NCBI GenBank assembly: GCA_951406725.2 | Contig: OX597828.1 | Location: 24,800,001 to 24,864,000, forward strand | Length of the DNA: 64,000 nucleotides | Direction of reading: 5' to 3' | DNA from: Octopus vulgaris | Taxonomy: Eukaryota | In this document: piece after piece, positions 1 through 64,000 of the stretch | Layout of the letters: every line of letters begins with the position of its first letter | Numbering within the stretch: position 1 is the first letter of the stretch | Notes under the pieces: generated by a model | Seen by the model: only the letters and a program-made list of their open reading frames with translations | What the model was told of the DNA's origin: nothing | Databases searched by the model: none | Made by a program: the position numbers and the translations under genes

Positions 1-71
<71 letters not shown>
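1..71. repeat. (TTA)n microsatellite abutting the 3' end of an R4/Dong-like element
   Basis: Pure TTA repeat. Confidence 0.98.
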
Positions 72-74
<3 letters not shown>

Positions 75-920
75 TAGTTTTATTTTTATAGCGTGCTTTC
101 ACTTCACTACCGAGCGCAGCTCTGTGTGCCTTAGGTATGTGCTGTGATTTGTTGTGATGCTCTGATGGTTATTGTATGGAAAGTGTTCTGCGTAGGATGT
201 GTGCAGTGCCTAGTAGTGCAATTTTCTGTATGTTATATGTGTTTGTAAGTCCTGGTGTTTTTGTTATGTATTTGTCTGAATATTTTTTTTATCATGCCTA
301 ATGCACCTACTATGATAGGAATTGTTTCTGTTTTTAGATTCCACATTCTGGTTACCTCTATTTCCAGGTCTTAGTATTTTGAAAGTTTCTCCATTTCTTT
401 TAGAGACACGTTGTCATCTGCCGGTATTGATACATCAATTAGAAAGCATATTTTTGTCTTCATGATCTCTGACAACTATATCTGGTCTGTTGGCCTTAAT
501 TTCTCTATCTGTGTGTATCGGCATATCCCAGAGTATGGTTGCTTTCTCATTTTCTGTGACCTTTTCTGGTGTGTGCCTATACCATCTTTTTTCTGTTGTT
601 ATTCCATAATGTTGGCATAGCTTCCAGTGTATGTAGGTTCCAACTCTGTCATGTCTGTGAATATATTCCTTCTTAGCCAGGACTGGGCAGCCAGAGATAA
701 TATGATTTATTGTTTCTTGTCCATCTCTACATATTCTGCAGTTACTTGTTATATTTCTTTTCATTACATGTTTTTGGTAATTTCTGGTGGGGAGGCTTTG
801 GTCTTGTGCTGCAATTAAAAATCCCTCTGTCTCTGCTTTGAGTCCTGAGCTTCTCAACCATTGCTGGGATTTTTATTTGTCTATTTCTTTTGCGTTTAGT
901 TTAGTCCAGTATTTAACATG
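72..920 (-). mobile_element. 5'-truncated RLE-type non-LTR retrotransposon (R4/Dong-like), 3' end
   Basis: CCHC knuckle CRICRDGQETINHIISGC, RHD motif, RPD..D restriction-like endonuclease, C-terminus NIQKIALLGTAHILRRTLSIQ* (stop 169-171); frameshift near 440; ~100 bp 3' UTR then (TAA)n; TAA repeats on both sides. Confidence 0.88.
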
Positions 921-927
921 AAGGTAA

Positions 928-1088
<161 letters not shown>

Positions 1089-1970
1089 ATGTTTGGTTTT
1101 TGCTTTGTATTTGTAGAAGTTGACTCCAAGTTTCACCCAGAGATCTCAAGAGACAACAAGCTAGAAGTTCAAGTTGGTGTTATGCCTAGGGTGTCATATA
1201 TTTAATTTTGCACAGAGTATTGTTCTAGGGAATGTCTAACAAAATTAGAAGTTTGCTTTGAAAGTAATTTGATTATAAGATGATAGTAAAAGGTGTTTGC
1301 TATAATGTATATTTCAAAATAGTTTTGACAATATTTACAGATTAAAATGTTTTATAGACTACATAGATCTTTCATAGGATATGAGCAGTTTCCATGAGCG
1401 CTATTTCTTGAATTTTTCTATCGTGGAATATCCTGTTATCTGAGATAGGTAACCACCAGCCCCTTTTGATATCATTCCCATGGAACCTATAGCATTGTTT
1501 CTATTTCTATTTCAAGCTCTTTATATTTGCTGTTCGTTGCAAGCTTCATTTCTTTGGAACTTTACTTTTCAAACTGACAAACAGATAGTTGCAAGAAGAC
1601 CGGACATCATATTGAAGCGTTTCCGACAAACATCATGCCTCTTCATCGATACGAATTTCTCATCATCATCGTCGTCGTCGTCGTCGTTTAAAGCGGACGT
1701 TAAACGAGGACAACCATGTCAACGATGACGATGACGACGACGACGACGACGACGACGACGATGATGATGATGATGATGATGAGAGAGTCATATCGATGAA
1801 GAGGCATGATTTATGTCTGAAATGCTTCAATATAATGTCCGGTCTATTTGCAACTATCTTTCTGTCAGCTTGAACAGTAAAGTTCCAAAGGAGTGAGATG
1901 TGATCATTTTCAAGCACTGCAGGTGGTTTGTATTCCCACCAGTTTTTAGCATGGGACAGCTTTTATCATC
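1089..1970 (-). mobile_element. Second, diverged R4/Dong-like 3' end, interrupted by an inverted copy of its own RLE segment
   Basis: Minus strand IQEIALMETAHIL near 1378-1413 and LLWNFTVQADRKIVANRPDIILKHF at 1785-1917; different 3' UTR ending in the TAA/TAG array. Confidence 0.75.
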
Positions 1971-1980
1971 ACACGCGCGT

Positions 1981-2015
<35 letters not shown>

Positions 2016-2057
2016 TACACATACATATATGATTGACAGGTAAATCCACAAGTGATT

Positions 2058-2220
2058 TCCTTTATTCTCTTTCTGATTATTTCCTCGTGCTCCTATCTGT
2101 TGAAGAGCGTAGGCTCGAAACGTTAAAGATTTTTTTCACTTCCCGAGCGTCAAACTAATACACCAGCTTGTTGTTTATACACTTGGCATTGTCTTTTATT
2201 TTTCTGTAAATTTCAACTAT

Positions 2221-2259
<39 letters not shown>

Positions 2260-2430
2260 GGGGTGGGGGAGAATTGACAAAAGTACAAAAGATGAAGACA
2301 GGTGGTGTAGTCAACAAACAGATGTATTAGTGTAATCCTGGGGAAGTGAAAAATCTTTAGCACTTCGAGCCTACGCTCTTCCACAGAAAGGAACACAAAA
2401 AGAAACAAGGAGAGAAAATAAAGAATATGT
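2058..2430. mobile_element. Inverted pair of Penelope pLTR-like repeats carrying a variant hammerhead
   Basis: 2058-2219 and 2268-2426 are diverged reverse complements around (CA)n(TA)n; motif CTGTTGA-A-GAGC-GTAG-GCTC-GAAACGTT at 2097-2124. Confidence 0.65.
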
Positions 2431-2836
2431 AGTGGCTAGCTATCTATCATGGCGAATGCCGGACAGAAGGATGACACAGGAAAGCTAGGGAGAAGGGGAG
2501 ATAATAATGTAATGGTGATTTCAAAACGAAGGTGCGCATGCGTATTCACAATATAGTATGTATGTGCGTGCGGAAGAGGGCTGGTGATCTTGACGTCTGC
2601 GTGTAAGTATGTGTAGGCGTGAAAATGTGGGTCTGGAAATTGGTCAGTGCTGGTGTGTGTGCGTAATGGTGTGTTGTGATGTGATGTTTTGTGTAGTATA
2701 GTGGTGTATCGTGTAGTGGTGTGTGGTGTGATGTGATGGTGTTTGGAGGTGGGGAGGTGAGAGCGTGGAAAGCAAGTCTGGGGTGTAGTTTAGGCTGAGA
2801 GTGTGGGTAGAGGTGTGATATGTGGGTAGGCTGAGG

Positions 2837-2887
<51 letters not shown>

Positions 2888-2902
2888 AAGTATACATATA
2901 TA

Positions 2903-3095
<193 letters not shown>

Positions 3096-4134
3096 GCATA
3101 TGTATGTATGATATAAATGTCAGGTGTTAACGATATAGTTCAGTGATATATAAATTTAGATTTCTTACGGTACTCACCGGTAAAGTTCGGTTTATGGTAG
3201 TACCCACTATTTCTGAATATAAAAATTGTAATCACGATGTATAATCACTAACGAACTATATCATTAAATATTTCACACAATAATATATGCTTTACTCTCT
3301 GATTATGCTCGTGAACGAAACTTTAGCTTAATATATGCTTATATTATATATACATACAATATACATACATACATGTGTGTGTGTGCGTGTGTGTTTCTTC
3401 GTGTACCTCTGTGTGTGTTGTGTTTCTGTGTTTCTCTGTGTGTGTTTTTGCGTGTCTGTGTTTCCCTGTGTGTGTTTCTCTGCGCGTGTGCATGTGTGTG
3501 AGTGTGTGTATGTTTGTAATTGTGAAGTGTTAAAAAGTTTAGGGGGCGTCATCACAATTATTGCTTACAAACTCAATTACGATTACGAAAGTAAATGTCA
3601 AAATATATATTTGAGAGTTGACGAAACTTCCAACTAGAATCGGGAACTTTTCCTTTTAATTTTCCTTCTATGTTTTCTGCATCACGATCTGTAACTGCTG
3701 ACATATTACCTTTTACATAATACTAACGAGTAGGTGTTTACACAACAAAGAGAATAAGCTTATATTTTATTGCAACAAAGTGCTTGGTCTTAATATTATT
3801 ATTATTGTTTGTCGTTGTTACGTTCAGCAGAATCATCATCATCATCGTCATCCTCACCATTATCAGCATCGTCATCGTCGTTATCATCATCATCATCATC
3901 GTCATCATCATCGTCGTCATCGTCATCGTCGTCGTTATCGTCATCATTATTCATATGAATAAAATTTTTTTCATATTTTTCAGGTCGCCGAGTTGAAGCA
4001 AAACCAAGAATATGTATGTATGTATGTGTGTATGTATGTATGTATGTATGTATGTATGTATGTATGTATGTATGTATGTATGTATGCATGCATGTATGCA
4101 TGTATGTATGTATGTATGTATGTATGTATGTATG

Positions 4135-4165
<31 letters not shown>

Positions 4166-4506
4166 GCATGTATGTATATATGTATGTATGTAGATATATA
4201 TGTGAGCATGAGTGCGTACATTAATATTTATATATAAATGTGTATGTATATATATATGTATATATATACATGTATGTATGTGTATATATACATACATACA
4301 TATAGATATGTGCGTAAATATTAATCATAAAATTTGTGTGCACACAAACTCACACATGCACACGCACAGACACACACAAACATACATATGTATGTATGTA
4401 TATATGTATGTATATGTATGTGTGTATGTATACATTATATATATACATCCATTCATACATACATACATATATAAATATATATATATATTATATATATATA
4501 TATATA

Positions 4507-4579
<73 letters not shown>

Positions 4580-5157
4580 GACGTTGCTTTATGTCAAGCA
4601 CACACGCATATGAGCAGAAAGAGAAATGATTTCCTATCGAACATGAATTTAAATCACGACTGTGTTCTTGTTTATGCCTTCTATTCATTCTTTTTCATTA
4701 TTGAGTCACAGAATTGTATGAATTCCTAACAGAGAAAACATCCCAAACCTCTCAACGACGTTTCTAGAACTTCGTAGTCTTATACTCTGAGTGATGTGGT
4801 TGGTGTTAGTAGATGACGAGGTCGCTTCATAATAGACAGAATCAATGGAAAACAGTGACATTTAATGTAACCTCTCTACGTGGTAAGCCGCACCCCTATA
4901 TTGATGTATATATATACCTATATTTATTCAAATGCAAATGTTTATAGATATATATATATATATGTACATACATGCGTACGTACATACATACATACATGCA
5001 AAAATAGGCAGGTAGATAGATATTAACAAATTGTATCCTTTATATCAATATTTTTGTGTCTATATTTATTATATATTTACATATACAGGTATATACAGAC
5101 ATAGTATATGCATGTATTCACGTATATCATATATGCACACATATATACCATGTCTGC

Positions 5158-5204
<47 letters not shown>

Positions 5205-5252
5205 TTTTTATGTAAATATTTCTATATGTATATCTCTATGTTTTTCTAGACA

Positions 5253-5584
<332 letters not shown>

Positions 5585-6078
5585 TGGATGTAGGTATAAA
5601 CGAGCATTAATTTTTATAAACATATTTGTATACATATATACACATATATATATATATAGGCACACAGACGTATACATAGTCGTGTGTGTTATGAGTTTGC
5701 ATGAAAAGACTCAACTGATAATACATTCATATTCTTTAACCTCGTACACACACACACACAAACATACACACACAAACACACACACACACACACCATAACA
5801 CCCCTGCAACGTATCTGTACAACAGCGATCCAAACTCAGAATTATGTAACTTATACATAAGAAGTGAATTATGTTGCGTACACATTGAGCAGTGAACAGA
5901 GGCAGTAATACTGAGAGTAATAAACATACACACGTAATCTCACATTAAAGACACATATTTATGCCCAGGCATACATCATTACACAACCATAATACCTTCA
6001 GATCGTACCAATACAAAGACACCAAATACATACGCTTAAATTCAGAATCTTATCCACTGACTCACATTAATATATATG

Positions 6079-6308
6079 TTTCTTTACTACCCACAAGGGG
6101 CTAAACATAGAGGGGACAAACAAGAACAGACAAACGAATTTAAGTCGATTATATCGATCCCAGTGCATAACTGGTACTTAATTTATCGACCTCGAAAGGA
6201 TGAAAGGTAAAGTCGACCTCGGCGGAATTTGAACTCGGAACGTAACGGTAGACGAAATACGGCTACGCATTTCGCCCGGCGTGCTAACGGTTCTGCCAGC
6301 TCGCCGCC
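6079..6308 (-). mobile_element. tRNA-derived SINE family A, tail type 1
   Basis: Head GGCGGCGAGCTGGCAGAA with B box GAGTTCAAATTCC; central CCTTTCATCCTTTCGAGGTCGATAAATTAAGTACCAG; about 9 copies in the window. Confidence 0.9.
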
Positions 6309-6365
6309 ATACATTAATATATATGCGTGTATGTAGACATATTTGTGGATACTTATATATAGGTC

Positions 6366-6577
6366 TACGAAAGGGTGCTGAAAAACTCCTGGTTTTGTGC
6401 TTCAAAAGAAAATACAGGAGGATCAGTTATGATTTTGTCCAACATATTCCCTTCTCAGAGTCAAACACTTATTGCTGCGGTCTCTCAGCTTTTCTAAGCC
6501 ATGCAAAAAAAACTCGGAATGTGGGGACCTCCATCGAGGCCTTTCGTGATAACCTTAAGGCCAGGAACTTCGTCGTA
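6366..6577. mobile_element. Degenerate mariner-derived MITE
   Basis: Left TA-CGAAAGGGTGCTGAAAAACTCCTGG; right CCAGGAACTT..TCG-TA partly deleted. Confidence 0.55.
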
Positions 6578-6835
6578 TGCGCATGTGTGTACTTAGATAG
6601 CTAGCTAGCTAGCAAACAAGATTTCATATATATATTTATATATATATATACATGCATACATACATACATACATACATACATACATACATACATACATACA
6701 TACATACATACATACATACATACACACACATATATATACACAGAGACAGAGAGAAAGAAAGAGAGAGAAGGGGTCGGGGCAGGAGGGAGATAGACAAAAA
6801 CAGAGACAGAAAGACAGACGGAAGGGAATATGGAT

Positions 6836-6882
<47 letters not shown>

Positions 6883-7300
6883 TACACACACATATACTTA
6901 CAAACATAGACATACATAAACAGACAAACAGACAGACAGACAAGCAGGCAGGCAGGCGTTAGTCTGACAGGCAGATATGCAGGCAGAAAGACAGACAGAG
7001 AGACGCATTATAGGACAGGCTTAGATTATATATGTATGTGTTTATACACACACATATATACATATATATGCACAGTGTGGGGTGAGGTTAGGTCACAGGT
7101 GATCTAAACGATTAGGTACGCTAGGTAAGTGATGTAACGGATTACTAGGGCTTCCAAGGTTATAGCTGAGACGGTAGTTATTGAGCCATTTCAGGTTTCC
7201 GATGCAGTGGATATATAATTGTTAAACAGGACATCAAACACTAAGGCAAAGCAAACATCTCAAGTCATAAAACAATCTTATTAGAGGAAGAAATTGAAAA

Positions 7301-7354
7301 TCTTACAGCTGTTTCTGGGATATCCTTGAGTATGGGATGATCCGTCTTCAGAGA
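7301..7354 (-). ncRNA. Type I hammerhead ribozyme motif (left arm of fold-back)
   Basis: TCT-CTGAAGA-stem II-GAAA-CAGCTG-TA-AGA. Confidence 0.7.
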
Positions 7355-7392
7355 CAGATTGGGGAACCATTCTCACTTTTTTCCCCAATATG

Positions 7393-7446
7393 TCTCTGAT
7401 GACAGATTACCCCATACTCAAGGATATCCCAGAAACAGCTGTAAGA
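7393..7446 (+). ncRNA. Type I hammerhead ribozyme motif (right arm of fold-back)
   Basis: TCT-CTGATGA-(degraded stem II)-GAAA-CAGCTG-TA-AGA. Confidence 0.65.
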
Positions 7447-7540
7447 GTTTGAATTTCTTCCTGTAATAAGATTGTATATGACTTGAGATGTTTGCCTTGC
7501 ATTAGTGTTTGACGTCCTGTTTAACAATTATATATATATA

Positions 7541-7621
<81 letters not shown>

Positions 7622-7842
7622 ATCACACGCCAAGAATATCCAAAAGATCGAAGAAGAACACTCTTAAAAGACCTCCACGACGATGGGTCGAGATGGAAAT
7701 GAATGGCACAATCAAGACAAAATTTGAAGTGAATTGTGACGAGCGTCATATAATACCATGTGGTGTCTGGTGGGTTCTCTGATAGTATGACACACACATA
7801 TATATATACAGATATATGTATACTGTATATACAAATATACAT

Positions 7843-7920
<78 letters not shown>

Positions 7921-8191
7921 CATAGTCGTCACTAAAGTGACGGAGGGTGTTACTCCACACGATCATTGCTAGAAATGAGAGTCAAAACAACACCTAGCCA
8001 CGTCGTGAGACCACTTTTGGCATAAGGTTTGTTTTGACTCTTATTTCTAGCAACGCTAGTGCTGACTAGAACCCTCCATGACGACTATATTTATTGCCTT
8101 TCCGTTCTAAATTGCGAATAGCCACCTTAATCTCTTATTATAATAATTTATAAATCTCACTTCATTTTGCGAATCAATCAATGTTTCGTAA

Positions 8192-8268
<77 letters not shown>

Positions 8269-8286
8269 TCATTTATGTGTGTGTAT

Positions 8287-8360
<74 letters not shown>

Positions 8361-9041
8361 ATTTATGTACATATATTTAAAAAAAAAAAAAAGGCAATTT
8401 ATTTTTAAACAAAATTATAACCCGAAATAGGGCGTTTGAATATTTCACCAAATGCAGTTTGTCAAATTCCTCGCAACTAAAATTAAAAAGAGCGATGGAA
8501 CTCGAATAAGTGCTTCATACACCGTTTTCTTCTATTATTATTTTTTTTTGTCTTTTGTTGCTTCTTGTTATTTGTTTGTTCGTTTGTTTGTGTTTGTTTG
8601 TTTTTTACATGCGATAACCTCGCTGTATACTTAACATTCATCTTTCAAATATTTACATTACATACAATCATAATCACAGGTTTCCGATCCTGCAGAAATG
8701 AATACATCACAGAATATGCTAAATCATATTTCACGATCCTAAAATTCCCCCCGCCAGCAACCTACGTTCCTCTCAACACGCATTTAACCATGCACATATC
8801 TAGATGTAAATTGACAACACTTTATCACAGATGAAGAAAAAAAGACTGAAATAAATCTGCCATTCGATAGGATATCTTCATTCAAATCACATCCATCTGA
8901 AGAATGCTCTATTTAGCATGAAATTTAAAGTTATATAAAAGTGATAATATTTATCTGCTATATTATAATAAATATAATAAATACATTTACGCTACACGAT
9001 ATTTTATGTACTCTTATTTTCACTTGCAAAATCACTTACAA

Positions 9042-9104
<63 letters not shown>

Positions 9105-9232
9105 TTATATGTTGTACGTTTCTTTCCCCGTGTTGTAAATTCTAACGCTTCCTATCTACCTGCATATACATACACACATTCATCCGTACATGTGAAGATG
9201 CGTGTGAGCAGACAAACACACACACACACATG

Positions 9233-9272
<40 letters not shown>

Positions 9273-9284
9273 CACACACACACA

Positions 9285-9401
9285 AATGCACGTACTCACA
9301 TCTACACAAATACAAGCACGTTAAAGATCCTGATATGTGTGTTTGCATGTGTAACATGTGGACGAATTTCCCACCATTTTCTTCGCTCTTCTACCATGTA
9401 C

Positions 9402-9476
<75 letters not shown>

Positions 9477-9491
9477 TATATACACACACAG

Positions 9492-9555
<64 letters not shown>

Positions 9556-9794
9556 ACATAGGTATATATATACACACACATGCACACACACATACACACA
9601 CACAGAGGCATATCTTATACATAGTCGACAACAAAATCAATCACTGAAATATCGAAGCAATAACATACAAATAATAAAATTATAAAACTTTATTCCAATA
9701 CATGATCCGTACGTATCTTCTCTATACACACGTTAATAACGACTCGATGATACCCTTTATGTTAACAGTTTTATCATGAATGATGATGATGATG

Positions 9795-9878
<84 letters not shown>
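9285..9878. repeat. Left arm of a ~0.5-0.6 kb inverted duplication (partner 13357-13865)
   Basis: 9601-9776 is the reverse complement of 13510-13685; 9285-9400 of 13740-13860. Confidence 0.9.
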
Positions 9879-10559
9879 TCATTAATAATAATGTTTGTAC
9901 AAACATAAAGTTGTTTTCCAAAGGTTTGCCGATAATGTATTCAACATGTATCTTTACGATGTTTCCTATGTTCGGCAGGGAGTGCTTATCTATCGGCTGC
10001 TTGCTAGTTTGTACCTTCGTTGTTCGGCGCCATTTTAAAAGTCATCAAATCGTACGTCACGTATCAATGGTGTCTTTGTTGTACAGTCAGCGTTAAATAT
10101 TGATTTCTTAGATTAAGCAGAAGGTTACATAGATATCACTGTTGTTGTTTTTGTTGTTGTTTTGTTGTTTTTGTTGTTTGTGGTTGTCATCGTCGTCGTC
10201 GTGGCGATGTTGGTGAAGGCATAGTTTTCAGTGAAATTGTTGCTTCAGTGTCTCATTTTTATGTTGTTGTTTATTAATTTTAGGTGCCACCTGTGCCAGA
10301 ACAAACGAGGATTCAACATATCTGTAATCAGAGACGTTCTAGCCATGACCATATTGACTTTATTCATAAAGGTAAAGTATCTACCGCGATATTCTTTTTC
10401 TTCAAGCACAGAAAGAATTGCTTTGATGAACATTTTGCTGCTATTTCTAGCATCTCGTACGGCCATCTCGGGAATCAAACATGCTTGTTGGCAACTTACT
10501 GCTTAGCGCGCGCGCGAGTGCGCGACCGCTATGTCTACAAATTAATTTTTATTCTCTCT

Positions 10560-11245
<686 letters not shown>

Positions 11246-11261
11246 TTTATTTCCTCGTCTC

Positions 11262-11370
11262 CTTTCAGTTGAAGAGTCTAGGCTCGAAACATAAGAGACT
11301 TTCTCACCTTCCCTGCTTGTTGTGTATACACCTGTCTTCGTCTTTTGTTTTTCTGTAAATTTCAACCATA
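11262..11370 (+). mobile_element. Degenerate copy of the variant-hammerhead pLTR-like repeat
   Basis: CAGTTGAAGAGTCTAGGCTCGAAAC plus the shared tail ACACCTGTCTTCGTCTTTTG. Confidence 0.6.
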
Positions 11371-11587
11371 AATATATACACGTGTGTGTGTATGTGTGTG
11401 TGTGTGTGTGTGTGTGTATTTTGATATTTAGCAGAAGTAACAGTGACTCAAGGTCCGAGAGTTTCTTGTGTAGGTGCCAATACACGAGACTCTCGGATCT
11501 TCAGTCACTCTGTTACTTCTAAATATTACTAATGATATACATGTACTCATGCTTTGAGTTCTATTTTTCCTGTTTGCACCAACAGAC

Positions 11588-11650
<63 letters not shown>

Positions 11651-11884
11651 CGTGTGTGTGTTTGTGTGTGTGCATGTGTGTGTGTGTATGTGTGTATATT
11701 TATGACGGTCTTCTTTCAGCTTCTATCAGCCAACTCTGCTTACAAGGGTTTAGTCCGCTCTGCGCTATGTCTATCAGTAATGTGCCCATAATTGCTAGTG
11801 GAAACAGATGTAAGCCAAATTTGCTCCAATAGACGAGTAATATCTAATGACCGTTATTTTAACCTGGTTTCTTATTTATATGTG

Positions 11885-11926
<42 letters not shown>

Positions 11927-12011
11927 CATATGAGAGGGATGACCACTATGTGGACAACCCTTAAGTAGATCCGCTATGGTCTTTAATTTTAATTTAAATC
12001 TATATATATGT

Positions 12012-12041
<30 letters not shown>

Positions 12042-12044
<3 letters not shown>

Positions 12045-12270
12045 CTTTACTACCCACAAGAGGCTAAACACAGAAGGGACAAACAAGGACAGACAAACGG
12101 ATTAAGTCGATTATATCGACCCCAATGCGTAACTGGTACTTATTTAATCGACCTCGAAAGGATGAAAGGCAAAGTCGACCTCGGCGGAATTTGAACTCAG
12201 AACGTAGCGGCAGACGAAATACGGCTACGCATTTCGCCCGGCGTGCTAACGTTTCTACCAGCTCGCCGCC
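12042..12270 (-). mobile_element. SINE family A, tail type 1
   Basis: Near-identical to 6079-6308. Confidence 0.9.
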
Positions 12271-12386
12271 CTGAATATACTGTATATACATATATACGAC
12301 GGGCCTCTTTCAGTTTCCGTCTACCAAATCCACTCACAAGGATTTGGTCGGCCCGAGGCTATATTAGAAGACACACACACACACAC

Positions 12387-12418
<32 letters not shown>

Positions 12419-13227
12419 TTTACTTGCTTCAGTCATTATATGAATGTATGTTTTCCCATGGTTGCTTTTGTTGCTTTGTCGTCCATTTTCTTTCTCAGTC
12501 TATACTCTATCATTCTGCATCTATTTATGTGCTTGTGTTTCTGTGTATGTGTACATGCGCGTATGTGTATGTGTGTGTTTCTGTGTATGTGTGTGTGTGT
12601 GCAGGTACGTTGCACATGCAATTCAAATGTCTTCCCTTATAACCTCGTGTCGTGGTGATGCTACCAGACAATTGCGTTAGTACTACATGTGTCTCTATAA
12701 TTCCCGACTACTTTGACGTTAATTCCACCTGTAGCAGCAATTTTATTTGGTTCAACAACCTATCGTACATCGCCAAAACTGATTCGGAATCCTCTATTTC
12801 ATGTTAGATCAACCTGTGTTCAGTGATTTCTTATGACACATGATGCAGTCCAGTAAAACGTTTTACACTCATCGGCGAAGAAAACGACAACTGCACCGAG
12901 TTTGAATACAAAAGACCGCAAGATAAAATCTATATGTATCATAAAGACTGACGTACCGGAACCATGTTCAAAGAGTCCCTAAAAAAAATGATGGTGGTGC
13001 AGAAAATCCAAAATGGTTGCTGACGCACTGTATGAGCACTAGAGTATGACACCGCTTAATTTGTATTATCGCATATCTCTTGGAGAATGTTACTGTTGTA
13101 CCAACATATTGAGAAATTATAATCCTAATTCAAAAATTAATGGAAAATAATTTTAATTTAACCAAAGCATGTTACATTAAAAGAAACCCAAACGAGTGTT
13201 TAAATCCATGAAAATGATGACAGGGTT

Positions 13228-14170
<943 letters not shown>

Positions 14171-14472
14171 AACAAAAATAAACAAAATAAATACAACATT
14201 ATCTACAAATCAACACTAATGAATTAGTCATAACTGTTGACCCTCAAACTAATATCTAACTCGAAGGTAACGCATAACCTACAGAACCTGTGAACACAAA
14301 CGATATCACAGATAGCACGCTCCGGCTTGTCTCTGGACTTCTTGGCTTTGATAATGGAAGTCGTGGCTGCCATATTGTACAAGCTGTTCTCAACTTAAAA
14401 TTCGCACGCTTATAGTTGATAGTATATTTTCTAACCGCCACAAAATTATTAGCGACTGGAGAACTATGCATG

Positions 14473-14541
<69 letters not shown>

Positions 14542-14839
14542 AGAGGCTTCAAAATAGGAAAGCGTTGTGCTAGAAAGAGCAGTAGAAATCTCAAGACTAC
14601 AAAAAAGGATAAATTCACGAAAGGAATGAAAATTAAAAACGTTTACCATCTCAACTATTTCCCAGACCGCGGTTTCTAACTATTTCCAGCAAATATTTAC
14701 TGAATGCAAGTTTTCTTCAGTGGGATAGCCTTTAAATTTCAGACATACAGACTGCCAGATTCACATGTAGAACTAACGGTTTGTAAATCCTAACTTTTCA
14801 AACCACTGCACAGACGCAGATTATACCCGGCGACAGAGA

Positions 14840-14886
<47 letters not shown>

Positions 14887-14954
14887 TAAAAAAATTTTTT
14901 CCGTAATGAGATTAAAAACCAAGGCTGTGTAGATATTAGAACATTTATAGATAG

Positions 14955-15006
14955 GTCTTACAGCTGTTTCCAGGATATTAATTTATTATATCCCTTCATC
15001 GGAGAC
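14955..15006 (-). ncRNA. Type I hammerhead motif (U4C core variant)
   Basis: GTCT-CCGATGA-(GGATAT..ATATCC)-GAAA-CAGCTG-TA-AGAC. Confidence 0.7.
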
Positions 15007-15611
15007 GGTGTGAGAGGATAGTTAAGTAATAATTAACTTAGATGGGATGCAAAATAGAGAGTGAGGTGGAAGAAAGGAAATAGATGTGATATATGTAGGG
15101 ATACTGAATTTGTAGATCCATTTTTTAGGCAGAATGGTATATATGTAAGATTCCAATACCTTATGAGAAAAATCCAACAGCATTTAAAATTGTTCATTCC
15201 AAATATAGAGTTTATACACAATACCTTATGAGTAAGATCCATATATATATAAATATAAAGAGCGAGAGAGAGAATGAGCTCTGACTAGGCTATGAGATTC
15301 GTATGGGTACTCACTCAGTGCTTACTGTAAATTCCTTCTAGCTGAAACGCCTGCAAACGAAGAAAGTGGTTACGCAACTCCTGTTCCTGTGGCAGTCATT
15401 AATTGGCACTGCATTTTGCAATCACCTGACTAGATTATTCTAAAGCTCATATATATTGAGTCTGTATATGTATAAATGTGTTTTTACGATGATGTGTATG
15501 TAGATGAATAATTATCCATACATTTGTGTGTGTGCGTGTGTATCTGTTATATACACACACATACACACACATACACACATATATATATCTGATATATGTA
15601 TATCATATATC

Positions 15612-15800
15612 TGATAACCAGTTGATCTAACAAGCGGGGCCTCATTTCGGTAAGTGGGGGCCGGTGCGCAATGATGCCGTCGAGATGTAGACCCCGAAAC
15701 GGCACGAATTCTCTCCTGATGAATCCCATACACTTGCGGTTTTCGGTATGCAGTGCTTTCGACAGGTAGCACTTGCATGTGCAAGTTGTTGTAAAGCGTC
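15612..15800. repeat. Unclassified interspersed repeat (second copy 32550-32735)
   Basis: Shared blocks ACCAGTTGATC, GCCGGTG, TGATGCC, CCCCGAAA.GGCAC, CTGATGA, TAGCACTTGCA. Confidence 0.7.
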
Positions 15801-16062
15801 ATATATGTAGAAGGTAAGCTCCAATGATCGATGTGTAGTAAGTTAGTAAGCTTCGAGCAATCCAGAGAAGGGATAAAATAAAAAAACAACTTTCAAGAAC
15901 AATAGTGTTTTATTGACGTAGCAGGTTGTAAATTTTTTCCCACATTGAAGTTCGATAAACTAAAACTAGTTATTTTATAGCTGACCGTTAGCAACTGGGA
16001 TTGCTGTGTATGCAAACAAAAATCCCAAAATTAGAGACTAGAGTAGATAAAAACCAGACTCT

Positions 16063-16457
16063 TTTATTTGTTTCAGTCATTTGACTGCGGCCATGCTGGA
16101 GCACCGCCTTCAGTCGAGCAAATCGACCCCGGGACTTATTCTTTGTAAGCCCAGTACTTATTCTATCGGTCCTTTTGCCGAACCGCTAAGTGACAGGGAC
16201 GTAAACACACCAGCATCGGTTGTCAAGTAATGCTAGGGAGACAAACACAGACACACAAACACATACATACATATACATATATATACATATATACGACAGG
16301 CTTCTTTCAGTTTCCGTCTACCAAATCCACTCACAAGGCTTTGGTCGGCCCGAGGCTATAGCAGAAGACACTTGCCCAAGGTGCCACGCAGTGGGACTGA
16401 ACCCGGAACCATGTGGTTGGTTAGCAAGCTACTTACCACACAGCCACTCCTGCACCT
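16063..16457 (-). mobile_element. SINE family B, full length
   Basis: Complete head, core, short internal microsatellite and tail. Confidence 0.92.
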
Positions 16458-16595
16458 ATACATACGTTTCATAGCTAGCAGAACCACCTCGTAAGTAGTC
16501 ATTACTTCTTGCTTGGGTAATTACAATTTCCAAGCTTCTGCTAGGTATGGAACATAAGTAGTCTGGATTTTATCTACTCCATTCCGTAATTTGGG

Positions 16596-16694
<99 letters not shown>

Positions 16695-17350
16695 TCTACA
16701 TACATACATTCATAAACACATACAAACATACATATATCCTTATATACAGACAGAGAGAAGGATAAAGGGTGAGAGACATCTGTATGTTTACATATATGTA
16801 TATCTATGCATTTATATATTTATTTATATATATGTGTGTATATGTGTGTGTGTGCGTGTGTATATATATATATACAGAGAGAGTGCGAGAGAGGGGGAGA
16901 GAAGTAAGAGAGAGGGAGAGATAGAGGTAAATGAACGTAGAGGCATGCGGATAGGTACTTAGGCAGATAAGAGTGACAAATACGTAGATAGGTTTCCATG
17001 CAGGTAGATACGTTAAGAGATAATCAGATACGCACATAGACAGAGACAGGTATGCATTAATATATGCATACATACTTACATACATACATACACACATACA
17101 TACATACATACATACATACATACATACATACATACATACATACATACATACATACATACATACGTACATACATACGAACGTACATATATATATATATGCC
17201 CAGCATACATGCATATACATATATATGCATATGTATATATATATGTGTGTGTGCGTGTGCGTGTGCGTGTGCGTGTGTGTGCGAATGTATATATGTATAT
17301 ATATATATATATATATGCATGTATCTATCTAGCTCTCTCTCTCTCTCTTG

Positions 17351-17415
<65 letters not shown>

Positions 17416-18196
17416 ATATGCGTATATATACACATATATGTATCTACAGATGTACTTATATATGTAGTCACACTAATATGTGAGTGTATTTATACACAGA
17501 GACACACACACAGACAGGCACACACACACACACACATATTCTTTGCAAAAGAAGATCCACAGATACACCATCACACACACAGAGACACATACACACACAC
17601 ATAGATACACACACACATAGATACACACACATACACACACACGAACATTCTCTCTCTAATGACTATATCATGTCATGTCTCTAGTTTCCTTGTTAATTCT
17701 TTCTCTAACGTGTGTGTCCATTAACAAACGTTACAGTAGCCACGATTTAATCAATAATCACACCTTTATCTTTCATCGGCTGAGAGGAGGAAGTCAAACG
17801 GCGGTGGAGCAGCAAGGATTTCGATCGTCGCAGACTCTGCTCTATTAGCTCACCGCTATTGCTGCTGCGCTGCTGCTGTCACTGTTGCTGCTTCTGTCGG
17901 TGATGTCTCTTGCGTGGTTCGATGTTTGTAAACCAAGCGTGGCTTATTCTAGTAATTCTCAGCCCAGTGGGATCGGTAAATATACATTGCATGCGTGTAA
18001 GAATACGGTTGCGTGGTTAAGAACATATTGTGTTGCTTTGTAATGACCGCCCGGTGCCAGGTTCAATCCCACGGCTAGGAGAGATATTGATAAATTCGTT
18101 TTACCAATGGCTTTTAATTGGTGTTATTAAATGTAAATTGCGTGAAGGCCTGTCCCATATGTATGCGTGCTGGTATAGAGATAGATAGATAGATAT

Positions 18197-18290
<94 letters not shown>

Positions 18291-18374
18291 TGATAGGTAG
18301 ACAGATACATACATACATAATACATAAATAGATAGATAGATAGGCATACTACATACATACATACATACATACAT

Positions 18375-18505
<131 letters not shown>

Positions 18506-19254
18506 TAGACGTGATATATAGTATACTGAAGAAATAGTACGTACTAATGTAAGCATGTTATACATACACATGTATATACACATAAACATGTACATATATG
18601 TGAGAACGTTTGCATATATATATATATATATACGTATGATAGCCATTGATATTTATGTGAGATATATAGATGCAGAGGGAAGAAAGTTGTAGATGAATAG
18701 TTATATATATATGCAAAGATATATATACACACACACCTGCGTAGCTTAGCTTAATTGGTATTCATTTACGAAACCACCAGAGTGAATTACTCTGAGAACC
18801 TCTAAACATACTACTGTGTAATGTGTTTTTAACAATTCACTAATTAGCAGGTAAAAAGAAACATTCTTTCATAAACTGGTATAAAATCAGGCAAAATTCT
18901 TTTGAGTGAGATTGAAAATTGACAATGGATTAATTGGAATGTAATAGAGACATGTTTCGAGAGTTGAAATCTACGCGATATTCTAGCTAGAATTATATCC
19001 ATTATGATATTTCTTTGAAGAATATTGAAAAAATTTTTGTAACGTATGATGCATTTGTATGTGTTTGTTCCCCTATTCGCTTATACATATATCAACGTAT
19101 GTATTGTAAATGGATTCATAACCGCTTCATCAAAATACACATGGTTAAGAATTTAGAGACCAATACGTATTAAAGTATGTCGTTATGTAACTTTAACGTC
19201 GCTGAGATTTAAAGCCAGTATTCTTATCCCCCAAAATTGTATGATTTAGTAATA

Positions 19255-19395
19255 TTAGGTTGTCCCAAAAGTTCATAAACACTTGCGAAAATTGAATTTT
19301 TACTCGCCAAGTACTAACAAAAACAACAAAAATTATTCCTCAAAATAAAGACCATTATTTTCCAAGACTTTCTACGAACTTTTGGGACAACCTTA
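19255..19395. mobile_element. 141-bp mariner-type MITE
   Basis: TIRs TTAGGTTGTCCCAAAAGTTC / GAACTTTTGGGACAACCTTA, flanked by TA on both sides. Confidence 0.85.
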
Positions 19396-19804
19396 TAGAC
19401 AAAAAAAATCTACGTTTACTTAATACAAAAGAACGTTACAATATAGAATGCGCATATTTCTTTTATCTGTTAGCTGTCATTTGACTGGTACCGCCTTGTA
19501 GGGAGCCGCGTTGAAGGGTTCCGCGTTGAAGGGTACCGCCTTGAAGGCGTTTAGTCGAAGAAATCGCCCCCACGATTTTTTAAAACCTAGTACTTATTCT
19601 ATCTTTCCCTTTCCCCGAACCGCTAAGTTACGGCAGCGTAAACACACCAGCACCAGCCGTCATATAAATATAAATATTTATATTTATAAGACAAAACAGA
19701 GTAAAAAAAATTACAGAAAACTTGTGTTATATGGTTAAAGAATATATTTAAATCGTTATGTTAGAAAAATGTTATAAAATATTGTGTATAGTAACATTGC
19801 TTTT

Positions 19805-19859
<55 letters not shown>

Positions 19860-20001
19860 GGTTATGAGAGGTAATGGTGTCAAGAAGACCCAAAGGTGTC
19901 AGGTGATGTTGAGTAAGTGGTATGGACAGACTATAGTTAAGCTCCAGGTTCGGTGATTATGCAAATGAGGAGTCCAACGTATATATATATATATATATAT
20001 A

Positions 20002-20046
20002 TGAACCTGAAGATTGCATAATTTAATGCATGAAAGTACTAGTTCA
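20002..20046 (+). ncRNA. Minimal type I hammerhead ribozyme motif
   Basis: TGAAC-CTGAAGA-T-TGCAT..ATGCA-T-GAAA-GTAC-TA-GTTCA; 5-bp stem I, palindromic stem III. Confidence 0.82.
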
Positions 20047-20230
20047 ATCAGAATGAACATTTAACATTCTATTATTTTATTTTATTTTATTATATTATAT
20101 TATCTTATATTATATCATTATAAGATTGTAAATAAAACGTGAAAATCAGACAAGGTTGGAATTCCTTTCATTAATATATTCTTCTATACACAATCACACA
20201 CACCCGTATATATATAAGATACATAGTTCA

Positions 20231-20302
20231 ATTACCTGAAGATTGACTGTAACCATAACTCGAATTATTACGAATTGTACAGCCATGAAACGATCGTAGT
20301 GT
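20231..20302 (+). ncRNA. Type I hammerhead ribozyme motif, long stem II
   Basis: TAC-CTGAAGA-(TGACTGTA..TACAGCCA)-GAAA-CGATCG-TA-GTG. Confidence 0.75.
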
Positions 20303-20436
20303 TTTACTCTTTATCTTTTATTAAACTTTTAATACTTTTGATATATATTTAAAATAATATAAATTAATTAATTTTATGTATTGGCTTATGTTTTTCATTG
20401 TTTGATTTGCCTAATGGTGGTTTTATCTCTAATTTA

Positions 20437-20476
<40 letters not shown>

Positions 20477-20805
20477 CAATGGATTCTTCCGTCGTTAGAC
20501 GACGTATAAGGGTTCGACAATTTCTTACCGAACAACCACGCAGATGATTGGTTTATAGTGATCAGATGTTTGTGTTCACATAAGGTTACTCTCTCCGTTA
20601 AATCGAGACATTATCTGTGCAGGTGCAACGGGGTGCCACATGCGAGTGCAACATCCTAACCACTAAGCCACAGACACACACACATATATAAGTTCACATA
20701 CATATATAGTATGTGTAGGTGGATTTGTACATGTATATACAGGCATACATACATACATACATTCATACATACATACATACATACATACATACATACATAC
20801 ATACA

Positions 20806-20836
<31 letters not shown>

Positions 20837-20994
20837 GTATCTAATTAATAAACGAAAAACAAAAATATATCTGTAATTAATTAATCACTTTTATTGGGGT
20901 AATCTATCCCCAAATCAATTTCATTACATTATATATGTACATGTTCAACAATGTATTTAAAGGTTTTCCGCAACGAAGTAACTTTTTATTGAAA

Positions 20995-21077
20995 TAGCTC
21001 TGACGAAGCTACAAGACTACGCATTGGCACTGCAAAATAGGCGAACGGTTCCTTATATAAGAAACAGCTGCAAGCTA
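20995..21077 (+). ncRNA. Type I hammerhead motif with mutated cleavage triplet
   Basis: TAGCT-CTGACGA-..-GAAA-CAGCTG-CA-AGCTA (GCA instead of GTA). Confidence 0.6.
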
Positions 21078-21556
21078 ATGAACGTAATTAAGTAATTTCT
21101 ATTCACATGTCATTAATTTATTAATTAATATTACGCTTTGTGATGACCTTTTGGTTCGTGTAAGTGTCCGGAGCGGAAAACGTCCGATAATTCACACCTC
21201 ATCGACGCCGAGTATTACTAAAACTGTGGCGTATAAATACATTAAGTTCTAGCAACTGGTTGACGGTACGGCTATGGCGAAGCGGAATCATAATAAATAT
21301 GTGTATGTGTGCATATATGTGTGTGTGTGTATGCATGTGTATATGCATGTGTGTGCGTACGGTTGTGTGCATGTGTGCGTATGAGAGTGCATATATAATT
21401 ATATGTATCTGTATGTATGGGAAATAAGCAAGTATGTGTGTATGTACGTGTTGATTTAATACATAGCTATATGTGTGTGTGTCTATATATATAAATGTGT
21501 GTGTGTATATATATAAATATTTATATATATATGAAAGTATAGTGTATATATGTATA

Positions 21557-21618
<62 letters not shown>

Positions 21619-21734
21619 TATATATACACACACACATATATATATGCATACATATATATGTATATGTATATATATATGCATATACATATACACACATATA
21701 TATACATGCATACATATATATATGTATATATGTA

Positions 21735-21829
<95 letters not shown>

Positions 21830-21833
<4 letters not shown>

Positions 21834-23259
21834 TGTTTGAAGATATTATGCAAATTGGTTTGTTTTTAATAAAATAAATGTATATGTACATAGGAAGCTG
21901 AAATTTTAGGATTTTGGTACAAATGCCCTTTCTTAGTCGTGGCTAAAACTTGGCGTACATCTGATCTGTTTTTCGTGATTAATTGAGAATTTACTGAAAT
22001 TGGCTGTCTGAAGTTATTATGTAAATGTTGGAATTCATATTTTTACAGTGTTAATGATACGTTTCTGTTATTTTGCAGCTCATACTATAATCATGGGCAA
22101 AAAGAAAGATATTACAGCGTCTGAAGAACAGGAAATAACTAAGCTTTTAAGTGATGGCATTTCCTCTTTGAACATTTCGAAGTAGCTTGGCTGAGATCAT
22201 CAAACAATCAAGAAAACAATTGAAGATATAATAAAGAACAGAAAACCAGGGTCTGGAAAGGGTTTCAAGAACTTGTCCACGAGAGATAAACGCATTGTCG
22301 TTAAAAACCCAGCTGAAACGCATTGTCGTCAAAAACCCACTACTCAGTGGTGATAAGGTATTTAATATGGCTGGGATTGTTGGAATAAAGAGTGGGAAAA
22401 GGTGTAGAGTCCTTCGCGACATTGGTTCTGTGAAAAAATCCCCTCGCCAGCCTCCTATATCTCCAACTAATATTGATAAGCGTCTAAATTGGGTAAGACA
22501 GTACTTAAAAACAGGTTTCAGAAACGTCATATTCACTGACGAATTGCACGTCACATTGATTGTCCAGATAGATGGGCTAAAGGAAGGGTTCTGTCAGGCT
22601 AGGATGCTCCTATGACGAGAAGACGGTAAGAAGGAGGTGGTGGTGTAATGATATTGGCTGGTATTGTTAATAGAACCATCATTAGACCATTTAAAGTTAA
22701 CGAAGGTGTAAAACTCAACAGTACTAATTATTGTGAATTTTTGGATCAAAGTTTCCTTGAATGGTACAAACATCAGCCTCGCAATTTCAAGACAGAGTAT
22801 GGTTATGCTTGAAAATGCTCCATTACATGCTTCTTGTCTAACTCGTGAGTTTCTTGAGCGCAAACGATTTGCTGAAGACAAAATAATGGAGTAACCAGCG
22901 TCAAGTCCTGATTTGAACCCAATGAAAAAATACTCTGGTCAATCGTCAAAGAGAAACTCTATGAAGGAAGCAAACAGTACAACAGTAAGGTAGAACTGTG
23001 GGATGCTATACAAAGTATTACAGCTGCAGTTTCGCCAGATCAAATTGGAAAACTAAGAAATTCTATGGTCAAGGTTAGTAACGTTTATTGAAAAGAAAGG
23101 TCGTTATATCAACAAGTAAATTGTTTCAACTATTATATTAAAACATTGTTCTTTGAATTAGTAAAACGTCCATAATGGGTTCATATATTTTAATTGTCTT
23201 GATACGCAAAGAAAATATGAATTCCAACATTTGCATAATAACTTCAGACAGCCAATTTC
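21830..23259 (+). mobile_element. Tc1/mariner transposon, DD37E (TRT-like), defective
   Basis: 48-bp inverted repeats 21996-22043 / 23212-23259; related outer repeat at 21830; transposase remnant inside. Confidence 0.88.
22093..23119 (+). pseudogene. Tc1-family transposase pseudogene
   Basis: MGKKKDIT HTH start, VIFTDE, GGGGVM, ENAPLH..SPDLNPMK with 37 residues between the decayed D and E positions; several stops and frameshifts. Confidence 0.9.
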
Positions 23260-23288
23260 GTTATATATATATTGATATATATATACAC

Positions 23289-23333
<45 letters not shown>

Positions 23334-23354
23334 TATACATATATATATATATAT

Positions 23355-23543
23355 TCGGTGTTTTTTTCTCTGTGTATCTTTCTGTTGAAGAGCGTAGGCT
23401 CGAAACGTTAAAGACTTGTTTCATTTATATTTCCTGAGCGCCATACTAATACAATTGTTTGTTTGTATTCCACCTGCCTTCGTCTTTTGTTTATTTCCGT
23501 AAACCTGCCTTCGTCTTTTGTTTATTTTCATAAAGCTTACCGT

Positions 23544-23545
<2 letters not shown>
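23355..23545 (+). mobile_element. pLTR-like repeat with variant hammerhead (23377-23414)
   Basis: TCTTT-CTGTTGA-A-GAGC-GTAG-GCTC-GAAA-CG-TT-AAAGA; flanked by (TA)n. Confidence 0.68.
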
Positions 23546-23582
<37 letters not shown>

Positions 23583-23601
23583 GTGTGTATACACACACAC
23601 A

Positions 23602-24304
23602 TCTATTATATAAAATCTGTTCTGTCTGTCTGTGCGTGTGTCTTCTAGGATCTCGGGCATCCTCCATCCGATTGCGCTCAATTTTGATATGTAGATACCG
23701 ACGGTATCAGGGCGTGTATAAGTCTTGAAAAAATTACAAAAATCGATTCCAGGTGATAATGCGATCGATAAAGCCGTGGGAACGTGCATTTGTACGCGCA
23801 AGTACATCAGCTGTTGCGATCGATACTACGAGTACGCGAGAAAAATGCACGTGCAGTTTGCACAAAAAAATCATCATGCTTTTCCATCTAGATTTACCTC
23901 CAGCTAACCCATTAGCATGCATCCTTTTTGTCCTGCTTTTCTTCCGTCAACCTGTGCATAACTGCACCGTCCATTTTTTGTTGTTTTTGTGCAGCTTAAA
24001 GGCACGTTGCTTTCCTGCCAAGCTTACTGTTTAAACCATGTTCGTGTTCTCCCAGTCAACAGCCTTATCATTACTGGTACTTTAAATTCTTCGGTGGCAT
24101 ATTTGTGTGAATAAAATCGTTTTTCTTTGGAATAGAAAAAACGTCTATCTTTATTTCTTCTTTTGCTGGTGTGTCAAATTTAGGTTAAATCAGTGTTTCT
24201 CAAAGGGGAGGCCTATGGGACGGTCGGACAAGTTATTTTGAGAAAATTTGGTTTAAATGTTTGACAACTCAGTAGCGTCCATTGAACGGGGGGCGTTTTG
24301 CTAG
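23602..24304 (+). mobile_element. Non-autonomous Helitron
   Basis: 5' TCTATTATATAAAA, subterminal hairpin GCGTCC..GGGCGT (24275-24296), 3' CTAG; sits between A and T with no TSD. Confidence 0.82.
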
Positions 24305-24330
24305 TATGTATATGTATATATATATATATA

Positions 24331-24992
<662 letters not shown>

Positions 24993-24997
<5 letters not shown>

Positions 24998-25557
24998 AGA
25001 GCGAGTTATAAACAGTAGCGGTAACACATCGTGACGCATATTTGCCATTTGAATATGGCTAACCCCTAAGGGTGGATGCTACTGTAGTAGAGGACACAGA
25101 TATTGTGTCTATAGCCAGCTGGACGAGATATCTTCCTGGGGCTACAGACTACAGTAGCATCCACCCTTAGGGGTTAGCCATATTCAAATGGCAAATATGC
25201 GTCACGATGTGTTACCGCTACTGTTTATAACTCGCTCTGAGATTTATCATTGTTTGATTTCTCTTTTTCAATATCAGTGTCAATCGACACTGGAAAAAGT
25301 ATATGTATTTGTGAAGGAGCTGACTTCTTGTCGACAACCATGATTGTCACACGCTGATGAAAGGTAAACACCTTGAAACTCGGGTCCGTGTGTATCATGA
25401 GTTGAAGACGGGGAGGATGACTCCCCTTCACAAATACTGAGAGGACACAGATAGTGTGTCTATAGCCAGCTGGAGGAGATATCTTCCTGGGGCTGCAAAC
25501 TACAGTAGCATCCACCCTTAGGGGTTAGCCATATTCAAATGGCAAATATGCGTCACG

Positions 25558-25559
<2 letters not shown>
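24993..25559 (+). mobile_element. Retrozyme/mini-Penelope-like element: 351-nt period, ~1.3-mer plus 96-bp inverted leader
   Basis: Direct repeats 25090-25208 / 25441-25559; inverted 24993-25088 vs 25148-25243; internal hammerhead; (TA)n flanks. Confidence 0.82.
25348..25392 (+). ncRNA. Type I hammerhead ribozyme
   Basis: CACACG-CTGATGA-AAGGT-AAAC-ACCTT-GAAA-CTCGGG-TC-CGTGTG; predicted cleavage after GUC at 25386. Confidence 0.9.
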
Positions 25560-25617
<58 letters not shown>

Positions 25618-25626
25618 ATATATGTG

Positions 25627-25685
<59 letters not shown>

Positions 25686-26206
25686 GTATATGTGTATGTC
25701 TTAATATCTTAGCAGTATATATATATAACTAAGATATTAATTAGGTGGTAGAGTCGATGTGAATCACTTCTAAGTCAGCTGGAACGCACAATAAAATATA
25801 TTTGTGTTTATGTTCCAATATAACATCACCAATATAGAAACAACAAAAACAACAGCAACAACAACCGCAGCAGCAACAACAACAACAACTGCAACAGTAA
25901 TGACTGCAACTATAAAAAAAGCTTCAATAACAGTATAACATCAATAAGAACAACAACAATTATCACATCGTTACATCAGAACTTTCTAGAAATTAGTTTT
26001 AAAAGAACATTTCTATTAATTAAATTTTCATTCAGTTTTTTTCTTCTTTTTTTTGACTTTTCGCTAAAATTTGTTTGTTTCTTGTTTTTGTTTTTTTTTT
26101 GTAATTACCTAAAACCAAAATATAACACAGGTGTCCTGTGATTAGTTTATTGTTGTTGCTGTTGTTGTTGTTGACGTTACTGTTATTGTTATTATTTTGG
26201 CGGCAC

Positions 26207-26318
26207 TGGTGGTGGTGGTGGTGGTGGTGGTGGTGGTAGTGGTGGTGGTGGTGGTGGTGGTGGTGGTGGTGGTGATGGTGGTGGTGGTGGTGGTGGTGGT
26301 GGTGGTGGTGGTGGTGGT
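26207..26318. repeat. (TGG)n microsatellite
   Basis: Direct reading. Confidence 0.97.
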
Positions 26319-26630
26319 TCGTTGGTTCCGTTCTCGTTGAGTGAAACTTCAAGGTATGTCGTTTGTTATTTCTTGTTAGTTCTAGCAAAGCGAACACTCG
26401 GGAGACTCACTCTATTGGAAGTACCACAAGTAGTCGTTCCTGCTGCTACTACTGTTGTTATTGCTGTTGTTGTTGTTGTTGTTGTTGTTATTGTTGTTGA
26501 TGGCGCTGATGTTTGTTGTCGTTACTGATTCCGTCCTTGTTGAGTGAAGTTTGAAGAAGAGATGTCCGCTATTTTTTAAGGTAACTTACGCACACAAACA
26601 CATGCACACACACACACACATATACATACA

Positions 26631-26684
<54 letters not shown>

Positions 26685-26808
26685 CATATATATGTTGCTT
26701 TATTTTTTACTTGTTTCAGTCATTTGACTGCGGCCATGCTAGAGCACCGTCTTTAGTCGAACAAATCGGATCAAGGATTTGATCTTTGTAAGGCCAGTAC
26801 TTATTCTA

Positions 26809-26877
<69 letters not shown>

Positions 26878-27805
26878 CACACAGAGTGAGTTTTCTGTTT
26901 ACCAAACTGTCTATCCAGGGTGAGAATAGGAGACACTTGCGCAATTTGTCACGTGGTGTGGCAGAACCTGAAAACAAGGGATTAAGAAGCGAACTTCTAA
27001 ACCACAAATCAAGCATACGTCTGTTACTTATCAGTAAAGTATGTCCATATATAAACCCGCCATACATAAAGCATACCTATTTAACATTCATAACTAAAAC
27101 AATTTCACAGACAGATTGAAATGAAAGCATATGTATTTCATCTGACCTTGACTTATTACCATTTCGCACGGAGCCTACCTTTATATTGCATGGACCAGTC
27201 TATAAGCATTAGATAGCGTAAGTATTTAAATAGGCCAAGTTTTCTAAATCATTTATTTTGTTTCCAGATGGAATAAGTACCAGGTTTGAAAACTAAGTAT
27301 TGGGATTAATTTCTTCGACTAAACTCTTCAAGGTGGTGCCCCAGTATGGCTGTTGTCCAATGGGTGAGACATGTAAAAGATAAGGATAAAATATGACATG
27401 ACAATTTTCATAGTAAATCACCATTGTGTCCTTCGCTATATCAGATGTTAGGATGTGATTTAAAAAAGATTTACCTCCAATTTTTAACAGGCTCAATGAA
27501 CACATCGAGGCTGCATATTGACTCGTATTGATGCGTTGTGCTAAATAAGAAAAAATGTGCTAATGTGACGAGATCCCGATGACCTCTTTGTGACATTCTG
27601 AGGACATCTTGATGACATCTGGAACACAGATTTTAATTTACAAGAATGGCATTTAATTAACTGAAGATTGGCCTCAACAGGTGCGCAAATTCGAATGCGT
27701 ACGTGTCTGTTTGTTAGTATACTATGTATGTCCACAAATAAAAAAATGAAGAGTATGTACATGCACACATATTTTTGTGACTGTATCTATCTATCTACCA
27801 ATCTA

Positions 27806-27869
<64 letters not shown>

Positions 27870-28961
27870 CATACACATACACACATAAATGTACAAACAC
27901 ATATCCGCGTGAGTCAAAATACAAATGTAATTATAAATATATACGCATCTACATAAGTAGATACATATACATATATTCATGTATATGTGTGTGTATGCAA
28001 ATGTATGTGTATGTATGTATGCGTATACGCCCGCGTGTGTGTATTCATAAACATATACAAACCCGTGCATATAAGCACACATTATTCCTTGATGGTTCTG
28101 ATGGATAGCTTTGAATACTGTTGCTATATGCAGAAGAATTATACGAAGCAGATGTTCATGAATACGACTGACCACCACTGAAATAACCACTCAACACTTC
28201 GGCCAATCACTGGCCACTTACCTCATCTTACTTGCACAGAATTGCTAATTAAATTTGACTGACATTTAATAATGTCCAAGTGAACTTGTCTATGAAAAGA
28301 AACACCGAAAGAGGCGACATGCGGCAGTCAGTTAGATGTAAAGCATTCTTGATTTCGCAGACTTGTTATCAGAACCATACCACCTGTGGCCATCTCGACT
28401 GTTTTAGGTGTAAGATTACCATACAGAATATGCAAACTTTTATCTTTTACAAAAAAAGGCTGAAATTTGTTGGATATCGAAAAGAATGGGGAAGCACGTA
28501 GAAGAACTTTAGTTTCAGTATGCACCCAAAGAAATTCACATACACACACACACACACACACACATACATAAATGTATATATATGCCGATGCACATACACA
28601 CTTACACACATATTTTTTTTCCTTGTTTCAGTCACTCCGACTGCGGCCATGCTGGAGCACCGCCCCCAATCGAGCAACTCGACCCCGGAACTTATTCTTT
28701 GTAAGCCTAGTACTTATTCTATCGGTCTCCTTTGCCGAACCGCTATGTATATATGTATATACGTTATTATACATGCTTAAAAATATACATCATAGATAGA
28801 GTATATATCATATGAATACATGCACACACATTGTATATATATATATATATATGCATGTGCATGTATGTATGTAGATGTATATGTATGTGTATATAGATAT
28901 ATATATACATATGCGTGTGTGAATGCATGTATGTATGTAGTTGTATATATGTATGTATGAA

Positions 28962-29178
28962 AGCGCGTGGCTTAGTGGTTTGGGCATTCGGCTCGCGATC
29001 GTAAAGTCGTGAGTTCATTTCCCGGCGACTCGGTGTGTTCTTGTGCAAGACACTTTATTTCATGATGCCCACGTATATGTGAAGTACTCAGTCACTTGCA
29101 TTTTAATTTCACGAGCAAGCTGTTCCGTTGTTCGTATCAGCTGGAACCCCCGTCGTCGCAACCGACGAAGTGCTCGTA
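28962..29178 (+). mobile_element. tRNA-derived SINE family C, internally deleted
   Basis: A box TGGCTTAGTGG, B-box-like GAGTTCATTTCCC, TGTGTTCTTGTGCAAGACACTTTA; tail shared with 41350-41430. Confidence 0.75.
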
Positions 29179-29349
29179 TATGTATGTATAAATTTCAGTG
29201 GTTAAGCAGAAACTATACAACAAGGAGAAATAGTTAGACGAAGGCAGAGCAAATGGAAAACTAAATGAAAACTTAACGGACGGGAAATTTAGACAAAGAT
29301 ACGATACACGGAATATATGTGCGTGTGTGTATGTGTGTGCGTGTGTGCG

Positions 29350-29453
<104 letters not shown>

Positions 29454-29459
29454 TGTAGG

Positions 29460-29617
29460 TAGAATTCACAAAAAGGAAAAGACGAAGACAGGTGGTGTAG
29501 ACAACAAACAGATGTATTAGTTTAACGCTCGGGAAGTAAAAATGTCTTTAATGTTTCGAGCCCACGCTCTTCCACAGAAAGGAACTCAGAAAGAAACAAA
29601 GAGAGAAAATAAAGAGA
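29460..29617 (-). mobile_element. Copy of the variant-hammerhead pLTR-like repeat
   Basis: Matches 2268-2426. Confidence 0.65.
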
Positions 29618-29621
29618 TGTA

Positions 29622-29692
<71 letters not shown>

Positions 29693-29901
29693 GTGTCCCC
29701 ATATCTCTGTTATTGACTGTAATCTTATGTATTTGCTCTAGTAGGGCAACACCAAACGCGAGCATGAAGTAGGAATATGTGAAAACCCTTGGGTAATCTA
29801 TGTCCGAAGAATGGAAAATATCATTGCTAGAGCACAGAAATGTCTTCTCTCTCTTTCCCTCTCTCTCACTACATATATATATATATGTATATGTATGCAT
29901 G

Positions 29902-29970
<69 letters not shown>

Positions 29971-29975
29971 GTGTA

Positions 29976-30041
<66 letters not shown>

Positions 30042-30364
30042 TGTATGTATGCATGTATGTATTTATGTATGTATGTATGTATATTACGATAGTTTAACGA
30101 GAAAAAAAACACAATACTAGTGAGAGGAGGGATTTGTAGGTGTAAGCATTTAGATTGTGGGAGGTGTTACAAACAAAGAGAGTAAGAGTGAGAATGGCTA
30201 ATTTTATATTGATAGGGACGGTCGGGTGGGAGATAGAAAAGAAGGGAATGAGAGAGAGCAGAGGAAAGCGTGTGGAATATGTAAGGTGTTACAAGATATG
30301 TGTTTGTTTGTGTTTGTATGTGTGTGTGCGTGTATATGTCTGTGTGTGGGCTTGTGCATTTAGT

Positions 30365-30398
<34 letters not shown>

Positions 30399-30480
30399 CG
30401 TGTGTAATGTATATTATTAATATAAATGTATACAAAAATACATATTCCATTTATAAATATACTTCCAGTCATACACACAA

Positions 30481-30535
<55 letters not shown>

Positions 30536-30668
30536 CGCACAAACATGTGTGTCATACGTGTACATGAATATATATGTATATATACATAAACACCCATACG
30601 TACATGTGTGAAGTAGGGGCATACATTTAAATGCATATACGTTTATATATAAATATTTATATTTCTAT

Positions 30669-30720
<52 letters not shown>

Positions 30721-30919
30721 TCCTATATACATATATATATATATAGGGAGATATACGTATGTGCATATACGTATACATATGTATATATACATGTATACGT
30801 ATATGCCATATACACATACACATGCATGAATCTCATGGGAGAAGTTGATCTATTTTCTCCTGTCCTACATTCGTACATGAAATATGTATATGATGTGCGT
30901 GTCTGTGTGTATGTATATA

Positions 30920-30976
<57 letters not shown>

Positions 30977-31419
30977 GTGCGTGTGTGTGGAGAGGGAGAG
31001 AGGCGATAAACTTCTGATAAATCGGTGAGTCAACCAAATTGCTACTCCACATTTGTTTCGTCAATGTAAACAAAGGTGAACACAGCAATTATAATAGGAG
31101 TCAGTGTATTCGATGAGCACTATTAAAGGTGGCACCCCAAAATTGCGATACCCGGTTTAATCCACGGATTTAATCCGTATCCAGGATGGGGGATGGAGGA
31201 TAAGCGAAGTGTACACTCATACATATGCTACGGTCTGATCTTCTGCCTTTCGATTTTGATTAACGTCCTCTCTTTGCCAACAAAGGTCACGCAGGCTCCG
31301 AAAAGTATTGTACGCCTCTGCACGTAATGTATACTTTGTTAATTATCGAAATGATCATAGATAATTAAACAATTCTTTTTATAACATATCTAATTACAGT
31401 ATATATATATATATATATA

Positions 31420-31502
<83 letters not shown>

Positions 31503-31506
<4 letters not shown>

Positions 31507-31962
31507 AATCTCTGAGTGAGGTATAAACAGTAGCTGCAACACATCGTGAAGTATATTTATCACTTAAATGTGGATAACCCCTAAGGGTACCTTGTAGCCC
31601 CAGGAGGACACCTCCTCCAGCTGGCTATTGATACACTTTCTGTGCCCTATCAGCTATTGTTTATACTTCGCTCAGAGATTTATTATTGCTTGTTTACACT
31701 TTTTCGATATCAGTAACTTTTCGTCACTGGAAAAAGGATATATATTTGCAAAGAGAGGCCTACTTTTCATCGACAACTCGTGGTTGTCACACGCTGATGA
31801 CGGGTCAATACCCAGAAACTCGAGTCCGTGTGTATCATAGGTTGAAGACGCGAAGGATGGCTTCCCTTTGGAAATACTGATAGGGCACAGAAAGTGTGTC
31901 AATAGCCTCCTGGGGCTACAAACTACAGTAGCATCCACCCTTAAGTGGTAAATATACTTCAC
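31503..31962 (+). mobile_element. Second, diverged copy of the ~351-nt retrozyme-like element with an inverted 5' segment
   Basis: Colinear with 24993-25559; inverted 31503-31653; (TA)n flanks. Confidence 0.82.
31788..31832 (+). ncRNA. Type I hammerhead ribozyme
   Basis: CACACG-CTGATGA-CGGGT-CAAT-ACCCA-GAAA-CTCGAG-TC-CGTGTG. Confidence 0.88.
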
Positions 31963-31981
31963 TATATATATATATATATAT

Positions 31982-32420
31982 GGCTGGTTATCTACTCCTT
32001 ATGCAGAGTTTGACCACCTCCTGTGCCTACACCTTAGCACCATCATGGCATCTGGTGTGGCTTTTTAAACCAGACAAGGCTCTGAAAAGACACCCACATA
32101 GATTGCAACTCCAATTTGGACCACCAAGTTCTGCCCTTTGTGGATCTTGAAATGACTTTTGAGGCCTCCGTTGGATTTGCAAACCTTCTGGCATACACTG
32201 TATTCAAAGGTGTGCACAGACATATAGGCAGAACAGTTGGTGGAGGTTCGTTTTCCATGCTTTCGCAGCTGAGATTGGAAGCCAATAAAAGACAGGCATG
32301 GTCAGTCACAGACTGTGTACACAAAAAGGCGCTTCTCAGTCACCTTCTCGATCGTTACATTCTTCCTTAGATCTCTTTTCTGTCTTACTTGCTTTATCGT
32401 GGCCTTAATGCAAATTCCAT
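31982..32420 (-). mobile_element. 3' end of a probable RTE-like LINE with three decayed C2H2 zinc fingers
   Basis: VCD*PCLSFIGFQSQLRKH, VCQKVCKSNGGLKSHFKIH, CNLCGCLFRALSGLKSHTRCH, then a short 3' UTR; resembles the RTE terminal finger at ~62610-62670. Confidence 0.6.
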
Positions 32421-32892
32421 CATAAGTGATATCCAAATTACAATGGAGAAGGCACACCACTGGATTTAGTTGAACAAGAGTCGGCGAACTCGTTCAGAAA
32501 TGTTAAAAGTGGCACCCAAAAATTCATAGAAGAATATTGAACGAAACCTAGTGACCAGTTGATCCAGCAAGCAGAGCTTAATTTAATGAGGAGGGTGCCG
32601 GTGTACGGTGATGCCTTCGAGAGGATGGCCCCGAAATGGCACAAATTCTCTCTGATGACCATATAAGTTTGCTACCATTCAGTATACGCTGGTTTCAACT
32701 AGTAGCACTTGCAGCTACAAGTCTTTTGCAGAATGGCTAAATGAAATATATGTACACACACACACACACACATACATATATATATATGTGTGTGTGTATG
32801 TGTGTGTGTGTTTGTGTGTGTGTGTATATATATATATATATGTATATGTATATATATACATATATATATATACATACATATATATATATATA

Positions 32893-32984
<92 letters not shown>

Positions 32985-33501
32985 CACACACACATACACA
33001 CATATAACGTAGATTTCGCACATATTTCATACTCTGCGTTCAGCATAAACTATATGTGAAATTTGTGCCTTTCTACTTTTATGCAAAATGCGTTCCTCTT
33101 AAACATCATTCTTATTGATTATGTATATAGATAAAAGTCGGTCCCATCTGGAGTTAATGCAAAGTAATAACCTGTTGGAGATTAACTACTGGTTATTAAT
33201 TGAGCATACTCTATTAGTCTATCTGTTTCTTTCTCCCGCTTTCTCATGTTTGCGTGTATTTATGTATAACATAAGAGAGACCAGCGCACTCAATACCTGA
33301 AAAGTAGGATGTAATTAAATAAAGCACTTGGGAAACAGAAAAGCTTCAAATTCTCTTATTGGAAAATTTACATTTGGTATACCATATTCGCTGTTTACCA
33401 ACAGCGGAGCCTCATATCAATTATTGATATAATCCACCAAATGGATTCGTATAAACTTTCTGTTAACCCGATTATTGGTGGACTTAAGAGTAGAGATAAT
33501 C

Positions 33502-33936
33502 TTTACTACTCTAGGCACAAGACCCGAAATTTTGTGGGGAAGGGGCCATTCAATTAGATCAACCCCAGTCCGCAACTGGTACTTAATTTGTCGACCCGAA
33601 AGGATGAAAGGCAAAGTCGACCTCTTTGGAATTTGAACTCAAGAACGTAACGGCAGACGAAATACGGCTACGCATTTCGCCCGGCGTGCTAACGTTTCTG
33701 CCAGCTCGCCGCCTTAAATATATGCTTTACTACTCTAGGAACAGGGTCCGAAATTTGGGGGTAGGGGACCAGTCAATTAGATCGACCCCTGTACGCATCT
33801 GGTACTTAATTTATCGACCCGGAAAGGATGAAATGCAAAGTCGACCTCAGAGGAATTTGAACTCAGAACGTAAAGACAGACGAACTACCGCTTGGGATTT
33901 AGCCCGACGTGTTAACGTTTCTGCCAGCTCGCCGCC
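33502..33936 (-). mobile_element. Two head-to-tail SINE family A copies (33502-33713, 33726-33936), tail type 2
   Basis: Same head and core as 6079-6308 but tail reads CCCC..AAATTTCGG..TGTGCCTAGAGTAG. Confidence 0.88.
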
Positions 33937-34071
33937 TTTTGGGAGTATACATAATAACATTTGATCAGGTCGCCCCGTAGTTTGATTGAACTCACGACTT
34001 CATGGTCTCAGGGTGGATTTCTTAAATATTCGGCAAATCTGTGTCAAAATATAAAAGTACATTTTTTATTC

Positions 34072-34295
34072 TCTTTCTTGTTTCAGTCACTTAACTGTCC
34101 TACTGGAGCACGGCTGTAAAAGGTTTTAGTCGAAGACATCGATCCCAGGACTTATTCTTTGTAAGCCTAGCACTTATTCTATCGGCCTCTTATGCCGAAC
34201 CGCTATGTGGAAGCATAAACACACAGCATCGCTTGTCAAGCGATGTTGGGGGGAAAAACACACACAAACCTATACACACACACACACACACACAT

Positions 34296-34340
<45 letters not shown>

Positions 34341-34462
34341 ACGGACTTCTTTCAGTTTCCGTCTACCAAATCCACTCACAAGGCTTTGGTCGGCCCGAGG
34401 CTATAGTAGAAGACACTTGTCCACGGTGCAACACAGTGGAACTGAACCCGAAAACTGCGCCT
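34072..34462 (-). mobile_element. SINE family B
   Basis: Matches 16063-16457. Confidence 0.85.
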
Positions 34463-34466
34463 GGGT

Positions 34467-34538
<72 letters not shown>

Positions 34539-34786
34539 TGTGTGTCTGTGTGTGTGTGTATGTGTGTGTGTGTGTGTGATGTATAGATATTGCCTCCAAG
34601 CATTTGAGCGCATGCGTGTGTGTGTTAGCGTGTGCCGCATGTGTAATTGAGTGGGTGGGTGTCATATGGGGATGGGTGTACTGAACGCTGTCCTGATGCC
34701 GTCTCATTGATTTTTGCCAAGGGATTACATTAAAGAGACGTGTGTCTATGGAAATATTCACCTACTTCCAAAATACTATATCATAT

Positions 34787-34824
<38 letters not shown>

Positions 34825-34933
34825 GTGTGTGTGTATATGTATGTACGTACGTATGTATGTATGTATGTATGTATGTATGTATGTATGTATGTATGTATGT
34901 ATGTATGTATGTATGTATGTATGTATGTATGTA

Positions 34934-34964
<31 letters not shown>

Positions 34965-35053
34965 ATGCATGTATGTATGTATGTATGTATGTACGTGTAT
35001 GTATGTATGTATGTATGTATGTATGTATGTATGTATGTATGTATGCATGCATG

Positions 35054-35087
<34 letters not shown>

Positions 35088-35262
35088 TGTATGTATGTAT
35101 GTATGTACGTATGTATGTATGCTTATGTGTTGTGGAAACCACTTATCGTTATTATTTGGGCATGAAGCCTTTGTCGCTAGCAAATACCAGCTGACCTCTT
35201 TATGTAAAAGAAATTTAAATTACTAATCTCGATGACTTTATACATACATTCATACATATATG

Positions 35263-35388
<126 letters not shown>

Positions 35389-35389
35389 G

Positions 35390-35466
<77 letters not shown>

Positions 35467-36002
35467 AAGAAGGGATTTAATAAGAATGATTTAAAAAGTT
35501 ATGTTTATATATGTGTGTTGAATCTCATCTTCACAAATACCAGTAAAATTTCATAAAAATTTGAAGTAAAACATTTCTATCTTCTGTTTGAGAGTCAAGA
35601 ACAAGTCTAGAGATTTTTCATTGAATTCTTCTTTAAATATAGATTGGTACAGAGTTCAAAGTGTTAGAAAGAGAACGGGTATAGGTATCTATTGTCTAAA
35701 AGAAATCTTTGTGTATTCCTGCCAAGTGAGTGGCTTAAAATTATTTACTGAATAGGTTTTATGTCCACCTGTTTATGATTGTTTGTGTGTATGTGTGTGT
35801 GTGCGTATTGTGTTGAATGTCCTTTCAATATGTTTGGAATGTGACTAGCTTGGTGTTGTGTGTGTGTGTGTGTTGTGATGAATGTCTCGCTGAAGACAGA
35901 ATTAGGATTTTCCTTTGGGTTGCATGTAATCCTTTGAGTGTCACCACCTGTCTGTATGTGTGTGGTCACCAGCTGTGTATATGTGTGTGTTTGCGTGTGT
36001 GT

Positions 36003-36086
<84 letters not shown>

Positions 36087-36199
36087 TTATGTGCACGCAG
36101 GCACATAAATTGGAAAAAGAATTATGGATTAATGGGAAGTATTTTTCAAAATGATAATAAGCATAAAATGTTTTTTTTTGCGTCTGTTCATATTTATTG

Positions 36200-38530
36200 G
36201 TTGGTTGAGGTTGGGTCTATATTTAATTGTGGTTTATTCTTGTTAATAAGTTGTCTTTCTTTATTTAGTCTTTATTGTTGTTTGAAAGAATTTGGGCATT
36301 TTTAGAAGAGAAACACCGTAAAAACCCATGTAAGTTGCGCACCAGGTAATTTTCAGAATAAAAATTGTTAAAAAAAGCTTCTATTCGTGTAAAATTCGCA
36401 CCCAAAAGTTTTCAGAATTGCTGATATGGCCAGTGGGGAAAGGCTTTCAATTTAGTTGGATTTAGAATAATTTCATTAACTTATGTTTAGATTTTATTGA
36501 ATGTTTATTAAATAAAAATAATTTCAGTTTAACAGGTATCACATTGAAAGCTATTAAATTACGAAGTGTTTGTGTTGTTTATAATAAACTTTATTTTACA
36601 TTTCTTGCCCACAAGAGCTTACGTCCGATCTTTGGCATACTTCTGTGTCTTCTCAAATCACGATCACAAGAAAAATTGTTAATAATTCTTATCAGCAAAA
36701 ACAAAGCTGATAAATACGAACTAGTGTTGCAAAATAAGTTTAATTACCGATAAACATCAGCTTGGATGACACTTTACTCAACCGACAGAGGAAGGTGACC
36801 GATCAAATTGATTATGTAAACAGAATTCTGATTCGTCGAAAGTGTCTTTTTGTCTGAAGCTCTGATTTTCTGCCTATTCTTGTGGGCACCTTTGATATGG
36901 AGTATCGAAATTTTAATCCCTTTCACACCTATAAAATATCAAGCAAACTTTAAAATTTGTCATTACCTTTTTAGCCCGCTAAAATAAACATTAAAAATCG
37001 AAAGGAGAAAATAAACAGCTTTGCAAGTTTAACTTAGTGTTTATTGAACAAGAGAGGTGCGAATTTTAAGAAGCGACTCGTTAGAATATACATGTCTGTG
37101 AAGAGACATAAACAAGAATAGCAAAAATCTACTATACCAAAAGAACAAGTGCTCTATGAAGAGAACATAAGATTGCTGCATAATTCAACATGAATGTGAA
37201 GCGACATTAAACATCGTTTAAGGTAAATGAAGGTTTCTGTAGGAACGCTAAGTCGTATTCACTTAGTGAGTTTACATGCGCAAGGATGAATTATAATGTT
37301 GTTGTCGGCGTTAGGTGCAGTAAGAGCTAGTAGCGGCGATGTCGGCGGTGATGAATTTCATTGTCCTAAAGCGGAGAGAGCGAGCAATAGCTTCTTGGAT
37401 GCAAGCGCAAGCTAGACTCCTTAAGCAGAGAAAAACTGATCTATTAAAAGAAATTACTGGGCTCCATTGCGATAAGTAGAAACTCCAAGCAATGTAAAAT
37501 ATGGTCCGGACTGTGATTACCAGCATGAACATCAAACTTCAAAATTTTGTTAACCATTTAATGGTTTAGTAAATTTATGCAGAAAATGCAAGCATTATAC
37601 CGTTCAGCATAAATAAAAGTCAACTTCATTAAGTTTTTTTCTGTAAAAACCTATTCTGACATTAAATCAGTCACCTTTCCGTACGAATATTTACATTTGT
37701 ACGTCATTTTTTACAAAAAAATTCTAAATACATTCTGGAAACGATTTACTCATGTACTTTACGCACCCACTGATGTTTATTTTTGATTTTGCGAAAAAAA
37801 TAAGTTCGTAAATTACGTGGGTTTTTACGGCATTTTGAAACTGGGTAAGACCATTCCTGCACACATTGCAATGTGAATGCTTAAAGGAATTTTCCTTGTG
37901 CTTTTGTCTCGGATATGTTGGCGATGGGTCGTCATTCTGTTGCGTAACGATCCGTCCGTCTGACCTATGTAATTATGCTGCAACTGTTAAATGTAATTAC
38001 GTAGATCAGGTTTTCCGTGTTGCGGGTGAGAGTGGACTTTGAAGGTTTGGCCATCTTTGAATTTAAATTCTGTCTCCTCAATTAAGAAACAGCAAGTGCC
38101 GCAGTTTGTTCTTCCGCATTTTGTGACAGTTGGGTTAGGGGTGTCTTTGTGCGTTTTTGCTCCGGTGAGAATGAGTTTTAGTGTTTCAGCTGCCTTTTGA
38201 GTTTGATGGTTTGTTGTTTTTCCAAGATCTTCCTCATTTTTTCATCTGAGAATAAGATGAGGAGGTTATGTGGATGCAATCAAATATTTCGGTGTTCCTG
38301 AGACTGATGGTTGACATGAATGGTAAAATATTATTTTCTTGAGTTCATTGATATCCATTGTTTATTCCGTTGGTGATCATGCCAGGAGGGAAGGCTCTTT
38401 CGATAAATGAGTCCTTCTGTTTCTCTAGTCTTTGTTCATGTTTGGATGGTTCGGATACTATGGTGCAAATTCGTTTTGGTGTGTTTCGGGTGACATGACG
38501 TGAAAAGAAACAGACCAAACTCAACATTCC
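36200..38530 (-). mobile_element. Penelope-like retroelement remnant (RT C-terminus and GIY-YIG endonuclease), interrupted
   Basis: KRICTIVSE..AFPPGMITNGI at 38345-38500; NLIYVITFNSC / NYIGQT..LRNRMTTHRQHI..HIAMC at 37850-38025; ERQLINKNKPQLN at 36220-36260. Confidence 0.82.
36316..37830. mobile_element. Non-autonomous pogo-like DNA transposon (~1.5 kb)
   Basis: TIRs CCGTAAAAACCCATGTAAGTTGCG / CGTAAATTACGTGGGTTTTTACGG; both flanks read CA (presumed decayed TA). Confidence 0.75.
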
Positions 38531-38799
38531 CTTCGGCCGGGCAAAAACGAATTGTTACCACAGTATCACAACCTTGCAATTTTTTTTATGGATTTTAAAA
38601 CAGAAAAGGTGTAGTTACAAGTAAAAAGAATGCATAAGGAATGTGTAAACTGGTTTTATTAACTGAACTACCTTAAAGATGAGACGATTTGTGTGCTCGT
38701 TTTGCGGATTTCCGCTAGTACTTCACGGCAATAATTCGCACGACTCTCGGTTCGTACAGCAAACTACTCATACGATGGGACACTCGTACGGCGCGGTTC

Positions 38800-38900
<101 letters not shown>

Positions 38901-39165
38901 CATATGTATATATATATAAAGCAGAGCAGGAGCAAACACGAGGAGGGAAAGCGTCGCTGACAAGGTCACAGGTGTGTGATGAAAGATTTCTGGACAATGG
39001 ACATACGTTAAAATGTGGACAGTAATAAACGAGTGAAGAACCAGTATATAGTGCGTGTGTTTATTTGGCAAAACAAAAAAGGAGAAATGACCGTTCCGAA
39101 GTATAACTATATTTGTTTCAACGGAAGGTTTCACATGAGGAATCTTGCAACACAAATCATAAACG

Positions 39166-39268
<103 letters not shown>

Positions 39269-39372
39269 GTATGCATATATATATATGTGTATTTACAGAA
39301 AAACAAAGACAAAGACAGGTGTATGAACACCAAGCAGGTGTATTTGTTTGACGCTCGGGATTATACAGAAAC

Positions 39373-39409
<37 letters not shown>

Positions 39410-39645
39410 TATAGTCATTTATATATATATACTTATATATTTATATTTGTATTTAACCATCTGTTAATCGTTTTGGTCACTAGACTGCTGTCGTATGGCG
39501 GCTCTGCCTCAAGGATATCGACCCGAGTACTTGACCTTTTTATTTACTGAAACTAAATGACAAAGACAGAAGAAGGAACAAACAGGTATATTAGTTTAAC
39601 GCTCGGAATCAATGGGTTAATATTTGTGCATATACATAAACATAT

Positions 39646-39797
<152 letters not shown>

Positions 39798-39906
39798 GAA
39801 ATAGAAAGATGAATAATCTTGTTTGGCCATGGGCTCTTAGGAGCCTCGTTCGATTTGTTTTGCTGCGCCTCTGTTCTGTTTTTGTTTTTGCCAACGGAAT
39901 TCCTAG

Positions 39907-39986
39907 TTCTTCCGAAGAGAAAGACACAATATGGTCTCCTTATTCAATCGGAATTTGGTAAATTGTATTTCGAAACACGTGTAGAA
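39907..39986 (+). ncRNA. Degenerate type I hammerhead motif
   Basis: CCGAAGA-GAAAGACA..TGTATTTC-GAAA-CACGTG-TA, weak stem I; AATAAA follows. Confidence 0.55.
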
Positions 39987-40041
39987 TGCAATAAAACGAT
40001 TTCTGTTCAATCTTCGCTCAACTCCATTTCTTCAATTCACT

Positions 40042-40072
<31 letters not shown>

Positions 40073-40095
40073 AGTATTCGTACATACATACATAC

Positions 40096-40152
<57 letters not shown>

Positions 40153-40634
40153 CAATATGATTCTTTCAGTTTCCACCTGCCAAATCCACTGACAATGCTT
40201 TGGTCGGCTCGAAGTTATAGTAGAAGATAGCCGCCCAACGTTTCACGCAGTGGGACTGAACCAGGAACAACGTGATTGGGAAGGAAGCTTCTTTCCTCAC
40301 AGTTTACATCTAACTCAGAAGGTCTTGGTCTGCTCGAGGCAGACCGAAGTGGACGACACTTGCGCAAAGTTCCACGCAGTGCGGCTGAACTACCAACTTT
40401 TGTTTTGACAATATCTATATCTTTCCGTTCTGCTCACTGCATCGAGTTCTGTATCAGATAATGTCTCAACAACATAAACAAAAAGAATATTTGAAAGATA
40501 TTTTGTAATTCCTACATTAGGATTCACAAACGTACACAGATCGATACGTGTGTATGTGTTTATGTAAACATAATGTTCAGTTGTTGAATTCGTTAGAATA
40601 CACGCACACGCACAAACATGTGTATGTATGTAGG

Positions 40635-40734
<100 letters not shown>

Positions 40735-40917
40735 TTATTTATTAATTTATTTACATTACTTCAACATCCAAATTTCCTCATTCTACATTGAGAGAAGAAC
40801 GAGATGGACGCTTTATTTTTATGCTGTTGCCGCATTATGTCGTACGCGAATGAGAGGATTTGCATCCCCAACCAAGAATTTTTGATGTAATACATGTCCT
40901 TGTGGAAGTTGTTGTGC

Positions 40918-40995
40918 GCGGCTGAAGAAGGCCACAGACATACATTATGCATTGTTATAAATCCGTCTAATAAAGGCCCGAAACATATGTACCGC
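40918..40995 (+). ncRNA. Type I hammerhead ribozyme motif with long loop II
   Basis: GCGG-CTGAAGA-AGGCC..GGCCC-GAAA-CATATG-TA-CCGC. Confidence 0.8.
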
Positions 40996-41025
40996 TGAAT
41001 CCTTGGCATCATGTTTTTATTTTGA

Positions 41026-41090
<65 letters not shown>

Positions 41091-41111
41091 GTATATATAT
41101 ATGTGTGTGTA

Positions 41112-41427
41112 TGGAGGTGCAATGGCCTAGTGGTTAGGTCAGCGGACTCGCGGTTTCCATTCCAAGACCGGGCGTTGTTTATTGAGTAAAAGCGCCCAAA
41201 GCTCCACGCAGCTTCGGCAAAGGGTGGTGGCGAACCCTTGTGTATACCTTTCTTCCACTCATTCTTCCTGTTTCTGTTGTACCTGTATTTCAAAGGGCCA
41301 GCCTTGTCACGCTGTATCTACCCGAGAATTACGTTAAGGGTGCACGTGTCTGTGGAGTGCTCAACCACTTGCACGTTAATTTCACGATCAGGCTGTTCCG
41401 TGACTGTAACCCTCGACGAAGTGCCAC

Positions 41428-41430
<3 letters not shown>
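41112..41430 (+). mobile_element. tRNA-derived SINE family D
   Basis: A box TGGCCTAGTGGTTAGG; tail CACTTGCACGTTAATTTCACGA..GCTGTTCCGT shared with 29090-29130. Confidence 0.7.
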
Positions 41431-41495
<65 letters not shown>

Positions 41496-41711
41496 TGTGT
41501 GTGTATGTATGAATGTATGTATATGTATGTATATGTATGTATGTGTATATATATATACATACATTTGTATGTAAGTATATCAAAATTTTAATATTTCAAT
41601 TAAAAAATTTTAAAGAAACAGAAGATTCGTAGCTTATAACGCATAAGTCAACTTCCAAAATATCATTACTATTTCGATATATATGTGTGTGAGTTTGTGT
41701 GTGTGTGTTTG

Positions 41712-41748
<37 letters not shown>

Positions 41749-41774
41749 CATATTATACATATTATACATATATT

Positions 41775-41815
<41 letters not shown>

Positions 41816-42067
41816 ATTATACATATGTTTATGCATTCACGCACAAATACACACACACGTATGCATATACTGATACACACATAAGAGAGGGAGAGAGAGG
41901 GAAGAGAGAGTGGGGAGGCGGGAGAGTGCAGTGAGGGGGAGAGGGAAGGAAAGAGAGAGAGGCATTAATGCACACACACACACACACAGGTGCATCCACA
42001 GAGACTTGTTCAAAGGGATTCCACCTGAAGTTTACATTCGGCAGTGTCTTCGCTAATACTTCCACCA

Positions 42068-42119
<52 letters not shown>

Positions 42120-42121
42120 AC

Positions 42122-42177
<56 letters not shown>

Positions 42178-42354
42178 AAACACACACGCACACACACAGA
42201 AGTATATGCACATACATGCACACGACTATCGTGCACTCACTTATTACCACGGCGGGAACTTAGTTTCGATGATGGAGCGACGAAAGCGTTGGAGGAAATT
42301 GACGAAGGATCCATTCTCCAAATCACAAGTGGTAGCGTTCCTTTCATACTTCTC

Positions 42355-42401
<47 letters not shown>

Positions 42402-42682
42402 GTCTACTTATTTATTTATCAGTCTCTCTCCTTTTCTCTCTCTCTCTCTCTCTTTCTATCTCTATCTTTATTAATCTATCCATCTATCTATCTGTTTATC
42501 TCTGTATGTCTTTCTCTCCCTCACTAACACACATGCTGCGAAGCACACACACACACACACACACAGATATTTATTATGTGTATTTGTGTATCTAAGTATG
42601 CATGTATATCTGTGCGTGTGTGTCTGTGTGTCTGTTTGTGTCTGAGCGTATGTGTGTGTGGGTGAGTGTGCGTGTCTGTTTG

Positions 42683-42734
<52 letters not shown>

Positions 42735-42943
42735 TGTGTGTGTGTGTGCCTGTTTGTGTGTGTGTGTATACACTTACATACACCTACTTGAACATGTTCC
42801 TCTGTGTTTACTTCAATCGAGTTTTTGTTTTCATTGTGATAATTTTCAAGCGTTGCTTTCAATATACACTTACACACACAGACATATCTGTGGCTGTGTG
42901 CGAGAGCGGCCGCCACTCTACCATCTATCCTTCTGTAGATGCA

Positions 42944-42991
<48 letters not shown>

Positions 42992-43039
42992 GGCAGAGAC
43001 AGAGACAGAGAGAAAGATAAACAAATGCACTCCGCTCAT

Positions 43040-43133
<94 letters not shown>

Positions 43134-43169
43134 GCATGTACACACGCAACACACACACATTTAGATAAA

Positions 43170-43244
43170 GATAGTTATGACCGGTTCATAAGGTCACCCA
43201 GGGTTTGTCAAGCGATGGTGGGGGTGGGGGGAAACACAAACTTT

Positions 43245-43317
<73 letters not shown>

Positions 43318-43472
43318 GACGGGATTCTTTCAGTTTCCGTCTACCAAATCCACCAAATCCCGAGGCGACATATAGTAGGGGGACACTTACCCAAGGTGCA
43401 ACGCAGTGAGACTGAACCCGGAACCATGTGGTGGGTATGCAAGTTACTTACCACACAGCCACGGCTGCTCCT
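43170..43472 (-). mobile_element. SINE family B, partial
   Basis: Head and core match. Confidence 0.8.
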
Positions 43473-43554
43473 ATATATATATATATAAATATATTCGTGC
43501 ATGCATGTTTGTGTGTGTGCGTGTATGTGCGTGCGCGTGCGTGTATGTGCGTGC

Positions 43555-43592
<38 letters not shown>

Positions 43593-43734
43593 CCATCTAT
43601 GTTTATAGGTATTCTCATGCATACATCCACCCATACATCCATCCATCCGACCGTCCATCCATTCATGCATACATACATACACACATACATGCATCCATCC
43701 ATCCATAGATACCTGCATACGCATATCTGCATAT

Positions 43735-43767
<33 letters not shown>

Positions 43768-43936
43768 CACTCACACATACATATCAATAATTGCTTCTTT
43801 CTTTTAATTGTTTTTCTTTTTACTCAAAAATTTTCTTACATTTATTCTTAACTTTCGGTACTTTGTCTCGCTTACTCTTTCTATATTTCACTCTCCCTTC
43901 CCAACTCTCCCTCTCTCCTCCTTTACTTCCTACATT

Positions 43937-43968
<32 letters not shown>

Positions 43969-44126
43969 ACTCTTTCTTTCTCTCTTTCTCTTTCTCTCTC
44001 ATTCTCCATCTCTCCATCTCTCCTTCATGTTTTCATTCAATTCCGTTCTGTTTACTCTCGAATTATTTACCGTAGGTTCTCTCCGTCTTTCTCTCATTTT
44101 TTATTTATTTCTCTCTCCTCTCTCTG

Positions 44127-44179
<53 letters not shown>

Positions 44180-44412
44180 TACACACACACACTTTCTCTT
44201 TCACCCTCTCCCTGTCTTGCCCTTTCTCTCTCACGCTCGAACACGTACGCACTGACTGTTTTCTTTCTCTCCCGCCTTCCCGTTCTCCCTCTCTCCTTCT
44301 CTCGCTCTCTTTATCTATCTGTCTATCTATCTATCTATCTATCTATCAATCTATCTTTCTATTTTTTATCCAACAATTTATCTATCTATTTATTTATCTA
44401 TCTATCTGTCTA

Positions 44413-44491
<79 letters not shown>

Positions 44492-44751
44492 GTCTTTCTA
44501 GCCATCTATCTATCTCTTCATAACTTTCCGCTCTAAATTTTCCGCTCTAAAACTTTCACCTATTTTCTCTCTACATTCGCTCTCTCTCTCTCTCTCTCTC
44601 TACTCCTCCTTTCCCTCCCTCCTATTTTCCTTTTCCCTCGCTCACACTTGTAATTATTCCTTTGACATTTCCACACTTAAACTCCCATTCACTTGCATAT
44701 ATAAATATACACACACACATACACACACAGAATACTTCATACATACACGCA

Positions 44752-44986
44752 CACATACATACATACATACATACATACATACATACATACATACATACAT
44801 ACATACATACATACATACATACATACATACATACATACATACATACATACATACATACATACATACATACATACATACATACATACATACATACATACAT
44901 GCATACATACATACATACATACATACATACATACATACATACATACATACATACATACATACATACATACATACATACATACATAC
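44752..44986. repeat. (CATA)n microsatellite
   Basis: Direct reading. Confidence 0.98.
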
Positions 44987-45202
44987 CCTGTTGTTGATGT
45001 TGAAATTCCAAAGAAGGATCATTGGATCTAGGTTAGAAACCAGTTCATTCTCTATTGATTGGCAAGAAATCTTGAAATAAACTGAATAATATCATAAACA
45101 CATAAAACACACAAGTGAGTTTTCTCTTTTTTTGCTCCTTCTCATTCTCACTCACATATGTATGTGTCTGTCATTCACACAATCCTTCTCTTTGTCTCCC
45201 CA

Positions 45203-45234
<32 letters not shown>

Positions 45235-45247
45235 GCCCTCTCCTCCG

Positions 45248-45278
<31 letters not shown>

Positions 45279-45327
45279 TCTCAATCGCTTCTGTATCTTT
45301 CTTCACACACCTTCCTATGCCTGTGCG

Positions 45328-45358
<31 letters not shown>

Positions 45359-45365
45359 AAATATG

Positions 45366-45417
<52 letters not shown>

Positions 45418-45418
45418 C

Positions 45419-45631
45419 TCTTCTACTCTAGGCACAATGCCTGAAATTTGGGGGGAGGTGGCCAAGTCAATTCGTTCGACCCCAGTACGTAACTCGCACT
45501 TAATTTATCGACCCCAAAAAGGATGCAAGGCAAAGTCGACCTCAGCGGAATTTGAACTCAGAACGTAGCAACAAACGAAATATCGCTAAGCATTTTGCCC
45601 GGCGTGCTAACGTTTCTGCCAGCTCGCCGCC
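45419..45631 (-). mobile_element. SINE family A, tail type 2
   Basis: Matches 33502-33713. Confidence 0.88.
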
Positions 45632-45877
45632 TTATATATGTATATATATGTATATATATGTATATATGGTGCGTGTGTTTATGTGTGTGTGAGCGTATGT
45701 ATGTGCACCAAATTTGTGCGTGCATTTATATGTATGACTGTGTAAGCGTGTGTGAATTAAATGCTATTGCTACATCTGTTATTAAGGGAGTGCCTGCGCG
45801 TGAGCGCGTGTATGTGTTTGTACAGGCGGGTTTTTGTTGTTGTATGTGATCATGTTATTACTTGTGCGTGTGTACAC

Positions 45878-45911
<34 letters not shown>

Positions 45912-46221
45912 CATTAATACTGAAAAGGAGAATGGAGGTTTTTTTTATACATACATAATTTTATTTAACTGTTATTTACTACAGATATTCCGGATTATTG
46001 TTAAGCTCGAGTACTACATACGGACTGTTGTGATTAGCCGGCATTTAAAACGCACTTGAGTGAAAATACGGTGACCGCCAGGATAACATATCCTTTTAAA
46101 CTCACATTTGATATATATATATATATATATATATACCTCCCTGCTTCCATTTCCTGAGCGCCTATTAATAATAATACTGTAATTGTTCCATTGTTGTTGT
46201 TTTTTTGTTTCCCGTTTGGAT

Positions 46222-46262
<41 letters not shown>

Positions 46263-46380
46263 GTATACCTCCCGGTTGCACTAGCATCACAACAATTAGT
46301 TTTATAGCTACAACCACTAATACTATTTCTCATAACACTCTATTACAAAAATGCAATGGGATTTTTAAAAACACTTTTAA

Positions 46381-46471
<91 letters not shown>

Positions 46472-46499
46472 ATACAAGAATTATAAGAATATATGTGTT

Positions 46500-46736
46500 C
46501 TTTTATTTCTTTCGGTCATTTGGCAGCGGCCATGCTGGAGCACCGCCTTTACTCGGAGAAATTGACCCCAGGATTTATTCTTTGTAATCCTAGTACTTAT
46601 GCTATCGGACCCTTTTGCCGAACCGCTAATTTACGGGGACGTATACATACCAACATCGGTTGTCAAGCGACGGTGGAGGAACAGACACACAAACATATAC
46701 ACACACACACATACACACATATATGCATATATATAA

Positions 46737-46801
<65 letters not shown>

Positions 46802-46963
46802 CATACATACATACATACGACGGGCTTCTTTCAGTTTCCGTCTACCAAATCCACTCGCAAAACTTTGGTTAGCCCTAGGCTATATTAGAAGACACTTGCC
46901 CAAGATGCCACACAGTGGGACTGAATCCCGAACCATGTATCTCTATGTGGTTGGTAAGCTAGC
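46500..46963 (-). mobile_element. SINE family B
   Basis: Matches 16063-16457 with a longer internal (TA)n. Confidence 0.87.
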
Positions 46964-46991
46964 AATTATTACTATTATTATTATTATCATT

Positions 46992-47068
<77 letters not shown>

Positions 47069-47586
47069 AGTGGCTATTCGCAATTCTGAGCCGATAGGCA
47101 ACAAGTACAGCTTGTCCCTTAAATGACGGATGGTGTTAGTAAGCACCAGAATTGCTAGAAATAGGAGTAACAACGACTCTTAGCCACATGGGAGCACTTT
47201 TCTAACGGCTGATATATACATACGTGTGTGTTCGTGTGTATGTGCGTGTGTATGGATGTATAAGATATTCACTCCTATAATGGCATTGTTGTCATTGTTG
47301 TTGTTATGCTACATGCGTTTATAAGTGAGTGTATATATCTGTGTGTGTTTATATTGACATAGTGTGTGCTTGATAACCTGTGTGTGTGTGTGTGTGTGCC
47401 TCTGTGTGTGTGTGTGTGCGTGTGTGTGTGTCTCTGTGTGTGTGTGCGTGTGTGTGTGCGCGCGCGCGCGTGTGTGTGTGTGTGCGTGTGTGTGTGTGTG
47501 TGTGTGTGCATGCGTGTGTACATAGCTGTCGATGAATGTTCATGTGCGCGCTTGCTGTTATTTTTTTGTTTTTGTTTCTTTTCCCT

Positions 47587-47872
47587 TTAGCCCCAGGCTA
47601 ACTGCGATCCAACAGACCTGTGATCAAAGATATTGTTGTTGTTTAGCCTTTGGCCTACTCTGATCCAGCTGGCCTGTAACCAAAGAAGTATTTGTTTAGC
47701 CCCAGATCAGTCCTGATCCAAAAAGCTTGCGATAACAGACGTTGTACTTTTTTTAGCCCCAGGTCACCTCTAATCCAGCGGACCTCTAAACAAAGATGCG
47801 ATTTTTACTTCACTAACTTACACCCGATCCATTAGGCTTGTGGTCAAAGGCTTCCGGCCATGACAATCCTGT
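47587..47872. repeat. Degenerate ~55-bp tandem array, 4-5 units
   Basis: TTAGCC starts at 47587, 47643, 47696, 47753; each unit has (G)ATCCA and most have CAAAG. Confidence 0.7.
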
Positions 47873-48088
47873 TTTATGTGGGGAGGGATATCTCAGATAT
47901 ATCGCAAAAAAAAAAAAAATTCTAAAAATCAGTGAAAAATTAAAAAATTAGGGAGGTAGCGGGGGATTTAAATTTTGAAATGCAGATTTTTTTGGCAGAT
48001 TCGAAATCTTCACACTCGAATTAGTGGGTTTCTGTAGGAAAAAAAAGACCCAAAGGGGGTATGGTCCATAATTTTTTTACCTCCGCAG

Positions 48089-48169
<81 letters not shown>

Positions 48170-48211
48170 GATATATATATATATATATATATATAGTTTA
48201 TATAAATATAC

Positions 48212-48258
<47 letters not shown>

Positions 48259-49213
48259 TTTAGGGAAGTTATTTATAGAACATTAAGTGACCGCGTTACA
48301 TATTATTTTTCTTGTTAGTTTGTACTTTAATGTGTCTTAACCATCTTTTAGCTGCGGGCCCCTTTGGTTCCGCTTTAGCTCGGGCGGACCCTCATGGCCA
48401 TTCAATGTTTAAAAAAAGTCCTATTATGTTTTATATCGTATTAAGAATTATGTGAAGAAAAAAATATTGTAAATATATATTGTGTATTGTGGACGTATAA
48501 CCAATTTATTGCAGATAGATTTTAATAACAAAATCTTATGAGGACCTTCAAGGGTCATTATAACCCCGATCGAGATCCACTGTTGTGCATCAACATAGAA
48601 AGAGTTGGAGGTGGAGAGTGGAGGGCATCAAAACATACAAAGAAAGTGAAAAAATAAAGAAGAACAGTTTAAGTTTCGGTTTCCAAGTCCCAAACACCAT
48701 GAGGAAGAAATAAATTACGGAAGATTTGGCGAAGTTTTGGAATACTTATCCTTCAATGTCCCATACATCATGGGAAAGGAAAAGGGTAGTTTCCTTCATT
48801 ATTTATTTACTTATTCAGTTATTATAGTACTCATTTATTATAGTATTCTCGGAGAGAGTCGAAATTAAGATTCTGAAAAATGAACATCCAAAACTTTCAC
48901 TGTTTTGACACTTTTACCAGCTCTCCCCCACTTCCGCGTCCTTTTCTGTTCGTGTGAGGTAAGGGACATCTAAGGAAAACTTATGCTTTCTACAACTCAA
49001 AAACTTTGTACTGGATCGTAATTTTTGTTACATGAAACACCGACAGGAATAACAATACACACACACACACACGCACACACACACACATATACATATGTGT
49101 GTGTATAAATTTTGAGTCGTTTTGAACCCAAGATTTATCAATCTAAAACAAACACATTTTTTCTTTCACCAATGGGTCAAAGGGGTCACATCTCTCTCTC
49201 TCTCTCTCTCTCT

Positions 49214-49278
<65 letters not shown>

Positions 49279-49546
49279 ATATACATATATATATTTATAT
49301 ATAACCACACATATATATATATTATGTATATATCTATATATATGTATATACATTTATATATATATCTATATATATATTCATATGTATATATGTATATGCA
49401 TATATGTATAAATATTTATATGTATATACATTCATATGTATGTATAAATATTTATATATATGTATTTATATTTATATATATATATATATATTTATATATA
49501 TGTATAAATATATATATATATTTATGTATAAATGTTATTAAGGGAG

Positions 49547-49970
49547 TATGTATGTATGTATGTATGTATGTATGTATGTATATATGTATGTATGTATATA
49601 TATAGATATATATATGTGTGTGTGTGTGTATACATAAATGAAGGAACAATATATATAAATATATATAAATACGCACAGGCACTCATATATATGTATATAT
49701 ATATTTATATAAAAAACCTCCATTCTCCTTTTCAGTATTAATGTTTCATATATATATATATATATATACTCGTGTACACATGCACAAGTAATAACATGAT
49801 CACATACACGTGTATAAATAAATATATATATATGAGTGCCTGTGCGTATTTATATATATTTATATATATTGTTCCTTCATTTATGTATACACACACACAC
49901 ACATATATATATCTATATATATACATACATACATACATATATACATACATACATACATACATACATACAT
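49547..49970. repeat. Recent local inverted duplication
   Basis: 49547-49691 is the reverse complement of about 49824-49970. Confidence 0.9.
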
Positions 49971-50104
49971 ACATACATACATACATACGTACATACATAC
50001 ATACATACATACATACATAAATGAAGAAACAAACCTACCATCACATTTCCTGTCACAATCACAAAAGAAAAAAAAAACTTATTAAAGATAAAGTTTTTCC
50101 TTAC

Positions 50105-50566
50105 CTCATGTTTTATCGCATATCCATGACTTCGAGCTACCCGACGAGCAATTTTTAATCCACCCGGAATTTGAGCTGCCCATTCGTTGGTAAAACCACT
50201 AGATCTCTTTTCTCTTCTACTTCTTTTTCTTCTCTTTGATGTTGTCGTTAATGTTGATGCTGTTGTTTTTGTTGTCGACTTGGTCTTATTTGTAGTTACA
50301 CCAGTCGAACTGAAAAACCTGTCATCGGAACTCGATGCAGAAAATGCTGTACTTTTCAAAGAAGTTGGCACTGAAGTTACGCTAACTGTTGATTTTGGTG
50401 TTGAGCTTGTGGTGGCTGTTTTGTAAGTAAAAGTTGCATTTGTTGTTGCATTTATTACTTTTGTCGTTGCTGTTGTTTTTGTTGCCGTAGATGTAGCATA
50501 GAGCAGAGCCAACAGGACGAAAATCCGAGCAGCCAGCAGCCAATAAGCAGCGAAGTCCAAGCTCAT
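50105..50566 (-). CDS. PCSK1: First coding exon of a subtilisin/kexin proprotein convertase, most like neuroendocrine convertase 1 (PC1/3)
   Basis: Signal peptide, then FTNEWAAQIPGGLKIARRVARSHGY matching the S8 pro-domain start (human PC1/3 FVNEWAAEIPGG); phase-0 donor GAG|GTAAGG at 50104 where this family has its first coding intron; paralogue assignment is tentative. Confidence 0.8.
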
Positions 50567-50997
50567 ACTACGAAGCTTACAGTTCCCGTGAGGTCTTCAC
50601 GTTCTACTGACTGACAATGATCTGCTGTAGCAAATACTCGCTTCTTTTTTTCTTTTTCTACCACTATTTATTTATTTATTTACCTTTTAGTATTATTAGT
50701 ATCGGTAGCCATTTTTAATTCTTTTTTTATTTTTTTTCTTTCCCCGCCTCTCATCCATTCATTATTTCATCTTCCGGTTTTAAAAGGTCTCTAACTCTAT
50801 GGCTCGGCTGTGATAGTTACTGTGATAGTTGGTGCTACTTTTAAAGTGGGTTGGTTGTGGTAGTGGTTCGAAAGATGGTGGCGGGGGTTGCTGTGGATTT
50901 TATTGTTGTTGTTAAGGTGGAGTTGGAGGTGGTAGTGGCTGTAGTGGTGGTAGCTATCGTAAATAACTTTTTTTTTCCATTTTCCTTGTTTCACTGT

Positions 50998-51161
50998 TGT
51001 TCAAATTCCGCCGAGGTCGACTTTGCCTTTTATCTTTTCGGAGACTTTAAATTAAGTACCAGTGAAACACTAGGGTCGATGTAACCGACTATCCCCCTCC
51101 CCCAAATTTCAGGCCTTGTGCCTATTGCAGAAAATATTATTATTATCATTTACTATTATTA

Positions 51162-51249
<88 letters not shown>

Positions 51250-51439
51250 TGGCAGAATCGTTAGCACGTCGGGCAAGATGCTTAGCGGTATTTCGTCCGT
51301 CTTTAAGTTCTAAGTTCAAATTCTACTGGGGTCGACTATGCTTTTCATCCTTCGGGGTCGATAAAATATATGTACAAGGGTCGATGCAAATGACTAGTCC
51401 CGCCCCACAAAATTCGGGCCTTGTGCCTAATAGTAGAAA
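50998..51439 (+). mobile_element. Two SINE family A copies (50998-51135 partial, 51250-51439) among (TTA)n
   Basis: B box, core and tail type 2. Confidence 0.8.
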
Positions 51440-51562
51440 TTATTATTATTATTATTATTATTATTGTTGTTGTTGTTGTTGTTGTTACTTTTTATTATTA
51501 TTGTTCTTGTTATTATTATTATCGTTGTTTTTATTTTATCTTAATATTGTTATTATTATCAA

Positions 51563-51610
<48 letters not shown>

Positions 51611-51676
51611 TTTAATCTTTTTATTATTGTTATTATTATTATTATTGTTGTTACTATTTTTTATATTATTATTATA

Positions 51677-51735
<59 letters not shown>

Positions 51736-52468
51736 TTCCTGTGCAGGCAATCGTAGTTGTTGAAGGGGTTAATGTTTTTGCCGTAGGGCCACAGTTGGTT
51801 TATACAACTGTTAGCAGTTGCGGCTGTTGTTCTTATTGTTGTCAAGGTGGTAGAAATAGCTGTAATAGCTGTTGCTTTTATTGTTGCCACTTTTGTAGTA
51901 GTGTTTGTTGTTTTTGTGTACATGATAGTTGTTGTTGCTGTTGCAGTTGTTGTTGCGATGCCCTACGTGTGTGTGTGTGTGTGTGTGTTTCATTTACTTT
52001 TTTTATTCGCCTCATTCGTTGAAATGCAACTATGCTGGGCCCAAACTTCAGGGGTTTCCTCTATTGACCATATTCACCCGAAGGCTTACAGCTGGTACAG
52101 GTTTTACTGATCGACCTTCATCTAATCGCTATTTTACGCGATACAAAAGCATTTCATAATAAATAACGGTGCATTTGAAGGGTAAACAAATGGAACACAC
52201 GTACAGTCAGACACATGTACATTAAAAAATGTGTAATCTATACATGTATGTATATGTGGAGATGTGTATGTATATATATATATATATATATATACATACA
52301 TATGTATGTATACATGTATGTATATATGTATATAGGCATATATGTATATATATGTATATATATATGTATATATGTATATATATATATGTAAATATGTACA
52401 TATAAATATGTATGTATATATATATATATTTTATATATATATATATATGTAAATGTATATATGTATGA

Positions 52469-52535
<67 letters not shown>

Positions 52536-52589
52536 GATATATATATATACATATATATATATTTATATACACACACACACATGCCCGCT

Positions 52590-52713
52590 ACCAACCCATA
52601 GTTCTTGGTTCAGTCCCACTGCGTGGCAACGTGGGCAGATGTCATGCTACAGCCTCAGGCCAACCAAAGCCTTGTGGGTGGATTTGGTAGGCGTAAACTG
52701 AAAGAAGCCCATC

Positions 52714-52780
<67 letters not shown>

Positions 52781-52936
52781 GGTGCAGAGTGGCTGTGTAG
52801 TAAGTAGCTTACTAACCAACCACATGGTTCTGGGTTCAGTCCCACTGCATGGAACCTTATAGCCTCTACTATAGCCTCGGCCCGAGCAAAGCCTTGTGAG
52901 TGGATTTGATAGACGGAAACTGAAAGAAGCCCGTCG

Positions 52937-52985
<49 letters not shown>

Positions 52986-53285
52986 ATATATACGTATGTA
53001 TGTAGGTAAGTATGTATGTATGTATGTATGTATGTATGTATGTATGTATGTATGTATGTATGTGTGTGTATATGTTTGAGTGTCTTTGTTTGTCCCTCCA
53101 GCATCGTTTGACAACCGATGCTGGTGTGTTTACGTCCCCGTAACTTAGCGGTTTGGGAAAAGAGGCTGATAGAATAAGCACTAAGCTTACAAAGAATAAG
53201 TCCTGGGGTCGATTTGCTCGACTAAAGGCAGTGCCCCAGCATGGCCGCACTCAAACGACAGAAACAAGTAAAAGAATAAAAGAAT
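52590..53285 (+). mobile_element. SINE family B: partial head (52590-52715) and full copy (52780-53285)
   Basis: Reverse complement of 16063-16457. Confidence 0.87.
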
Positions 53286-53560
53286 ACATACATATACACA
53301 CATATATGTACATATGTATACATACACACATACACACACACACACATATATATATGTATATATTAATATATATATATATATATCGATATATATTTTTTTT
53401 AATTAATATATAGAGCAGAAGTAACAGAATGACTCAAGGTCCGAGTTTTTCGTGTGTTGTCATTTATCAAACTTGTTTGTGCATGTGAAAATATAGACAC
53501 ACACAAACACACATATATACACACACACACAGACGCACTTACATTTATATATACACACGC

Positions 53561-53601
<41 letters not shown>

Positions 53602-54175
53602 TTCATGTATGCTTGCTTTATTCTGTTTATGTATAGTATTATTTACTTTTCTAAAATGCCATATGGTCGGAGACACATGTAATCTGCTTGTGTTCAACAG
53701 ACTAATAAACGCATATATGTGTGTGCGTGAGCGTGTGTGTATGGGGGTGTGTGAAAAGTCCTACATAAAGATATTGATATACAATATTCTCTACCGTATT
53801 ATTGTTATCATTACTGTTGTCGATATGCTTGTTATTTTTTTGTAGAGTGTTATTATGTAACCGAATGTCGTTCCTCGTGAAATTTACCTTCCCAAAAGTT
53901 TTATTTATAACCTTCCAATAACTTTCAGGGTTACAGCCGTCTTCCACGTCATTTTATATGTTTTGCTTTTAATAATCGTTTTACGAACACTACAATAGTT
54001 TTGTCATTTAATATCTGCAGTTAGTTTCACATTCACACTCGAGAACTGGTTCCGTGTTTTTTTATACTTCCACCGCCAAACCTCACATCTTCTTATGCCT
54101 TATGTGTGCGAGTACATATGTGTGTATGCGTGTGTGTGTGTGTATGTGTGAGTTTGCGCGTGTGTGTGTTTGTGT

Positions 54176-54234
<59 letters not shown>

Positions 54235-54306
54235 TATATAATATATATATACACACACATATTTATATATACGTATATATTGATAGTAATAAAGAGTTTA
54301 AGCGTA

Positions 54307-54357
<51 letters not shown>

Positions 54358-54764
54358 ATATATATATATATATATACATAGTTCGTTTCTATGTTTTTAT
54401 TTTTCCGTTTCTCATCGTGTTCAACGATATTTTTTATGTCTTGTACCCATATATGCATGTATATATACATGTATATGCAGGTATGTACATATATGTATGT
54501 ATATATGCATATATTTATATATTAATTATATTATTATATATATAAAAACACTCACATACACACATATATATGTGATTATTTATATGATTATATAAAGAAA
54601 TGTAATTTTATGACGATCGAGAAATAATGTCATCAACTACCAATGTTTTTATTATTTGTAACAGCCGTATTTTCTTTCATAAAATTTTACATTTTAATTA
54701 TTCTGAAACAATAAAATTTGCAAACACAATTTGGCAATTAAATATGTGTCGGTCTCTTTGTAAA

Positions 54765-54811
<47 letters not shown>

Positions 54812-54815
<4 letters not shown>

Positions 54816-56535
54816 CTTAGAATAACTTAGAATAACTTAGAAAGGTTTTGGCCAGTATTGGCCCAGGCCATGTCTAACTTAATAGCACCACCTGGCGAAG
54901 TCTTTCAATTCAGGATTTGGGCACTGAGGCCCATTCGAGCAGAGAGTTATTGTTTGCGGAGACATATCCGGGTGTGGGCGGTTTGTCCGGGACTGTTTGA
55001 AAGAATTTGTCCAAAGACTTCTTGAATTTTGCGTGGTCAGTTTCTGTTTTGACGTGTCCTGGTGTAATGTTGAAGAGAGCGGGTCCAATTGAGGTGAAAT
55101 AATTGTGCTGTATTGTCGTTATATGATGCGATTTAGATTTTTGTTGTGGACGGATGGCACGTGGTCCAAGCCTTGGATGTATTTTGAAGGTGATGCCAAC
55201 ATCATTCGGACAGTGCTGATGGAATATTTTCCACATCATACCGATAATGTAGCGTTCACGGCGTCGTTGAAGTGAATACAGTTTCAGTTTCTCTAGTCTA
55301 CCCCAGTAGTCAAGGTCTGACATGCCATCTATCTTTTTTGTGATTGACCTTTGGGGAGCTTCAATTCTCATAATATTTTGTTTTGTGTAGGGAGACCACA
55401 GTGGACAGCAGTATTCAAGGTAGGGTCGAGCAAAAGTGGAGAAGAGAAGGATAATGGTGTGGGAATCTCTCGACTGGAAGGTTCTGAGAATCCAGGAACA
55501 CATTCTGCGGGCCAAATCAACTTTGCTGCTTATATGTGTAGCCCAGCTTATGTTGTTGTCCACTGTTACTCCCAAGTCTCTGATGTTGTTAGACGCCATG
55601 AGAATTTCTCCAGAAGGAAGGGAGTATGGGAGTTTCAGAGCGTCCTTCCTTCCAAAGTGGATCAGTTCGAATTTGTCTTCGTTTAGCAACATGTTCTTTT
55701 CCACCCATTGGACAACAGCCAGTAAGTCTGACTGAAGGCTTTTTCGGTCATCCACGCCATTGATGACCTTCTGGAGCTTGGAATCATCAGCGAAGGTTCT
55801 GATGTTACTGTGTTTGATGGTGTCAGTAATATCATTAATGTAGATGATGAAGAGAAGTGGGCCCAACATAGTGCCTTGTGAGACACCACTGCTGACTTTG
55901 GCTGGGCTGGATTTGACTCCTTCGACTGCAACATGTTGGATTCTGTTAGACAGGAAGCACTTGATCCACTGCAGCAGCTTTCCAGTGACACCAATATTGG
56001 ACAGCTTTCTCAAAAGGATCTTATGATCAACCCTGTCAAAGGCCTTGCTGAAAACAAGGTAGATGACATCAGTGTTGGAACCCTCTCCCAAGGCTCTCAA
56101 AATGTCATCAAAATGATGCAGTAGCTGGTTGGAGTTCACCATATTATGACTCTCGAGGAAGTGAGTCATACGCGATCTCAGCACTCTCTCAAATACCTTA
56201 ATGATATGAGAGGTGAGTGAGATTGGACGGTAATTCACGGCAAGCGATTTGCTTCCTTTTTTGAAAACTGGGACAACAGACTGTGATAGAAGGTCTTCTG
56301 GTATATATCCAGCATCCAGTGAGTTCCGCCACAGATTGGCTAGAGGGGGTGCAAGTTGGTGTTGACACATCTTCAAGACACAAGTAGGGAACCTATCGGG
56401 ACCTACTGCTGAATTATGTTTCATTTCCTTTATTGCTGCTAAGACATTAGGAGCGCCAAAGGTTATGTCCGATAAAGTTTATTGGGGAGTAACATCACTG
56501 ATACAGCCCAGATCAGTCATATCAGGAATACACTT
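54812..56535 (-). mobile_element. 5'-truncated CR1-group LINE
   Basis: RT ORF 54910-56424; short 3' UTR ending in three 10-bp repeats (CTAAGTTATT) beside (TA)n. Confidence 0.88.
54910..56424 (-). pseudogene. Non-LTR reverse transcriptase, truncated and defective
   Basis: NYRPISLTS, FSKAFDRVDH, GVSQGTMLGPLLF, FADD; lacks the HGF..CLTQ block and the first catalytic D (LVFSKAFD). Confidence 0.88.
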
Positions 56536-56635
56536 GTATATATACACTTGTATATATATACATATACTTTTTCACTTTCCCGAACGTCAAACAAATACAG
56601 GTGTTCATACACCTGTCTTCTCCTTTATTTTTTTT

Positions 56636-56675
<40 letters not shown>

Positions 56676-56689
56676 GTCGATCCTGAGGA

Positions 56690-57240
56690 GAACGTTTCTT
56701 CTCAGCCGCCTGGACTCCCAGTTATGGTCAGCACATAGTACCGCGGAGCTTAAAGCAGTCCAACGCCACTACACTAAAAACATTGAAATAGTGCAGCGGG
56801 TGAGCTACAGGGATAGGTTTTACTTTACTCACGGGAGCGAAGGCGTAAGAAATGTGCAATAATATACATATGGAAATTCCTAGAAAAGCTAGTACCTAAT
56901 TTTGGTTTTGAGTGTCATACAAATGCCAAAACTGGCCGCCACCATTTACTCCATCTAAATTTGGGGTCAGGTACTGCAGCAGCGTAATGTTCAAAGGTCC
57001 ACAGCTCTTCAATGCTCTGCTACAAAAATTAAGAAATCCGCATACGGTGGAAGTATATGTCTTCAAAAAGGAACTCGACATCATCTTCTCCACAGTACCG
57101 GATGAACCAACAGCCCGACATGAGGTACAGACAGGGCAGCGGAATCAAGCACCCTTATACACCAAATGGATCAACAGCTGGGAGAAAGGCACATGCAGGT
57201 GTGGTGATGTGAAACACCCCAGACTCAGAAAATCATAAAC
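56690..57240 (+). mobile_element. Old CR1-group LINE 3' fragment
   Basis: SQLWS..AVQRHYTK, KGPQLFNAL..FKKELD..VPDEP paralleling the C-terminus of the 54910 ORF. Confidence 0.75.
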
Positions 57241-57677
57241 ACCATGGTGGTGCTCCAGCATGTCCCACTGCCGCATGGCTGAAACGAATAAAAGATATAT
57301 ATATATATATATATATACGCATATACACTCACATATGTATAATAATATATATATATATATCTGTGTGTAAATATATACACACACACACACACACACAAAC
57401 ACACACAAACACACACACAAAAATATATATATATATATACTGTGCTCTCTGTTGATTTTTATCATATGTGTATAGTGCGTGTGTGCTTTTGTGTGTATTT
57501 GTGTGTGTATGTATCAGAATGACCGACCTCCGGGTGGTTTTCTACGTGTCACTAAATTACATTTGCACATATGATTCCCAATCTCTGAACTTTGGTTTCA
57601 TGTTACGTCTAATTTTCCTTTTGTATCCTTTACTTGTCTAATTATACTCACTCAACCTAAATAAATATATTTATTTT

Positions 57678-57838
57678 TTTATTGCCCATAAGGGGCTAAA
57701 CATAGAGGCGACAAACAAGGACAGACAAGGGGATTAAGTCGATTTCATTGACACCAGTGATTAACTGGTTCTTATTTAATCGACCCCGAAAGGATGAAAG
57801 GCAAAGTCGACCTCGGCGGAATTTGAACTCAGAACGTT
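57678..57838 (-). mobile_element. SINE family A, tail type 1, 5'-truncated
   Basis: Matches 6079-6245. Confidence 0.85.
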
Positions 57839-58647
57839 GGCACAACTGCTATCTATCCTGAATTGTCCCCGCTGAATTTTATGAAAAATATATTTTTCTA
57901 AATGAAATTTTCATCAAATGTCTATCAGATCCACATTGCAATTTTATCGCGATTTGTCGTGGAGAGGGCCTGGGGGTTTCTGATAATTAACACCTTATCA
58001 CCCTTCTACATTGTTTCCTCATAACTTTCAGAAAATGGGTATTAAATAAATTTTCTACGATTACCTTTCAGATGGTGTAGATCACGATTATATCTGAATT
58101 TAATGTGAAAAAGAATTGGAAGGTAAAGGATGTTTCACGCGTCAAAACTTTGTTTCCTCATAGCTTTTCATGATGTAGACTATAATCACGATGAAAAAAC
58201 AATTTCTCTTTGGATCCACATGATCCCTGTTATTTCAAGATTACTAAACGACCACAGAAAGGATGGGTTAACTTTGAGTTTGTTTAAAAGAGAGTGAATG
58301 CGACTGCGATAAGATAAAAAGTTTTGCTACAGGAACAAACCCTATAATTTCGTGAGGGGGAGTTGATCGAATACATCCACCCCAGTGTTCGACTGGTACT
58401 TATCTTATCGGTCCCGAAACGATAAAAAAAAACAATTTTGACCTCGGGAGGATTTGAACTCACAAGTAAAGGCAGCTCAAATGTCGCCGAATATTTTGTT
58501 CAGCGCGTTAATGCTTCAGTCACGTCGCAGTTGAAGATTACGATATAATAATGAAAGGGATATGGATTCAATAATTTTACCAAGATTTTTCTCGCCTTTC
58601 TATAAAGATTTTTTTCAGAAAGTTCTTGGAAATGGATGTACTTTCTA

Positions 58648-59018
58648 ACAGCATGGTTCCGAGTTCGGTCCCACTGCGAAGCACCTTGGGCAAGTGTTTT
58701 CTACTATACCCTCGGCCGACAATAACCTTGTTAGTGGATTTTGTAGACGGAAACTGAAAGAACCCTATCGCGTATATGTGTGTGCGGTTGTGTATATGTG
58801 TGTGTGTTTGTCTGAGTCTGTGCTTATACCCTACCACCACTTGACAACCGGTGTTGGCATGTTTGCGTTCCTGCGACTTAGCGGCTCGGCAACATAAAAC
58901 AATAAAATAAATACCAGGTTTTACAAAGAAATAAACCCTGGGCTTGATCATTCGCCTAAAAATTCTTTAATGCGGTGCCCCAGCATGGCCGCAGTCTAAT
59001 GACTGAAACAAAAGATGA
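58648..59018 (+). mobile_element. SINE family B, diverged
   Basis: B box, core, short microsatellite, tail. Confidence 0.8.
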
Positions 59019-60370
59019 AATATACATTATGAAAGCGTCTAAAAAATCAAAGTCGAGATGCACGAAATATCCACCCACGCTTTTCTTTTTCACATTAAAT
59101 TCTAACACAGTAATAATCAACACCATCTGTAAGGTTTTTGTAGAGAATTTCATTTAAAAATATCTATCATACGTGAATAAAAAATATCCATTATAAGGAA
59201 ATAATATTGGTGAAGAATACTTCTGTAATAATACCGAAATTTAAAAAGAGTGCAATGAAAAAGAAATTAGATTTATGAATGAGTCGCGAAGTTGAAAACT
59301 ACAAAAATAAAAGCAACTTCAAAATCACATCTTGATAAAAACAATATATTAAAATTGGAAATTATGACAATTTTCTAGACAGTGTACACTTTAATAATTG
59401 TTTTTTTAGTAAACGTTATATTTTCTAAATTAATAATCAGCTTTATTCATTATAGTATATTTGTACATACACACACACATATGAGCATACATACACACAT
59501 GTATACACACTCTCACACACACATACATATACATATGCATGTATGTATAATATGTGTGTGCTTGAGTATGTATGTCTACACAGACTTGAGTACAGACATA
59601 TATTCCATGCATAGTTACCTTGGATAAGGAAATGGTTGCCTCTCGATTTCAGCGATGAATTGTCATTTATTCGATCAACTCGTATTTGTACATTAAAAAC
59701 ATGCACTATCGGTGTCATCTTCAATTAGAACAAATGCTGAGAAGGCTGTTCCATTAAGTTACATACACAGTCCATCAGAGGGGACTCCATGCCTTTCCCC
59801 TCAACTTAATATTACTCACAACTACTGGCTTGACCCCACTAAGGCTATGAAAAATGACACTTGCCGCCTCGTGAAGCCGTGCAGCCGATTCGAACCTGGA
59901 ATGTCATGTGTACAGTGTGAAGCAAACTGGCTTATAATTCGTCCATACTGCAACGTATGCCTATGTGTGTACGTGATATGTGTGTGGTGGGGGTGTACGT
60001 ATGTATGTATGCATCTTTGTATAGATAAAAGCATACATATATGTGTATATTGTATATAACAATATATGTACGTGTACGCGTGTGTGTGTGAGAGTATATA
60101 TAAATATGTATACATATATGCATGATTATATATATACGTGTATGTATCTGTGTGTGTATGTGTATCTGTGTAAACATATATATATACATATATATACATA
60201 TACATATATATGCATGCATATATATACATATATATACGTGTATGTATGTGTATGTGTATATATATGCATATATATATATACACACACATATATATATATA
60301 TACATGTATATATACATATATACTTATGTGTATACATATATATGCATATATTTATATATATGCACATATT

Positions 60371-60423
<53 letters not shown>

Positions 60424-62218
60424 GCAAGAGTATACTTTGAATTTTGAATTATTTCTGCGTTGTATACTTGTCAATTACCAAAATGTTTTTCTTTTTTTTT
60501 TAAGATTCAATTCAAGTAACCGTCTGTTAAAAGTAAAAGTAATCACTAGCACTATAAAACGCAGACAGTTACAACACCTTCAATACTCTCAAGTCTTTTA
60601 AAATTTTTCTGGTCACTAGAAACTCTCGTTTCTTTCGTTTCATATTAGCGCAACAAAGACCTGTCACTCACTCTTTTGAAAATTTAAATCCTTTGTCGTT
60701 TTTCTTTTTAAGACATAGAAATGCGCTCAGGCATCGCAGAAATTAAAACCATGACGTGTCTGTGTCTGTGTTTTAAATATTCTCAGGAGAATGTTCAGCA
60801 ATAGTTTTCGGCCATACTCTCTAACTCTACGTATCAGATGATAAAAAATATGAATTGAAGCTAGCATTTTACCCTTGTCATAAACGTGTTTGTATACAAT
60901 ATTCTCCCGGTGTTTCAACATGTTAATCCGAATAGTTCTAAGCTTGTTGAGTAGCGCCTCATTGCGACCGTTGTGAGCTTACAATGAGTCAATAAATGTC
61001 AAGGGGGTGTCATGAGAGGCACTGGGTTTTTATAGGAAGTCAGGATCTTTTCAGTTTGAAGGCCAGATTTTCCTAGTTAACTAAACAATTTGAAACTTCG
61101 TATACTGGTAGAATGTGTCAAAAGAAAACATAATTGTAAACCAAAATGAAAACGGAATTGTAATTTCTAAGTTTAACGTTGTTTAATAATTCGAATTTTA
61201 ACCAATGATATTCTTTCTTTCGGCCTCATATTATTTACTGCCTCTCAAAATATTGTTGCTGTGACGAAAACAGCTATTTTGTGACGTAGTTAACGGAAAC
61301 ATGTAAACAGGCCTACAGATTCGTTTGTAACGTAAACATCCGCTCATCGTAAATAGCTAAATTCGCTTGACATCGTACACAGCTTTTTCAATTCCCTAGA
61401 ATTATATTTGAAAGAAAATAAAAATAAAAAGATTCACACGCATAAATATCCATCCTTAGAAATCAGAAAATGAGTGTTTAAATTATTTTCCATTGTTTGC
61501 ATTGCTTAACACACACACACACATACATACATACACACATACTAAAATTACATCGTTGGAGCAGTAATTTATTTATGTATTTTTTGTTATACAATTTATT
61601 TTAAAGCTGAATCCCTATCCTGCCATTAACCCCTTTCTTATAAAATAGTTGAAGAATCTGGGGTGTAGGTATTGGGCCAGTATTGGAACGTTTAACTTCT
61701 TGCTCTCTATCTTATGATCTCCGAAATTTAAGAATCTTGTGTTAACTGGGCTCTTATTTTTTACTCTGACTCTGCCACCACCTCAATGCAAAGACTATCA
61801 ATATCAGAATCATCTTCACAACCACCACCACAACCATTACTACAACCTCCAATGCCACCACCACAACCCCAAGACCAATACCAGCATCATATTCAAAATC
61901 ACCAATTTCACCACCACTACACTCTGCAATGTCTTCAACACTACCATCCATGAGACATCCTAACATAATTAATGCTACTACTACTATCATCATCATCATT
62001 ATCATTATCATCCACTGTCGCCGCCACCACCACCACCTCTACAAAAACACCAACACTATAATTGCTGCCATCATACACATCCACTGTCACCACTACACCA
62101 CCACCACCACCGCTGCCATGATAACCACATCTACCACCTCCAACACCATTGCCACCACTATCTATGAGACATCCTAAGTTAGATACTACTTTCACTTTCT
62201 AGTTGCTCTTTGAGTTTA

Positions 62219-62475
62219 TCTTTATATATAAAAGAGAGGTTGTGTATCTGTCTCCTACGATTTAGATTCCTAACTACTCCCACATTTTGCAGTGCAGTTT
62301 AACCAAAACCGGGTATCTTATAGTTGTATTAGCGCACGTCTACGATGAGTTTACGATTAAAAAAAAAATTACCATAATTTTTTCCGCATTTTTAATGCAT
62401 TTTCGCTCGGTTTATATAAGGGAAGTAACTCTCTAAAATATATAATTAAATCTCAGAATGTAAAAAGCTACATAG
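62219..62475 (+). mobile_element. Probable Helitron 5' fragment
   Basis: Starts A|TCTTTATATATAAAA..TGTGTATCTGTCT like 23602; no CTAG end seen. Confidence 0.45.
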
Positions 62476-62527
62476 ATATATATACGATTTATTTGTTACA
62501 GTTCCTGTCTACGAAATCCATATATAT

Positions 62528-64000
62528 TGTTGTTGGCATCCTTTTTGTCTCGGGAGACAATGGAGTTGCGCATAAAATAATCTAGTCCGGCTTTTACATT
62601 TCATGTCCTAATACATCTCTTGCTGTGGCTGTGTAGTCCTATCCGGGACAAACACTCCCTCTGGCAGGTGCCGTAAATGTAGCGAAGACTTTGCCTGACT
62701 GGTTGTAATGTCATAGTTTCTTGTTGACGTATTTTCTTGTCTTTCCATTTCTCCTTTCTTACTATGTCACTCCTTTGTGTTCCCTCTTTTACGGTACGTC
62801 GCCAATCTCCACGGTTGCTGGCAACTGCTTCCCAGTTGGTAATATTGATGTTGCAGGCACTCATGTCCCTTTTGCAAACATCCTTGTATCGTAAGAACAG
62901 TCTTCCCACAGACCTAGTGCCCCTAGCAAGCTCTCCGTTGAGTATGTCCTTGGGGATTCTGCCATCTTCCATACGGCTAACATGTCCAAGCCATCTCATA
63001 CGTCTTTGTGTGAAGAGTGCAAACATGCTTGGTATTCCTGCTTGCTTGAGGACATCTTTGTTAGGGACATGATTCTGCCATTTGATGCGATGGATTTTCC
63101 GGAGACAGCGCAGGTGAAAGATATTTAGGCGACGTATGGCGTCGTATGGCGTGTGTATGGCGTCAAAGTCATACAGTAGAGTGCTAAGTACACATGCCTG
63201 GTAAATCTTCATTTTTGTGGTCTTGGTCAGCTTATTGTTGTCCCATGCGCGTTTGGTGAGTTGGGCCATCACAGCAGCTGCCTTGCCAATGCGTATATTG
63301 AGCTCAGCATCAAGGGATAGGTTGTAGGTGACGGTAGAGCCAAGATAGGTAAACTTCTCCACCTCCTATACTCTGTGGTCTCCAATATGTATGTTTGGGA
63401 TGTCCGATGTAGCCTGACCCATGATGTTGATCTTCTTGAGGCTGATAACTAAGCCAAAGTTGCCAAATGCTTGCTCAAAACAGTTGCTGAGCCTTCGTAG
63501 GGCTTCTTCTGTGTGTGATACCAGAGCGGCATCATCAGCAAATAACATCTCCTTGATCAGGACGCTTCAGAGATTTTGGTCTTGGCACGCAGACGCGAGA
63601 GATTGAACAGTTTCCCATCACTTCTACTGTGCAGAAACACTCCATCATCTGATGTCTCAAAGGCATGTGACAGCAGCAGCGAGAAGATGCCAAATAATGT
63701 AGGAGCAAGGACACAACCTTGCTCTACCCCATTTTTTATTTGGAAGGCGGCTGATGTTGAACCATTGTGCTGTATGGTGCCTTGCATATTAGCATGGAAT
63801 GATTTGATGATCCTCAACAGCTTTGGTGAACATCCGATTTTTTGGAGCAGGATGAAGAGGCCTTTTCTACTTACCAAGTCAAAGCCCTTTGTCAGATCAA
63901 TGAAGGCCATATATAATGGCATGTTCTGCTCTCTGGACTTCTGAAGTTGGCGTATGGAGAATATCATGTCAATAGTTGATCTGCTTCTTCTAAAGCCACA
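62528..64000 (-). mobile_element. RTE-clade LINE pseudogene, continues beyond the window
   Basis: MIFSIRQLQ, AFIDLTKGFD, QGCVLAPTLF, LFADD, FTYLGS, RWLGHV, terminal CQRECLSRIGLHSH; frameshifts and stops; short (CAA)n tail. Confidence 0.92.

Follow-up and report, generated by a model that had tools for sequence, protein, structure and literature searches.

The locus at positions 24993-25559 of a 64-kb window of the Octopus vulgaris genome (the window being the whole stretch of DNA that was analysed) combines direct repeats, an inverted segment and a ribozyme motif, which raises the question of what kind of element it is and how it was copied into the genome. It is one insertion of a 352/353-nt non-coding hammerhead repeat, flanked by (TA)n. 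The probable reading is that of a truncated, two-armed non-LTR retrozyme, written into (TA)n by the RT and GIY-YIG of a Penelope-like element (PLE) acting in trans. Comparisons with published systems refer to the accessible parts of the cited sources.

The (TA)n target was read in the sequence at 24938-24992 on the left (the repeat tract itself spans 24938-24994) and is matched on the right by TA/TG repeats from 25560 to 25699, so that the (TA)n flanks of the initial annotation were recovered; target-site duplications are unreadable within these flanks. The insertion begins with an inverted left arm on the reverse strand (24993-25088, unit positions 60-155), which is the exact reverse complement of 25148-25243 and corresponds to the 96-bp inverted leader claimed earlier. 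Its outer end is of the 'long' (tailed) kind and lies 8 nt short of the usual position 163. The forward arm (25089-25559, plus strand) covers 1.34 units, positions 1-351 and then 1-120, and stops at position 120, the 'short' end. Within it, 25089-25439 make up one full period of the unit, which measures 351 nt here and 352-353 nt in most other copies. Self-comparison placed the two copies of the direct repeat at 25089-25208, without ribozyme, and at 25440-25559; the period of 351 nt given initially holds, while the length of 119 bp had to be revised to 120 bp with 4 mismatches, the last base being common to the TA flank. The 43-nt segment between the two fixed ends (25209-25251, unit positions 121-163) is equivalent to the Penelope 'tail' as described in PMC8557442 and PMC11167929. 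All 29 stop-to-stop frames of at least 25 aa over 24700-25700 are short or cross the microsatellite, in line with the earlier view that no credible ORF is present. Rfam miRNA matches in the window were discarded as noise from microsatellites or hairpins.

The 120-bp 'terminal repeats' are not LTR-like: they arise from a circularly permuted unit copied 1.34 times from a fixed start, and two fixed starts on such a unit explain both these repeats and the inverted 'leader'. The direct repeats exclude the hammerhead, and because the locus contains only one ribozyme, its sequence does not permit it to release a cut-to-cut monomer by itself. With one ribozyme in 24993-25559 it also lies outside the definition of an active copy used by Li et al. 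(two consecutive units with complete ribozymes). The window copy is probably a dead-end member of a young retrozyme family.

The hammerhead is located at 25348-25392 on the plus strand. Stem I is formed by CACACG (25348-25353) and CGTGTG (25387-25392), 6 bp, and is followed by the core CTGATGA (CUGAUGA) at 25354-25360, a 5-bp stem II (AAGGT/ACCTT) with the loop AAAC (25361-25374), GAAA at 25375-25378 and a 2-bp stem III with the self-complementary loop TCGG. The cleavage triplet is GUC and the predicted cut lies 3' of 25386. All sequence features of a type I hammerhead (CUGANGA, GAAA, NUH, three stems, open stem I) are present, and the hammerhead descriptor found this motif as its sole match on both strands of the window, with 0 matches in 100 locally shuffled windows; the type I motif with intact core and GUC site that had been annotated was borne out by these searches. 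Stem I continues through an internal loop into an enclosing outer stem, also as initially described, which measures 12 bp (25306-25317 / 25425-25436). The resulting long rod (25305-25437, plus strand) carries compensatory changes across subfamilies, and the fold of 25305-25440 reached -58.2 kcal/mol (z -7.6, 0/200 shuffles as good) with the hammerhead at the tip of the rod. In the folding model the circular unit is predicted to be highly self-paired (z -5.5), and the stem III segment would form no fold alone and would pair with a second copy at -10.3 kcal/mol. Dimer pairing through stem III is an arrangement described for metazoan type I motifs (PMC4209133), and the dimer requirement of such hammerheads is reviewed in PMC6765202.

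The Rfam search proposed in the initial annotation gave no hammerhead match for the window copy. A young sister subfamily aligned to RF00163 over 45/45 positions with 32.2 bits (E 7e-6), just under the gathering score of 34. The G10.1-C11.1 pair at the base of stem II is A-U, not G-C, in the window copy and G-C in the young sister subfamily. Among 22 sequences, 12 have G-C and 10 have A-U at the second pair of stem II, and in 17 the first pair is unpaired; axolotl HHR_Amex2 is likewise reported to have a mismatched first pair (PMC7229834). Across the 22 copies the core hardly varies, and the rod and stem II show two-sided changes, in 36 cells compared to 13.9 in shuffles, a measure from 22 sequences that is inflated by their relatedness. 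Pairs changed on both sides numbered 7/46, a count not above that of the shuffles (133 of 500); the alignment kept five rows with non-homologous flank as their 5' part, which lowered the counts for the outer helix. Core and stems are retained across subfamilies that are about 78-99% alike, and the core is still recognisable in a relative of 68% identity.

The host assembly comprises 2.8 Gb in 227 contigs and has an octopus-like content of microsatellites and SINEs. A search with the unit returned 2793 candidates, of which 40 were scored, and exact searches found 252 matches to the intact-ribozyme pattern and 1121 to a 26-nt motif across the cut site, with 0 matches for the reversed controls; the genome-wide search suggested initially did retrieve a family. 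Its copies are dispersed over many chromosomes, fall into subfamilies of 68-99% identity and mostly have a 352-nt unit. The triplet is GUC, or GUA in one subfamily (8/39 loci). Tandem forms include dimers, trimers, an arm of 6.9 units (L214) and an array of nine ribozymes (L161), so that at least two complete ribozymes in tandem are found at the level of the family. The unit is non-coding, falls within 150-450 bp and has one type I hammerhead. By its sequence features the family is a non-LTR retrozyme. The initial annotation of a hammerhead retroelement with Penelope-type architecture agrees with these findings, since non-coding dimers to 9-mers with Penelope-type ends were recovered.

Several relatives were recorded beside the main family. 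An older, approximately 80% similar relative lies within the window at 31501-31963, is two-armed in (TA)n and retains an intact hammerhead with G-C at the second pair of stem II and a stem III loop that is a perfect palindrome. The 68% relative (L185, 2928-3307) keeps the long end and the hammerhead. In the nine-ribozyme array (G000:C2:14085000-14091500) the units are 0.3-1.4% apart and stand outside (TA)n; its right flank resembles a Pif1/Helitron helicase fragment. Unrelated hammerheads with long stem I adjoin GIY-YIG loci at L035 and L077. A-to-I editing is unsupported in the retrozyme family, where A>G and T>C each account for 41 of the rare changes. Pieces of several subfamilies occurred in four runs (X1, X2, X9, X12) that are only guessed to be RNA, and were set aside as having no bearing on expression, ends, strand or circle.

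To describe the insertions, 117 distinct loci from the best-match and pattern searches were mapped, a selection that is not random; duplicate loci were removed beforehand, 13 for this count and 7 for a count of 53 loci. The outer ends of 192 arms lay near unit position 120 in 88 cases and near 163-166 in 76, and (AT)n followed the end in 126/164 arms with a fixed end compared to 2/28 other arms. The two fixed ends are 43 nt apart in the unit and the inner ends are scattered. Among the two-armed insertions (n=59), 42 paired a short with a long end, 2 had two short ends, 1 had two long ends and 14 had an end that could not be classified, giving 42/45 short-and-long pairs among those classifiable (p 4e-10 against 0.5). 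The window copy obeys this rule with its short end on the right and its long end, trimmed by 8 nt, on the left. The family shows the traits expected of Penelope-like insertions: two fixed 3' ends set apart by a tail within the range of 30-45 nt, which inverted insertions carry at one end, together with 5' truncation of variable extent, a partial tandem, an inverted arm and an AT-rich target.

The same genome is rich in PLEs with RT and C-terminal GIY-YIG, many with intact frames of 781 aa; 6136 GIY-YIG candidates were counted and three coding families (A, B and C) were examined. These stop in (AT)n, have optional tails of 38, 33 and ~42 nt, respectively, and show a variant hammerhead, read by eye, 65-132 nt before the end. 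Among 30 loci of family C, the two-armed ones joined a tailed to an untailed end in 5/5 cases, of which two may be one duplicated locus. Because the insertion footprint of the retrozyme matches that of these coding elements, the comparison of sequences strongly suggests that it is mobilised by PLE machinery. Family A (L061-L064), a young coding family, has many near-identical 781-aa frames with RT, GIY-YIG and a Cys motif before the nuclease. It is putatively Neptune-like by its pattern of features. A second basis for this name is a passage in PMC8557442.

A particular partner was sought at the level of DNA. Among the 80 PLE-side loci compared, the ends of families A, B and C showed no DNA similarity to the unit, with 50 GIY-YIG loci and 29 further family C loci searched, the only matches near them being separate retrozyme insertions nearby; similarity of the retrozyme tail to the tails of families A and B, the two scored, was at chance level (shuffle p 0.12-0.78). 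Co-insertion with a PLE was considered at L065, L091, L107 and L132 and rejected, the retrozyme being set off from PLE sequence by TA or other DNA, and L134 is rearranged and uninformative on this point. At L171 826-2301 / L181 326-2100 a retrozyme arm is joined without TA to an inverted RT fragment and a family C 3' end. This junction was not accepted as proof of a partner, as the join could just as well stem from a deletion between two neighbouring insertions. None of the 39 other candidates scored, out of 1492, is more than 95% similar to the PLE part of L171.

The window itself holds further pieces of this kind. A different (TA)n-flanked repeat at 24730-24937 has a 95% match in L047; by eye, a minimal motif resembling a hammerhead was recognised in it, with CCGACGA as core and the palindrome ACGT in stem III. 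It probably represents the 3' terminus of a further Penelope-type element, lying in the TA tract of the retrozyme. A near-perfect fold-back at 24305-24585 (139-nt arms, 96% complementary, 3-nt loop, TA flanks) could be either MITE-like or a symmetric two-armed insertion. The 3' end of a coding family B element with variant hammerhead and tail lies at 19998-20225, a GIY-YIG-end fragment of another PLE at 37831-38205, and fragments read by eye as LINE-reverse-transcriptase-like at 435-872, 54910-56478 and 62601-63944.

Two explanations that dispense with an independently mobile retrozyme were weighed against these data. Copies might be solo or truncated pLTRs of a coding Penelope element yet to be found, as their ends, tails and targets are those of coding PLEs, only three coding families out of the 6136 GIY-YIG candidates were examined and one direct retrozyme-PLE junction exists at L171. 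The initial annotation had itself named, as the case that would overturn it, that every copy be just such a pLTR, and this does not hold: PLE protein matches occurred in 5/117 loci, none with a PLE frame in pLTR position. Moreover, the sequence past the tail runs seamlessly into the ribozyme, the period of 352/353 repeats up to 9 times, and the 49 single-arm loci have no inner flank common to more than two, which together leave the pLTR origin very improbable. Still less credence is given to a satellite or MITE-like repeat that spread at the DNA level by unequal crossing-over or fold-back with the hammerhead as passenger. The 9-mer array would suit it, having alleles common to non-adjacent units, a pattern of array turnover, and no TA flanks. 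It is at odds with the dispersal over many chromosomes, with fixed outer and ragged inner ends, with the absence of terminal inverted repeats of fixed length and with a short-and-long rule identical to that of coding PLEs, and the distribution of ends largely refutes it.

For the retrozyme mobilised by PLE machinery, the course of events may be envisaged as follows. Loci with at least two ribozymes would be transcribed, and monomers would be cut out by tandem hammerheads, which probably pair as dimers by way of their self-complementary stem III; a host ligase might close these monomers into circles. A PLE protein would then cut both strands of (TA)n and prime on both, at unit position ~120 on one and ~163/166 on the other; each cDNA would retrace between 0.1 and 7 turns of the unit, and the two cDNAs would be joined head to head. 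Frangieh et al. 2024 (PMC11167929) showed in vitro that both strands of AT-rich DNA are cut and extended by a PLE protein, and that the two internal RNA sites at which this protein starts mark the limits of the tail. A more specific form of this scheme, in which each insertion results from a PLE protein dimer rolling round one ribozyme-made 352-nt circle from both cut strands, with subunits starting at 120 and 163 and a helper without sequence kinship recognising RNA shape alone, is put forward only tentatively.

Whether the template was a circle was approached through the alleles of neighbouring units. In three young trimers neighbouring units are identical, and in the young subfamily 17/18 recurrent alleles and 7 locus-private alleles are found in every copy within an insertion; the young haplotypes differ between insertions, yet within an insertion they extend over every unit and both arms. 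In a 2425-nt arm whose ends are canonical, the 3 units compared share one haplotype of 7-8 alleles. Such uniformity is what a template in the form of one monomer circle would produce. Some older copies are mosaic: in the window's subfamily, 28/98 recurrent non-CpG alleles are carried by part of the copies within a locus, and linked mosaics are seen at L022, L027 and L139, so that one monomer circle fails to explain those copies; mixed templates, template switching, later conversion or recurrent mutation could account for the partial alleles. Ends at the predicted cut were surveyed by eye wherever a genome match carries an altered base among the three positions preceding the cut-site motif (50 matches), which gave 4 breaks at the site, 2 at -1 and 5 at -2 (~11) among ~1170 motif copies. 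These were not taken as a fossil of self-cleavage, as arms averaging a few hundred bases would yield a number of similar order, and no excess is claimed. Since few copies stop at the cut site, cut linear monomers were not the main template, and circles or uncut multimers remain. In an otherwise young unit, L132 has 14 extra bases (1524-1540) exactly at the predicted cut site, a single case that is possibly a template-jump or ligation scar.

The same PLE machinery could instead have copied an uncut linear multimeric transcript of long arrays, the ribozyme being weak or acting elsewhere and no circle being formed. The mosaic units inside arms of the window's subfamily speak for this, as does the existence of possible master arrays (L161 with 9 ribozymes, L214 with 6.9 units); the lack of an excess of ends at the cut site suits it as well as it suits a circle, and in vitro the anole PLE mainly used uncut RNA as its template (PMC11167929). 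In addition, 8/9 Xenopus dimers showed no cleavage (10.64898/2026.07.22.740005), which was counted against the ribozyme-circle reading. Without a monomer step, however, arms would only shorten and new mutations would be confined to one unit, whereas a number of young haplotypes, some of them private to one locus, are present throughout the units and in both arms, and the hammerhead core and stems were kept across the diverged subfamilies described above, down to a recognisable core in the most distant relative. On balance, a linear template without a circle appears rather unlikely, and a circular rather than an uncut linear template is moderately favoured for most insertions.

The octopus family closely resembles the metazoan non-LTR retrozymes of Cervera and de la Pena 2020 (PMC7229834), which are tandem non-coding repeats of 150-450 bp with GC under 50% and one type I hammerhead per unit. 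Shared features include the 2-bp stem III with tetraloop, a weak base of stem II, a self-paired predicted circle and PLEs alongside, and the closest cases are mussel repeats of 350-390 bp and axolotl Rtz_353 with HHR_Amex2. The octopus family departs from the account given in the accessible parts of that paper by its PLE tails, its inverted arms and its insertion into (TA)n; the same paper names PLEs as the strong candidate helper and proposes a return of animal retrozymes to the genome. Li, Clavereau, Pollet 2026 (10.64898/2026.07.22.740005) regard non-LTR retrozymes as non-autonomous PLE derivatives, based on co-occurrence in vertebrates and on pLTR homology. They too arrive at a PLE as the partner, and their elements likewise occur as monomers, dimers and multimers, most families having at most 7 units; under their definition of two consecutive units with complete ribozymes the octopus family qualifies and the window copy does not. 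Their sampling, as far as the available text reports it, covers vertebrates and no mollusc, whereas the octopus case rests on the insertion footprint, no pLTR homology having been found with the coding families compared.

Similarities to C-terminal GIY-YIG PLEs (PMC8557442, PMC11167929) extend to partial tandems, an inverted truncated arm, a 30-40 bp tail that is often one-ended, AT-rich or (TA)n targets and a hammerhead that lies upstream of two internal starts. A tail on one side only is a recognised feature of PLEs (Craig et al. 2021, PMC8557442). The retrozyme differs from them in having no ORF and a unit that is a seamless circular permutation, and its near-canonical hammerhead with extended stem I contrasts with the minimal pLTR type (PMC4209133). 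A further parallel is offered by non-autonomous Chlamys elements, MRC1 of Chlamydomonas among them, which are also non-coding, mobilised by PLEs, pLTR-forming and frequently present in multiple copies, head to tail (PMC8557442). Non-autonomous elements of that group generally resemble their autonomous partner at the 3' end, as described in the same source, whereas the octopus unit is unlike the three families tested and carries a hammerhead.

Retrozymes, their link to Penelope and the one-sided tail are already published. Searches of the openly accessible literature found no publication that deals with a retrozyme of octopus or any cephalopod, that describes PLE tails on retrozymes or that demonstrates a return to the genome from footprints. 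Since each ingredient was known before, what is gained is one more test case and not a new system. The octopus family offers a young 352-nt substrate with two exact predicted start sites and a short-and-long rule, and intact candidate helper proteins are encoded in the same genome, so that the identity of the helper and the question of circle versus linear template are open to reconstitution in the manner of PMC11167929. If insertions do arise by rolling round one circle with recognition by shape only, the family would be the cleanest natural test of the circle-to-DNA step in animal retrozymes, and rolling from positions 120 and 163 would bear on the origin of the one-sided tail of PLEs.
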